From positions 6,752,001 to 6,816,000 of the forward strand of contig CAVUSO010000001.1 of the NCBI GenBank assembly GCA_963744145.1: a stretch of 64,000 bases of DNA, given 5' to 3'. Positions 1 to 64,000 of the stretch are shown piece after piece; position 1 is the first letter of the stretch; each line of letters starts with the position of its first letter. This stretch comes from an uncultured cyanobacterium. GTDB taxonomy: Bacteria > Cyanobacteriota > Cyanobacteriia > Cyanobacteriales > CAWUOF01. A model generated the notes under the pieces. That model worked only from the letters and a program-made list of their open reading frames with translations. It was not told the origin of the DNA and did no database searches. Made by a program: the position numbers and the translations under genes.

Positions 1-247
1 GAAGAAATGGGTAGCCCTAGCTGATTTAGCGTCTGTCCCCAAGGTTGGTTGCCAGTATTGTGGGCTATTACTCCACGCTGGGATTTCTTCTTCGGCTCAG
101 TTAGCCCGGACTCCCTTGCCGAAGTTACACCAACAAATTTTAAGACTACAAGTGGCAACGATGCAGCGTCGGGATCTTTGTCCATTAGCTAGTGATCTGC
201 AAATTTGGATCAAACAAGCGCAATTGATTGCCAATATTTTAGGTTAA
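1..247 (+). CDS. DUF4332-like protein, C-terminal part (5' end outside the window)
   Basis: Frame starting at base 2 reads KKWVALADLASVPKVGCQYCGLLLHAGI...RRDLCP...WIKQAQLIANILG* with TAA at 245-247. Not in the ORF track. Confidence 0.7.
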   Translation, partial: KKWVALADLASVPKVGCQYCGLLLHAGISSSAQLARTPLPKLHQQILRLQVATMQRRDLCPLASDLQIWIKQAQLIANILG

Positions 248-1054
248 TCCGAGACGCGGCAAACCAGAGCCCGATGAGCCTGGAGTAGGTGAACCGGACT
301 GAGGTAAACTCAGATAAGCAAGATTCGATTGAGTCCCGCTGGGTGGTTGGGCTTCTTGTTGTCGCATGATTACTTGATGATCGACATAAATCCCAATTGC
401 ACCATCAAGTTTAGCTTGGGCTAGATTAGCTCCACTGAGATTGGCTCCACTGAGATTGGCTCCACTCAAATTAGCATTTAATAAGTTAGCACTACTTAAG
501 TTTGTCCCGCTCAAATTAGCATCGCTTAGATCTGCATTTACTAATCGGGCATCACTCAGATCTGCATTGGAAAGATTGGCTCCGATCATTTGTGTATGTC
601 CAAGATTAGCACCTTTGAGTTGGGCTCCAATCAGATTAGCATTCACTAGCTGGGCCCCGATTAAGTTCCCACCATCTAATTCGGCTCCACTTAAATTCGC
701 TTCGGTTAAGTTAGCTTTGACTAAATTGCCACAAATTAGTTCAGCCCCGCTTAATTGGACCCCCGTCATCTGGGCTTCAAATAAGTTGATTCCTTTCGCA
801 TCAACTCCGCTTAAGTCCGTATTGGTCAAGTCTGCTGCCACTAAATTGGCGAAACTTAAATCAGCACCACTTAAGTTAGCATTATTAAGCTGAGCCCCAT
901 TTAGGTTCGCAAATCTTAATTTGGCTCCACTTAAGTCTGCCCCTTTGAGATTTAATCGTGGAAGGTGGGCATCATTTAAGTCCCCTCCTTGACATTGCTT
1001 GGTCTCGAGCAAACGTTTGATGTGTGTGTTATTTCCAGCCATATTCCTTCTCAA
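239..1054 (-). CDS. Pentapeptide repeat protein
   Basis: Long A(D/N)LxG pentapeptide array, N-terminal LLETKQC motif, low-complexity tail. Confidence 0.9.
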   Translation of the reverse strand: MRRNMAGNNTHIKRLLETKQCQGGDLNDAHLPRLNLKGADLSGAKLRFANLNGAQLNNANLSGADLSFANLVAADLTNTDLSGVDAKGINLFEAQMTGVQLSGAELICGNLVKANLTEANLSGAELDGGNLIGAQLVNANLIGAQLKGANLGHTQMIGANLSNADLSDARLVNADLSDANLSGTNLSSANLLNANLSGANLSGANLSGANLAQAKLDGAIGIYVDHQVIMRQQEAQPPSGTQSNLAYLSLPQSGSPTPGSSGSGLPRLGLT

Positions 1055-1271
1055 AATGGCAGCCCTGGGAGTCTCTGAAATTAGAGATGATGGGCTATTA
1101 ATAGTAAGCAGTTTAGTTAGAGGGTTTACTTAGGTTAAGCTATTACTTACACCTAAATAAATAAAATCATTAAATTGCTTAATTATATAATAAAATTAGC
1201 GGAAAATTAGAGATATGGTAACAAAGGTATAGTGAAAAAGTTCTAAAAATGTTCTGGCTGGTGGAAGCCTA

Positions 1272-2219
1272 ATGAGTATAGATAAAATTGTTGAACAGGC
1301 AATCAAGATTGGCTATTTGACCCCAGAGATCGAAGCGGAACTTGGACGCTTCTGTGATCAGACGGTTGAATTATCCGTCGAAGACTATATGGCTTTGGAT
1401 CGTTTGATGGAGGTGCTCCTAGCTATCCCACCCACATCACCTCGCAAATATTTTGTCAATGTGATGGAAGGGTTGGTGATGGAACAGATCATTGGTCATC
1501 TCACCGAAATTGGTACTAACCGGGAATCGACTTTGGATTTAGGTGATATTGCTCCCTATGCCTTAAATAGATTACCCCATTTATATGCAACTACAGTAGA
1601 AGGGACGAATTTTCAACGTCAACGGGCCCAAGCAGAGTTGCAGGAGTTGATTGTTGAGCAGGTACAGAAAGCGATCGCAGTTAGTTTACAGCGACCCAAT
1701 CTCGGTCCAGATCGTCAACCTTTAAGGGTCAGAAAAGGAAAACGACTGAGTAAGCAGATGATTCAGCAGATGAATACCTTGCTCCAAAGTCAAGCACCGA
1801 ATTTGCCCAATCCCAGTGTTAATTATTCCGAATCCCGTCCCCTCTTACCACTGGTAATCGCTCCAGGACAGTTTCGCTTTCTGAGTGTACCAACAGGAGT
1901 TTGGTGCGCTCCACCAACGGCACCTGGGTTTCGTTATGCAATGACTTCTACGGCTTTATTTACTCGGATTCTGAATTTTCCTCAAGGGTTTGATGGTTTT
2001 TTCACTGTATCTGTAGGAGAAAGAATTCTGGGTCACTTTAATCATGGCGATCGACTAGATTTTATAGCTTTATGTGGTCGGGGGATTGCCGAATTCACGA
2101 TTATTGGGATCAAACCAGCTCAAAATGCTTCTGATGCTGATGTTTTTCCCGTCCAATTAGAATTTAGTCATCCCCTGGTGAGTTTTGAAATGCGATCGCT
2201 AGAGGAAAGTAAACCCTAA
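1272..2219 (+). CDS. ComFB-family domain protein with a small N-terminal helical domain and an extra C-terminal beta domain
   Basis: VNVMEGLV...DIAPYALNRLPHLYAT is the ComFB-type motif. Confidence 0.7.
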   Translation: MSIDKIVEQAIKIGYLTPEIEAELGRFCDQTVELSVEDYMALDRLMEVLLAIPPTSPRKYFVNVMEGLVMEQIIGHLTEIGTNRESTLDLGDIAPYALNRLPHLYATTVEGTNFQRQRAQAELQELIVEQVQKAIAVSLQRPNLGPDRQPLRVRKGKRLSKQMIQQMNTLLQSQAPNLPNPSVNYSESRPLLPLVIAPGQFRFLSVPTGVWCAPPTAPGFRYAMTSTALFTRILNFPQGFDGFFTVSVGERILGHFNHGDRLDFIALCGRGIAEFTIIGIKPAQNASDADVFPVQLEFSHPLVSFEMRSLEESKP

Positions 2220-2291
2220 TGGGCTTTAGGGAAAATCCATTTTATAGTAAAAGTTCAAATTGATTTCCATCAATATGGGAAGTGTAATTGC

Positions 2292-2811
2292 ATGACTGGA
2301 TCGGCGAAAATTCAAAGTTTATACACTGATGGGGCTTGCTCAGGTAATCCCGGCCCAGGCGGATGGGGCGTGGTAATTTGTTATAGCGATCGCTCTATCC
2401 ATGAACTAGGTGGTCGTGATGGACAAACGACTAACAACCGGATGGAAATGCAAGCAGCGATCGCTGCTTTAAAGTTCCTGAGGGAATCTGGACAAAAAGA
2501 GCCAGTTACTCTCTACACTGATAGCGAATACCTCAAAAACGGTATTACCAAATGGATTCAAGGTTGGAAGAAAAAAAACTGGATCACATCAACCGGAAAA
2601 CCAGTACTGAAACCAAGACCTCTGGCAGCTACTTGATCAGATCAATAGTAAACAAATTAAATGGGAATATGTGCGCGGTCACTCGGGCGACCGATATAAT
2701 GATCGTTGTGATGCGATCGCGCGTGGTTTTGCCCAAAGTAAACCTCCAGCGCTCAAACAATTACCTACAAATAGTCCAATTGTTGCAGAGGTAACCGAAG
2801 TAGAAAGTTAA
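2292..2811 (+). CDS. rnhA: Ribonuclease HI, with +1 frameshift near 2610 (probable sequence error)
   Basis: [23 protein letters not shown] and YTDSEY motifs. Removing one A at 2610-2612 restores [12 protein letters not shown]...[14 protein letters not shown]. Confidence 0.9.
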
Positions 2812-2870
2812 ATAAAGGTATCATCTAAGTTTAATGTGCACGCTAACTTCCTCGCTGTAATTCGGCACTT

Positions 2871-3149
2871 ATGGACGTAACCGCTAATTATTCGGCTGAT
2901 GCTCAGGAAAACTTACCTCGGGAGGTAAGGGTTGCCCAACTTAGCAACCTGGTAGAAACCCTACGGATGGCTGATGAAATCGCGCAAAAACGTTATCTAA
3001 TTACCAGTTCAGAACTAGCAGACTTAATGGATATCAATGCTAGCGCTGTCACCAGTCGAGGTGATAATTGGGTGTGGCGAAATTGGATTGTATCCAGGGT
3101 ACGCAGAGAAGGTAATCAAATTCTCTGGCAATTAGAACGGGTAGACTGA
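2871..3149 (+). CDS. Conserved cyanobacterial hypothetical protein downstream of rnhA
   Basis: 92-aa ORF, ITSSELADLMDINASAVTSRG...WRNW motif, possible HTH. Confidence 0.7.
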   Translation: MDVTANYSADAQENLPREVRVAQLSNLVETLRMADEIAQKRYLITSSELADLMDINASAVTSRGDNWVWRNWIVSRVRREGNQILWQLERVD

Positions 3150-3165
3150 TTAGCACTAAACCTAA

Positions 3166-3347
3166 TTTAGTGGGATGAGAGTTCGAGGGATTCAGAACTT
3201 TTACCGGAAATCATCGATACAAATCGATTTCCGGAGCGACAATTCCCTAGACAGAATCCCCAATCTGGGGTTTAATGGGTAAATTGGCCAAATGCTGGCC
3301 GGGTCTAGGACAGATTTGGATTGCCAAATCGATAAAATCCCACTAAA
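3166..3347 (+). ncRNA. Candidate structured RNA or cis-regulatory leader, family not recognised
   Basis: 11-bp closing stem TTTAGTGGGAT/ATCCCACTAAA encloses six more helices. G-U pairs fit the + strand. Confidence 0.5.
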
Positions 3348-3444
3348 AACCTCTAATGACCGAGTACCCTAGTTAAATAGCAAATACATCCCACCAATCG
3401 CGTGAATGCAGACGAACCTCAACCTCAAAATTTGATTCGGCCTA

Positions 3445-4749
3445 TTGACGGCTGTGGCCATTGTTGTGGCCGACATGATCGGTACAGGTGTTTTTACCAG
3501 TTTGGGATTTCAAGCTGGGGACATTAAATCAGGTTTTGCTTTACTATTTTTATGGATAGTAGGTGGAATTCTGGCTGTCTGTGGTGCCCTTTCCTATGGA
3601 GAACTAGCAGCCGTAATGCCTAGATCCGGGGGCGAATATCATTATTTATCCAAAACTTTTCACCCAGCAATTGGCTTTTTGTCCGGCTGGATTTCCACGA
3701 CGGTTGGTTTTGCAGCACCGACAGCCGCAGCAGGAATGGCTTTTGGTCAATATTTTTCTCAAGTTTTCCCCCTACTTAATCCTCAAGCGATCGCGTTGGG
3801 GATAGTAATCACCATTGCGCTAATTCATCTCAAAGATTTAAAAATAGTAAGTTATTTTCAAAATATTTCGACAATTTTGAAAGTATCACTTATTGTGATT
3901 TTGATCGTTGCTGGACTTTTGGTTAGCCAACCCCAGACCATTAGCTTCCTACCAACTAGCGAGGATGGAGCGATAATTTTTAGCACTCCATTTGCGGTTT
4001 CTTTAGTATTTGTCATGTATGCTTATTCGGGTTGGAATGCTTCGATCTATATTGCCAATGAAATCAAAGACCCGGAAAAAAATATTCCACGTTCCTTATT
4101 AGCAGGCACCTTAATTGTGTTAGGGTTGTATTTGCTAACTAACTTTATTTTTCTTTATTCTACACCGATCGCCGACTTAGCTGCGGCCAAAGAAAAAGTA
4201 GCGGCGGTGGCTGCCCAAAATATTTTTGGGGAAATCGGTGGTAAGATCATCAGCTTGCTAATCTCAATTGGGTTAATATCAGCCATCAGTTCCATGACCT
4301 GGGCTGGTCCGCGGGTAACTCAAGTGATTGGTGAAGATATCCCATTTTTCAAGCTTTTAGCCCGAAAAAATGCAAAAGGAATTCCTTTCCTTGCGATCCT
4401 GCTCCAGTTAGGGATTGTAATTTTTCTAGTGATTACTTCTTCCTTTGAAACAGTTGTCACCTATCTAGGGTTTACCCTGACCTTGTCTTCTTTTATAACT
4501 GTTTTAGGTGTATTCGTACATAGATTTCGGTATCCCGATATGCCTCGACCCTATCAAACCTGGGGATATCCAGTCACACCGATCATCTTTTTGCTCATCA
4601 GTCTGTGGATGCTGATTTTTACTTTTCAAGGTAAACCAATGGAATCCTTAGCAGGATTAGGAACTATTTGTCTAGGATTACCTGTATATTTTATTGCTGC
4701 TAAAAATCAGTTAGTATCTTCAGAATCACAAATTTCCACAAAAGATTAA
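3445..4749 (+). CDS. APC-family amino acid permease (start uncertain)
   Basis: MIGTGVF, YGELAA..PRSGGEY and YAYSGWN motifs, about 12 TM segments. An in-frame ATG at 3406 is cut off by TGA at 3433-3435. Confidence 0.9.
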   Translation: MTAVAIVVADMIGTGVFTSLGFQAGDIKSGFALLFLWIVGGILAVCGALSYGELAAVMPRSGGEYHYLSKTFHPAIGFLSGWISTTVGFAAPTAAAGMAFGQYFSQVFPLLNPQAIALGIVITIALIHLKDLKIVSYFQNISTILKVSLIVILIVAGLLVSQPQTISFLPTSEDGAIIFSTPFAVSLVFVMYAYSGWNASIYIANEIKDPEKNIPRSLLAGTLIVLGLYLLTNFIFLYSTPIADLAAAKEKVAAVAAQNIFGEIGGKIISLLISIGLISAISSMTWAGPRVTQVIGEDIPFFKLLARKNAKGIPFLAILLQLGIVIFLVITSSFETVVTYLGFTLTLSSFITVLGVFVHRFRYPDMPRPYQTWGYPVTPIIFLLISLWMLIFTFQGKPMESLAGLGTICLGLPVYFIAAKNQLVSSESQISTKD

Positions 4750-4770
4750 ATTGGCTGGGAAACACCTTCT

Positions 4771-5982
4771 ATGAATAGCAAGAAAATCCGCTCCGTTTTC
4801 GCTACAATATTACCGTTTTTGATTTTGATTCAGGCTTGTACAAATAAACCAGATCCTGTTGCTAATTCTCCTCAAGCTACTGGATCTCCAAAAGCTGATA
4901 AATCCACTAAACTACCAACCGGAGAAAAAACTCCTACTCCAACTGCTAATATTGACTCAGAAAAAGCCGCAAAGCTAACTAATGAAGCTAAGTTTCTTGC
5001 GGGTATAAAGGGAGATGAAAATGGGCAATTTGCAGCAAGTGAAAAAACCGCAGCTTGGAAAGATCATGCTAGCTATTTTGACGGTGCTTGGGACAAATTA
5101 AATAAACAACAAATAGCGAAAATAAAAAGCTGGTCAGACAAGGAATTAAAATCAATTAATGAATCACCTCAACCCATATTTTATCCCTTTAGTGGTCCAG
5201 ATTTTTTATATGGTTTTTCTTTTTTCCCAAAAGGAAGTAACTATATACTAGTTGGATTAGAACCGGTGGGAACTTTACCTGATCTCGATCAAAAATCTGA
5301 AAAGGTAATTGATCAGAAATTACAGGATATTGAAAAAGCATTGGGTGCAATTCTGCAATTAAGCTTTTTCCGAACTAATGATATGAAAGTGGATTTAGCG
5401 GATAAAGGTGTTGTCCCAATTTTATTTGTTTTTTTAGCCCGGACAGATAATAAAATCGTGGATCTGAATTATATCAGGCTGAAAAAAGATGGTACATGGG
5501 AAGTAGAAGGTAAGGATAAAAAAGATAGTCAAGGAGTAAAAATTGATTTCGTCTCCAAAGGAGATACTCAACCGCGATCGCTTTATTATTTCTCAGTGGA
5601 TTTATCTAATGATGGATTACAAAAAAATCCCGAATTTAATAAATTTGTGCAAAGTTTTGGGAAATCTACCACTTATCTGAAAGCTGCATCTTATTTGATG
5701 CACAATGAAGAATTTTCGACGATCCGCAATTTAATTACTTCGCAAAGTAGTACGGTTTTACAAGATGATTCGGGGATTCCCCTAAAAAACTTTGATCCGG
5801 CTAAATGGAATTTGGAATTTTACGGTAATTATACCCAACCGATCGCGCTATTTTCCAACAGATATCAAGATGACTTAAGGAGTAAATATAAAAGTGGAAA
5901 AGATATCAAACCTCTAGATTTTGGGATTGGTTATCAATATGAAGTCAATACATCGAATTTAATGTTAGCAACTTCTAAATAA
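4771..5982 (+). CDS. Uncharacterised putative lipoprotein
   Basis: Signal peptide with lipobox-like IQAC, P/T/K-rich linker, motifs FYPFSGPDFL, YLKAASYLMH, LQDDSGIP. Confidence 0.75.
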   Translation: MNSKKIRSVFATILPFLILIQACTNKPDPVANSPQATGSPKADKSTKLPTGEKTPTPTANIDSEKAAKLTNEAKFLAGIKGDENGQFAASEKTAAWKDHASYFDGAWDKLNKQQIAKIKSWSDKELKSINESPQPIFYPFSGPDFLYGFSFFPKGSNYILVGLEPVGTLPDLDQKSEKVIDQKLQDIEKALGAILQLSFFRTNDMKVDLADKGVVPILFVFLARTDNKIVDLNYIRLKKDGTWEVEGKDKKDSQGVKIDFVSKGDTQPRSLYYFSVDLSNDGLQKNPEFNKFVQSFGKSTTYLKAASYLMHNEEFSTIRNLITSQSSTVLQDDSGIPLKNFDPAKWNLEFYGNYTQPIALFSNRYQDDLRSKYKSGKDIKPLDFGIGYQYEVNTSNLMLATSK

Positions 5983-5997
5983 TCACGCATTGTGGAG

Positions 5998-6027
5998 ATG
6001 AGAGCGTGATGATGAGAACGCTCTCAT
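5998..6027. terminator. Hairpin after the lipoprotein gene
   Basis: ATGAGAGCGT...ACGCTCTCAT 10-bp stem between convergent genes. Confidence 0.4.
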
Positions 6028-6042
6028 GTTCTTTATCAATGC

Positions 6043-6072
6043 AAACGCTGATGAACGCTGATGAACGCTGAT
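6043..6072 (+). repeat. 10-bp tandem array (GAACGCTGAT x3)
   Basis: Direct reading; inverted counterpart of 6294-6343. Confidence 0.9.
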
Positions 6073-6293
6073 GGGATTAATGGGATTAGAAATTTCGGAC
6101 GACTGGTAATTTCCCACAACAATACCGTCATACCAGACTTGAAGAGGCTTTTGCTGCTCAACCTGCAAACCAACTTTCCTCAACTCATGCACCAGGGCAT
6201 TTTCATAAACTCGCTCCAAAAAACCAACCCCCAGCGTATTACCCACCTTAAACGCACACCCAATAATCATCTCCGTTACCTGATTCAACTCCA

Positions 6294-6343
6294 ATCTGCG
6301 TTCATCTGCGTTCATCTGCGTTCATCTGCGTTCATCTGCGTTC
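6294..6343 (+). repeat. 10-bp tandem array (ATCTGCGTTC x5)
   Basis: Direct reading; overlaps the GxxExxY start. Confidence 0.95.
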
Positions 6344-6413
6344 AAATACTAATATTTCTTAAAAGCATCTTTAACTTGAGGTAATAAATCTTCAATTAGT
6401 CACTGTAGAACAA

Positions 6414-6485
<72 letters not shown>

Positions 6486-6539
6486 ACAGACTATCATCAT
6501 AATCTAGTTCCAACTAATTTGCAACTAGATTGATCAATA

Positions 6540-7271
6540 TTAATCTCCTTGGGGGTATTCGTCCCATAAATTTGTCGTTTGTCGTAAACTGAGATGATCC
6601 CCGTTACCCAAAATCAAATGATCTAGCAGTGGGATTTGCAAATATTGGGCTGCAATTAATAATTGACGGGTCAAGGAAATATCTTCTTGACTTGGTTCTG
6701 TATTCCCTGATGGATGATTATGGGCAATAATTAAACGGGTGGCTCCTTGACGAATTACTTCTCGAAATATCTCCCGGGGATGAGCTAGAGTTTCGGTAGC
6801 AGTACCGATGGTAATTACTTTAGTCCCAAGTAAGCGATTTTTGACATCTAACAAAACCACCGCAAATCGCTCCTGACTTTTCCACATTAATTCGTGGGAA
6901 AGTGCAGCAGCAGCAGTGCTGGGACTATCGATGATGGTGAGATCCGATGGTCGGAACTGAAAAACTCGTTTTCCTAATTCGATCGCGGCGATAATAGTAG
7001 TAGCTTTAGCTGGACCCACACCATGAATTTGAGTCAATTCCTGAACACTGATATCTCGCAACACTTCTAATGGATCACGTTGGTGTTCACCTAGTTGTTG
7101 CAATATATATTGTCCCAAACCAACCGCGGAAAGTTTACCATGTCCTTGACCTGTACCTAGTAACATCGCGATTAGTTCTGCGGTAGCTAGGTTTTTCGCA
7201 CCATAAGCGATTAATCGTTCACGAGGTCGTTCACTAGCTGGTAAATCGATAATTCTCAGACTATAGGTCAT
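6540..7271 (-). CDS. radC: RadC family JAB-domain protein
   Basis: ERPRERL, HhH motif, AHNHPSG and LLDHLI motifs. Confidence 0.95.
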
Positions 7272-7399
7272 TGTTCCGATCGCAAGTTATCAAAACAGCG
7301 CAGGGATTTTAGCCGAACTTTAGTCTTTTGAATGGCAATTTTCTAGAAAAAATGTGATTATTTCTGAATCAGTAGGATTACTCATCGCTAGCTGAAACT

Positions 7400-8005
7400 T
7401 TATTTACCCATTTTCACATGATATTTAATAAAATTGACTACTGTTTCTAATCCAATCTGATTTTTCAAATTAGTAAAAACCAAGGGTTTCTCTCCACGCA
7501 TTTTTTTAGCATCCCGCTCCATGATCCTTAAATCAGCACCGACTTGGGGAGCAAGATCAATTTTGTTAATTACCAATAAGTCAGATTTAGTAATTCCTGG
7601 ACCACCTTTGCGAGGAATTTTATCTCCAGCCGCAACATCGATTACATAAATGGTAAGATCTGCTAACTCTGGACTAAAAGTAGAAGCAAGATTATCACCT
7701 CCACTTTCCACAAATAAAATTTCTAAATCTAAAAATCGCTGTTCTAATTCTTCGATCGCAGCTAGATTAATCGAAGCATCTTCGCGAATTGCGGTATGGG
7801 GACATCCCCCAGTTTCTACACCAATAATCCGATCGCTGGTTAAAGCTTGACTTCTGACTAAAAATTCTGCATCTTCTTGGGTATAAATATCATTAGTTAC
7901 TACTGCAATCTGATATTCTTGTCTCATTTCCTTACATAAGGAATCAACTAAAGCAGTTTTTCCTGAACCAACTGGACCAGCTATCCCGATTCTGAGCGTA
8001 TTCAT
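7400..8005 (-). CDS. ureG: Urease accessory GTPase UreG
   Basis: [26 protein letters not shown]. Confidence 0.97.
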
Positions 8006-8008
8006 ATT

Positions 8009-8680
8009 TTAGCTGCGAAACAAACGAGTGTAAAGGGTTTCATGTTCCATACTAGCTAAAGCTAATCCCCATGTACAGCTATGGAGATCCTCATCTGCTA
8101 ATTTGATAATTATTTGAGTAGCATTATTAATATCTGAATGTAACTCTAGCAAGATTTGCTGTCCGACGGTTTGACCCAGAGGAATTAGTTTAATTCCAGC
8201 AGTGATCAAGTTGGTTGTCCAAGTATGCAAATAACTTAGTAAAGCATCTTTACAATTAATTTGCCATATTGATGCACCGATCGCATAAGCAATGGGATAA
8301 TGACATGGTTTCCCTATCCCTTGCGCGATCGCTTTGATCGGTAAATCTAAATCAATCAATAACCGCATTAAAGTATTACCCATTTGGGCACTTTGTAAAC
8401 GTAATTCTTCGGTTTCCTTTACTGCTGATATCCAATTATTCCATCTACTTAAACCGAACTGATCTCCCTGACTACAACAATGATAAGCTCGCACCATTAT
8501 CGCTGCTTCTAAACGAATTGCTCCATAGGACAATTCTTGTTTGATCCAATCTGCTAAACTTTCCCGATTTGCGATCGCACCTGATCCTACTAGAGTTTCT
8601 AATCCTTCTGAATAACTATAAGCTCCTACCGGTAAAACCGGACTAGCTAACTGTAATAATCCTAATAGGTTATTCATCAT
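8009..8680 (-). CDS. ureF: Urease accessory protein UreF
   Basis: LPVGAYSYSEGLE...HETLYTRLFRS. Confidence 0.95.
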   Translation of the reverse strand: MMNNLLGLLQLASPVLPVGAYSYSEGLETLVGSGAIANRESLADWIKQELSYGAIRLEAAIMVRAYHCCSQGDQFGLSRWNNWISAVKETEELRLQSAQMGNTLMRLLIDLDLPIKAIAQGIGKPCHYPIAYAIGASIWQINCKDALLSYLHTWTTNLITAGIKLIPLGQTVGQQILLELHSDINNATQIIIKLADEDLHSCTWGLALASMEHETLYTRLFRS

Positions 8681-8686
8681 CTAATT

Positions 8687-9154
8687 TTAATGCTCATGTT
8701 TTTGTACATAAGCTCCGATTTCTGGTTGAAAAGGTACAGTTTCCTCCTTCACTTCTACTCCTAACTGGATCAGCATTGATTTTAAAACTGGATCGGGTAA
8801 TAGACGTAGATAACCCGAAGTAATTTCTAAAGCGATATGACGATTACCCAAATGATACGCAGCTCGGATTAAGTCTAAGGTTGTCTGAGCAGTTACGGTT
8901 ATGACTGGTTCTGGTTTAGCTACTACTCTGACTTGGAGACTACCATCTTCTGATCCTAGAATATCGCGATCGCGCAACACTGTACCTCTGGGTAAATGCA
9001 CATATAAAATCTGTCCATCTACCAGATAAGCGTGATTTCTGGTCTGAGTCCGTTCTTGGGCAGTTAAAGGAAGTTCAATATTAACATCCAGAGCCGTCGT
9101 CCTAGGTAAAAATTGGGTTAAATTTGGTAATTTCTGTCCCGCTAAAATATTCAT
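8687..9154 (-). CDS. ureE: Urease accessory protein UreE
   Basis: AYHLGNRH, FQPEIGAY, short His tail. Confidence 0.95.
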   Translation of the reverse strand: MNILAGQKLPNLTQFLPRTTALDVNIELPLTAQERTQTRNHAYLVDGQILYVHLPRGTVLRDRDILGSEDGSLQVRVVAKPEPVITVTAQTTLDLIRAAYHLGNRHIALEITSGYLRLLPDPVLKSMLIQLGVEVKEETVPFQPEIGAYVQKHEH

Positions 9155-9503
9155 ATAATTTTATTTTTTTACTCTAATTGTATCTTTAAACACATTACTA
9201 GATTTTTAGCGAGCAAAAACCTAGTATTTAGGGGATTAATTTTTACCAAAATCCTTCGCTCAACCTCTAGGAAAGAGAATAGGGATGGAAAACATCTCTT
9301 GTGAAAGTAGAAAGCAACCATCCCCCATCTCAAGGAGAAACTTATGGCTTATAGACAAACTTATAATTAAGATAGTTCCTTCATATCATAATTTTATATT
9401 TCATTAATTACTTTATTTACAAATTTTAATTTTTTGGCAAAGGTCATTAGGAAAAAACCATAAAGATTTACTATATATTCAGTCTTTTCATGATTTTGCT
9501 GTT

Positions 9504-11591
9504 ATGCGTTACTGTTTTCATCCCCAGTGTGAAATGCCCCACCACCTTGATGGGACAGACTTTTGTCGGAGTTGTGGTACTAAACTCTTGCTCAAAGAGC
9601 GTTATCGAGCGATTAAACTACTGGGTGGGGGAGTTTTGGGTAGAACCTTTTTGGGTGTAGATGAAGACAAACCTTCTAAACCACTTTGTGTAATTAAGCA
9701 AATTTTTTTTCAACCCAATTTTAATTTTACTACAGAGCATCCTTTTCCAGCAAGCGAACAGCCTCAACCAGGATTGATAGAAAAGAACCATTACCACTCT
9801 GCTCAGGATCACCAAAACCTAGATTGGGAATTCTTTAATCACCTGACCATGAAGCTCGATGAACTAGGTCAACATCCTCAAATCCCCAATTTATTAGCAG
9901 CTTTTGGAGAAAATGGACATCAATATTTCGTCCAAGAATATATAGAAGGAAGAAATCTAGCGGAGGAATTAGGAGAAACTGGTGCTTTCACGGAAGTAAA
10001 AATTCGTCAGTTATTAAAAAGTTTACTACCTGTATTGCAGGTAATGCACGATCATCAGTTAATTCATCGGGATATAAAACCAGAAAATATCATTCGTCGT
10101 CGTTCCCATCAATCCCTGGTTAATAAAGGATATCTAGGGGATCTCAGTTTAGTGGATTTTGGTGCAGCGATATCAGTTGCCGATCGCTATTATAGTCTAA
10201 CCAACACAATCGTTGGTTCGGCTGAATATGCAGCTCCGGAACAGACTAAAGGACAAGCGGTGATTAGTAGCGATCTTTACAGTTTAGGGATCACTTGTAT
10301 CCATTTACTGACAGAACAGTCTCCTTTTACTCTCTTTGATCCTGAACAAGATTTATGGGTATGGCGATATTATTTAGATCAAGAACATAAGTGGAGATCG
10401 GGGAAAGCTCAAATTAGTGAGTCTTTAGCCAAAATCATTGATAAATTAATCGAAAAATCACCTAAAAAACGTTATCAATCTGCAACTGAGGTGATGAAAG
10501 ACCTAAATCATTGGATGATCTCTGCACCAGAGATTCCCCAAAAAACTAAATTAGCAGTAACCGCGCTAGGAGGAGCCGCGATCGCGATTTTCTTTGCTAC
10601 ACTTACTACCCATATCCAATATATTAATCCTATTCCCAAGACATCTTTTAATAGTCCAGAAATATATCTTTCCCAACCGAGTTCAACTGACTTGAGTTTT
10701 CCCCAGCACCAGCTCCAATTATGGCAAAATCTCACTGGAGTTAATGGTCCAGTTTGGTCTTTAGCAATTAGTCCAGATGGGAAAACTCTCGCGAGTGGTA
10801 GTTATAAAGATATTAAACTATGGCAATTAGGCAAAAATGAAACTAAAATGATTATTTCTGGACATACTGGTCCAGTTTGGTCGATCGCAATTAGTCCGAA
10901 TGGAAAACTGCTAGCTAGTGGGAGTGAAGATCACACAATCAAATTGTGGAATATCCAGAAAAGTCAATTATTAGCTACATTGAATGAACATTCAGCCGGA
11001 ATATTTGCGATCGCTTTTAGTCCTGATCATAATATTCTAGCTAGTGGGAGTGCGGATCAAACCATTAAACTTTGGAATGTCACGACCGGGGAATTAATTC
11101 GGACTTTGAGAGGTCACTCAGGTGAAGTTCAATCAGTAGCATTTAGTCCAGATGGCAAAATCTTAGCAAGTGGTAGCACTGATGGTACAGTAAAAGTGTG
11201 GAATTTGAGTAATGGTGAATTAATTCATACCTTAATTGGTCATACAGACGCAGTTTGGTCAGTTGCAATTAGTCCGGATGGGAAAACAATTGCGAGTGGG
11301 AGTTGGGATCATCAGATTAAGTTGTGGAATATTAATACAGGTAAACAGATTCAGACTCTGATTAGTCATACAGATAAAGTTCAATCAGTAACTTTTAGTC
11401 CAGATGGACATAGATTAGCTAGTGGTGATTTTGCTGGTACGATTAAACTTTGGGATTTAACGAACAATACCGCGATCGATAATATTAAAGCACATTCAGC
11501 TTTAGTACAGATGGTATTTAGTCAGGATGGTAAAGCGATCGCTAGTGGTAGTTTCGATCACACAATTAAAATCTGGAGAGTTTCTCCCTAG
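9504..11591 (+). CDS. Ser/Thr kinase with N-terminal 4-Cys motif, TM segment and 7 WD40 repeats
   Basis: HRDIKPEN, LVDFG, YAAPE; hydrophobic LAVTALGGAAIAIFFATL; GH..WD repeats. Confidence 0.93.
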   Translation: MRYCFHPQCEMPHHLDGTDFCRSCGTKLLLKERYRAIKLLGGGVLGRTFLGVDEDKPSKPLCVIKQIFFQPNFNFTTEHPFPASEQPQPGLIEKNHYHSAQDHQNLDWEFFNHLTMKLDELGQHPQIPNLLAAFGENGHQYFVQEYIEGRNLAEELGETGAFTEVKIRQLLKSLLPVLQVMHDHQLIHRDIKPENIIRRRSHQSLVNKGYLGDLSLVDFGAAISVADRYYSLTNTIVGSAEYAAPEQTKGQAVISSDLYSLGITCIHLLTEQSPFTLFDPEQDLWVWRYYLDQEHKWRSGKAQISESLAKIIDKLIEKSPKKRYQSATEVMKDLNHWMISAPEIPQKTKLAVTALGGAAIAIFFATLTTHIQYINPIPKTSFNSPEIYLSQPSSTDLSFPQHQLQLWQNLTGVNGPVWSLAISPDGKTLASGSYKDIKLWQLGKNETKMIISGHTGPVWSIAISPNGKLLASGSEDHTIKLWNIQKSQLLATLNEHSAGIFAIAFSPDHNILASGSADQTIKLWNVTTGELIRTLRGHSGEVQSVAFSPDGKILASGSTDGTVKVWNLSNGELIHTLIGHTDAVWSVAISPDGKTIASGSWDHQIKLWNINTGKQIQTLISHTDKVQSVTFSPDGHRLASGDFAGTIKLWDLTNNTAIDNIKAHSALVQMVFSQDGKAIASGSFDHTIKIWRVSP

Positions 11592-11673
11592 ATGCAAAAT
11601 TGAATTTTTCCCACCAGCAGTTTTTTCAGCTGATGGACTGATATTTATAGGAGTTTAACGGATCAGATTGAAA

Positions 11674-11796
11674 TAGACTTCTGGCAAAAGTCCTTATTGA
11701 GTAATTTATTGACAGGCAAGATGCCTGTCCCACAAGAGTTTTTTTGTTAGTGGGACAGGCATCTTGCCTGTCCTAGTTATTTTTGCAAGAAGTCTA
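11674..11796. mobile_element. MITE-like element: TAGACTTCT(G/T)GCAAAA ends around an inverted hairpin doublet
   Basis: 16-bp terminal inverted repeats with 1 mismatch; core GACAGGCAAGATGCCTGTCCCAC...GTGGGACAGGCATCTTGCCTGTC; partial copy at 30014-30110. Confidence 0.8.
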
Positions 11797-11808
11797 ATAT
11801 ATTAAATT

Positions 11809-12615
11809 TCAGTCTTCCTCAACTTCTATTCCAGCTTGACGCAATTTTGCCGCTAATCGCTCGGCTCGTTGACGTTCTTGTTCAGCCCGTTGACGTTCTT
11901 GTTCAGCCCGTTGACGTTCTTGTTCAGCTCGTTGACGTTCTTGTTCAGTGAATTCTTCTGACCATAATAACAATTCACCTGCCAGATTCCACCATCTCAA
12001 CCAATAGCCAGTTCTACCTTCATGGTATCCGTGCCAAACTCCTAAAAATAGGTCTAAACCTGGTATCCAATAACGTCCATTTTCATCAGGTTGTTTGATT
12101 TGGTAGTGTTCTCCTTCTAAGCTATAAACTTCTAAATAAGCTGTACTAGCTCGGAAAATCACATAAATCGGTACTTTCAGCACTTGCTCATAAAAAAACC
12201 ACTTTCCCACTCGTTGGGTAAATTCCACGGAATATTCCTCTCCATAAGTTGCGGAAAGAAATTCCATCACAATTTGGGGAATCGGTCCTTCTGTGTGGGG
12301 GGTGTAACTCCGACGCACTTCAGGGACATTTTGAGGTTTAACTGGTTTAACATAGAACCAGTCTGGTGCTTTACAGATTGTTCGTGGTTCCTCGTCTTCT
12401 GTTAATGGGAAACTAATTCCTGCACAGAGGGCTAGATTAGAAACTACTAAAGCATCTTGCATTAATTTGGGGATAGCAGCAAGAGCCTGTCGTAAAGCTG
12501 CAGCTAATAAGGGTTGGCTTTCGTCTTCTACGGGATCATCTGGTAGTTGAAAATCGGCTGGCAAAATCGGCCAGGTAATGATTAGTTCGGTCGAATTCGT
12601 TAATATAGCTGTCAT
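11809..12615 (-). CDS. Uma2 family putative endonuclease with EQERQRA coiled-coil repeats
   Basis: KAPDWFYV, VMEFLS, GKWFFYE, WLRWW; 21-bp tandem repeats at about 11860-11945. Confidence 0.9.
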   Translation of the reverse strand: MTAILTNSTELIITWPILPADFQLPDDPVEDESQPLLAAALRQALAAIPKLMQDALVVSNLALCAGISFPLTEDEEPRTICKAPDWFYVKPVKPQNVPEVRRSYTPHTEGPIPQIVMEFLSATYGEEYSVEFTQRVGKWFFYEQVLKVPIYVIFRASTAYLEVYSLEGEHYQIKQPDENGRYWIPGLDLFLGVWHGYHEGRTGYWLRWWNLAGELLLWSEEFTEQERQRAEQERQRAEQERQRAEQERQRAERLAAKLRQAGIEVEED

Positions 12616-12727
12616 AGATAATATATTATTTGGGTAAATCTAAATTTGCCAACACTTATTAAGCCCAATCCCTTGGCACAGATGAAGGGAAGAAGCTTAT
12701 AAGCCTAAATACTAGCGATCCTGGGTA

Positions 12728-12897
12728 ATAACAATTTAATGTGAAGTTGCACAAATCTAGATCCCCCTAAATCCCCCTTAAAAAGGGGGACTTTTAATTT
12801 TGGCTCCCCCTTAAAAAGGGGGACTTTTAATTCTGGCTCCCCCTTTTTAAGGGGGCTGGGGGGATCAATTCTATGCAGCTTCATCAAAAATTGGTAT
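12728..12897. mobile_element. MITE-like element: ATA(A/C)CAATT..TGAAG.TGCA ends with CCCCCTT-AAGGGGG palindrome cargo
   Basis: Imperfect TIRs ATAACAATTTAATGTGAAGTTGCA / TGCAGCTTCATCAAAAATTGGTAT; three internal palindromes. Confidence 0.75.
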
Positions 12898-13075
12898 AAA
12901 TTGTTGGCAGATCCGGTCTAAGATTATTACACAAAACTTGATTTCTTGTCAATCAGAGCTAGTTACTCTTCAATTTTAGTTACAAATACAACTAATTATC
13001 TCAGTTTACTTAAGTTTCTCATCGTCTTTCTAGGAAAGAATTAGGATATATTTAACTTCCTGAATCTTTTTCTGT

Positions 13076-15011
13076 ATGACCTATTGCCTCAATCCCGATT
13101 GCCAAAAGCCTGATCTTAACCCAGATATAATTAGGTTTTGCCAAAGTTGTGGCTCAAATTTGCTGCTCAAAGACCGTTATCGTGCGATCAAACTGATTGG
13201 TCAAGGTGGATTTGGCAGAACTTTCCTGGCGTTTGATCAAGATAAACCCTCTAAACCCTATTGTGTCATTAAACAATTTCTCTATCAAGGTGCTGGGGCA
13301 CAAAGAGCAGCTGAGTTATTTGAACAAGAAGCAGTTCGATTAGATGATTTAGGTAAACATGATCAAATTCCTGAGTTATTTGCTCATTGCTCGGTCGAGC
13401 ATCGTCAATATTTGGTGCAGGAATTTATTGATGGGGAAAATTTAGGGACTATTTTAGAAAATGAAGGTGCTTTTAGTGAAAAGAAAATTAAGCAGTTGTT
13501 GAATAGATTATTACCTGTTCTGGATTTTATCCATTCTCATCATGTTATTCATCGTGATATCAAACCAGAAAATATTATTCGTCGTGCCGATGGTCAACTG
13601 GTTTTAGTTGATTTTGGTGCAGCTAAACACGCTACTATCACTACTCTAGCAAAAACCGGAACTGTGATCGGTTCGGTTGAATATACCGCTCCTGAACAAT
13701 CTCGAGGTAAAGCCTTGTTTGCTAGTGATATTTATAGTTTAGGAGTAACTTGTATTCATCTGTTGACTCAAGTTCCTCCTTTTGATTTATTTAGTGATAG
13801 TGAAGATGTTTGGGTCTGGAGAAGTTATTTACCTAAGCCTTTACAAGATCGCCATCTTGGTGAAGTTTTAGATAAAATGCTCCAAAGAGCAACTAGCCGT
13901 CGTTATAATACTGCTAATGAGGTTTTGCAAGATTCTTCAGCCTCAATCTTTTGCTGTTAGTCGTATCCCATTAGTTCAGTCTTCGTTTCTTCCTTCTTCC
14001 CCGACTTCTAGGTTAGCCACATCAGGAATTTTTCCTCATGTTACTATTTTAGCACAACCCTGGAGATGTGTTCGGACTCTTCGAGGACATTCTAATTGGG
14101 TGTGGTCGATCGCGGTTAGTCCCGATGGACAGACTTTAGCTAGTGGTAGTCGGGATAAGACGATTAAAATTTGGCATATTGGGACTGGAAGGGATATTTT
14201 TACTCTGAATGGACATTCTAACTGGGTTTGGTCTGTATCGATGAGCCCGGATGGTCAAACTTTAGCTAGTGCTAGTGAAGATAAAACCATTAAAATTTGG
14301 CAAATTGGTTCTGCGGAAACAACCATCGCTCCACACCAAAATCAAAAAATTATTCCTAGTTCAGTTTTGTCTCCTCCATCTTTGTTATTTACTCTGAATG
14401 AACATTCTCGTTCTGTTTATTCGGTTTCGATCAGTGCAGATGGAAAAACTTTAGCTAGTGGTAGTGGTGATAAAACTATTAAAATTTGGCATTTGGGAAT
14501 ACCTCACTCGATTCAAACTCTCACTCGTCATTCTTTTTGGGTTCGTTCTGTGACTTTTAGTCCGGATGGGAACATTTTGGCTAGTGGTAGTTTGGATAAT
14601 GATCATACTATTCATTTGTGGCACCAGAATACTGGTAAATGGAGTCGGACTTTAATGGGACATCTAGGTTGGGTTCGTTGTTTAGCTTTTACTCCCGATG
14701 GTCAAATTTTAGCTAGTGGGAGTAGCGATCGCACGATTAAATTATGGCACTTAGATTCGGCTCAGGAAATTCGCACTCTACAAGGACATACGGATTTGGT
14801 TGGTGCGATCGCGTTTTCGACCGATGGACAGACTTTATTTAGTGGTAGTCGGGATGAAACGATTCGGGTCTGGGATCGAGAAACTGGTCAAGAAATTGGT
14901 ATTCTCAGAGGACACACTGGGGGAGTTAGCTCTCTAGCTCTTACTCCCGATGGGGAAACTTTAGTTAGTGCCAGTATTGACCATACCATTAAAATTTGGC
15001 GGTGCGATTAA
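13076..15011 (+). CDS. Ser/Thr kinase-WD40 protein split by a +1 frameshift near 13933
   Basis: Kinase ORF 13076-13960 and WD40 ORF 13917-15011 join as EVLQDLQPQS if one T is removed. Confidence 0.85.
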
Positions 15012-15051
15012 TTAATTTTAATTTTCTCTCACTAAATGCGGCTTTAGTTCC

Positions 15052-16536
15052 ATGAATGAGATTAATTTCTATTATGAAATTTTAGGACTGAATCCTGGAG
15101 CATCTTCTGCCCAAGTAAAGCAAGCTTACCGTAAACTTGCTAAGGTTTGGCATCCCGATCGCTTTCATAATGAACCTGATCTGAAACGGGAAGCAGAAGT
15201 AAAGATTAAACAAATTAATCAAGCTTATGAGTTTTTAAAAAATTATCAATCTCCCCCAGTTAATGGAGCTTCTTCTGTTAATATTTCTCCGACCTATTCC
15301 CGTTCAGCTCAAGATTATTATCAAGAAGGGTTGAGTTTTTTTAAGGATGGAAACTATCCAGAAGCGATCGAAGCTTTTACGAGGGCAATTAAAAGTAATG
15401 ATCATTATATTCAAGCCTATAAATATCGTGCGATCGTCTGTGATAAGTTAGGATACCATCATCGAGCAGATGCTGATTTTCGCAAAGCTTTAGAATTGGA
15501 ATTAATGCAGAAAATGGCAAATGCGAAAAATAAAACACCTCCAGCATCAAAGCAATCAAGTTCATCTTCTCCACCACCCCGATCAACCACACCTCCACCA
15601 CCAAAAACCGCCCCATCTGTACCGCCAAAATCAGAAATATCTTGGCAATATACTAATACTTTACCAGCTCATGCTGATTTAGTCGCCGCGATCGCGATTA
15701 GTCGAGATGGGAGAATTTTGGTTAGTAGTAGTTTCGATAAAACTATGAAAGTATGGAATATGCGAACAGGTCAATTAATGTTTACCTTGTCAGGACATTC
15801 TGACCGAGTGCGTTGTATTGCAATTAACCGGACTGGGATGTATCTTGCAAGTGGGAGTGCAGATAAAACGATTAAACTTTGGCACTTAAACACTGGGAAA
15901 GAAATTCGGACTTTTGGAAATTGGTTTTCTGGACATACGGATGAAGTTTTGGCACTTGGATTTAATCCAGATGGACAAACATTATTGAGTGGAAGTGCAG
16001 ATAAAACCATTAAATTATGGCAGGTTCATAGTGGAAAGGAAATATATAATCTCTCCGAAAATTTAGCACCCGTATTAGCGATCGCGATTAGTCCAGATGG
16101 TAAAAGTTTTGTGAGTGGGGGGTTAGAAAAAGCTTTAAAAATTAGACAAATTAGTGATGGTAAATTAATCCGGGCGATCGCGAATAATTCTTCCTATATC
16201 CTCAGTTTAGCTGTGAGTCCCGATGGGCAAATTTTAGCGACTAGCAGTTTAACTGAAATTAAACTCTGGCAAGTAGCTACAGGTCAAGAAATTTGTACCC
16301 TTAGTGGTCATTCAGATTTGGTACATTCGATCGCGTTTAGTCCTAATGGCCAAATTTTAGCTAGTGGCAGTTTTGATCATAATATTAAACTATGGCAACT
16401 AAGCACAGCTAAAGAAATTGCCACTTTAGCTGGATATTTAGGGAAAGTTTATTCAGTTGCTTTTACTCCGGATGGAAAAACTGTAGTTAGTGGAATTCAA
16501 GACGGAAGTATTAAAATTTGGCGACTGGGCAGTTAA
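15052..16536 (+). CDS. DnaJ-domain / TPR / WD40 protein
   Basis: YYEILGL...WHPDRF J-domain, TPR, Pro-rich linker, 7 WD40 repeats. Confidence 0.92.
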   Translation: MNEINFYYEILGLNPGASSAQVKQAYRKLAKVWHPDRFHNEPDLKREAEVKIKQINQAYEFLKNYQSPPVNGASSVNISPTYSRSAQDYYQEGLSFFKDGNYPEAIEAFTRAIKSNDHYIQAYKYRAIVCDKLGYHHRADADFRKALELELMQKMANAKNKTPPASKQSSSSSPPPRSTTPPPPKTAPSVPPKSEISWQYTNTLPAHADLVAAIAISRDGRILVSSSFDKTMKVWNMRTGQLMFTLSGHSDRVRCIAINRTGMYLASGSADKTIKLWHLNTGKEIRTFGNWFSGHTDEVLALGFNPDGQTLLSGSADKTIKLWQVHSGKEIYNLSENLAPVLAIAISPDGKSFVSGGLEKALKIRQISDGKLIRAIANNSSYILSLAVSPDGQILATSSLTEIKLWQVATGQEICTLSGHSDLVHSIAFSPNGQILASGSFDHNIKLWQLSTAKEIATLAGYLGKVYSVAFTPDGKTVVSGIQDGSIKIWRLGS

Positions 16537-16561
16537 TGTTTTGAGAGTAAAATCTGAATGA

Positions 16562-16956
16562 TACAGCCTACTCCAGGTTTATGAAGTTCATCAAGTTGAT
16601 CTGTGGGGCAGGGCGGGTTCATTAATACCTCGACTGCGCTCGGCACAAGGGTTATTTGTGTGTGGCAAGTTCATCGGTAACCCTACAGAGATTCACCAAA
16701 AAATCGATCAGGATTAGAGGATTACAAGATTAACAAGATTTGTAGGGGCAGGTGAATGAATTTATGATCACAATCAACCGGGATTTGTAGGGGCAGGTTC
16801 ACCAATCAATTCTGCTCCAAACCGATCACGGACAGGCAAGATGCCTGTCCCACTCATAAACCTGCCCAACCAACACAGATCACTCACAAGCGACTTTAAC
16901 CGATCGCCATTCATGCTAAATCTTACTGTACTTCATCAACCACCGAATCCGCTGTA
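16562..16956. mobile_element. Composite MITE-like element, copy 1 (TACAGC...GCTGTA ends)
   Basis: Closely similar to 58573-58927; contains GTAG-type REP hairpins and two extra ~24-bp insertions. Confidence 0.85.
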
Positions 16957-16971
16957 ATTTTAATTGCAATT

Positions 16972-17242
16972 ATGAGCTATTGTCTAAATCTAGATTGTCA
17001 ACAGAAGGTGTTTTTGATCAAAACAAATTCGAGATTTACTCAATAGTTTACTACCTGTGCTAGAGTTTCTCCATTCTCATCAAGTTATTCATCGGGATAT
17101 TAAACCAGAAAATATTCTTCGTCGTGCTGATGGAATTATCAAAATTTGGAATTTAGCAACTCAAGTAGAAATTTATACAATATCAGCCCACACTGGTGGT
17201 ACTAATGGGTTAGCGATCGCTTCTAATCATCTCATCCTATAA
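16972..17242 (+). pseudogene. Internally deleted Ser/Thr kinase-WD40 gene remnant
   Basis: Fused fragments MSYCLNLDCQ / LLPVLEFLHSHQVIHRDIKPENILRRADG / IIKIWNL..SAHTGG. Confidence 0.85.
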
Positions 17243-17299
17243 TATTGCTTCAACTCAGAATTACTGCTCACAATTAAGATGTGTTTAAGGTAATTTAGA

Positions 17300-20200
17300 T
17301 TAATTCTTCTTGATGCTGATATCGTCGCAAATATGTCTGTCACTTTCATTTACACCAGAATCAGGATTGTGCAAATAAGCGGATAACCATTCACAACCTC
17401 GTCCTAAAAGATAGTTTAAACCAAATTCTAACTTCCATAGTTTGATCGTCTTGTCTCCACTACCAGAGGCCAAGGTATGACCATCAGGGCTAAAACTTAC
17501 GCTACTGACCGCATTACTATGGCCAGAGAGAGTGCGAAGTTCCTGCCCTGTCTTGACATCCCATAGTTTGATCGTCTTGTCCCAACTACCAGAGGCCAAG
17601 TTTTTACCATCGGGGCTGAACCTTACGCTATGGACCGGATCTCTATGGCTAGAGAGAGTGCGAAGTTCCTGCCCTGTCTTGACATCCCATAGTTTGATCA
17701 TCTTGTCAAAACTACCAGAGGCCAAGGTATGACCATCGGGGCTGAAACTTACGCTAATGACCCCATCACTATGGCCTTCGAGAGTGCGAAGTTCTTTCCC
17801 TGTCTTGACATCCCATAGTTTGATCGTCTTGTCAAAACTACCAGAGGCCAAGGTATGGCCATCGGGGCTGAAACTTACGCTAATGACCCCATTATTATGG
17901 CCTTTGAGAGTGCGAAGTTCTTTCCCTGTCTTGACATCCCATAGTTTGATCGTCTTGTCATCACTACCAGAGGCCAAGGTTTGACCATCGGGGCTGAAAC
18001 TTACGCTAATGACCCCATTATTATGGCCTTTGAGAGTGCGAAGTTCTTTCCCTGTCTTGACATCCCATAGTTTGATCGTCTTGTCATCACTACCAGAGGC
18101 CAAGGTTTGACCATCGGGGCTGAAACTTACGCTAAAGACAAAAGAACTATGGCCTTTGAGAGTGCGAAGTTCTTTCCCTGTCTTGACATCCCATAGTTTG
18201 ATCGTCTTGTCAAAACTACCAGAGGCCAAGGTTTGACCATCGGGGCTGAAACTTACGCTATTGACCCCACGACTATGGCCAGAGAGAGTGCCAAGTTCCT
18301 GCTCTGTCTTGACATCCCATAGTTTGATCGTCTTGTCCGAACTACCAGAGGCCAAGGTATGACCATCGGGGCTAAAACTTACGCTAATGACCCCATCACT
18401 ATGGCCAGAGAGAGTGCCAAGTTCCTGCTCTGTCTTGACATCCCATAGTTTGATCGTCTTGTCCGAACTACCAGAGGCCAAGGTATGACCATCGGGGCTA
18501 AAACTTACGCTAATGACCCCATCACTATGGCCAGAGAGAGTACGAAGTTCTTTCCCTGTCTTGACATCCCATAGTTTGATCGTCTTGTCCTTACTACCAG
18601 AGGCCAAGTTTTTACCATCGGGGCTAAAACTTACGCTAATGACCCCATCACTATGGCCAGAGAGAGTACGAAGTTCTTTCCCTGTCTTGACATCCCATAG
18701 TTTGATCGTCTTGTCCTTACTACCAGAGGCCAAGGTATGACCATTGGGGCTGAAACTTACGCTAATGACCCCATCACTATGGCCTTTGAGAGTGCGAAGT
18801 TCTTTCCCTGTCTTGACATCCCATAGTTTGATCGTCTTGTCCTTACTACCAGATGCCAAAGTATGACCATCGGGGCTGAAACTTACGCTAATGACCCCAT
18901 CACTATGGCCTTTGAGAGTGCGAAGTTCTTTCCCTGTCTTGACATCCCATAGTTTGATCGTCTTGTCCTTACTACCAGAGGCCAAGATTTGACCATCGGA
19001 GCTAAAACTTACGCTGCTGACCCCATCACCATGGCCAGAGAGAGTGCGAAGTTCTTTCCCTGTCTTGACATCCCATAGTTTGATCGTCTTGTCCTTACTA
19101 CCAGAGGCCAAGATTTGACCATCGGAGCTGAAACTTACGCTATGGACAAAAGAACTATGTTTTACCAAACGGTTGTGTTCCTTAACATCAAAAATTGAGA
19201 TTCCCAAAGCTGCTGTCACCGCTATTTCAGATATATTTTCTTTTTGCATAGTTTTGCCGGCCTTAATCGCGGTAATTAAAGCATCAAATTTTTCGTCCCT
19301 TGGATATAATAGGGATAAAGCATATTCTCCCTGAGCTTTAATTCCAATAAGTTTAGCGTTTCTATCACTATCTAAAGCAATTTTGATAGCGATCGCAGCG
19401 ATGGCTACTAATAATGTCATTATCCCCAGCATCAGCCTTAACACGAGCAGTCCCCGTTTTTTCTGTTTTTCAACAGCATCGAACGCACGACTAGACTCAA
19501 TAAACTTAGTTTGTAACTCTGTTATCGGCGGTTGCTTTTTATACTTACTTGCTTTCTGAAACCAGTCATCTGCGATCGCAAACTCACTACCTCTGAGCAG
19601 CAAATCATTATTTTGATCTTGGTTTTCCCATTCGATCGCCCGACGCAGCCATTTAGTATGACTTTGAATATATTCTCGGTCAGTATCTAAAGTTTTTAAC
19701 AACTGATTAACATTAGCATAAAATTCCCCTTCCTTTTGCCGAAAATCAATCCACTGAACCTTAGCTAACTCAGGATGTAATTCAGTAGTATTGACATCTT
19801 GATGCAATACCGTAATAAACCGTTTATTAAGTTTAGCTGCATATTCAACCTCATCAGCACAGAAAGGAGAATTAATAGAACGTGGTGACAAAATAAACAG
19901 AAAATTGTCAGCACTCTCAATTCCCAGATAAATCTCTTTCTGAAAATCTGCCCCTGAAGCGATACTCTCTTGGTCAAACCAAGTTGTCTTTCCGCGTACT
20001 TGCAACTCATCATTTAAGACACGGGCTAGATCCGAATCAGATCTGGAATAAGAAATAAATACATCTAGAGATGCAGCAGGAGGTTGGTGCAAACTCGCAT
20101 CAATAAACTCCTTCTGTAAAGTAGTAGGCTGATGTAGAGTTTTCTGTTCTGCCCCCTCTAACCAAATTTTAGCATGGCGCAAATTATAACCCCGCAATAG

Positions 20201-21397
20201 AATACTAGGATTGCGTTTCTGTTCTTCCCACTTCAACGCCTTACTTAGCAACATTTTATGCTCTTCGTAATAGCTCTCCTCCTCCCTTAAAACATTCAGC
20301 AAATCATCTAAATCCTGACGTAAATCTGCCTCAGTCTGATTATCAGTAAAGTCAATAAATTGTAATCCTCTAATTACTGATGGAATTTGGGCTAAATCTG
20401 TTGGCTTAATTAATAAAGGAATAATCCTTTTATTCAACGAGAGAGCATAGTCAATTTCTTTCTGACAGTAATAAGATTTCAGGGCATCGGTCGAGATTAA
20501 ATAGACAACATTATTTGCTTGTTCAATCCCCCGATTAATTGCTTCATCAAATACTTCTCCAGTTTGAATATCGGTCTGATTTGTCCAAACCGTAATACTT
20601 TCTCGTAATAATATCTCCCTAACTAGGAGCATAGTAGAAACATCTACTTCCGAATAGGAGAGAAACACCTGAGTCATTAAATTGCTTGCATTCTTGATAC
20701 TTTCGCAAATTAACTCACATTGCAATAATGTAGGTTCACAAGGTGCTTGTTCTTCCTTAAATCTCTTTTTTAACCATAACTCTGCCGTCTTTCGTTCTTC
20801 ACCAATTAATAAATAGCGAGTTTGTTTCTGTTGCTTTTCCCACGCGATCGCGAGATTTAAGAAAACAGTATGTTGTTGCACATAGTCTTGATGACGATGA
20901 AAGATGTCGATTAAATCGCTCAATCCTTTCTCAAAATCATCATCTTCTCGAACATAGATCCAATTGATTTTGCCGATGACAGGGTGCATATTAGTATAAC
21001 TAGAATGTTTTCCCTTCTCCTGATAAATTTGCCATTCGGCTTCAGACTTACCAGGATTACGTTGTTGCCAAGTTTCCTGACTAATTTGTTCAACGTGCAG
21101 GAGGGGAATAATTCGTTTTTTTAATTTGATGGCTAGTTCAATTTCTTTGCCACAATACTCAGAATTGACGGAATGGGGCGCAATGATAAAAATAAAGTTA
21201 TCAGCTTTGGTGATCCCATCATCTATTTGATTTTGAAAATCAACACCCAAGGGAATATCATTAGCATCAAACCATACTTTTAACCCTTGATCCTGCAATC
21301 GTTGTTGAAGTTTGGCAGCAAAAGCTTTACTATCTGCCCGACCATAGGAAATAAAAGCGTCGTAAAATTGGGTACTTGGGACTTGAAAATCACTCAT
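17300..21397 (-). CDS. Triple TIR-domain, single-TM, 14x WD40 protein
   Basis: DAFISY, QVFLSY and DVFISY TIR starts, each with CxxE; hydrophobic LLVLRLMLGIMTLLVAIAAIAIKIAL; 14 WD40 repeats. Confidence 0.92.
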   Translation of the reverse strand: MSDFQVPSTQFYDAFISYGRADSKAFAAKLQQRLQDQGLKVWFDANDIPLGVDFQNQIDDGITKADNFIFIIAPHSVNSEYCGKEIELAIKLKKRIIPLLHVEQISQETWQQRNPGKSEAEWQIYQEKGKHSSYTNMHPVIGKINWIYVREDDDFEKGLSDLIDIFHRHQDYVQQHTVFLNLAIAWEKQQKQTRYLLIGEERKTAELWLKKRFKEEQAPCEPTLLQCELICESIKNASNLMTQVFLSYSEVDVSTMLLVREILLRESITVWTNQTDIQTGEVFDEAINRGIEQANNVVYLISTDALKSYYCQKEIDYALSLNKRIIPLLIKPTDLAQIPSVIRGLQFIDFTDNQTEADLRQDLDDLLNVLREEESYYEEHKMLLSKALKWEEQKRNPSILLRGYNLRHAKIWLEGAEQKTLHQPTTLQKEFIDASLHQPPAASLDVFISYSRSDSDLARVLNDELQVRGKTTWFDQESIASGADFQKEIYLGIESADNFLFILSPRSINSPFCADEVEYAAKLNKRFITVLHQDVNTTELHPELAKVQWIDFRQKEGEFYANVNQLLKTLDTDREYIQSHTKWLRRAIEWENQDQNNDLLLRGSEFAIADDWFQKASKYKKQPPITELQTKFIESSRAFDAVEKQKKRGLLVLRLMLGIMTLLVAIAAIAIKIALDSDRNAKLIGIKAQGEYALSLLYPRDEKFDALITAIKAGKTMQKENISEIAVTAALGISIFDVKEHNRLVKHSSFVHSVSFSSDGQILASGSKDKTIKLWDVKTGKELRTLSGHGDGVSSVSFSSDGQILASGSKDKTIKLWDVKTGKELRTLKGHSDGVISVSFSPDGHTLASGSKDKTIKLWDVKTGKELRTLKGHSDGVISVSFSPNGHTLASGSKDKTIKLWDVKTGKELRTLSGHSDGVISVSFSPDGKNLASGSKDKTIKLWDVKTGKELRTLSGHSDGVISVSFSPDGHTLASGSSDKTIKLWDVKTEQELGTLSGHSDGVISVSFSPDGHTLASGSSDKTIKLWDVKTEQELGTLSGHSRGVNSVSFSPDGQTLASGSFDKTIKLWDVKTGKELRTLKGHSSFVFSVSFSPDGQTLASGSDDKTIKLWDVKTGKELRTLKGHNNGVISVSFSPDGQTLASGSDDKTIKLWDVKTGKELRTLKGHNNGVISVSFSPDGHTLASGSFDKTIKLWDVKTGKELRTLEGHSDGVISVSFSPDGHTLASGSFDKMIKLWDVKTGQELRTLSSHRDPVHSVRFSPDGKNLASGSWDKTIKLWDVKTGQELRTLSGHSNAVSSVSFSPDGHTLASGSGDKTIKLWKLEFGLNYLLGRGCEWLSAYLHNPDSGVNESDRHICDDISIKKN
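17432..19160 (-). repeat. 126-bp tandem repeat array (14 WD40 units) with high internal DNA identity
   Basis: TGTCTTGACATCCCATAGTTTGATC recurs every 126 bp. Confidence 0.95.
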
Positions 21398-21556
21398 AGG
21401 AATGTTTAAAATATTTGTAGAGATTAATTTTACAATAAATGCTGTTCCCTCAATAAATTTTTGTAAAATATCCCGTGGTAACTATCCAAGTCATCAGGCT
21501 AATCTAGCAGTTAGAATCGCGATCGCTCATAACTAGCCTAAAGTTAATACTAACTA

Positions 21557-21801
21557 ATACCAATTGACTATGAAGATACATTGATCAGATTGATCTGTGG
21601 GTGAGGGTGGGTTTTGATGATTAGTGGGTAAATAGCAAAAATCTCGGTGAACCCACCCCTACAGAAATCCACAAATTAAGGATAAAATTCGTAGGGGCAG
21701 GTTCACCAATCAATTCTGTTACCAACAGATCGACCTGATAAACCTGCCCTGACCTAACAGATCAATGTCAAATTAAGTGCAATTTTATGGATCATTGGGA
21801 T
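21557..21801. mobile_element. MITE-like element: ATACCAATT shell with a GTAG-REP doublet
   Basis: Close homolog at 38936-39180; core AGGGTGGGTT..AACCCACCCCTAC / GTAGGGGCAGGTT..AAACCTGCCC. Confidence 0.8.
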
Positions 21802-21923
21802 AAGGCAATTAATCAATATAGCGATCGCTCTTCATCTGTCTGAAAGTTTACGCTTGAGAATGCGATCGGAGTCTAGTCTCTAGTAAAATAGTATCTAAAT
21901 ACCAGTAATAACAACCACCAATT

Positions 21924-22562
21924 ATGGTACAGACTATTCAAGCTAAAGAAATAAACTTGCGCTATTTAATTGATAAATTTGGTCTTCAGCTAATGGAAGA
22001 TGACCAATTTTTCAGTGAATGGCAAAATAATTTGCCAGAAATTTCCGATTTAGATAAACAACTTTTAGATAAAGTGAAAGCAGGTTATATCAACCTACTT
22101 AATTACCCACCACTACTAGAAGATGTAGTCAGAATGGCTGTACTAGATCCGGTTTTATTTATCGGAGACTTTTACTTATATCCTTTTTACGTCAAATCGG
22201 AAGAATCCATTGATATTGCTTTAGAAGATGACAATATAATTATCAAAGGGAAGATTGACACATTAATTTTAAAAGATCAACTTTGGCTAATGGTAATTGA
22301 ATCTAAGAAAGCATCATTTTCCATTGAAGAAGGACTTGCTCAAATTCTTGTATATATGCTGGCTAATCCCAATCCAGAAAAACCGAGTTATGGGATGATT
22401 ACTACAGGGGGTAGTTTTATATTTATCAAATTAGTCAACGGAGAAATACCCCATTATACTACATCAAATATATTTGAACTTCGCAATCGTGGTAACGATT
22501 TATACCAGGTTCACCGCATCCTTAAAAATCTCTGTAAATTAGTGATTAACAATAGTTATTGA
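21924..22562 (+). CDS. HsdR-N-like / PD-(D/E)XK restriction endonuclease-like protein
   Basis: GKIDTLIL...VIESKK...AQILVYM...YGMITTG; paralog of the gene at 49895. Confidence 0.75.
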   Translation: MVQTIQAKEINLRYLIDKFGLQLMEDDQFFSEWQNNLPEISDLDKQLLDKVKAGYINLLNYPPLLEDVVRMAVLDPVLFIGDFYLYPFYVKSEESIDIALEDDNIIIKGKIDTLILKDQLWLMVIESKKASFSIEEGLAQILVYMLANPNPEKPSYGMITTGGSFIFIKLVNGEIPHYTTSNIFELRNRGNDLYQVHRILKNLCKLVINNSY

Positions 22563-22602
22563 CATTTTTGAGATTTTAGATTAACTGGGGATTCTAATAA
22601 GT

Positions 22603-23022
22603 TCACCCATTTTCCTGATCAATTAGTGTTTCTGTTTCATTAGAATGAGAGAAAATTTTACCCAACATATATCGAGGTGGAAATTGGGCAAGATCTACCG
22701 CTTTAATCGGTTGAAACTGGGCAGAAGCTGGCACAAAACATATACCTGTTTTCTTTACTCCTGGCATGAAGCTATTTACTTGTTTAATGATAATTTTAAT
22801 ATGTTCGGTTAATTCCTCGGCGATCGATTGGCTAGATGCAACCATAAAAAAAGTCCTAATTCCCGTCGAATCAGCCACAAGAGCAAAATAGCTCTCTTGG
22901 AGAAGTTTTTGGATATCAGGCTCAAAAGATTGACAGAAATATTTTAATAAAGCTGCATACCAAGATTCATAGAGAATTTTATCGTCATCAGCGGTTGGGG
23001 AAAACATTACTAGCTCCTTCAA
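22603..23022 (-). CDS. Hypothetical protein
   Basis: 139-aa ORF with plausible composition. Confidence 0.6.
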   Translation of the reverse strand: MKELVMFSPTADDDKILYESWYAALLKYFCQSFEPDIQKLLQESYFALVADSTGIRTFFMVASSQSIAEELTEHIKIIIKQVNSFMPGVKKTGICFVPASAQFQPIKAVDLAQFPPRYMLGKIFSHSNETETLIDQENG

Positions 23023-23173
23023 GACTCTGCCTTGTTTTTCGACTGAAATATTCTAGATAATCTCAATATCTATGATCTGGACAAGATTTGCTGCGATCGC
23101 CGTCTTCAGTGTAGGTGATAGTTATCAGCTTTCTTTAGTGATAAAGTTTTGGCATTTTCAGTGATTTCTATCT

Positions 23174-23205
23174 ACTTTTGCAGTGATCAAGATCACTGCA
23201 AAAGT
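23174..23205. terminator. Perfect hairpin downstream of panC-cmk
   Basis: ACTTTTGCAGTGATC-AA-GATCACTGCAAAAGT. Confidence 0.65.
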
Positions 23206-23225
23206 CAATTCGTTAGCTTGGTTGT

Positions 23226-24776
23226 TTATTCGTTGCCTTGAATTTTCTGGTAATAAAGTTTAACAATCCGTTCGCGAACTTCCTCAATTTTCAGACCATC
23301 AGTGGAAATTTCCACCGCATCGGCTGCTTGTTCTAGGGGTGCTACCTGACGAGAGCGATCTTGATGATCACGTTGATTAATTGCTGTCTCTAATTGTGCC
23401 AAACTAATCAGACCATGACCCTGAGCTTGAAAATCCTGTTGACGACGACGGGCTCGTTCTTGGACCGAAGCAGTCAAGAAAATCTTGACATCAGCATCGG
23501 GGAAAACCTGAGTGCCAATATCACGACCTTCCGCTACCAGACCACCTTTTTTTCCATATCGCTGTTGTTGTTTTAGCAACGCTTGTCTGACTGCTGGTTG
23601 AGCGGCGATCGCTGACACTCGCTCTGTGACCTCTAGACTACGAATAGCTTGAGTGACATCAAAATTATTAATGAAAATTTGGGTAGGAAGCATCGGGGAT
23701 AATTTTTCTTCCCCATTTTCCCAAGTCTGAAAATTAATTTCACACAAACTGGCTAATTCAGCCACTGCGGGTTCATCATCAACGGGGATTTCTGAGTGTA
23801 AAACTAACCAAGTCAAAGCGCGATACATCGCACCAGTATCCAAATATAACAGCCCTAAATCTTGGGCCACTTGCCGCGCCACCGTCGATTTCCCAGCCCC
23901 TGCTGGTCCATCGATCGCCACAATTGGTTGACGATCGCGTAAAAGTAGATTATCAATTAAACGAGTCGAGCCAACCCGAGCCGCGAGCGCGAGCAATCCG
24001 ATGTCCTCAACCTCCTTTAAAGGAATCAAAGTAGTGGGATGAACCAATTCAACATACTCCATTTGTACATTTGGCATCAGCGCCAATTCAATTTTCACTC
24101 GTTCAATTATACTGGTGCTAACTCGCACTCCACTCCTAAACGCAATTTGTCCCTGCCGTAAACTTTGATATAAAATTGTCGCCTGTTCTTTTTCTGCTGG
24201 AGTGAGATACTGATTGCGGGAACTACAAGCCAATCCACTCGACTCCCGTAAAGTCGGACAAACGACGATCGTCACTGGAATATTTAGATCTATGACTAAT
24301 TTTTGAATAATTGCTACTTGTTGAGCATCTTTCTGGCCAAAATAAGCTCGCGTGGGCTGAACTATATTAAACAGTTTGACTACAATTGACCCGACTCCCG
24401 GAAAATGGCCAGGTCGAACAATTCCACACAAAACCGAGGTCATTGCTGGTGAGGGCAATACCTGAGTCGAAATATTGGTTATGCCCATTTCCTCAGCCAA
24501 GGGCATAAAAACTGCATCTACTCCCGCATCTTCACATTGCTTTAAGTCTTCAGCTAAAGTTTGGGGATATTTTTGCAAATCCTCATTTGGGCCAAATTGG
24601 AGAGGATTCACAAAAATGCTGACCACTACAATTTTATTTTCTTGACGCGCCCGTTGGATTAAACTCAAATGACCCAAGTGTAATGCTCCCATCGTGGGAA
24701 CAAAGCCGATTGACGCTATTGATGGAGATAAACCTAAAAAAGCACGTATGCCAGCAATAGTAGTTAATAGGCGCAC
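23226..24776 (-). CDS. panC/cmk: Bifunctional pantoate--beta-alanine ligase / cytidylate kinase
   Basis: VPTMGALHLGH, FGQKDAQQ, then IDGPAGAGKST and AEGRDIG; likely GTG start at 24776. Confidence 0.96.
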   Translation of the reverse strand: MRLLTTIAGIRAFLGLSPSIASIGFVPTMGALHLGHLSLIQRARQENKIVVVSIFVNPLQFGPNEDLQKYPQTLAEDLKQCEDAGVDAVFMPLAEEMGITNISTQVLPSPAMTSVLCGIVRPGHFPGVGSIVVKLFNIVQPTRAYFGQKDAQQVAIIQKLVIDLNIPVTIVVCPTLRESSGLACSSRNQYLTPAEKEQATILYQSLRQGQIAFRSGVRVSTSIIERVKIELALMPNVQMEYVELVHPTTLIPLKEVEDIGLLALAARVGSTRLIDNLLLRDRQPIVAIDGPAGAGKSTVARQVAQDLGLLYLDTGAMYRALTWLVLHSEIPVDDEPAVAELASLCEINFQTWENGEEKLSPMLPTQIFINNFDVTQAIRSLEVTERVSAIAAQPAVRQALLKQQQRYGKKGGLVAEGRDIGTQVFPDADVKIFLTASVQERARRRQQDFQAQGHGLISLAQLETAINQRDHQDRSRQVAPLEQAADAVEISTDGLKIEEVRERIVKLYYQKIQGNE

Positions 24777-24895
24777 TCTTAGTACTCCCCAAAAATTGAT
24801 TCGGGCTGCCAACTCCGGCTCGAACTTTTGGGGTGATCAAGACAAGCCTTTCCTACCATAATTTAGGAATGTGGTAGAGACGGTGATTGGACAAT

Positions 24896-26023
24896 TCACC
24901 TTCTGGCTTGTTGTTCGCCCAAAATTTCTAAGCGTACTGGCGCAACTCCAGTATGCACCATTCCTAGCATCTGAGCAGCACCAAAAGACAGGTCAATAAT
25001 CCGATCGCCCTCATAAGGTCCACGATCATTAATCCGCACAATCACCGAGCGACCATTATCTAGATTGGTGACTTTTACTTGTGTCCCAAAAGGGAGATCT
25101 TGATGTGCTGCGGTCATCTCATTCGCATCAAATATTTCCCCACTGGCACTTAGCTGGCCATCAAATCCTGGACCATACCAAGATGCCCATCCCGAGATCA
25201 CGCGGATGACAACTGGTCCAATGGCAATTTCTTGACCTTTGGGTTTGGGTTGACCAGGAATCTCTAGGATTGGTGGAGCATTAGCGATCAAACGACGTAG
25301 TCGATTAGTGATTTGGAGTGCGTCTTGCTGATAACTATGGGTAGTATTGGGCAATATCGCTTGAGAGTTAATTTCGACTAACTCTTGGCCATTGACCCGG
25401 ATGCTATAATGATTGTTTTTGCTGGGAGTTGGTAACAGGGAGATGGTTTTCTCGTCAGCCCCATCACGGCTGATTTGATTGAGTTTGGACGCGATCGCAC
25501 TAGCTTTCCACACTGGATCGGCTGGATTGTCCTGGGTGGTCGAGACAATATATTCCAAGGAGTTGTTCCAGTTGTTGCTAGATGGGGTAACTTCTCTAGC
25601 TTTACCCACATAGTTAAAAATGGGATGATTTTTCTGGGAACAACTATTCTGGGTGGCACCTGTTTGAGCTAGATTTTCGAGAGTAACCGGTCCAGTCCCA
25701 ATCAGGGTGATGACGGGAATATTGCGAACATAAACCGTTGCTGCGGTATGACCATCTAATTCATGGGTTTGAATTTTGGCGATCGCACTCAACGCTAGAT
25801 CATCACCACAGGTTTCTTCCCCGTGATTACATGATTGATATTCTCCAACTTTTTGCACCTCAAGCATTTGTTGGTTTGAATGCACCGTTGGTTGGTTAGA
25901 AGCTTTTGGTTTTGCTGGAGAACTAAAATCTGCTGCTACGGATTGCTGGGCCCGGCTTGATGAGATTGTCATCAGAGTTGTACCTAGCAAAACAGCAGTA
26001 GTCCAAGAAAATTTTTGTTTCAT
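24896..26023 (-). CDS. rlpA: Septal ring lytic transglycosylase RlpA family protein
   Basis: GWASWYG, TAAH, VRINDRGP, IIDLS; signal-like N-terminus from MKQKFSW. Confidence 0.92.
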   Translation of the reverse strand: MKQKFSWTTAVLLGTTLMTISSSRAQQSVAADFSSPAKPKASNQPTVHSNQQMLEVQKVGEYQSCNHGEETCGDDLALSAIAKIQTHELDGHTAATVYVRNIPVITLIGTGPVTLENLAQTGATQNSCSQKNHPIFNYVGKAREVTPSSNNWNNSLEYIVSTTQDNPADPVWKASAIASKLNQISRDGADEKTISLLPTPSKNNHYSIRVNGQELVEINSQAILPNTTHSYQQDALQITNRLRRLIANAPPILEIPGQPKPKGQEIAIGPVVIRVISGWASWYGPGFDGQLSASGEIFDANEMTAAHQDLPFGTQVKVTNLDNGRSVIVRINDRGPYEGDRIIDLSFGAAQMLGMVHTGVAPVRLEILGEQQARR

Positions 26024-26408
26024 AAGCCATCTGTGAAGAGCACTTTTGAATCTAGTTTTGATTTGCTTTAGGTTGTCCTCAATCGCAATCAAATATCCTG
26101 ACAGACTCGTACTCGTTCTGTATTCACCTTTGGTTTTCCAACTGCAACAGATTAACATGAAGTTTTCTAATTGGGGATCAGTGTCCCCACGACCATCTTT
26201 ATAATTTTTGGAAAAAATTAAAGTTTACATCCCGGAAAAATGTGACAAGATAAGGGTTTTACGATTTTTGCCCCTACCCCGATTTTCGTGAAAAATTTAT
26301 CTAAAATTTATTTTTTTTATTAGGATAATATTGAGCTACTCGCCAAAATTAGGCCAATTCCTCGCCCCAGAAGCTGGTGATGATTAGACAAGAAAGCAAA
26401 AATAAATA

Positions 26409-26432
26409 GGACAGTCAAGATGACTGTCCCAC
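26409..26432 (+). repeat. Solo hairpin repeat, variant of the 11.7/30.0-kb unit
   Basis: GGACAGTCAAGATGACTGTCCCAC. Confidence 0.75.
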
Positions 26433-26480
26433 AAAGGATGTACAATACTTCGTGCAAATACTAGCTGAAACAGTATTTTC

Positions 26481-27512
26481 ATGGACTATCGAGACGCAGG
26501 AGTAGACGTAGCGGCGGGTCGCGCTTTTGTGGAAAAAATCCGGAATATGGTCCAAAGTACCCATCGACCAGAAGTTTTAGGTGGACTCGGTGGGTTCAGT
26601 GGTTGGTTCCAGGTGCCCGCAGGACTAAAGGAACCAGTTTTAGTATCAGGAACTGATGGTGTTGGGACTAAGCTCAAACTGGCTCAGACCCTGAATCAAC
26701 ATGGCACGATCGGCATTGATTTGGTGGCCATGTGTGTTAACGATGTCCTGACTTCTGGAGCAGCACCCCTATTTTTTTTAGATTACTTAGCTACTGGTAA
26801 ACTTAACCCAGAACAATTAACCCAGGTAGTTTCGGGCATTACTGATGGTTGTAAACAATCAGGATGTGCCCTATTGGGAGGAGAAACCGCAGAAATGCCA
26901 GGATTTTACCAACCAGGAGAATATGATCTGGCCGGATTTTGTGTGGGCATAGTCGAAAAGAGCAAACTATTAGATGGCTCTCAAGTCCAGTTGGGAGATT
27001 TGGCGATCGGGTTAACCAGTGATGGTGTTCACAGTAACGGCTTTAGCTTAGTCCGTCAAATTGTGGAGATGAGTAGATGTGATTGGTCTACATCCCCCCC
27101 GATGCTCGGAGGTAAAAGTTTAGGAGAAGTTTTACTCACACCGACTCGGATTTACGTCAAACCGATTTTAGGGGCTTTAACGACGGATCTGGTGATTCAT
27201 GGGATGGCTCATATCACTGGTGGTGGTTTACCAGAAAATCTCCCCAGAGCTTTGGGTGTTGATCAATCAATCCAAATTCACCCGGATAGTTGGCCCGTGC
27301 CACCGATTTTTCATTGGTTAGCTGAACAAGGCCAGGTGAGGGCGATCGAGATGTTTAATACTTTCAATATGGGAATTGGTTTTGTGGTGTTGGTGCCCCC
27401 CACTCAAGCAGAACTGATGCTCCAATGGTTAAGTAGCCAAAATCTGGCAGCCTATATCATTGGCGAAGTGATTCATGGTGAAGGTAAACTGATGGGGTTG
27501 CCTCATGGTTGA
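26481..27512 (+). CDS. purM: Phosphoribosylformylglycinamidine cyclo-ligase
   Basis: [37 protein letters not shown]. Confidence 0.97.
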
Positions 27513-27562
27513 CCATCAAACAGATCAACTTTTTTCTGAATAATCAATAGGTAAAAATAGCT

Positions 27563-28765
27563 GTGGCGATCGCAGAAAGCATTGGTATCGGTCTAGGAAT
27601 ATCGGCTCTGGGCTTAGGAGCGGCAGGATTAGCGCTAGAATTACAATATCGCCGCCGTCCTGGTAATGATTTAGAATTAACCCTAGGAGACTGGCAACTA
27701 GAAGTAACTGAACCCCAGCGTTATCTCTTGGTTGGGGAAATGGAATTTCAGAATCGGACCCAGAATTTAGAAATCATGTTGCCGGAAGTTAATGCTGAGG
27801 TAACTTTATTATCTAAAGGTAGTGTTAAAGGAATTTCTCATCAGATTGAAGTGATCCCGGCTCATGCAGATGCTCCCGCTCGAACTGATGGTTACTGGTT
27901 TGGGTATATTGTCAAAGTCAAAAAAACTACTCGGATTAAAGTTAAGCTGGAAATATTAGGCCAAGATTTAAGTCAATTGGAAACAGCTTGGATCAGGGTA
28001 AATTACGTTACTTATGGGCCACAAGGACGAGTCCCAAAAGTACGTCACGTAGTTGTCCCGTTAAAATACCCAGAACCAGTAGCAAATTTGGCTTGGCGTA
28101 CTGTCAATGATATCCAAGTTTTACCAATTCGGACTCATTTACTGAGTCATCTAGACGAGCCAGTGGCGATCGTCAAACGTTATATTCTGCCCTATAGTCA
28201 GCCCGGGGATGTGGTGACGATTGGGGAAACCCCGATCGCCATTATGCAAGGACGATGGCACCATCCCACTCAAGTGAAACCAGGATGGGTAGCTAAACGC
28301 CTATGTTATTTTTTTCTACCCACATCTAGTTTAGCGACAGCTTGTGGTTTGCAAAGCTTAGTTGATCTGGTCGGACCAATGCGAGTAGTAGCGGCTTTTC
28401 TGATTGGCGCGATCGCTAAAGTATTTGGTCAACCAGGAGTTTTTTATCAACTTGCGGGTGAACAAGCTAGACTCATCGATGATGTCACTGGCACTTTACC
28501 CCCTTACGATCAATTTATTGTTCTCGGACCAGAAAACCCCCAACAAGTTGTGGATGAGATTAAAAAAGCAACGGGTTTATCTGCGGCAATTGTAGACGTT
28601 AACGACTTAAAAGCAGTTAAGATATTGGCAGCAACCTCTGATGTTTCGAGCCAAATGCTCGAACAAGCATTGAGAAGCAATCCGGCTGGGAATGCTGATG
28701 AGCAAACACCTGTAGTTCTAGTTCGCCCCGATGGAAAGGCACAAGTAAACCAGAAAAATATCTAA
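27563..28765 (+). CDS. F420-0:gamma-glutamyl ligase (CofE)-like protein with N-terminal membrane anchor
   Basis: C-terminal IDDVTGTLPPYD, AIVDVNDL, NPAGNADEQTP motifs. Confidence 0.75.
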   Translation: MAIAESIGIGLGISALGLGAAGLALELQYRRRPGNDLELTLGDWQLEVTEPQRYLLVGEMEFQNRTQNLEIMLPEVNAEVTLLSKGSVKGISHQIEVIPAHADAPARTDGYWFGYIVKVKKTTRIKVKLEILGQDLSQLETAWIRVNYVTYGPQGRVPKVRHVVVPLKYPEPVANLAWRTVNDIQVLPIRTHLLSHLDEPVAIVKRYILPYSQPGDVVTIGETPIAIMQGRWHHPTQVKPGWVAKRLCYFFLPTSSLATACGLQSLVDLVGPMRVVAAFLIGAIAKVFGQPGVFYQLAGEQARLIDDVTGTLPPYDQFIVLGPENPQQVVDEIKKATGLSAAIVDVNDLKAVKILAATSDVSSQMLEQALRSNPAGNADEQTPVVLVRPDGKAQVNQKNI

Positions 28766-28839
28766 TTTGCTCTTGTTTACGATTTGACCAATAACTGTTT
28801 TTGCTGTCAATCGAGGCCCAAAAAGCGGCTTTACCTACG

Positions 28840-30018
28840 ATGAATCTATTTTTGCGCCAAAATCCAGATGTGATCGTTCGTCCCCTGCAATATCGGGACT
28901 TAGAAATGCTGGAACGACTTCTTCACCAAGCACCAGAAACTTTAACAGAGCTGGAATTGGGCTCTCTAATTGCTCAAATTGCACAGATTCGTCGCTGGTA
29001 TGGGCCGCTAAAGTGCTTGAGTCTATTTCCTAACCCGTTACAATATCTATTTTGGATATATGTAGTCCAGGCAGATGGCCAAATTCGGGGCATGATCAAA
29101 ATCTCGCCCTTTAATCGGACTCGGAGCACCTGGAGAGTCGATGAAGTAGTAGTTGACCCACAAGAATCTAGTCATGGAATTGGGTCTCAACTCCTCCGTC
29201 ATTGCTTTGAAGCAATTTGGGAAGCTAGAACTTGGTTGTTAGAAGTTAATGTCAATGACAAAACTAAAATCGCAATTTATCGCCAAAATGGGTTTCAACC
29301 CTTAGCGAAAATGACTTATTGGGCGATCGCACCGGACAAAGTGAAGGAATTAGCCGATCGCGAGCCAGATTTACCAAATCTTTTACCTGTCAGCAACGCG
29401 GATGCTCATTTGCTTTATCAACTTGATACAGCTTCTATGCCCCCCTTAGTGCGTCAGGTATTCGATCGTCATATTCACGACTTCAAAACTACCTTTTTCG
29501 GGGCTTTAATTGAAGGGTTTAAACAATGGTTCAATCAAACTGAAGTAGTTAGTGGCTATGTGTTTGAACCCCAGCGGAAAGCGGCGATCGGACACTTTCA
29601 AATGCGTTTGTGTCGTCAAGATGCTTTAGTCGCTCATGCTAGTCTGACAGTTCATCCTGCTTATACCTGGCTATATCCAGAATTACTCTCGCAGATGGCC
29701 CGAATTGCCCAAGATTTCCCACCTCAATCCTTATATCTAGCTTCGGCTGATTATCAGCAAGAACGCGAAGAATATTTAGAGCAAATCGGAGCGATCAGAA
29801 TTGCCCACACCCTCTTGATGTCTCGTTCGGTCTGGCATAAAATCAGGGAATCGAGGCGAGTTGCTCTGGAAGGACTTCAGTTGTCTGATGTCTTTCAGGG
29901 ACTTCAACCAGCCCATAAACCAATCCCAGGAAGAATGTCCTGGAGCAGTTCACCGCCGGTCGAACTGGGGACAGGGGAATCCCCACCAGAAATTACTGAG
30001 GTAGAACCAAATGGGTAA
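28840..30018 (+). CDS. GNAT family N-acetyltransferase
   Basis: GIGSQLLR...LEVN...YRQNGF. Confidence 0.85.
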   Translation: MNLFLRQNPDVIVRPLQYRDLEMLERLLHQAPETLTELELGSLIAQIAQIRRWYGPLKCLSLFPNPLQYLFWIYVVQADGQIRGMIKISPFNRTRSTWRVDEVVVDPQESSHGIGSQLLRHCFEAIWEARTWLLEVNVNDKTKIAIYRQNGFQPLAKMTYWAIAPDKVKELADREPDLPNLLPVSNADAHLLYQLDTASMPPLVRQVFDRHIHDFKTTFFGALIEGFKQWFNQTEVVSGYVFEPQRKAAIGHFQMRLCRQDALVAHASLTVHPAYTWLYPELLSQMARIAQDFPPQSLYLASADYQQEREEYLEQIGAIRIAHTLLMSRSVWHKIRESRRVALEGLQLSDVFQGLQPAHKPIPGRMSWSSSPPVELGTGESPPEITEVEPNG

Positions 30019-30110
30019 TTTATGGACAGGCAAGATGCCTGTCCCACAAGAGTTTTTGGGGTTGTGGGACAGGCATCTTGCCTGTCCTAGTTATTTTTGC
30101 AAGAAGTCTA
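30014..30110. mobile_element. Partial copy of the 11674-11796 element (left end lost)
   Basis: Same hairpin doublet and right end TTTTGCAAGAAGTCTA; overlaps the GNAT stop codon. Confidence 0.8.
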
Positions 30111-30129
30111 TTGACATCAAGGGCAAAAA

Positions 30130-30591
30130 ATGGTGAAAATTTCCGCTTTAGGGTTAGATATAGGCTCGAAAAGGATTGGAGTGGCTGGTTGTGATGGCAC
30201 TGGTTTAATTGCCAGTGGTGTGACTACAATCGAACATAGATCCTTTGGGCAAACCGTAGCTCAATTAGAAAAAATTGTGCAAGAGCGTCAAGTCCAAGTT
30301 TTGGTAGTGGGATTACCCTATACCCTGACAGGTGAGATCGGCTCCCAAGCTCGAAAAGTCCAAAAATTTGCCAATTATCTGGCTCAAGCATTAAAATTAC
30401 CACTTGAGTATATAGATGAACGATTAACTTCCTTTCAAGCCCAGGAACTGATGAAAGCGGCCAAAATTTCTCCTTCACGTCATAAAGAGATGATTGACCG
30501 AAAAGCAGCAGCTTTGATTTTACAGCAGTGGTTAGATACCCGTCGAGAAATTAGGACAAAAGAGTCTCGTTCTGAGCCATTATGGCCCTAA
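30130..30591 (+). CDS. ruvX: RuvX/YqgF pre-16S rRNA nuclease
   Basis: LGLDIGSKRIGVA, VVGLP, DERLTS, IDRKAA. Confidence 0.95.
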   Translation: MVKISALGLDIGSKRIGVAGCDGTGLIASGVTTIEHRSFGQTVAQLEKIVQERQVQVLVVGLPYTLTGEIGSQARKVQKFANYLAQALKLPLEYIDERLTSFQAQELMKAAKISPSRHKEMIDRKAAALILQQWLDTRREIRTKESRSEPLWP

Positions 30592-30693
30592 GATGAGCAA
30601 TATCGGTAAATATATTTTTCCAAACTATGTAAAATCCTTGCAGAATTGAAGTAGGATTGCCAAGTTAAGCATGGATGGTAAATAACCAAACAG

Positions 30694-31266
30694 ATGGATA
30701 AACAGGACATGAAACGGGATGCGCCGATAGTAACCTTGAAAGATGAAGCAGGGCTCAGTTTAAGTTGTTATATCGAACATTCCTTAGAGGTAGAAGGCAA
30801 AGAATACGTTCTACTACTTCCGGTTGACGCAACAGTAGAAATTTTTGCCTGGGATGTTGATGAGGAAACTCAATCAGATGATGAAGTTTTAGTAGATCTG
30901 GAAGATGAAGAGCTAAATGAAATTTTTCCAACTGCACGCGCTGTTTTAGAAGAACAAAATCTAGCTTTGCATCATACCGCCTTGACCCTAACGGTTACTG
31001 GGGAAATTCCTGAACATGACGAAGAAGATATCCTCACTTTAGACATAAATGATGATGATGATGATGATGAACGAGAACCAGAACAATTTCAGTTGCTGGC
31101 AAATTTTTATCATAAAGATCGGGAATATGCTATCTATACCCCTTTAGATCCATTACTCTTCTTTGCTCAAATGAATGAATTAGGGCAACCCGAATTACTT
31201 TCGCCAGAAGAATTTCAAAAAATCCGACCGACGCTAGAAGATCGGCTCTTTGATGAAATGGACTAG
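30694..31266 (+). CDS. DUF3727/DUF1292-like acidic protein
   Basis: CYIEHSLEV..EYVLLLPVD, YAIYTPLDP; position between ruvX and mltG. Confidence 0.8.
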   Translation: MDKQDMKRDAPIVTLKDEAGLSLSCYIEHSLEVEGKEYVLLLPVDATVEIFAWDVDEETQSDDEVLVDLEDEELNEIFPTARAVLEEQNLALHHTALTLTVTGEIPEHDEEDILTLDINDDDDDDEREPEQFQLLANFYHKDREYAIYTPLDPLLFFAQMNELGQPELLSPEEFQKIRPTLEDRLFDEMD

Positions 31267-31382
31267 GCAGAACTTATTCATTATTCATTGTTCATTGTTC
31301 GCTGTTGATGGTAGTTACCTCCATGAACTTGGAACAATGAACTCCGAATGATGCAATCAGTAGGCTGGATTGATGACCAAAT

Positions 31383-32450
31383 ATGAATCGTATTTCTAAG
31401 TGGTTGTTTTATTTAATTTTATGTTCACTCTTGCTGGGAATTAGTACCTGGCAAGGATGGGCTTGGTGGAGTTGGGCGAGTGCGCCGATTTTGGCAACAT
31501 CAACAGCAACCCCCAATTTGACCAAAGCTGTGGAAATTAAAATTCCCCAGGGAACTTCGGCCCAGCAAATTGGTAGAGATTTAGAAACTGTTGGTTTAAT
31601 TCGTTCGAGTTTTGCATGGAATTTGTGGGCGAGATGGTTAGCCATTAAAGATACTCAGGGAGGTTTTAAAGCAGGTACTTATCAGTTATCCCCCAATCAA
31701 TCACTTGATGCGATCGCGAGGAAAATTTGGCTGGGTGATGTGGTGCAAACCAGTTTTACGATCCCAGAAGGATGGTCACTGCGAGAAATGGCTGCTTATT
31801 TCGAGTCTTTGGGCTTTTTTAAAGCTGATGAATTTATTGCAGTAGCTAGTCAAGTCCCTCAAGCTCAATTTCCTTGGTTGCCCGCTGGTTTGCCTCATTT
31901 AGAAGGCTTTTTATTTCCCGATACTTATCAGCTTGTGAGTACCCAAATTACACCTCAAGCTGTGGTCAAACAAATGTTAGAACGGTTTGAACAAGTGGCT
32001 TTACCTTTGTATCTCAAAGGTCAGAATCAAACTCGGCTGAATTTACAACAGTGGGTAACTTTGGCGAGTATTGTGGAAAAAGAAGCGGTAGAAGCGAAGG
32101 AACGTCCAAAAATTGCCGGGGTGTTTGTGCGACGTTTACAGGAAGGAATTGCTTTAGGTGCCGATCCTACGGTTGAATATGGTTTAGGACTTAAACAAAC
32201 TCCTGATCAACCTCTGACGACAGAGCAAGTGAAAACTCCTTCGCCTTATAATACTTATATAAATGTGGGTTTGACACCGACACCGATCGCGAGTCCCGGA
32301 CTTGCTAGTTTGGAAGCAACTCTCTATCCAGAAAAAACCGATTATCTTTATTTTGTAGCCCGTTATGATGGGACTCATGTATTTAGTCGGACTCTGGCAG
32401 AACATGAGGCGGCTCAAGCTAAAATTCAAGATGATCGCAAATCCCATTGA
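31383..32450 (+). CDS. mltG: Endolytic transglycosylase MltG
   Basis: TIPEG, LEGFLFPDTY, LASIVEKE, SPYNTY. Confidence 0.95.
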   Translation: MNRISKWLFYLILCSLLLGISTWQGWAWWSWASAPILATSTATPNLTKAVEIKIPQGTSAQQIGRDLETVGLIRSSFAWNLWARWLAIKDTQGGFKAGTYQLSPNQSLDAIARKIWLGDVVQTSFTIPEGWSLREMAAYFESLGFFKADEFIAVASQVPQAQFPWLPAGLPHLEGFLFPDTYQLVSTQITPQAVVKQMLERFEQVALPLYLKGQNQTRLNLQQWVTLASIVEKEAVEAKERPKIAGVFVRRLQEGIALGADPTVEYGLGLKQTPDQPLTTEQVKTPSPYNTYINVGLTPTPIASPGLASLEATLYPEKTDYLYFVARYDGTHVFSRTLAEHEAAQAKIQDDRKSH

Positions 32451-32493
32451 GCTGGCGATCGCCGGGTCAGATTATTTGTCAATAGGATAATTT

Positions 32494-32949
32494 ATGGGTC
32501 GGTTATGGCAATTTGTCCAAACTGTGATGGGGATAATTTTTCGACATCCGCTCACAGGTACTAGTATCATTCCGATTTTACCAGATGGTCAAATTGTGTT
32601 GATTCGTCGTCGAGATAATGGTCTCTGGGGATTACCAGGAGGAATGGTGGAATGGGGTGAAGATGTGACTACCTCAGTCCAGCGCGAATTAACAGAAGAA
32701 ACTGGTTTAGAATTGGTGAAAATTCGGCGGTTAGTGGGAGTTTATTCTGCACCCGATCGCGATCCGAGAATTCATTCTATTTGTATCGTGGTAGAGGTGG
32801 AAGCTCAAGGGGAAATGCAGGTGCAGGATACCCTGGAGATTATGGAAGTTCAAGCTTTTCCTCCCCATTTGTTACCCCAAGGTCAATTATCCCATGACCA
32901 TGATCAACAATTGCAAAATTATCTCAATGGGTTGACTACTCTGGCATAA
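32494..32949 (+). CDS. NUDIX hydrolase
   Basis: PGGMVEWGE....RELTEETGL Nudix box. Confidence 0.92.
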   Translation: MGRLWQFVQTVMGIIFRHPLTGTSIIPILPDGQIVLIRRRDNGLWGLPGGMVEWGEDVTTSVQRELTEETGLELVKIRRLVGVYSAPDRDPRIHSICIVVEVEAQGEMQVQDTLEIMEVQAFPPHLLPQGQLSHDHDQQLQNYLNGLTTLA

Positions 32950-32997
32950 TCTGACATGGATGATTTTATCTCTAACCGTTCCTAATTTGCCAATCGG

Positions 32998-33810
32998 ATG
33001 TCTCTCATACTAAGCAATTCTCGGGTTAAACTGTCTCAAGGTTCTATTTTCTGGCACGAAATTGGTCAAGGTCCGACCCTAATATTTTTACACGGTTCTT
33101 GGCAGCATAGTGAGCAATGGATGTCTGTGATTACCAGTTTAAGTCCAGATTATCATTGCTTCGCACCAGATTTACTTGGTTTTGGCGAATCTGACCAACC
33201 TAATATTCATTATTCGGTTGAGTTAGAAGCAGAATCAATTGCGGAGTTGATTGAATTTGTAAAATTACCCTCGGTGTATTTAGTTGGTCATTCTTTGGGA
33301 GGATGGATCGCTACTAATTATGCTCTCAAACATTTAGACAAAGTTCGAGGTTTAATTTTAATCTCTCCGGAGGGTGTAGAAGCTCAAGGGAGTAAGAATT
33401 CTTGGGGATGGGCAAAATTATTTTTGGGTTTACCCCCAATTGTGTTTAAATTCTTCAGAAAAGTTTATCCTGTTTTGAAATTGATTGGATTAAGTAAACA
33501 AATAGATCAAGTGCTTTTACTAGCAGAAACACCTGTTGCTTGTCAATTGTTATTTAAACGTCGTCGTGCAGAAATTAAAGCAGAGTTGTTGAATGACCGT
33601 TTACAGGAGTTGACTATTCCCAGTTTAATTTTGCAAGGACAAAAAGATCGAACAGATGCGATCGCGATGAGTCAAACTTATAGTCATTTATTACCAAAAG
33701 CTCATTTAGAAATTATCCCTTTAGCTGAACATAATTTACCCGAAGAACAACCTGATGTGGTGGTGCAGTATATTCGTAATTTTTGCCAAAGAATTGAAAA
33801 TAAAACGTAA
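32998..33810 (+). CDS. Alpha/beta fold hydrolase
   Basis: FLHG, PDLLGFGES, GHSLGG. Confidence 0.92.
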   Translation: MSLILSNSRVKLSQGSIFWHEIGQGPTLIFLHGSWQHSEQWMSVITSLSPDYHCFAPDLLGFGESDQPNIHYSVELEAESIAELIEFVKLPSVYLVGHSLGGWIATNYALKHLDKVRGLILISPEGVEAQGSKNSWGWAKLFLGLPPIVFKFFRKVYPVLKLIGLSKQIDQVLLLAETPVACQLLFKRRRAEIKAELLNDRLQELTIPSLILQGQKDRTDAIAMSQTYSHLLPKAHLEIIPLAEHNLPEEQPDVVVQYIRNFCQRIENKT

Positions 33811-33815
33811 TCAAA

Positions 33816-35036
33816 ATGCTTTCGTTCCTACAAAGAATCAGTCAGAATTTTATCCACAAATCAACTTATCTTCGGCAAACACCTCTGAACCGAGTGAGTC
33901 TGGTTATTCTCATTCTCATTGATATCTTTGTTCTAATTAATGTTTTTAGCGGTTTAAATAGTATTGCGGATTTTCCCCTAAATCCTACTGAAGAATTTCC
34001 TTGTTTTTCAGCTTATGAAACCTATCAAACAGCTAAGGATAAAGGAACTTTTGCCTATAATGTTAGCACGATTGAAAATTTGATTCAGTTAAATATATCT
34101 CCCAGTTCTTTTGTTGATCATACACCAAGATTGGGTCAGATTTCCAATTTATGTGCAAATTATCAGCGATCGTCTCAGGGAATTAAAACTCCTGAAACTG
34201 TCAAATTACAATCTCAAGTTGAGAGTTTAAGAAAAGAAATTTCTGCCCTAAAAGGAAATAATCAAACCTTAGAAAGTCAGTATAATTCTACTTTATTAGA
34301 AAAAATAGCAGGTCAAGCTCCAGAAAAATCAATCAATCAAGTAAGAGCAGAGCAAGTTAAAGCAAAAATTGACAATAATAAAACCCAAATTGCCAATAAA
34401 GAAAAACAAATCACCGAACAACAAACTAAATTACTAGAATATCCAAATATTCAGGATTATTTAAAGTTGCTCAATAATAATGCTGAATATGAAGTAATCA
34501 AAAAATCTTATGATTCAGCCGAATTTTGGTATCCAAATAAGATCCTACTCTTACAAACTTTATTTCTGTTACCATTAATTATTATCTCCTACTTTTGGCA
34601 TACTATATCAATTAGCAAAAATTATGGATTACCAGCTTTACTGGCTTGGCATTTACTTTTAATATTTTGTTTACCTTTATTGATTAAAGTTTTTGAATTT
34701 CTGCAATTTGGGAATCTATTTGCGATCGTAATTGAATGGATTGTCAAAATTTTCGGTGGGTTAAGATTTATTGCGAGTTATGCGTTGATTGTAGTAATTC
34801 CTTTGGTGGGATTAGGTTTAATTAAAGTTTTGCAAGTCTGGTTATTTAATCACCGAGTTCAAGCAAAAAAGAGGATTGCTAAAGTTCGTTGTATTAATTG
34901 TAACTATCAACTACGTTTAAGTGATGAATTTTGCTCGTCTTGTGGGTTTAATCAGTATGTAGATTGCCCAAATTGTCATCAGAAAACCTATCAGCTTAGT
35001 AATTATTGTCGTCACTGTGGTCATAAAATCGAGTAA
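33816..35036 (+). CDS. Membrane protein with coiled coil and C-terminal double zinc ribbon
   Basis: TM segments, heptad region, four CxxC motifs at the C-terminus. Confidence 0.8.
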   Translation: MLSFLQRISQNFIHKSTYLRQTPLNRVSLVILILIDIFVLINVFSGLNSIADFPLNPTEEFPCFSAYETYQTAKDKGTFAYNVSTIENLIQLNISPSSFVDHTPRLGQISNLCANYQRSSQGIKTPETVKLQSQVESLRKEISALKGNNQTLESQYNSTLLEKIAGQAPEKSINQVRAEQVKAKIDNNKTQIANKEKQITEQQTKLLEYPNIQDYLKLLNNNAEYEVIKKSYDSAEFWYPNKILLLQTLFLLPLIIISYFWHTISISKNYGLPALLAWHLLLIFCLPLLIKVFEFLQFGNLFAIVIEWIVKIFGGLRFIASYALIVVIPLVGLGLIKVLQVWLFNHRVQAKKRIAKVRCINCNYQLRLSDEFCSSCGFNQYVDCPNCHQKTYQLSNYCRHCGHKIE

Positions 35037-35080
35037 GATAGTTTTTGCTCTAACTTTCTAAATCAACCCAAACCAATTCT

Positions 35081-35933
35081 ATGAAATTAAAAAAATCAGC
35101 TCCAGTATGGGTTCATACTAACTTGTTTAAGTTTTTAGCTTGCCTTTTACTTGTCTTATTCACTGGATCTTGGACGCTAGCTAATGAAGTATCCCCGAGT
35201 ATAGAGGTTGATGATATTACAATTCAAAGAATAGTCAATAGTAATCATCGGTCTGAACAGAATCGGAGTCGAGACAAGTATCGTCATCCGGTTGAGACCC
35301 TAGAATTTTTTGGATTGCACTCAGATATGACTGTAGTTGAACTCTGGTCCAGGGAATGGTTGGTATACGGAAATTCTTGCCCCATTTCTAGCCTCAAAAG
35401 GACAGCTAATTGTCACTAACTTTGATCCCACAAAAAACAAGCGAGCTCAAGATTTTCAAGCAAAATTAACCGGTAATCCAGAAATTTTTGGTAAGGTGAA
35501 AGTTGTTGAAATTAATCCTCCCAATCAAATAAATCTCGCTCCAGATAATTCTGTGGATATGGTTCTAACTTTCCGTAATATTCATAACTGGGTTATGGCG
35601 GGTTATGAAAAGCAGGTTTATGCTGCGATTTATAAAGCTTTGAAACCAGGAGGAATATTGGGGATAGAAGAACATCGTGCTAAAGATAATTCTGTGCTAG
35701 ACGATGGTAAAACTGGTTATATTTCGGAATCTGGGTTGATTAATACTCTCTCAAATATGAAATTCAAGTTGGTGAGCAAATCAGAAATTAATGCTAATCC
35801 TAAGGATACTAAGGATTATCCAGGAGGTGTCTGGACTCTGCCCCCAGTTTTAAGTCAAGGTAATCAGAATCGACAGCACTATTTGGATATTGGAGAGAGC
35901 GATCGCATGACACTAAAATTTGTCAAGTCTTAA
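35081..35933 (+). CDS. Predicted exported SAM-dependent methyltransferase, +1 frameshift near 35348
   Basis: RDKYRHPVETLEFFG...VVELW|PGNGWYT, LTFRNIHNW, LKPGG, IGESDR. Confidence 0.85.
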
Positions 35934-36125
35934 GTTGTTTATTCTGGTCATAAAAAGTATCCCATCAGCGATCGCTGTAAATATCTCTGAACTTACTGTG
36001 GACTATTCGATGTGAATGAGATAACATGAAATTTCATGACTATTCTAGGGAGAGTTAAACTCTGTCCACAGAATCTCAAGCTCACGAGAGGGTCAAAATA
36101 TTCCTAATTGAGCAGAGGAACTTAA

Positions 36126-37406
36126 ATGGCAAAAATAGAAGGATTTAGGGTAATAAATTACCGATCGCTGCGGGATATTACTATGGGAAAACTACCGAAT
36201 ACACAGCAGGGCAAACCCCTAACTCCAATGACAGCAGTTATCGGTAAAAATGGTGTGGGAAAAAGTACACTTTTCGATACTTTTGGCTTTCTAGCAGATT
36301 GCTTGAAAACCGGAGTAGAAGAAGCCTGTGATTTGCATGGACGTGGAGGTTTCGAGAGAATTAGATCACAAGGACAAAAGGGTTGTATAGAGTTTCAGAT
36401 TTACTATAAAGAAGATCATAATACTCGACCAATTAGCTATGAGTTGGCAATAGATATTGACAATGATGGCAGACCTTATGTAAAACGAGAGAGACTTAGA
36501 CAAGCTAGAAAAGGACAAACGAGAGGGCGATTATTTTATTTTTTGATTTTAAACGAAGGTCAAGGTATAGCATGGAAGGGTGAAGAGGGAGGTAAGGATT
36601 TTGATGAAGATAAAGGAGAATTTAATCTAATTAATTTAATTAAAAAAATTCAGCAAAAGGAGAGTAAAGAAACTGAGTTAGTTGAACTTGACGATAAGCG
36701 AAAACTTGGAATTGCAACTTTAGGAGCTCTTAAACAACACCCAAGAATTTCCGCATTTCGGAGATTTATTGAAGGATGGTATCTCAGCTACTTTACACCG
36801 GATGCTGCAAGAAGTTTACCTCTAGCTGGACCTCAAAAACATCTGAATATTCATGGAGATAATCTGGGAAATGTAGTTCAGTTTATGGAGAGAGAGCATT
36901 CCGATAATTTTAAATCTATTCTGCAAAAAATCTCTAGTAAAATTCCAGGTGTGGAAAGTATTAGCACTGAAAGAAGTTCAGATGGTAGACTTTTACTTCG
37001 ATTCAATGATAAAGGTTTTCAAGACCCATTTTATGCTCAACAAATGTCAGACGGAACCCTAAAAATGTTTGCCTATCTTTTGCTTTTAGAAGATCCTTCA
37101 CCACCACCATTTTTGTGTATTGAAGAACCAGAAAATGGACTTTACCATAAACTTTTAGAAACTCTGGCGCAAGAATTTCGAGAACAAGCTACAGGTCGAA
37201 AAAATGGTTCGCAAGTATTTGTTACAACACATCAACCTTATTTTGTAGATGCTCTTGATCCTGAAGAGGTTTGGGTACTTGAGAAGGGAGAGGATGGTTT
37301 TTCTACAATCAGACGATCTAGCGAAGATCCTCTGATTAGTAATCTTGTTGCTGAAGGATTACCCCTTGGTGGACTTTGGTACAGTGACTACTTGGATAAA
37401 AGGTGA
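36126..37406 (+). CDS. AAA_21/AAA_15-type ABC ATPase
   Basis: GKNGVGKS, MSDGT, CIEEPENG, VTTHQP. Confidence 0.9.
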   Translation: MAKIEGFRVINYRSLRDITMGKLPNTQQGKPLTPMTAVIGKNGVGKSTLFDTFGFLADCLKTGVEEACDLHGRGGFERIRSQGQKGCIEFQIYYKEDHNTRPISYELAIDIDNDGRPYVKRERLRQARKGQTRGRLFYFLILNEGQGIAWKGEEGGKDFDEDKGEFNLINLIKKIQQKESKETELVELDDKRKLGIATLGALKQHPRISAFRRFIEGWYLSYFTPDAARSLPLAGPQKHLNIHGDNLGNVVQFMEREHSDNFKSILQKISSKIPGVESISTERSSDGRLLLRFNDKGFQDPFYAQQMSDGTLKMFAYLLLLEDPSPPPFLCIEEPENGLYHKLLETLAQEFREQATGRKNGSQVFVTTHQPYFVDALDPEEVWVLEKGEDGFSTIRRSSEDPLISNLVAEGLPLGGLWYSDYLDKR

Positions 37407-37410
37407 ATAA

Positions 37411-38079
37411 ATGCACTTTGAGATACTTGTCGAAGATATTTCTGGAAAGACTGCTCTTGAAATTCTTGTACCTAAGATTATTAACGTTGAACAACACACA
37501 TTTAAGATCCATTCTTACAAAGGAATTGGGCGTATTCCTAAAGATTTAAAATCTCCTTCTGAGGCTAAAAAAAGAATTTTGCTAGATCGACTTCCCGAGC
37601 TTGTTAAAGGTTACGGTAAAACATTCTCTCGATATCCTCCTAACTGTCCTGCTGTGCTGATTGTTATTTGCGATCTTGATGATCAATGTCTCAGTAATTT
37701 TCGTAAAGAACTACTCGAACTTGTGCAAAAGTGTAATTCTAAACCAAAGACACAATTTTGCATCGCGATCGAGGAAGGTGAATCATGGTATTTAGGCGAT
37801 GTAGCAGCAATAAAGGCAGCTTATCCAAAAGTAAAGGAAGCCGTTATAAATTCCTATAAAAATGATAGTATCTGTGGTACTTGGGAAAAGTTAGCTGAGG
37901 CGGTGTTTTCTGGTGGAGCTAAAAAATTGTCTGAAGCAGGTGGGCAAGCAATTGGTTTAGAAAAGACTAATTGGGCTAAGAATATACCTCCTTGGATGGA
38001 CGTGGAAAATAATTTGTCACCGAGCTTCTGCTATTTTCGAGACAAACTTCGAGACTTAAGCGATCGCTGTTATGATTAA
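37411..38079 (+). CDS. DUF4276-like (TOPRIM-like) partner of the ATPase
   Basis: EILVED.S, VICDLD, IEEGESWYLGD, N.SPSF; starts 4 bp after the ATPase stop. Confidence 0.75.
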   Translation: MHFEILVEDISGKTALEILVPKIINVEQHTFKIHSYKGIGRIPKDLKSPSEAKKRILLDRLPELVKGYGKTFSRYPPNCPAVLIVICDLDDQCLSNFRKELLELVQKCNSKPKTQFCIAIEEGESWYLGDVAAIKAAYPKVKEAVINSYKNDSICGTWEKLAEAVFSGGAKKLSEAGGQAIGLEKTNWAKNIPPWMDVENNLSPSFCYFRDKLRDLSDRCYD

Positions 38080-38189
38080 TCTCTAGTAGCTATCAAAATT
38101 GGTTAAATAGTAGCAAGGCGATCGCCAACAATTAAGATTAATTCTTGCCATAATAATTCGATAATTTCTAAATCTAAGGTAGAGAAAAT

Positions 38190-38936
38190 ATGCAAGTCCA
38201 ACTCAACCAAATAATCCTCCATCCTGGTCAGCAACTCTTGATGAAGAATGTCAGTTGGCAAATGTATGAACAACTGCTAGAGGAGTTCGGTGAAAAACGC
38301 GGAAGTCGAATTAATTATAGTCAGGGAGTTTTAGAAGTTATGGTGCCTCTACCCGAGCATGAAGATGATAAAGTTATTATTAGCAACTTGGTGGAAATTT
38401 TGCTAGAAGGACTAGAGATTGAGTTCAGGAATCTCGCTTCTACCACTTTTAAAAATGAAACTATGAACCAAGGTCTAGAAGCGGATAGCTGTTTTTATAT
38501 TGAAAACGAAGCAGCAGTTAGGGGGAAACTTGTGTTGAGCGTTTGTCCTGAGTGTTCCCTGAGCGCGTGCCCTGAGCGAAGTCGAAGGGTAGTCGAAGGG
38601 CGGAGTCGAAGGGTAGTCGAAACAAAGCGGATTGATTTAACTGTAGATCCACCGCCAGATTTAGCGATTGAAATTGATATCACTTCCCGCACGCATTTTA
38701 ACAATTATGAAGCGTTAGGAGTCAGAGAACTATGGCGCTTTAATGAGACAAAATTAGAAATTAATGTATTACAATCTGGTCAATATATTCAGGTAAATGA
38801 AAGTCCTCATTTTCCAGGATTTCCTCTGATTGAGGTAATTCCTAAATATTTAGAATGTAGTAAAATTGAGGGCAGAAATAAAACAATGAAAGCTTTTCGT
38901 ATTTGGGTGAATGGGCAGAAAATGCAAATTGAATAA
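38190..38936 (+). CDS. Uma2 family putative endonuclease with a 32-aa in-frame repeat insertion
   Basis: VSWQMYE, LEADSCFYI, PPDLAIEIDITS, YEALGVRELW. Confidence 0.9.
   Translation: MQVQLNQIILHPGQQLLMKNVSWQMYEQLLEEFGEKRGSRINYSQGVLEVMVPLPEHEDDKVIISNLVEILLEGLEIEFRNLASTTFKNETMNQGLEADSCFYIENEAAVRGKLVLSVCPECSLSACPERSRRVVEGRSRRVVETKRIDLTVDPPPDLAIEIDITSRTHFNNYEALGVRELWRFNETKLEINVLQSGQYIQVNESPHFPGFPLIEVIPKYLECSKIEGRNKTMKAFRIWVNGQKMQIE
38529..38624 (+). repeat. Four nested 24-bp small dispersed repeats (GAGCG.AGTCGA core)
   Basis: The 96-bp insert parses exactly into four 24-bp units, each inside the previous. Confidence 0.85.
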
Positions 38937-39180
38937 TACCAATTCACGCGCTTAAGATACATTAATAAGATTGATCTGTGGGGGAGGGTGGGTTTTGATG
39001 ATTAGTAGGTAAGTCTCAAAAATATCGGTGAACCCACCCCTACAGAAATCCGCAAATTGAGGGTAAAATTGGTAGGGGCAGGTTCACCAATCAATTCTGT
39101 CACCAACAGATAACTATGATAAACCTGCCCATAGCTAACAGATCAATCTCAGATTAAGTGCAATTTCATGGGTTATTGCA
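38936..39180. mobile_element. MITE-like element, homolog of 21557-21801
   Basis: Colinear similarity over about 245 bp. Confidence 0.8.
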
Positions 39181-39193
39181 ACGATCGATGGGA

Positions 39194-40627
39194 TTAAATT
39201 TCTGTCTTCTGTGCTTGATAGAGTTGTTTAAACCTACGCTGCTGCTGATTATGATCGACAATTGGAGCGGGATAATCTAAAGCTTGACGTTGTAATGGAG
39301 TAATATTTCCACTTAATAAAGAAAGAGTATCTAAACCAGCTAATTCAGGCAACCATTGACGGATATAATTAGCTTGAGGATCGAATTTCTGAGCTTGAGT
39401 TGCTGGGTTAAAAATTCGCAATGGTTTCGGGTCCATTCCACTCGAAGCACTCCATTGCCAACCTCCATTATTAGCAGCTAAATCCCCATCATATAGAGTT
39501 TGCATAAAATATTTTTCTCCCCATTGCCAGTTAATAATTAGGTCTTTGGTGAGAAAACTAGCAACAATCATTCGACAACGATTGTGCATCCATCCAGTTT
39601 GGTTTAATTGACGCATTGCTGCATCAATAATTGGATAACCGGTTTTTCCTGTACACCAAGCTTGAAAGTGTTCCTGATTATGATCCCAAGGAAAGTTTTG
39701 AAAAACTGTACGATAAGCACCATCAGCTAATTTTGGAAAATTATAAATAGCGTGTTGATAAAATTCTCTCCATGCTAATTCCTGTTGCCAAGTCTGAATA
39801 TTTTTACGTGATTCATCAGTAGAAGATTTGGTTAAAGCTTTACGAGTAGCATCCCAAACTGTACGAATTCCAATTGTGCCAAATTTGAGGGGCGCACTTA
39901 GTAATGATGTACCGTTAATCCCGGGAAAGTTACGTTGTTGATCATAATTATAGATCGCATTTTCACCAAATTCTTCTAACTTTATTTGTGCTGCTTTTTC
40001 TCCAGGTTCTACTAAGAATGGGTGTTCCCACACCAAACCTAAATCTTTTCCTGTCGGTAACGCGATCGCACCTGTTTGATGAGCTAGTTCTTGTTCAATT
40101 TCACTTAATCCTGTGAGCTGTTGGATCGGTTCTATTGGTGTTGTTTTACTATGACTAATCCAATTTTTCCAAAAGGGTGTATAAACTGTATAGGGTTGAT
40201 TAGCTCCACTGCGAATTGTCTCGGGTGGGTGTAAGAGTTGATCCCAAAAATTTTTGACTTCAATTCCGGCGGTTTTTAGAGCATCAGTAATTAAGCGATC
40301 GCGCTCTCGAGCATAAGGTTCGACATCAAAATTCCAGTAGACAGCTTGAGCATTGAGCGCGATCGCTAATTGGGGAATTGCGATTTGTGGATCATTGTAA
40401 AGAATCAACAATTGACTTCCGAGTCGAGCATAACTTTGTTGAAGTTCTTGTAAACAACCGAGCATATAAGCAACTCTTGCTGGTGCAACATCATCTTTTT
40501 TAAGAATATTTGGATCTAAACAAAAGACACCAGTAATTTTTGCTTTACCTTGATTTGCGGTTGCGATTCCACTCTGATCAGCAATCCGTAAATCACGTCG
40601 ATGCCAAAATAGAATTAGATTAGACAT
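39194..40627 (-). CDS. phrA: Deoxyribodipyrimidine photolyase (class I)
   Basis: [47 protein letters not shown]. Confidence 0.93.
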
Positions 40628-40941
40628 TGATTAATTTTGTTGTATTTACACTCACCAGTGTATTTGATTAAAGATTATAAATCAATCATCATCATTTTAG
40701 CTACTTTTATAGCAAATTTTATTTTTTCATCATTAGTTCTAATCTTAAAATTTTCAACAAAGTTTAACTTATCTTAACCTGTAAATATCGGGGTTAAGTT
40801 AAAATAGCAATGTCCACTCTTAATATCAACAAGCCCGACCATGATATTAGTAATATTACGGAGATGAGTTGATCTAAGTTTTTGGAAATCTAGATTAATA
40901 TTGAGAATTATTACTAATTTAGAAAAAAAACCAAGATTATT

Positions 40942-43452
40942 ATGAACCAAAAAATATCCCGTTATACTCCCCTGTGGTTAAGTTTATGTGTGGGGATTGG
41001 ACTATCAGCGATCGCTGGAATTACCGTAGGGAAATTAGACCAAGCTAGTCAAATTGCCCGTTTTGTACGGGAAGCGGATATATTAACTTTAACTTTGCAA
41101 AGACAAGTAAGGGAATATTTTCAAGCGACGATCGCTTTAGGGGCTTTTTTTGATAGTAATAAACAAGTAAATCGAGGAGTATTTCACCAATTTACTCAAC
41201 CATTAATAGAAAGATATCCGGGAATTTATGGGATGGCTTGGATTCAACCTGTAACCAGTCAAGAACGTGCAAATTTTGAGAAAATTCAGTCTCAAGCAAT
41301 CCCCAATTTTCGGATTTTTGAACGTAATGTAGACAACCAACCGATTCCAGCTCAAACCCGTTCTGAATATTTTCCGATTACCTACGGAGAACCTCCCCAA
41401 TCTTATCAAAATATTTTAGGTTTTGATTTTGCGGCAAATGAGAATTTTTTCAAGCCCCTTAAACAAGCGCGAGACTCAGGCAAAATCTTGATCAGTCATA
41501 AAATTAAACTGACTAAACCAGATGGAAAGACTGCGATTGGGTTGATTGTTTATAATCCTATCTATTATCAGGAAACTCCCCCATCTACAGTAGCAGAACG
41601 CCAAAAATATTTTCAAGGAATTGCCTATACTATTTATGAATTAAAAGTTGTGTTTGAATCAGCTTTAGCAGGAATAGACAAACAAGACTTAAATTTTTCC
41701 TTGTTTGAGACCTTAGAAAATAATCAAACACAATTAATAGTTACTTATGATCCAGTCACCAAACAAGTTATTGAAGATAGTAATCAGATTTCCGCCTCAA
41801 TTCCCCAATCTAATAACGACTTTTGCCCGGTCGCAATTAAATGCAAATATAATATAAATTTAGGCGATCGACAGTTGCTACTGGTAATTTTACCGAATCA
41901 ATCTTTCTGGCATTTTAGCTGGATATCTTTAGCTACTGTTGGGAGTGGATTACTTTTTACTATATTATTAGTATTATATCTGTATTTATCTTTAAGAAAA
42001 ACTCTCAAAATTGAACAACTAGCAGTTGAATTAGCCCAAGCAAAGGAAACTGCTGATGCTGCTAATCAAGCGAAAAGTGAATTTTTGGCTAATATGAGTC
42101 ACGAATTACGCACACCCCTGAATGGTATCCTTGGTTATGCTCAAATTCTCCAACGAGCTAAAGACTTAAGTCCAAAACACCGTCAAGGGGTGGAAATTAT
42201 TGAGCAAGCTGGTTCTCATCTACTCACCTTAATTAATGATATTCTGGATTTAGCCAAAATTGAAGCCCGCAAAATGGAACTTGCACCCAAAGATTTCCAT
42301 TTTCCCTCGTTCTTATCGGGAGTAGCAGAAATTAGTCGAGTTCGAGCCCAAGCAAAAGATCTTAATTTCTATTATCTACCTGAACAGAATTTACCAACAG
42401 CAGTATTTGGTGATGATAAACGATTGCGTCAAGTTTTGATTAATTTGCTAGGTAATGCGATCAAATTTACAGAACAAGGTCATGTTACCTTCAAAGTAGA
42501 AATCTTACAACAATCAGCAGAAACTACGAAAATTCGATTCAGTATTATTGATACGGGTGTGGGTATGAGTCCAGAACATTTAAGTAAAATATTTTTACCT
42601 TTTGAACAGGTAGGTAGTTCCTATAAACGGACAGAAGGAACTGGATTAGGATTGACAATTTGTCGTCAATTAATCTCCATGATGAAGAGTGAAATTCAGG
42701 TGAGCAGTATCTTGGGTGAGGGGAGTACCTTTTGGTTTGAAGTGGACTTTCCTATTTCTCAAGAGTGGATCAGTACAGCAACAATAACAACGGGTAAGAA
42801 AATTATCAGTTATACAGGTAAACCGCGCAAAATCTTAATTGTCGATGATAAAGAAGTGAACCGTTTAGTGGTTGCAGAAGTCTTACAAAGTTTAAATTTT
42901 GCGATCGCTCAAGCAGATAATGGTTCTACGGGACTAGCACAAGTATTCGAGGTCAAACCAGATTTAATTATTACCGATATTGCCATGTCTGTGATGAATG
43001 GTTATGAGTTTACCCAGAAAGTACGTGAGCTATATTCCCCAAATATTCCCATTCTTGCATCTAGTGCTAGTGTTTCTGGATCGGATCAAGGAAAAGCGAT
43101 CGCTGCGGGTTGTAATGATTTTCTCCCCAAACCAGTAGAAATGGAGCAACTATTCGGAAAATTGCAAAAATTCCTAAAACTAGAGTGGGTATATGAGGAA
43201 ATAGAAACAAAACAGTCAATTCTAGAATCCTCAGCTTTAGAAATGATTATCCCTCCACTAGCAGAATTAGAACAATTGCAGCAAGCGATTAAAATAGGAG
43301 ATATCGATCTTGTCCAACAAGAAGCGCGACGGATTCAAGAAATGGCACCTGAATATGGTATTTTTGCGAAACAGGTGTTAAAATTAGCTGAGGAATTTAA
43401 TGAGCAAGAAATTCTCAAATTGTTACAGCAATCAGAGTTAGCAAAAACCTAA
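40942..43452 (+). CDS. CHASE-sensor hybrid histidine kinase
   Basis: TM-CHASE ([13 protein letters not shown])-[17 protein letters not shown], HATPase, receiver. Confidence 0.92.
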
Positions 43453-43514
43453 TATGGTTAGTAGTAGGGACTTCAGTCCCTCAATCAAACTATGAATGAA
43501 AGATCATAACCCCT

Positions 43515-46247
43515 ATGAAGAAAACTCATCCTGATCAACCTAAAAAAACAGCTCAAAAATTTCCCCTTAACCTAGTTTTAATAATACCATTTCTGTTAGA
43601 AATTTTTGCCGCAGTTGGATTAACAGGTTGGCTATCATTAAGAAATGGAAAAATTGCTGTTAATGATTTAGCTACCCAATTAAGAAATGAAGTTAGTGCC
43701 AGAATTGAACAACACTTAACAAATTTCTTAGCTTTTCCGAAAATGGTCAACAAAAATATCTTAGATGCGATCGAATTTGGCTGGTTAGATTTAGAAAACC
43801 CGCGTAGTATGGAGCGTTTTTTTTGGAAACAATTGCAACTATTTCCAACTGTTAGTTACGTTGAGTTTGGTAATGAAAAAAGACGATTTTTGGGTTTTGA
43901 AAGATTAGCTAATGGTAAATTTAGTATTGATATAGCTGATGAGGTCACCGATTATAACTATAATACATATTCTACCGATCAGCAAGGTCATTTAACCAAA
44001 CAATTATTAAATATATCTCCCAACTATGATCCGCGACTTCGTCCTTGGTATACTCCGGTTCTTAGCAGTGGTCAATCTACTTGGGGAGATATCTATACCT
44101 ATTTTTCCGATAAAAATAAGCTCGCAATTACCTATTCAACTCCAGTTTATGATCACAATCACAAATTGTTAGGAGTGATTGGTACAGACATGATTTTATC
44201 AGATATTAGTAAATTCTTAAGAACTTTAAAAATTGGCAAAACTGGGCAGACTTTTATTATCACTCGGACGGGAAAATTGGTAGCTAGTTCTCAAACAATA
44301 CCATCATCTCCACCGAATCAAGTAAATAATTCTGCCCATCAGCTTATTCAAAGTACCACTCAATACTTAAGTAATCAATTTGGTAATCTCAATCAGATTC
44401 ATCAACTACAACAACTAGAATTCATCTTTCAAAAGCAGCGAGAATTTTTGCAAGTATTACCTTATCAAGATCAGTTGGGTCTCGACTGGTTAATTGTCGT
44501 AATTGTCCCAGAAGATGACTTTATGGCTCAAATTGATGCTAATACTAATAGTACCATCATTTTGTGTATTTTAGCACTAGCGATCGCGACAGGTTTAGGA
44601 GTTCTCACAGCTCGGATTATCCAAAAACCGATTTATCGATTGAGCGAAGCATACCAAGCTCTTGCGGATGGTCAATTAGACCAAAAAGTCTCCGGTTCGA
44701 GTATCCAGGAATTAGAAAAATTAGCCCTTTGTTTTAACCAAATGGCTGACAAATTACATGAATCATTTAATATCTTAGAACAAACTAATTCGGAGTTAGA
44801 AAGTCGGGTATCTGAACGTACTATTGAGTTACAAAAAGCCAAGGAAGTTGCAGATTCTGCTAATCAAGCCAAAAGTGAATTTCTAGCGAATATGAGTCAC
44901 GAATTACGCACACCTCTAAACGGTATCCTTGGTTACGCCCAAATTCTCCAACGGGCTAAAGACTTAAGTCCAAAACACCGTCAAGGAGTGAATATTATTG
45001 AGCAAGCTGGTTCTCATCTACTCACCTTAATTAACGATATTCTAGATTTAGCGAAAATTGAAGCTCGCAAAATGGATCTGGCACCGAAAGATTTTCATTT
45101 CCTCTCGTTTTTAGCAGGAGTAGCAGAAATTAGTCGAGTCCGAGCCGAAGCAAAAGATCTTAATTTCTATTATCTACCTGATCAGAATTTACCAACCGCA
45201 GTGTTAGCTGATGATAAACGATTGCGTCAAGTTTTGATTAATTTGCTGGGTAATGCGATCAAATTTACGGAACGCGGTCACGTTACTTTCCAAGTAGAAG
45301 TCTTACTACAAACAGCCGAAACTACCAAAATTCGCTTCAGTATTATTGATACGGGTGTAGGGATGAGTCCAGAACACCTGAGTAAAATATTTTTACCTTT
45401 TGAACAAGTAGGTAGTTCCTATAAACGGACAGAAGGAACTGGATTAGGATTGACAATTTGTCGTCAATTAATCTCCATGATGAATAGTGAAATTCAGGTC
45501 AATAGTGAGTTAGGTAAAGGTAGTACATTTTGGTTTGAAGTGGAGTTTACCATTTCTCAAGAGTGGATCAATACAGCAACGACAATGACGGGTAATAAAA
45601 TTATCGGTTATACAGGTAAACAGCGGAAAGTTTTGATTGTTGATGATAAAGAAGTCAATCGTTTAGTAGTTGTAGAAATCTTAAAAAGTTTAGATTTTGC
45701 GATCCTTGAAGCGGACAATGGTTCTACGGGACTAGCACAAGTATTCGAGGTCAAACCAGATTTAATTATTACCGATATTGCGATGCCCGTGATGGATGGT
45801 TATGAATTTACTCAGAAAGTACGTGAGTTATACTCCCCAGTAATTCCGATTATTGCATCTAGTGCTAGTGTTTCTGCATCTGATCAAGGAAAAGCGATCG
45901 CGATCGGTTGTAATGATTTTCTGCCCAAACCGCTAGAAATGGAGCAACTATTTATGAAGTTGCAAAAATTTCTAAAACTAGAGTGGATCTATGAAAAACC
46001 CGAAAATCCACCATTGATTATCCCATCCTCATCTTCAGAACTAATTATCCCTCCAGCAGCAGAATTAGAACAATTACAAGAAGGGGTTAAAATTGGTGAT
46101 ATTGATTTAATTGAACAAGAAGCGCGACGGATTCAAAAACTTGCTCCTGAGTATGTAACTTTTGCTAAACGAGTGTTAGCATTAGCTCAGGAATTTGATG
46201 AACAAGGAGTTCGGGAATTACTTCAGCAATCAGGACATAGTTGTTAA
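43515..46247 (+). CDS. dCache-HAMP hybrid histidine kinase
   Basis: YDPRLRPWY dCache motif, [12 protein letters not shown], receiver. Confidence 0.92.
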
Positions 46248-46253
46248 ACCGGA

Positions 46254-47653
46254 TTAATCAGCACTAGTTTTGGCAAAATGTTCTTGCAATAAAGGATGAA
46301 TAAAACGATAACTGCGATCGCTATGTTGCAACATCAACCGTTGGGTCGCATAATTGAGAAAACGTTCATAATTCCAGGGAATATAACCGCGCCACGCCAA
46401 AATTAAGCGTAGGGTTAGATTGTCTATAGAAGGAATACTAGGAATTAAAATACCGATAATTCCTGCTATTAGCCCGATGATTATTCCTAACATTAATCCG
46501 CTCAACAATCCAAAAATTACACAAGTAACCAATGCCAAAGCTAAGGATTTAATTAATTTCCGTCCCAATTCATAAATCTGAACATCTGTGGGAGTTTGTA
46601 ACCAACTAGCAGGTAATTGATCAATCACCAACTCTTCGCTTAAATCTGCTTTCATTCTTTGAGCTAACCAAGCTAACCAAGCACGAGTTTGTTCTAGACT
46701 AGGTTCCTGACCTTGCTCATACCACGGCTGACTAATTTCGCGATTTAATTCTCTCCGAATATAAGCATTTAATAAATATCTAAGTCGTTCTTCCTCAGAT
46801 TCAAACCGTTTCCAAGAGTGAATTAAAATTTCTTCGTATGCTAGCACCATCACATTCAGCAACAATGGTGTTTTTGCCAAGTCTAATAAATTTAGATCAT
46901 CCTGAATATTTTCCCATAATTCTCGTCTTCTTACCTCAATTAAATAATCGCGAATTTGTTTTTTATTGAGAGGGCGTAACCGGATTACTCCTTTGAGTTG
47001 AAATCGCGAATGGCAATTTTTGTATTCTTTAAGATTAGCACAGATCATCAAATGTAACGAACCTTTAAATGATTGCAGTAATTGATTAATTGCTTGAATA
47101 CATAATTCTTGCCGATCTGGGGTTAATTCATTCAGTCCATCCAAAAGTAGTAAGAGTTGATTAGTTTTCAACCAATTTTTACTAATCTCATGCTCAACAC
47201 CATATTTTAAATTCAGTTGATCTACTAACCAGTCAGCTATAGGTTGGTGATCGTTTTTCCATGTAGATAAGTTAAGTAAAACTGGAATCACTGCACTTAG
47301 ATCTTTTCGGCCAGAATAGCCAGCTTTTTAGTTATTTTTAGGAGAGCGGTAGTTTTACCTGCCCCCTGTTCACCAACTATTAATAGCTTACCGCTAGCTT
47401 GCTCGAATACTTCAATGACACTCTTCTCAGGGGGCAGAAAGAAATTGGGTAATTGAGGGATCTTCACTTCTATGTCCCCCAATCGTCCGCTCCCCTGTGG
47501 TTTTTCTCCTTGGAGTAAATTCAGACGTACAGCTTTCTGTAAAGAGCTTTGTAAGCGTTGTTTGGCTTCATTTTTCACCTTTGTCAACAAGAGTTGTCGG
47601 TGGTGAGGAGGAATTGTTGGGCTTTCAGACCCATGATGAGGAGAAATTACCAT
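46254..47653 (-). CDS. NACHT NTPase with C-terminal TM hairpin, frameshift near 47304
   Basis: GEQGAGKTT and LLLLDGLNE lie in adjacent ORFs; one extra A restores AEKDLSAVIPV; YRFIHPLLQEHF end. Confidence 0.8.
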
Positions 47654-47925
47654 GGTGATGAACCCCTACCAGAGTGCCAAAGGCTTGTAAAATAAAGCAT
47701 TTGTTTAATTGCCATGACGATCTTTTGCCTTTTCTTTCATCCTATCATCACTAGATGTCACCTCTGTTAATCATTGTCAATTACCTGCGATGATCAGTTA
47801 AATTGCCTATTTGATGTCAAGTTTCAGGATTGGATTAGGTGCAGTTTGAAATTAAATTTAGTTAGTGGCTGAAGATTTGATTGTCACAATTATAAAAGCT
47901 TTATTTTTGTCTACGGGTTTAGGAT

Positions 47926-48792
47926 ATGAAATTTGTTCAAAATTTTCGGTTGGTTGTTGGCTCGGTTGAGAGGGCTAAAGCGCAACTACATACTTCTGGT
48001 AATTCCCTACTGGTGGTTACGGTTTTGGTCGCGATCGCTTGTGGATCTTGTTCTTCCACTCCTCCTCCACCACCGGTTAATTCTAGTACCACTCCACCAA
48101 CTATTTCTCCATCAGCTCCATCGACTGTTGTCCCTGCTACACCTATTCCTAGTTCTGCTCCAGCAGCTTCCTCTATTGTCCCTAATCAACCAGATAGTGC
48201 GACCGTTCCTCCAGCTCAAACCGCGACTGGGAATATTACAGCAGAGCCGATTGTGATTACACCACCAACCGATGGATGTAAGATTACATCAGCAAGGATA
48301 GATGATCCTAACCCACCGGTCAACGTTCGCTCTAGTCCAAAAGTAGATCCAGGTAATATCGTCGGTAAGGTTGATAATGGACAAGTAGTTGGGGTAACTG
48401 AGGAACAAAATGGTTGGTTCCAAATTGTTCAACCCAAAGGATGGATTAATAAAAATCTTACCCAAACCAGTTGTTCTCAAGTAAATCAACGCATTACTTT
48501 TGCTCCTCAAGGTAATTCGGCGATCGTTAAAGGTCAGATTATTGGTGGTGGTAGTCATAAATATGTGATTAGTGCTAACCAGGGTCAAATTATGACTGTG
48601 ACCAGTAATCAAGGTCCTTTACCATTTGTCTTTGCTCCTGGTGATGTTAATCAGCAACAAGACCTAACTCATATCGGTGGTAATAATCATGCCAATTGGA
48701 GCGGTCAGTTACCTGCTACTGGTGACTACACTATTCTATTTGATTCTAACTATAAAGGCTTTCAGTATGAAATTTCTATTCAAGTGAAATAG
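47926..48792 (+). CDS. SH3b-domain exported protein with Pro/Ser/Thr linker
   Basis: VNVRSSP...NGWFQI..KGWI; C-terminal beta-sandwich ending LPATGDYTI. Confidence 0.75.
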   Translation: MKFVQNFRLVVGSVERAKAQLHTSGNSLLVVTVLVAIACGSCSSTPPPPPVNSSTTPPTISPSAPSTVVPATPIPSSAPAASSIVPNQPDSATVPPAQTATGNITAEPIVITPPTDGCKITSARIDDPNPPVNVRSSPKVDPGNIVGKVDNGQVVGVTEEQNGWFQIVQPKGWINKNLTQTSCSQVNQRITFAPQGNSAIVKGQIIGGGSHKYVISANQGQIMTVTSNQGPLPFVFAPGDVNQQQDLTHIGGNNHANWSGQLPATGDYTILFDSNYKGFQYEISIQVK

Positions 48793-49097
48793 ATTGCACT
48801 GGCAATTTCATCAGGATTAGCTTGGGCTTAAATCCAAGCATTTGCTAAATCACTTGCAGTTAAAGTGGGATAGTCATAGAGAAGTTGAGACTCACTAATA
48901 CCTATATTACGAGCATTTACTAATACCCAAACAGGAATCCGAGTTCCAGCAATACAAGCATCACATCCACAAACATTTCTCGTTTTAGTAATTCCACGCC
49001 AATTGGGATTCAAACTGTGAGATAAAATGTGAATTGCTGCGCTTTTTTCTGTAGGAGATGAGGCAAGTAATTGTGTTTCTAGTTGTTTGATAGTCAT
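48793..49097 (-). pseudogene. DUF433 family antitoxin with premature stop
   Basis: ACIAGTRIPVW...YPTL; the frame continues past TAA as AWI*AQANPDEIASAI. Confidence 0.75.
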
Positions 49098-49128
49098 ATA
49101 TATTGATTGGTTGTCATGGTGGTTTTAG

Positions 49129-49527
49129 CTAGTCGGCGATCGCCTTCAGAAAATTAATATCTATCTGCCAATTCTCATCTAAAAAATCCAGATTTTCATT
49201 ATAAATTAGATTGATTTCACCAATTTTTGGTGTTCTTTCATACTTAGGTGAATTTTCCAAAGCTATCTCCTCAATTTTGAGGATAAATTTCAGTTTAATC
49301 CATCGTTTCATCCCTTCCATACCAAGGTCGCTACTGACTAACTCAGCAGATAGGGAACGAGGTAAGGTAATTTCTTCATAAAATTTATCCTGTTCATCCC
49401 AGTAACCACAGATTTTATAATCACATGATTCTAAATGTTCGGTTACTAGAGCATTGGTATTTATATTTTCCAATACTTCAGTTAAATCTTGCCAAATTCG
49501 ATGATTTTTTAATTCTAGCTTTGTCAT
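49129..49527 (-). CDS. Acidic hypothetical protein, possible antitoxin or immunity protein
   Basis: 132-aa ORF 13 bp downstream of the 49541-49849 gene. Confidence 0.7.
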   Translation of the reverse strand: MTKLELKNHRIWQDLTEVLENINTNALVTEHLESCDYKICGYWDEQDKFYEEITLPRSLSAELVSSDLGMEGMKRWIKLKFILKIEEIALENSPKYERTPKIGEINLIYNENLDFLDENWQIDINFLKAIAD

Positions 49528-49540
49528 CGCTAATTTCTGA

Positions 49541-49849
49541 TTAATGTTCTGTTACAAAACCCGGAAAATGTAATACTCCGTCTAGGATTTTAGCATGAAA
49601 TCGGCGATCGCCTCCTTTACCTAGCACTTTTGATTTAAAATCGTAATCTGCTAATTCAGAAGGAACAAGACCCATATTACCACGCGGGGGAACAATTCCT
49701 TTTTCAATCGCTTTTAAATGTTTATTATTTTGGTCATATTTTATCCCCAGTTGAATTTGATCTTTGCTAAAAGATACTCACTGACCGTTAGTTGTTTGAT
49801 AAATTAGATCAGGCTGAATTCCATCCCAGCTATTCGGTAGATTTTCCAT
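49541..49849 (-). pseudogene. Unannotated 102-codon gene with one internal TGA, possible toxin
   Basis: MENLPNSWDGIQPDLIYQTTNGQ*VSFSKDQIQLG...YDFKSKVLGKGGDRRFHAKILDGVLHFPGFVTEH; TGA at 49780-49778. Confidence 0.7.
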
Positions 49850-50529
49850 TTGATTTGTTGCTGAGATGACTGGGTATAAGCGATCGCTACAACTTTAGCC
49901 ATTATTCACCTGTCCCAATTTCTTTAAAATTTGTAGCACTTCAGACAACTCATGTCGCCGAGGAAATAGGGAAAATTCCCGTGACACATCATAATGTAGT
50001 ATTCCCTGATGAGTAAGTTTAATAAAAACAAAACTATCCCCATTAGTTGCCATACCAAAAGTTGATTGCTCCTGGTTAGAATTTGCCATCATATCAGCTA
50101 AAATTTGTGGTAATGCTGAGGTAACAGGAATACTGGTACGTTTTGATTCTATGACTAATATCCATAAATTTTCCTTGACCACTAAAACATCTATTAATCC
50201 CTTAATCACAGTCTGATCTGGGTCTTCAATCATTAATTCTACTGATTCAGGAGACTTAATTCTAAAAGGTGGATCTAAAAAACCTGCTACTTCTAATAAA
50301 GGAGAAACTACCACTAAATTAATGGTTCCTTCTAATAATGGTGAATATAAACGATGATAATCATACCGCTGTTTAATGCGCTCTAAAGCCGTTTTTTCTG
50401 CATCATTAATTTCTGGTAGATTATTATACCATTCTGGGAAGAAATTATCATCTTCAGTCTGAGTTAAATTAAATTTAGTCTGTAAATCATTCAAACTTTT
50501 AATCGTTTCACGAACACCAATTGTTGTTA

Positions 50530-52109
50530 AGTAGTCGGACAAAAGTAATAGGTACTGTATTAACTTTTGTAAAACGTATGGGTCAAGCAATAAGCTGGAC
50601 AAAGTCATCGAAAAATTAGTCCAATCTGGGGAAGATTGGCCAAAGAAGTGGCTGGACAATGGGAGCAAAAAATTAGACTTATTTTGGTAATTAAGGGGAT
50701 AAGTGAGGTCGATTTTAGCTTCAAAAAAAACACCCTGATTGTGAAATAATTATAGAGCTAACTTAAAAGTTTGAAGAAAATGTCATCTCCTCCTTTGAGA
50801 ATATTTTTAACATCTGCGGAAAATCAAACCTTATGGGAATTAAATAGAGCCGAGGGAGTTCCACTAAGAACAAGAGATCGGGCTGCGAACTTGAGATTAT
50901 CATCAATGGGATGGAAAGTGGAACAGATCGGCAAGTATCTGAACTGGTCAATTAAGACAGTGAGAGCCACAATACATCGTTGGGAAAAACAGGGATTAGC
51001 AGGATTATGGGATGCGCCTCGTCCGGGCAGGAAAAGAAAATGGAGTCAGGCAGATTTGGCAGAAATTGAAAAAAAACTAGAGACAGAGGAACGAGCTTAT
51101 AATAGTCGTCAGTTAGTGAAATATCTAGCCCAGGAAAGGCAAGTAAAACTGAGCCAAAGACAGTTGCGTCGAATCCTCAAAAAAAACTATCGGTGGAAAA
51201 GAACGAGAACATCTCTAAAAGGAAAGCAAGACCAGGAAAAAAGAGCAACTAAAAGAAATGATTTAGAGATGTTGGAATTCGCGGCAGCCGCGGGTGAAAT
51301 ATGTTTAAAATATTTGGATGAATCAGGATTTAGCCTGTGGGCTGAACCTGTATATACCTGGGGGAAAATCGGCCAACAGAAACAGATCAAACAGCCTAAA
51401 AAGAAAGGGAAAAGATTAAATATATGTGGATTTTTGGCCGTGGGAGAAAGCTTTGAATATGGATTAAGTTTTAAGAGTTTTGACAGTAAGAATTATATCA
51501 AATTAATGGATTGGCAAGCCGCGCAAGCGGAAACTAGATTGAAAGAAACGGGCAAAATAACTGTAATTGTCCAAGACCAATATTCCGTTCACGTAAGTAA
51601 ATTGACGAAGAGCAACTATGATCAATGGGAAAAACAAGGATTATATATATTCCTATTATCCAGTTACTCTCCCGAATTAAATCTGATTGAAACGGAGTGG
51701 GAAAGAATCAAAGAAGATGAATTAGCTGGTCAAATGTTTGAGAATGAATATGAATTAACCATCGCGGTAAGAGCAGCAATCGAAGCTCGTCAAACTAGTA
51801 AGGGCTTAGAAGTAAAAAGATTTAGATTTGGTGGTCAGCCTAGCCAGGATGAACAAAAATCCTAATCGGGTTTATTCTAGTTCTAGTCAACCGGAAAAAT
51901 TCCATTAATTGTTTAATGAGAGGCTGAGGCAAAACTGACCATATTTATAGTTAATAGAAAATCTGGAAATGCAGTTTTCTTACTCTCTAGTGAAACCTAT
52001 TCAGTTGGACGGAGGGAATACTTTTATATGCTTTTCTCTGGTAAATTTGTGGGTCAAATTTACTCTTAAATAAAGTTAACATAGTTAACTTTATTTATGT
52101 CCGACTACT
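50530..52109 (+). mobile_element. IS630-family insertion sequence
   Basis: TIR AGTAGTCGGACA / TGTCCGACTACT, TA duplicated at 50528-50529 and 52110-52111. Confidence 0.93.
50771..51865 (+). CDS. IS630 transposase (single uninterrupted frame)
   Basis: HTH with PRPGRKRK, YLDESGF, VQDQYSVH, YSPELNLIE DDE motifs. Confidence 0.93.
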   Translation: MKKMSSPPLRIFLTSAENQTLWELNRAEGVPLRTRDRAANLRLSSMGWKVEQIGKYLNWSIKTVRATIHRWEKQGLAGLWDAPRPGRKRKWSQADLAEIEKKLETEERAYNSRQLVKYLAQERQVKLSQRQLRRILKKNYRWKRTRTSLKGKQDQEKRATKRNDLEMLEFAAAAGEICLKYLDESGFSLWAEPVYTWGKIGQQKQIKQPKKKGKRLNICGFLAVGESFEYGLSFKSFDSKNYIKLMDWQAAQAETRLKETGKITVIVQDQYSVHVSKLTKSNYDQWEKQGLYIFLLSSYSPELNLIETEWERIKEDELAGQMFENEYELTIAVRAAIEARQTSKGLEVKRFRFGGQPSQDEQKS

Positions 52110-52317
52110 TACCATGATTAAGTCACTCAATATAATCCACAAGACTGCCTAGCGATCGCACTTGACAAAGCTCTCAAAATTTGATATAATGAGGGTGATA
52201 AGGAAGAATTATCTTGCTAATAAGAAATAAATTTGGGTAGTTAGAGCAAAGAAACTGTTACCATTAACATATATTAACAGCAAGTTTAGAGATTACCTCT
52301 CCCCAGGAGCAAAAATT

Positions 52318-53640
52318 ATGGGAATGACCCTGACTGAGAAAATTTTAGCCAGAGCCTCGGGTCGAACACAAGTCCAACCGGGAGAAAATATCTGGGTTAA
52401 TGCGGATGTGTTAATGACCCACGATGTTTGTGGACCAGGAACAATTGGTGTGTTCAAACGGGAATTTGGTGAGGATGCTAAAGTTTGGGATCGGGAAAAG
52501 ATTGTGTTGATTCCTGATCACTATATTTTTACAGCCGACGAACGTGCTAATCGTAATGTCGATATTTTAAGAGAATTTGCCCAAGAACAAGGGATTAAAT
52601 ATTTCTACGATATTATCGATCGCTCGAATTTTAAAGCTAACCCTGATTATAAAGGTGTTTGTCATATCGCTTTAGCCCAAGAAGGACATACTCGTCCGGG
52701 AGAAGTGCTATTTGGGACTGATTCTCATACTTGTAATGCTGGTGCTTTTGGAGAGTTTGCAACCGGAATCGGTAATACTGATGCCGCTTTTATTATGGGT
52801 ACAGGTAAACTTCTGATTAAAGTACCCGCAACCATGCGTTTTGTCCTGGATGGGGAAATGCCTAATTATTTACTAGCTAAAGACTTAATTTTGCAAATAA
52901 TTGGCGATATTACGGTGGCTGGTGCTAATTATCGGACAATGGAATTTGCTGGTGAAGCCGTAACCAAGATGTCGATGGAAGACCGGATGACCCTTTGCAA
53001 TATGGCGATCGAAGCTGGGGGTAAAAATGGGACGATCGCCCCAGATGAAACTACGTTTGAGTATGTTCGTCCCCGGACTAATCAAAGATTTGAGCCAGTC
53101 TATAGTGATCCTGATGCCGCATTTTACAGCGATCGCCATTACGATGTTTCTCAATTAGAGCCAGTTGTTGCTAAACCCCATTCACCAGATCATCGTGCTT
53201 TAGCCAGAGAATGTAGTGATGTCAAGATTGATCGAGTCTATATTGGCTCCTGTACTGGTGGGAAAACTTCAGATTTCCAGTATGCAGCCCAGATTCTGAA
53301 AGGTCATCAGGTGAAAGTTCCCACCTATTTAGTCCCAGCAACCCAAAAAGTCTATGAAGATTTATTTACCCTGAAATATGAAGGACAAACTCTGTCCGAA
53401 ATCTTCTTAGCAGCAGGTTGTATTGAACCTGCTGCTCCTTCTTGTGCAGCTTGCTTAGGTGGTCCAAAAGATACCTTTGGTCGATTAAATGAACCAGAAA
53501 TCTGTGTTTCTACCACTAATCGCAATTTCCCCGGACGGATGGGTAATAAACAAGCTCAAGTTTATCTAGCTTCACCTTATACTGCCGCCGCGTCTGCCCT
53601 AACTGGTTATGTTACTGATCCGCGTCAGTTTCTAGGTTAG
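52318..53640 (+). CDS. leuC: 3-isopropylmalate dehydratase large subunit
   Basis: MTLTEKIL, GTDSHT, IGSCTGG, CAACLG, NRNFPGRMG. Confidence 0.93.
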   Translation: MGMTLTEKILARASGRTQVQPGENIWVNADVLMTHDVCGPGTIGVFKREFGEDAKVWDREKIVLIPDHYIFTADERANRNVDILREFAQEQGIKYFYDIIDRSNFKANPDYKGVCHIALAQEGHTRPGEVLFGTDSHTCNAGAFGEFATGIGNTDAAFIMGTGKLLIKVPATMRFVLDGEMPNYLLAKDLILQIIGDITVAGANYRTMEFAGEAVTKMSMEDRMTLCNMAIEAGGKNGTIAPDETTFEYVRPRTNQRFEPVYSDPDAAFYSDRHYDVSQLEPVVAKPHSPDHRALARECSDVKIDRVYIGSCTGGKTSDFQYAAQILKGHQVKVPTYLVPATQKVYEDLFTLKYEGQTLSEIFLAAGCIEPAAPSCAACLGGPKDTFGRLNEPEICVSTTNRNFPGRMGNKQAQVYLASPYTAAASALTGYVTDPRQFLG

Positions 53641-54037
53641 TTGACACTCCCACGCCTAAAGGAGTGGGATTCTTGAATCAACGACCGTGTACGGGCGTAT
53701 TGCAATACGCCCCTACAACCCTAATTGCTTAGAATTAGCCAGAGGCCCAATCTCCTCAAGCGTATAAATTCCGGCGTGCCCCGCCGTATTTTTTTAACAA
53801 CATTTGATTAGTTGTAGATTATCGATGGGCAATCGGATCGTTAGATCCTAAAATTACGCCGTGCGACGCTTGCCGCAATTTTCAGCGTTGCCACCGATTG
53901 ATACTAATATCGCGTATTTTCCCAAGAAAATACGCGATTAAAATATAATCTAATAATTAATTTTCACGGCTCCTAAGCCAACAGCTATCCGATTCATCCC
54001 GACCCCTGAAAGGGGTGGGCTTTCTCGGTGACTACTT
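53641..54037 (-). mobile_element. Non-autonomous IS200/IS605 derivative retaining the tnpB tail / omega-RNA region
   Basis: Minus strand: TTAC|AAGTAG..AAAG-hairpin left end; GAAT-hairpin..TCAA right end; ACGGCGGGGCACGCCGGAAT tnpB-tail-like sequence. Confidence 0.85.
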
Positions 54038-54079
54038 GTAAAACCAAAAAATATCCGAGGTAGTAAAGGCTCGACTTTG

Positions 54080-55060
54080 CTACCTGATAGAATTTTCAGC
54101 TAAAAAAACAGCCACTTCATCCCCTGTTGGTTGGGAAGCGATCGCCCCTGGTTTGGTACTGGTCAAAGCAGCAACTGCACTAGCGTAAGTGATTATATTC
54201 TTAGCTATTTCTGCCTGATCAAAATTGGCAATTCCCTGTTGACATAATTGATGGATAAATCCAGCCACAAAGCTATCCCCAGCACCAGTAGTATCTACAG
54301 CTTTCACCGCAAAAGCCGGCATTTTTCCTTCTGTTTCTCCTAAACAATAGGCACAACCCCGATCACCTGCGGTCACGATTACCCCTTCCAGATCACCAAC
54401 TCGATGGGCGATCGCCCCGGGATCGGTAGTGCCAAATAACCAATCAGCTTCTGAATCTGAAAGTTTTAAAAAATCTACTTGTTTGAGCAATAGCTGAATT
54501 AACTGGGTTGCCAAGGCTGGAACTGGCCAAAACATCGGTCGCCAATTAACATCTACTAGAATTTTCACATAATGTAGTTGTGCTAAATGAACCGCTTGGG
54601 CGATCGCTGCTTGACTAAGAGGATAAGCCAGTTCTAGAGTGCCGATGACTAGAAAATCAGCCTCTTGAAACAGTTTTACTGGTAGAGTTTGGTGTTGCAA
54701 ATAGGTATCAGCAAATTCAGTCGTGGGAGTATCACCAAAACCAGCAAAAGTGGGCACACCAGTTTCGGAACGTAATACATAAACTTGACGTGTTTTTGCT
54801 TGAGGATGACGCTGTACCCCCGTGCGATCGACACCGAGATCATCCAGCATTTTGATCAGGGTATTACCCGGTTCATCTTCACCTACACAACCAATAAATC
54901 CTGCTGATGTTCCTAACTTCACTAAACCACAAGCCACATTAGCTGGAGCGCCACCAGGATAAGATGTCCATGACTCCACTTCTGCTAACGATCGCCCAAC
55001 TTGATCTGCCAAACGATCAAATAAAATTTCACCAAGACACAATACGCGGGGATAGGGCAT
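54080..55060 (-). CDS. PfkB family carbohydrate kinase (fructokinase-like)
   Basis: PGGAPANVA, DVNWRP, DTTGAGDSF. Confidence 0.93.
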   Translation of the reverse strand: MPYPRVLCLGEILFDRLADQVGRSLAEVESWTSYPGGAPANVACGLVKLGTSAGFIGCVGEDEPGNTLIKMLDDLGVDRTGVQRHPQAKTRQVYVLRSETGVPTFAGFGDTPTTEFADTYLQHQTLPVKLFQEADFLVIGTLELAYPLSQAAIAQAVHLAQLHYVKILVDVNWRPMFWPVPALATQLIQLLLKQVDFLKLSDSEADWLFGTTDPGAIAHRVGDLEGVIVTAGDRGCAYCLGETEGKMPAFAVKAVDTTGAGDSFVAGFIHQLCQQGIANFDQAEIAKNIITYASAVAALTSTKPGAIASQPTGDEVAVFLAENSIR

Positions 55061-55185
55061 AACCGCATTTCCTGATTAAATATGAGGACAAAAAGTTGGG
55101 GGAAATTCACCGATAGTTTGTTGCATTGATGGCTAAGATAGCATTAAAATTCGGATTAGGTAGATATACAGATACAGGAAGGTGT

Positions 55186-55458
55186 ATGACTGTTGGCAAG
55201 TTTCAGAACCCCTCCCTTTCAGACCGAGAATTGCAAGTAATCGAACTGGTGGCGTCTGGATTAACCAACCAGGAAATTGCTGAAAAACTGGAAATTAGCA
55301 AACGCACCGTAGATAACCACATCAGCAATATCCTCACCAAAACGGCAACAGAAAACCGTGTCGCTTTGGTCCGCTGGGCTTTGCAATGGGGTAAGGTATG
55401 TATCGATGATGTCAATTGTTGTCCACTCCCAATTTCCAGCAACGATTTAAATAATTAA
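55186..55458 (+). CDS. pedR: Small LuxR-type regulator PedR
   Basis: LSDRELQVIELVASGLTNQEIA...NRVALVRWALQWGKVCIDDVNCC; likely ATG at 55186. Confidence 0.85.
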   Translation: MTVGKFQNPSLSDRELQVIELVASGLTNQEIAEKLEISKRTVDNHISNILTKTATENRVALVRWALQWGKVCIDDVNCCPLPISSNDLNN

Positions 55459-55466
55459 CCTGGATC

Positions 55467-55745
55467 ATGGAAGAGAGAAAAGACCATTACTTGAGATCTG
55501 AAATTGCCTTCCCGACAATGCCCTTAGCGGTATATCGGGAATTAGCGGCAATAATGCGCCAAGTTGAAGGTGTAGAAACGGGACTGCTGCCCCAGCAGTC
55601 TCACTTTTATGATTACAATCAAAGTCAAGTTGGTGGCTTATGGATTCAGCATGATTTAGAGCTGGCTTCGATTCATCGCCAAAGATTAGAGCAAATTTTG
55701 AGTTATTATGGCGATCGCTATGGCCCTTGGCAAAAAATCAATTAA
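55467..55745 (+). CDS. Conserved cyanobacterial hypothetical protein
   Basis: PLAVYRELAA..RQVEGV...YDYNQSQVGGLW. Confidence 0.75.
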   Translation: MEERKDHYLRSEIAFPTMPLAVYRELAAIMRQVEGVETGLLPQQSHFYDYNQSQVGGLWIQHDLELASIHRQRLEQILSYYGDRYGPWQKIN

Positions 55746-55793
55746 TTGTTCTCCTATCGAACAGTTAATCAGTATGTGATTGGATGTGAGTGA

Positions 55794-57071
55794 ATGGGTA
55801 CAATTAAAGCATTACGAGGAACAAGGGACATCTTGTCCGATGAAGTGGGTTATTGGTTTCGGGTGGAAACCGTAGCTAGAGAAATTCTAGCCAAATCTGC
55901 TTTTAGAGAGATTCGTACTCCCATCTTTGAAGAAACTACTTTATTTGAAAGGGGTATTGGCACAGCGACTGATGTCGTTGGCAAGGAAATGTATACCTTT
56001 AAAAGTAGGGGAGATAAGTATTCTATTACTTTACGTCCAGAAGGAACCGCAGGAGCAGTCAGAGCTTATATTGAAAATGGTTTATATGCTCAAGGTGGTG
56101 TCCAACGGATTTGGTATACGGGTCCGATGTTTCGCTATGAGCGACCCCAAGCAGGAAGACAAAGACAATTTCACCAAATTGGGGTGGAGATTTTAGGGAG
56201 TGCTGATCCTCGAGCTGATGTAGAAGCAATTGCGATCGCGACAGATATTCTTCAGACTCTAGGTTTACGAAATCTCCATTTAGCCATCAATTCTGTCGGA
56301 GTTCCTGCCGATCGTCAACGTTATCGTCAAGCTTTAGTTGATTATTTAACTCCTTACCAGCAGGAATTAGATCCAGATTCTCAAGATCGGTTGATTACTA
56401 ATCCTTTACGGATTTTGGATAGTAAAATTGAACATACTCAGGCAATTACTAAAAATGCACCGATTATTTTAGATTATCTCAGTCCAGATTCTTTACGTCA
56501 CTTTGAACAAGTCCAGCAACTATTAAAAAATTTAGGGATTGCTTATGAGTTAAATCCGCGTCTGGTTCGTGGGTTAGATTACTATACACACACAGCTTTT
56601 GAAATTCAATCTGATGATTTAGGCGCTCAAGCAACTGTTTGTGGTGGTGGTCGTTATGATGGATTAGTCAAGGAATTGGGTGGACCGGAAACTCCAGCTA
56701 TCGGATGGGCGATCGGCTTAGAAAGGTTAATTTTATTGCTGCAAAAATTACAACCAGCACCAACCTCAAAAATTGACTTTTATGTAGTGTCAAAAGGCGA
56801 TCGGGCTGAAGCTCAAGCTTTATTATTAGCTCAACAACTACGTCATTTAGGTTTTCAAGTTGAATTAGACTTAAGTGGAAGTGCTTTTAGTAAGCAATTT
56901 AAACGGGCCGATCGCAGTGGTGCTGGTGCTTGTTTAATTTTAGGTGATACGGAAGCTGAAAGTGAAACCGTTCAATTAAAATGGTTAGCTACCGGAGAAC
57001 AAATGGCGATCGCTCAAGCTGATTTATTCTTAAAAACTGATGAGTTCCGTCATCGGTTAAATTTACGTTAG
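55794..57071 (+). CDS. hisS: Histidine--tRNA ligase
   Basis: LRPEGTA, FRYERPQAGRQRQFHQ, LVRGLDYY, GGGRYDGL. Confidence 0.98.
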   Translation: MGTIKALRGTRDILSDEVGYWFRVETVAREILAKSAFREIRTPIFEETTLFERGIGTATDVVGKEMYTFKSRGDKYSITLRPEGTAGAVRAYIENGLYAQGGVQRIWYTGPMFRYERPQAGRQRQFHQIGVEILGSADPRADVEAIAIATDILQTLGLRNLHLAINSVGVPADRQRYRQALVDYLTPYQQELDPDSQDRLITNPLRILDSKIEHTQAITKNAPIILDYLSPDSLRHFEQVQQLLKNLGIAYELNPRLVRGLDYYTHTAFEIQSDDLGAQATVCGGGRYDGLVKELGGPETPAIGWAIGLERLILLLQKLQPAPTSKIDFYVVSKGDRAEAQALLLAQQLRHLGFQVELDLSGSAFSKQFKRADRSGAGACLILGDTEAESETVQLKWLATGEQMAIAQADLFLKTDEFRHRLNLR

Positions 57072-57079
57072 TTTGAGTC

Positions 57080-57162
57080 TGATCTGTTAGATCGGGGCAG
57101 TTTTATGATGGTGATCTGTGATTGACAAAATTGATCGGTAAACCTGCCCCCACAGATCAATC
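57080..57162 (-). repeat. Single REP-like unit related to the MITE cores
   Basis: GATCTGT..GGGGCAG...AAACCTGCCCCCACAGATC between convergent genes. Confidence 0.65.
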
Positions 57163-57179
57163 TGATATTGAATATATCT

Positions 57180-58514
57180 TCATTGTGAATTGGGCTGAGA
57201 ATCTGATTGATTTAAACGACGCTCCCATTCAGCATCAATTTTATCTGCTTGCTCTATTTCTTGCTGAACGACATCTTTTTCTGTAGTATAAGCAAGGTCA
57301 TTAGTACCAATTACCTTTTCGGCTGCAAATTGACGAGCATAATCAATTTTCTGCTGCAATTGAGGACTTAACTTGTTTAAATTATCTGCTCGTTTTAAGC
57401 GATCGAGATTACGTTTTTCAATTCGGCTATTTTGGAAATTAATCCAGAAATAACGAATTAAAGGTACTGTTAAAAAAGCAATTCCATAACCTAGTAAAAG
57501 CCAGAAAATTGACTGAACAAAAGCAACTAAACCACCTAATTTTGCGGCGGTTCCACCTAATAATAGATGACGGAGAATAAAAGCACCAATAATATTTAGT
57601 GTACCCAATCCCCCAGCGAGAAATAGCTGACCAGAATTAGCTTCACTAAAACGCCACAATTTTTCCCGGAGATAAGCAGAAACAGATTGAGGATTTTGCT
57701 GATTGGCTGTGCTTTGTAAATCGGGAAAATGATAAACTATTTGTCCATCAGGACTGACTTCAGGACGACCATTAAAACGAGTCAGTGCAGGTAACATATA
57801 TTCTTCATATTCTTGAGTATATCCCTGACCGACCTCATCCAGATAAGGACTAATTTGTTCAGCAACTACAGCACCTTGATGATTCCGAATTACCGTCGCG
57901 ATCGCTTGCCAACGACGTTCTTCTAAATTAGCATTAGGATTACCATCGCCAAACAGGAAGGAAAAAACTGCTTCCAGGAAATTCATCTGATTTTCTTTGG
58001 AAGTAGCAACTGATTGACGACGTTCAGATCTAGGTCGGTCATAGTCCCAGTATAAAAACCAAAACCAATCTGAACCAAACCAGTGATAGGGTATAAATAC
58101 CACCCCACTACTGTTAGAACTCCTGCTACTATTATTATCGTTATCTCGACCAGAATTGCTAGCCGTGAGAATAATAAAAATACTGACAAAAATTAGCACA
58201 ATCGAAACCAGTAGCAAAATGCCAAAGGAAATCCGAATTAGATAAAATAAGACTCTCCAAACCTTTTCCCACCATTCCTGTAGTTGCAACCAGAAGAACT
58301 TATTACGCAGAATTGAGCGAAAATCTTGGGGAAAGAGGTAGACAATCTCACCAGACTCTGCTACCTGTAAGTGACCACCAGCATCAGCAGCGAGAACTAG
58401 TAGTCCTTTTTCCGCTAGACTGATATTCAATCCAGCCTTAGTAGATACATCTCCGACCGTAACACGGTAGCCTAATTGCTCGACCGCTTGCATAATGCTA
58501 GGATCTAATTCCAT
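57180..58514 (-). CDS. Conserved cyanobacterial/plastid membrane protein
   Basis: RVTVGDV, FLEAVFSFLFGDGNPN, FNGRPEVS motifs; TM segments. Confidence 0.8.
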   Translation of the reverse strand: MELDPSIMQAVEQLGYRVTVGDVSTKAGLNISLAEKGLLVLAADAGGHLQVAESGEIVYLFPQDFRSILRNKFFWLQLQEWWEKVWRVLFYLIRISFGILLLVSIVLIFVSIFIILTASNSGRDNDNNSSRSSNSSGVVFIPYHWFGSDWFWFLYWDYDRPRSERRQSVATSKENQMNFLEAVFSFLFGDGNPNANLEERRWQAIATVIRNHQGAVVAEQISPYLDEVGQGYTQEYEEYMLPALTRFNGRPEVSPDGQIVYHFPDLQSTANQQNPQSVSAYLREKLWRFSEANSGQLFLAGGLGTLNIIGAFILRHLLLGGTAAKLGGLVAFVQSIFWLLLGYGIAFLTVPLIRYFWINFQNSRIEKRNLDRLKRADNLNKLSPQLQQKIDYARQFAAEKVIGTNDLAYTTEKDVVQQEIEQADKIDAEWERRLNQSDSQPNSQ

Positions 58515-58572
58515 GTCTTTTCCTTATCCCAAGACTCTGTTGCCATCTTTACTTTAATCAATTTTAGGTCGA

Positions 58573-58927
58573 TACAGCCTATTCCAGGTTTATGAAGTTC
58601 ATCAAGGTGATCTGTGGGGCAGGGCGGGTTCATTAAGGTTATTTGTGTGTGGCAAGTTCATCTGTGAACCCGCCCCTACAGGGATTCACCAAAAAATCGA
58701 TCAGGATTAGAGGATGACAAGATTAACAGGATTTGTAGGGGCAGGTGAATGAATTTATGATCACAATCAACCAGGATTTGTAGGGGCAGGTTCACCAATC
58801 AATTCTGCTCCAAACAGATAACTATCATAAACCTGCCCAATCAACACAGATCACTCACCAGCGACTTTAACTGATCGCTATTCATGCCAAATCTTACTGT
58901 ACTTCATCAGCCACCGAATCCGCTGTC
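58573..58927. mobile_element. Composite MITE-like element, copy 2
   Basis: Homolog of 16562-16956 without the two small insertions. Confidence 0.85.
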
Positions 58928-59070
58928 AGGAATCTCTCAAAGATTGTGCTGATGCTGCTGGACATTCAGGCTGAGATGAGAGAGCTGCGGCGATCGCATA
59001 TACATATAATGTACAATAGGTAGATAATATTTTATAGTTCAAACAGAATTAAGATAATTTTTCAGCCCAG

Positions 59071-60345
59071 ATGATGCAACTTTACTCTCTTAGACAGAAA
59101 GCGATCGGCTTAATCCAACGTAATCCTTTAAATCTATCTCATTCGGTATTAATTTGGGTTATAGTTGGCACGGTAAGTGGTATTTTCGCCGGATTATACT
59201 GGAATTTATTAGAGTTAATTACCGCTCAATTAAAATATTTTCAGGGTGGATATGTACTATTTTTAATGCCTTTGGCTGGTTTATTAATTGGCTTGATTAT
59301 TCTTTGGTTTGGTAATCCTGGTGAAATTGGTACGATTGTCAATAACATTCATTTTCGTGGAGGACGTTTAGATCTTCATCAGAATCCTGCGATGATTCTT
59401 TCTTCTTTAGTCAGTATATCTGTTGGCGGTAGTGCTGGACCAGAAGCACCTTTAGTCCAAGTGACAGGTTCTTTTGGTACTTGGGTGGCTGATCGATTGC
59501 ACCTCAAGGGTGAAGATGTCAGATCAATGAGTTTAGCTGCAATGGCTGCGGGTTTTACTGCTTTATTCGGTTCTCCTCTGGGGGGTGCGATGTTTGCTTT
59601 GGAAATTTTGCACCATGAGCATATTATCGAATATTATGAGGCATTAATGCCTGCTTTAGTTTCTAGTTGTGCTAGCTATTTAGTCTTTGCAACTATTACC
59701 CATTTAGGAATTGCTCCAACTTGGAATTTTCCTACTTATAATTTAAGTAATAATATTGATGATTATATTTTAGCCATATTATTTGGCATAATTGGTGCGA
59801 TCGCTAGTTGGATTTTTATGATGATTTTTCAATTTTGTCATCGGTTTTTTACGCAACTTAATCAACCAATTTATGTCAAAACAACTCTGGCTGGTTTTGG
59901 ATTAAGTATCCTCACTATCTTTGAGCCATTAACGCGTTATTTTGGACATGAAGAATTAAATGAAATTGTGCAGGGAGAATTGACGACTATAATCCTAATA
60001 GCGATCGTAATTACTAAAATGGTAGCAATTAGTATTACTGTCACAGGTGGCTGGCGTGGTGGATTTATTATTCCGCTCTTTTTCACTGGTGCTTGTTTAG
60101 GTAAAGCGATCGTGATATTGCTCCCAGGAATTAATCCTGCTTTGGCGATGATTTGTACTATGGCTGCGCTTAATGCTGGAGTTACTCGGACTCCAGTTAG
60201 TACGACTCTATTATTGACAAAACTTACTAATGTCAGTCCTTTTACGCCAATTTTATTTGCTAGTTTAATCGGGTTTTTCTTATCGCCAAAAATACCTTTA
60301 ATTGCTTCCCAACTAAAATCTCATCCCCACCGTATTTCTGACTAA
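59071..60345 (+). CDS. ClC family chloride channel/transporter
   Basis: GSAGPEAP, GWRGGFIIP, many TM segments. Confidence 0.9.
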   Translation: MMQLYSLRQKAIGLIQRNPLNLSHSVLIWVIVGTVSGIFAGLYWNLLELITAQLKYFQGGYVLFLMPLAGLLIGLIILWFGNPGEIGTIVNNIHFRGGRLDLHQNPAMILSSLVSISVGGSAGPEAPLVQVTGSFGTWVADRLHLKGEDVRSMSLAAMAAGFTALFGSPLGGAMFALEILHHEHIIEYYEALMPALVSSCASYLVFATITHLGIAPTWNFPTYNLSNNIDDYILAILFGIIGAIASWIFMMIFQFCHRFFTQLNQPIYVKTTLAGFGLSILTIFEPLTRYFGHEELNEIVQGELTTIILIAIVITKMVAISITVTGGWRGGFIIPLFFTGACLGKAIVILLPGINPALAMICTMAALNAGVTRTPVSTTLLLTKLTNVSPFTPILFASLIGFFLSPKIPLIASQLKSHPHRISD

Positions 60346-60547
60346 GCCCACCAAATGCCCATATAAATTTTTGTAACTAAAATCCTATTATTTTCTAATT
60401 TGAAATTGGCTAAGTGTTACTAAACATTGATCTAGTATGGTTTTTGGACTTGAGCCAGATCTGGAAAATTCAGTAAAATTACTGACTTATAGGTATTTAT
60501 ACTCTTTGCAAAACATGGAATAATATGATGTATTAGATCTAAAGCAA

Positions 60548-60778
60548 GTGGAGAAAACCGTGATGACCAGTTTTAGCTTTTCTAAGTATGAACGACCTAC
60601 ATACATTTCTCTGATGGAAGTATTTAGTAATGTGTTTCGGAATGGTTTGATCACTTCTGAAGATCGAATTAAATTAAAAGAAACACTTTTGGAAGAGTCG
60701 GTTACTAAAGAAGATTTATTGATTGTGAATCGCTTGATCTATGCGGTACGTCGCAAAATGCTAAAACTGGGAAGTTAA
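60548..60778 (+). CDS. Small conserved hypothetical protein
   Basis: GLITSEDR..LK..LL....EDLLIVNRLIYAVRR pattern. Confidence 0.65.
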   Translation: MEKTVMTSFSFSKYERPTYISLMEVFSNVFRNGLITSEDRIKLKETLLEESVTKEDLLIVNRLIYAVRRKMLKLGS

Positions 60779-60849
60779 TTTTTTACCAATGGCGAAGCAT
60801 TCCCCGGGAAAATGGATGATATAATGGAAAGTCATATTTGGAGAATGCT

Positions 60850-61287
60850 TCATCGAGTTCCCGCGACAATACCAAAATTTCCCAAATCTAACGGCTCTAA
60901 ATTCCAACCTAAGCCAATAGCGATCTGAGCCGCAAGTGACGCTGGAGCAAGAGGATTGACAACGACTGTAATTACTTGATATTTTTGCAAGTAATTAGGT
61001 TGCAGTTCTACCCATTTCCCTCGAAAAATTAGCAGCACAACAGGAATTAATTTAGTGAGAGGTTGTATTCTGAGTTGTTTAAGAAATATCAATCCATCGA
61101 TTTTACGGATGGAGTCATCTAAGATAATTGCATCTGGCTGCTCGATTTTAGCTTCCTGTAAACCAGCGAAAATCGAATTAGCAACTTGAACATCCCAACC
61201 AGCTAAATCAGTTAAACATGCTTTGACTACCTCCTGCATATTTTGTTCTTGATGAATCAGTAAAATTTTTTTCGCTCTAACTTCCAT
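60850..61287 (-). CDS. Atypical single-domain response regulator
   Basis: Receiver fold (PDAIILD, DG..FL, IPVVLL) but lacks the N-terminal acidic pair and the conserved Lys; start uncertain. Confidence 0.75.
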   Translation of the reverse strand: MEVRAKKILLIHQEQNMQEVVKACLTDLAGWDVQVANSIFAGLQEAKIEQPDAIILDDSIRKIDGLIFLKQLRIQPLTKLIPVVLLIFRGKWVELQPNYLQKYQVITVVVNPLAPASLAAQIAIGLGWNLEPLDLGNFGIVAGTR

Positions 61288-61511
61288 TAATGATAGTGCA
61301 TTCATTTTCTTAGTGTTTGACAATAAATTTCTTACCAATTTATTCCAATTCTCGCTCAAGATGCCAAAAATAAAGCTTTGGGAAATTAATCCCATTCATT
61401 GAGAATTAAATCATCACAAGTCAAAGCAAGAATTAAGTTAGTGCAAGTATATTCCTAATTCTGGTTGGCTTTGTTGATGCAAATCCTCTCTGATTGACAC
61501 TGAGATTATTG

Positions 61512-61970
61512 TTAAATACACATTTTTGAGGATGGACGCGAATTGGCTGGTGGGACTTCAATCCAAACTTTAGGTAGTTGAGTTTTTAAAAGTTTAGCAA
61601 GCTGAATGATCACTCCATCAACATGGATCTGAGCTGAACAGGTTTCTGGTTGGACTGGTTGTGGTAAAGGAATCAGATTGGCAAATCCACTCGGACGAAA
61701 ATAACCTGGTACAATTATTGCGTCTGTTGGTTGACCTTGAACCAGAACAGTTTCTGGTGTGATTTGGAGTTCTAGCTTCAACTGGTGAATATCAGAAATA
61801 TAAAGTTTCAAGATCAGTGTTGTCTTGGTTTCGTGAGTCGTAATGGCTGTAATTGGTGTTTCTTCTCTATTCCCAATCCAAAGTGTCGATTTCTGACCAG
61901 GGTCGGACCAACGAGAAAATGACTTCTCAAGATTCTCACTCACATTATTTGATCCCTGAAAATCATTCAT
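61512..61970 (-). CDS. Hsp20/alpha-crystallin-like protein
   Basis: LQITPETVLVQG...F..LIPLP.PV......DGVIIQLAK. Confidence 0.6.
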   Translation of the reverse strand: MNDFQGSNNVSENLEKSFSRWSDPGQKSTLWIGNREETPITAITTHETKTTLILKLYISDIHQLKLELQITPETVLVQGQPTDAIIVPGYFRPSGFANLIPLPQPVQPETCSAQIHVDGVIIQLAKLLKTQLPKVWIEVPPANSRPSSKMCI

Positions 61971-62090
61971 TTATTCTCCTCCGATTCCAAGATCCTAATA
62001 TCTGCATACCGTGAAGATAAATAACAACCGTAAGGAATTGGTAAAGATCGAATTTTCGTTACAAAACTTTACCAAAATCAAAGAATTAAT

Positions 62091-62469
62091 TCAACCCCAT
62101 CCTAAAATCTCTGCTACTTCCTCCATCAAGGTTGTGGGTTCAATTGGTTTGGAAATTACTCCTGTCACACCCATTTGGGCAAATTTAGCCCGATCGCTCG
62201 GTAAAACTTTTGCTGTCAACAGAATTACTGGTATAGATCGGGTAAGAAGATTGGACTGAAGTTGCTCGTATAATTTAATCCCATCCATTCCCGGACATGG
62301 ATACATCGAGTAAAATAGCATGAGGGTGTTCAGTTTTTAACATTTCTAAACATTCTTCTCCTGAAGCTACCCCAAATGTTTCCCATCCTCCTAAATCTTC
62401 TAAGCATAATTGCACCAATTCTCGGAGGTGTTCTTCATCGTCAACTACTAGAATGGTTCTCTCTGTCAT
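62091..62469 (-). CDS. Single-domain response regulator, +1 frameshift near 62295
   Basis: ILVVDDE...LLDVSM|PGMDG...LTAK...ISKP joins when one T is removed. Confidence 0.85.
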
Positions 62470-64000
62470 ACACAATCACTTCCGATGGTAAAGGTAGGGT
62501 AAAGAAAAAAGTGCTTCCTTCACCTAATATACTCTCAACCCAAATTTTGCCACCATGTTGCTCAATTATACTCTGACAAATTGCTAATCCTAATCCAGTG
62601 CCCCCTTTTTCACGAGAATCAGAAATATCGACTTGCTGAAATCGTCCAAAAATCAGTTCTAGCTTATCCTGGGGAATTCCTCGTCCCCGATCGCTGACTT
62701 GGAATAACACATAGTCAGTCTGTTTTTGGGCACTTATACAAATAGTCGAGTAATCTGGGGAAAATTTAATCGCGTTACTCAGTAAATTGATCAAGATTTG
62801 GATAATCCCATCTCCGATCGCCCAAACTTCCACATCAGTAGGAGTAATCACTAGGTCGATCTGGTGTTGAGTCGCGATCGCTTGGATTCCATTTACTGCT
62901 TGCTGAATTAAATCTACTGCTTTACAGATGGTTTTGTCAATCATCGCGCGTCCAGACTCGAGCCGTTCTAAATCTAAAATATCATTCACCAAATTTACCA
63001 AACGATTAGTATCGAGGAAGGCAATTTCAATCAGTCGGCGAAATTTTTCTGATTTTTGAGCATAAATTCCTGTATTTAATAATCCCAGCGACATTTGAAT
63101 TGCTGTCAAAGGAGTCCGAATTTCATGACTAACAATACTAATAAATTCATCCTTAATTTTTTGAATTTTTTGGCGTTCGGTAATATCTTCACCAATGCTA
63201 ATAGTACCAATAATGTTTCCCATTGAATCTTGCAGTCTAGTATTATTCCAAGCAATGAATATTTCCTCACCTGATTTCTTTAAAATTGGATTCTCATCAT
63301 AATTATTGCTGTTATTCAAAACTTCCAAGAAAGTTTCTGTACTTGATTTTTGATGAGAAGAAGGTATGAATTTTTCAAACCAATTCTTACCGATAACTTC
63401 GTCGTTAGTATAACCCGTGATCCTTAAGAAAAAGGGATTAATGTAGTTGATATTTCCCCATTGATCTAGTCCAACAACAATTAAATGCACATGATCCAAT
63501 AGCGATCGCCAACGTCGTTCCGCTTCGCGAATAATCGCTGTAGATTGCTCACGTTCTTGCAATTCTATCTGGAGTTGGTTATAGAGTTCAGCTTGGTAAA
63601 TAGCGATCGACAACTGACTAGTAATTTGTTTAATTAATTCCACTTCCCAGGATTGCCATTGACGAGCTGTAGTATTTTCGTAAATACCTAGTAAACCCCA
63701 AAGATTTTCTCCGGAAAATATGGAAAAAACCACATAACTTTTGACTTGAAATTGTGCCAATAATTCGATATGACAGGGTTGAAGATTTGCCTGGTAAATA
63801 TCATTAACCACAAAAATTTCATTAGTACGAAAACGACCTCCTTGAGTTTCTTGGAGATAGGTATCGTTCCAAACTTTTGGCAGATCAGACTCTACCAATT
63901 TGAGCCAACCATTACCAACAGACTCGACGACAAAATCACTACTCCAGTCAAGATTAAAGCGGTAAATAGCAACTCGATCAGTTTCTAAGATCTGTCTAAT
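62441..64000 (-). CDS. Cyanobacteriochrome GAF-PAS histidine kinase (5' end outside the window)
   Basis: DRVAIYRF..W, WNDTYLQETQGGRF, PCHIELL; PAS; VSHEIRTP; GGTGLGL. Confidence 0.9.
   Translation of the reverse strand: MRQILETDRVAIYRFNLDWSSDFVVESVGNGWLKLVESDLPKVWNDTYLQETQGGRFRTNEIFVVNDIYQANLQPCHIELLAQFQVKSYVVFSIFSGENLWGLLGIYENTTARQWQSWEVELIKQITSQLSIAIYQAELYNQLQIELQEREQSTAIIREAERRWRSLLDHVHLIVVGLDQWGNINYINPFFLRITGYTNDEVIGKNWFEKFIPSSHQKSSTETFLEVLNNSNNYDENPILKKSGEEIFIAWNNTRLQDSMGNIIGTISIGEDITERQKIQKIKDEFISIVSHEIRTPLTAIQMSLGLLNTGIYAQKSEKFRRLIEIAFLDTNRLVNLVNDILDLERLESGRAMIDKTICKAVDLIQQAVNGIQAIATQHQIDLVITPTDVEVWAIGDGIIQILINLLSNAIKFSPDYSTICISAQKQTDYVLFQVSDRGRGIPQDKLELIFGRFQQVDISDSREKGGTGLGLAICQSIIEQHGGKIWVESILGEGSTFFFTLPLPSEVIVYDRENHSSS

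Follow-up and report, generated by a model that had tools for sequence, protein, structure and literature searches.

The 194-nt fold that lies upstream of an APC-family permease gene in this uncultured cyanobacterium appears, on a modest balance of probability, to be a composite, in which the hairpins that mark the end of the preceding gene adjoin a conserved promoter and the conserved leader of a permease-lipoprotein cassette. It had originally been predicted that the region (positions 3154-3347 of the window, which is the whole 64,000-nt stretch of DNA that was analysed) forms a single RNA with switch and kissing-loop potential, acting as a riboswitch-like leader or non-coding RNA of the permease operon, an interpretation that, taken as a whole, is partly supported by the analysis presented here. 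In the organization that we favour, 3154-3234 would form the 3'-end structure of an RNase HI-associated gene, serving termination and/or 3'-end protection, and 3248-3276 would be a sigma-70-type promoter of the permease-lipoprotein operon from which transcription starts near 3283. The ensuing ~119-nt 5' leader (~3283-3401) would open with a 5'-terminal hairpin at 3284-3302 and would carry a series of blocks, CCGGG, GATT(T)GGATT, AAAATCCC, AGTTAAAT, GCAAA, ATCCC and CGCGTG, that are shared with orthologous operons. Control of the operon would then most likely be exerted by a protein or a small RNA that recognizes these blocks by sequence; control through a multi-helix fold that senses a metabolite is the less probable alternative.

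The building blocks of the original prediction are all present. Each of its helices, the competing CACTAAA and the loop complements (CAATCT/GGATTG and GGGATTC/GAATCCC) are located in the sequence where they had been placed. The closing helix, P1, reads as a perfect 11 bp duplex between TTTAGTGGGAT at 3166-3176 and ATCCCACTAAA at 3337-3347, and the other elements are as follows:

3154-3160, + strand: CACTAAA, a competitor of the 3' strand of P1
3177-3184 / 3195-3202, + strand: helix GAGAGTTC / GAACTTTT
3204-3212 / 3226-3234, + strand: helix CCGGAAATC / GATTTCCGG
3246-3252 / 3303-3309, + strand: helix CCTAGAC / GTCTAGG
3254-3260 / 3267-3273, + strand: helix GAATCCC / GGGGTTT
3284-3290 / 3296-3302, + strand: helix TTGGCCA / TGGCCGG
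3313-3319 / 3324-3330, + strand: helix GATTTGG / CCAAATC

The cassette that the predicted leader would serve comprises two genes:

3402-4749, + strand: APC-family permease gene (Pfam AA_permease_2, 4.4e-59)
4771-5982, + strand: the partner of the permease, a 403-aa predicted lipoprotein whose translation reads as a signal peptide ending in Cys

The permease matched no NCBIfam model at cut-off. Its N-terminal peptide, VNADEPQPQNLI, matches the VNSNQNQDKPLI of the orthologues, which places the start of the gene at GTG 3402. A one-base change of frame occurs near 3436-3444, ahead of the listed ORF at TTG 3445: the match to the orthologues follows one frame as far as ~3438 and the next from ~3439, a change that reflects either a late start at TTG 3445, a damaged gene or an assembly indel. 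The 403-aa predicted lipoprotein matched neither a Pfam nor an NCBIfam family, and its neighbours in the ESM Atlas are annotated only as 'hypothetical protein'. In most of the loci examined by tblastn this protein is encoded just downstream of the permease, and the pair extends from cyanobacteria to Verrucomicrobiota, Alphaproteobacteria and Acidobacteriota. A cassette of a permease and an uncharacterized lipoprotein that is found across several phyla is of value in its own right.

The candidate promoter of the cassette consists of two hexamers, each of which falls within a strand of a helix of the proposed RNA:

3248-3253, + strand: -35-like hexamer TAGACA, within strand CCTAGAC
3271-3276, + strand: -10-like hexamer TTTAAT, 17 nt past the -35-like box and within strand GGGGTTT

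With the threshold set at E 1e-60, 29 of the 201 genomes were seen to contain an orthologue of the permease, and more were obtained from named genomes. When 32 permease upstream regions were searched with the pattern T[ACG]GACA, 16-18 nt, T[AT][AT]A[AT]T, a promoter-like pair was found in 13; the background frequency of the pattern is 0.019 per kb per strand. These 13 regions represent ~10 distinct sequence groups drawn from four families (f1, f13, f19 and f38), and in every one of them the end of the pair lies 125-146 nt upstream of the start codon. It is precisely at the -35-like box that the lineages start to resemble one another. Thus, hexamers 16-18 nt apart at a fixed position, as a sigma-70-type promoter demands, are present at this locus and, in the distance to the start codon and in conservation that sets in with the first hexamer, the arrangement resembles a sigma-70-type promoter followed by a long 5' leader. 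It differs from the canonical form in having T for A at position 2 of the -10 box, and the leader of ~119-135 nt contains conserved blocks. It should be emphasized that a consensus promoter scan of 2600-3700, in which the -10 rule was stricter, listed no site, because TTTAAT has T in place of the consensus A at position 2; the assignment of the promoter thus rests on conservation. The transcription start is predicted near 3283, inside the proposed structure, and the coincidence of two of its strands with a position-locked -35/-10-like pair is difficult to reconcile with a single RNA that spans 3166-3347.

Downstream of the candidate promoter the following elements were recognized:

3284-3302, + strand: hairpin H1, TTGGCCA / TGGCCGG, from the fold
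3299-3303, + strand: CCGGG, which in the alignment is a remnant of the orthologues' block AACCATCCGGG
3313-3330, + strand: hairpin H2, GATTTGG / CCAAATC, with the orthologue counterpart GATTG...CAATC
3334-3341, + strand: conserved block AAAATCCC, which overlaps the 3' arm of P1 (3337-3347)
3371-3407, + strand: proximal blocks AGTTAAAT, GCAAA, ATCCCAC and CGCGTGAAT, from the orthologue alignment

BLAST among the orthologous upstream regions revealed two conserved islands in family f19, and the upstream region of the genome studied here, when compared with the orthologues, gave no match at E 1e-3. What identifies its leader as homologous is thus a set of short blocks whose order and spacing are conserved. 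By eye, and with the use of anchors, the order of the blocks in this genome and in the orthologues is CTAGACAG, GGGTTTAAT (for GAGTTTAAT), CCGGG, GATTTGGATT, AAAATCCC, AGTTAAAT, GCAAA, ATCCC and CGCGTGAAT, and the same order is retained across 17 aligned leaders, that of this genome included. The first two of these blocks, CTAGACAG and GGGTTTAAT for GAGTTTAAT, behave as the promoter. All 11 core sequences share the full AACCATCCGGG block unchanged, and in the core group the island that runs from AACCATCCGGG to the start codon displays 78% mean column identity; at its end, block CGCGTGAAT contains the likely start codon, GTG 3402-3404. The suggestion of a leader for the permease operon thus gains support for 3246-3347, and indeed on to 3402, a segment conserved upstream of orthologous permease genes in four cyanobacterial families, and gains none for 3154-3245, which has no homologue. 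Two other explanations of the conserved blocks were rejected. A leader peptide is not consistent with the lack of a conserved upstream ORF, the ATG of ATATGAGTTT being absent from this genome and from the L043 group, and an N-terminal extension of the permease is not consistent with upstream frames that differ as protein among the orthologues.

A stricter leader pattern matched 54 of 401 genomes, and leader-type sequences (10 genomes by manual count of the table) occurred only at the permease locus of family f19. All 30 of the other pattern loci that were fetched proved to be unrelated to the leader, and a second match in genome G202 falls within the coding sequence of a WD40-repeat gene, on the opposite strand. 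A metagenome scan with the leader pattern returned 103 stretches, and one of the 80 loci obtained from it was kept as a true leader, with the sequence of L064; the remaining matches are read as chance, mostly in coding DNA, and no new leader diversity was gained. Among titles and abstract openings, a published account of the permease leader was not found. A position-locked candidate promoter with a conserved leader of ~120-135 nt that is absent from Rfam and is shared by four cyanobacterial families is also of value, and the identity of a factor that binds the leader blocks could hint at the cargo of the permease-lipoprotein pair.

At the permease loci of the Rivularia/Calothrix group (L071, L073-L075, L077, L079, L083 and L084) a different conserved upstream region was observed, in which TATAAAT... 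and CATCGGCATTTTTCAGGATGC... lie ~60-200 nt upstream of the permease start. The upstream regions of L071 and L083 contain a GTA-N8-TAC box, which fits the consensus of an NtcA site and hints at nitrogen control of the permease cassette in the Rivularia/Calothrix clade.

It could be argued that the conserved segment 3246-3402 is, by itself, a transcribed cis-regulatory RNA whose start lies upstream of 3246, such that the -35 and -10 boxes would be RNA elements and AAUCC(C) would alternate between GGAUU and GGGG(A) through a ligand or a protein. The strong conservation of blocks that have no coding potential is consistent with such a view, as is the complementarity of AAUCC, in our own reading of the orthologue sequences, to both the upstream GGAUU and the downstream GGGGAU. 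Furthermore, in the core alignment (A3, 11 sequences), H2 (GATTG/CAATC) pairs in 90% of cells and H3 (CCCC/GGGG) in 95%, compared with 13-64% for the slid partners that served as controls, and a long-range helix between the CCGGG block and the start-codon region pairs in 96.7%. The G-U changes in H2 occur on one side only, a feature that suits a stem in a + strand RNA and thus counts against the composite organization. It should be stressed, however, that the structures under test were derived from the same sequences, and the paired percentages are therefore inflated. The expected covariation did not emerge, as no compensatory change was evident among the 15 pairs tested, a comparison in which ~10 distinct sequences afford low power. 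The leaders also lack excess stability, contrary to the structured leader that had been proposed: RNAalifold identified 0 consensus pairs in 17 leaders, and 15 predicted leaders folded no better than shuffles, with a mean z of -0.19. By way of comparison, 13 control orthologous upstream regions without the motif gave a mean z of -0.44, and the predicted leader of this genome (3283-3410) gave a z of -0.78. In addition, the C-run of AAAATCCC, which pairs with a downstream GGGG in most orthologues to form H3, has no such partner in this genome, and conservation ends sharply at the -35-like box with no conserved promoter further upstream. A transcribed RNA that starts before 3246 therefore seems unlikely. 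An anti-start helix between CCGGG and the start-codon region, a candidate from RNAalifold, was also rejected, its duplex energy being no better than that of shuffles in 14 of 15 leaders.

The individual helices of the 3' half of the proposed RNA fare similarly. The helix CCTAGAC/GTCTAGG, which had been predicted to enclose two others, is 7 bp in this genome (P 0.019 against shuffles), and its counterpart in 12 orthologues is 2-5 bp (P 0.15-1.0), in no case above shuffles, so that it stands in this genome alone. H1 would occupy the extreme 5' end of the predicted mRNA, and in the orthologues the same interval holds a hairpin of unrelated sequence whose length for the most part does not exceed chance. 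In six leaders the stability of H1 ranges from z -0.4 to -2.1. Indeed, when the orthologues are considered interval by interval, most hairpins are of chance length, the exceptions being an 8-bp H2 (L041) and a 9-bp H1 (L043/L044). The leader thus resembles riboswitches and other cis-leaders of Rfam, such as the cyanobacterial glutamine (glnA) riboswitch, in being conserved non-coding sequence upstream of a transporter gene, and differs from them in the lack of a match in Rfam 15, of a consensus fold, of excess stability and of covariation. That the ~100 nt from the AACCATCCGGG block to the start codon represent a new cis-regulatory RNA, which would control the permease-lipoprotein cassette by binding a ligand, a small RNA or a protein, is a tentative proposal that we regard as doubtful.

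The absence of a known RNA family extends to the whole of the proposed structure. Against Rfam 15, where membership is defined by a score at or above the gathering threshold of the family, the 64-kb window gave a tRNA at 6414-6485 as its sole match, with none over the proposed RNA, and a sensitive scan of 2800-3500 returned only RgsA, on the - strand, at 18.1 bits compared with a gathering threshold of 88.4. The 13 orthologous loci gave 0 matches. In this respect the original prediction, which had recognized no match to several named riboswitches, 6S or SRP, is in accord with the database, both for this genome and for the 13 orthologous loci.

The 5' half of the proposed structure belongs, we suggest, to the gene upstream. 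The relevant features are:

2292-2808 (frames 2292-2609 then 2611-2808), + strand: RNase HI domain of the upstream gene (Pfam RNase_H, 7.2e-30)
2871-3149 (stop codon 3147-3149), + strand: 92-aa ORF, a conserved domain recognized from the sequence of relatives
3154-3172, + strand: gene-end hairpin 1, CACTAAA / TTTAGTG, 7 bp, in the fold of 3150-3245
3177-3202, + strand: gene-end hairpin 2, GAGAGTTC / GAACTTTT, from the fold; one genomic copy
3204-3234, + strand: gene-end hairpin 3, CCGGAAATC...GATTTCCGG, ~12 bp, from the fold; one genomic copy per strand

A tblastn search with the 284-aa RNase HI of L004, a protein named ribonuclease HI by NCBIfam, located a frame switch at an A-run near 2609-2611, such that residues 1-106 end at 2609 and residues 107-172 are encoded from 2611 onwards in the following frame. 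This first break resembles a homopolymer indel, attributable either to the assembly or to a genuine frameshift. The second break, at the stop near 2808, may be a natural split, since many relatives carry the domain that follows as a stand-alone ORF of ~93-131 aa. That 92-aa domain, which has no Pfam or NCBIfam family, is present at 70-85% identity in 198 of the 201 genomes of the order. In many relatives it is fused to RNase HI as the C-terminal part, as in the 284-aa protein of L004, and in others it stands alone; the open frame that contains it is ~290-320 aa in many genomes and ~93-131 aa in others. In the relatives seen, the RNase HI gene and the permease are on different contigs, and their adjacency here is specific to this lineage.

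The first of the gene-end hairpins begins 5 nt past the stop codon, and its 3' arm doubles as the start of P1; the second contains two G-U pairs on the + strand. Together, 3150-3245 folds as three consecutive hairpins with z scores of -3.91 (+ strand) and -2.27 (- strand). A DNA search of 61 genomes with the whole region matched two, namely this genome itself and one other through a 29-nt match (E 0.0013), and BLAST of the upstream regions revealed no homologue of 3154-3245 upstream of any orthologous permease. Over the 96 nt that follow the stop of the homologous gene, 30 loci (this genome included), whose post-stop sequences are mutually unrelated, gave a mean z of -2.31, with 14 of the 30 below -2. 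A strongly folding gene end is thus the rule for this gene, and its recurrence in unrelated sequences argues for selection on the structure of the gene end. On the + strand, a terminator scan of 2600-3700 identified no stem-loop with a T-run, its two sites both being on the - strand, and we therefore refer to these elements as gene-end hairpins and not as canonical intrinsic terminators. In lying 5 nt past the stop on the coding strand, and in the strongly folding, non-homologous sequence that also follows the homologous gene of relatives, they are similar to known gene-end stem-loops, whether intrinsic terminators or 3'-stabilizing hairpins. In contrast with intrinsic terminators, there is no G+C-rich stem with a T-run on the + strand, and three hairpins occur in a row where a terminator has one.

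Short perfect palindromes in intergenic DNA are also typical of REP/RAYT hairpin repeats and of cyanobacterial MITEs. The genome measures 7.7 Mb, with 39% G+C and 7852 copies of GCGATCGC. A search of the genome with the region returned one match only, the region itself, and blastn-short identified no match longer than 17 nt elsewhere. The hairpin arm pairs each occur 1-5 times in the 7.7 Mb. The hairpins are thus unique or nearly so and display no multi-copy similarity, which rules out a MITE or REP-type repeat and agrees with the view of the region as single-copy DNA. It could also be argued that the richness in hairpins is a neutral, genome-specific by-product, such that the stems have no role in this genome and only the promoter matters. 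That other intergenic places in the window fold better, and that the two strands of the region fold alike (see below), would fit this explanation. It accounts less well for hairpins that are not copies of a repeat, as the arm-pair counts and the 17-nt limit demonstrate, and for strong post-stop folding that recurs in relatives with unrelated sequences. Neutrality of the hairpins is, in our assessment, distinctly unlikely.

The fold as a whole is real and unusual, without being unique in the 64-kb window. RNAfold recovered the complete nested fold for the + strand of 3150-3360 at -70.1 kcal/mol (z -4.88), and none of 200 dinucleotide shuffles was equally stable. The - strand nearly matches this value (-69.3, z -4.25). 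As both strands fold alike, the signal is largely one of palindromy at the level of the DNA, and the six G-U pairs in the fold favour the + strand only slightly. In a sliding scan restricted to the + strand (1276 segments of 200 nt in 64 kb), 3151-3350 ranked 9th by GC-adjusted energy with a z of -3.1, and four other places in the window outrank it. By an estimate from base composition, 64 kb should contain about 5 inverted repeats of 11 bp whose arms lie within 200 nt, and P1 alone is therefore unremarkable; its 11-mer occurs in 12 genomic copies with unrelated flanks. Each of the four intervals of this genome that were tested contains a 7-bp helix (P ~0.05-0.07). The 7-mer GTGGGAT/ATCCCAC is ~1.8x over-represented in the genome. 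AATCCC/GGGATT is over-represented 2.4x, which makes complements of this kind easier to meet. The pairings that join the pieces over a distance (P1, CCTAGAC/GTCTAGG and the loop-loop complements) occur in this genome alone, and coincidence is their best explanation. It should be emphasized that the composite organization accounts for the excess of palindromes, that is the z of -4.88 and the 7-bp helix in each interval, only as coincidence.

Thus, although all of its helices exist within a fold of unusual stability (z -4.88), its G-U pairs suit the + strand, it is single-copy with no Rfam match, and the upstream gene is co-oriented so that read-through transcripts could span the region, one ~180-nt RNA of seven helices (3166-3347), closed by P1 and endowed with a CACTAAA switch and kissing loops in the manner of a riboswitch, is highly improbable, since its 5' half, for which neither 60 relatives nor the upstream regions of orthologous permeases yielded a homologue, resembles the end hairpins of the preceding gene, the relatives seen do not have the permease beside the RNase HI gene, the enclosing helix is lost in 12 orthologues, two strands are the conserved -35/-10-like pair and the - strand folds almost equally well. 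The composite organization, if true, would be an ordinary finding, and would serve as a warning against joining adjacent palindromes into one RNA.

GTGGGAT at 3170-3176 has two complements in direct orientation, the ATCCCAC copies at 3337-3343 and 3388-3394, the second of which lies 8 nt upstream of the likely start codon. As part of the doubtful cis-regulatory RNA proposal, transcripts of the upstream gene that read through could thus hide the start of the permease by pairing of GUGGGAU (3170-3176) with AUCCCAC (3388-3394).

Other strong folds were apparent elsewhere in the window. Between the converging genes 9504-11591 (+) and 11809-12615 (-), a long near-perfect palindrome, GACAGGCAAGATGCCTGTCCCAC ... 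GTGGGACAGGCATCTTGCCTGTC, occupies 11700-11790; the surrounding 11590-11870 gives a z of -8.9, and the palindrome probably represents either a terminator that acts in both directions or an element of REP type. At 12760-12870 an intergenic gap contains three tandem hairpin units, each of CCCCCTTAAAAAGGGGG plus a spacer, within a segment (12680-12920) that gives a z of -6.8, and the tandem unit probably represents a small repeat family. In the sliding scan, 29901-30200 and 38951-39150 also folded above the expectation from G+C content, with z scores of -5.1 and -3.4, respectively.
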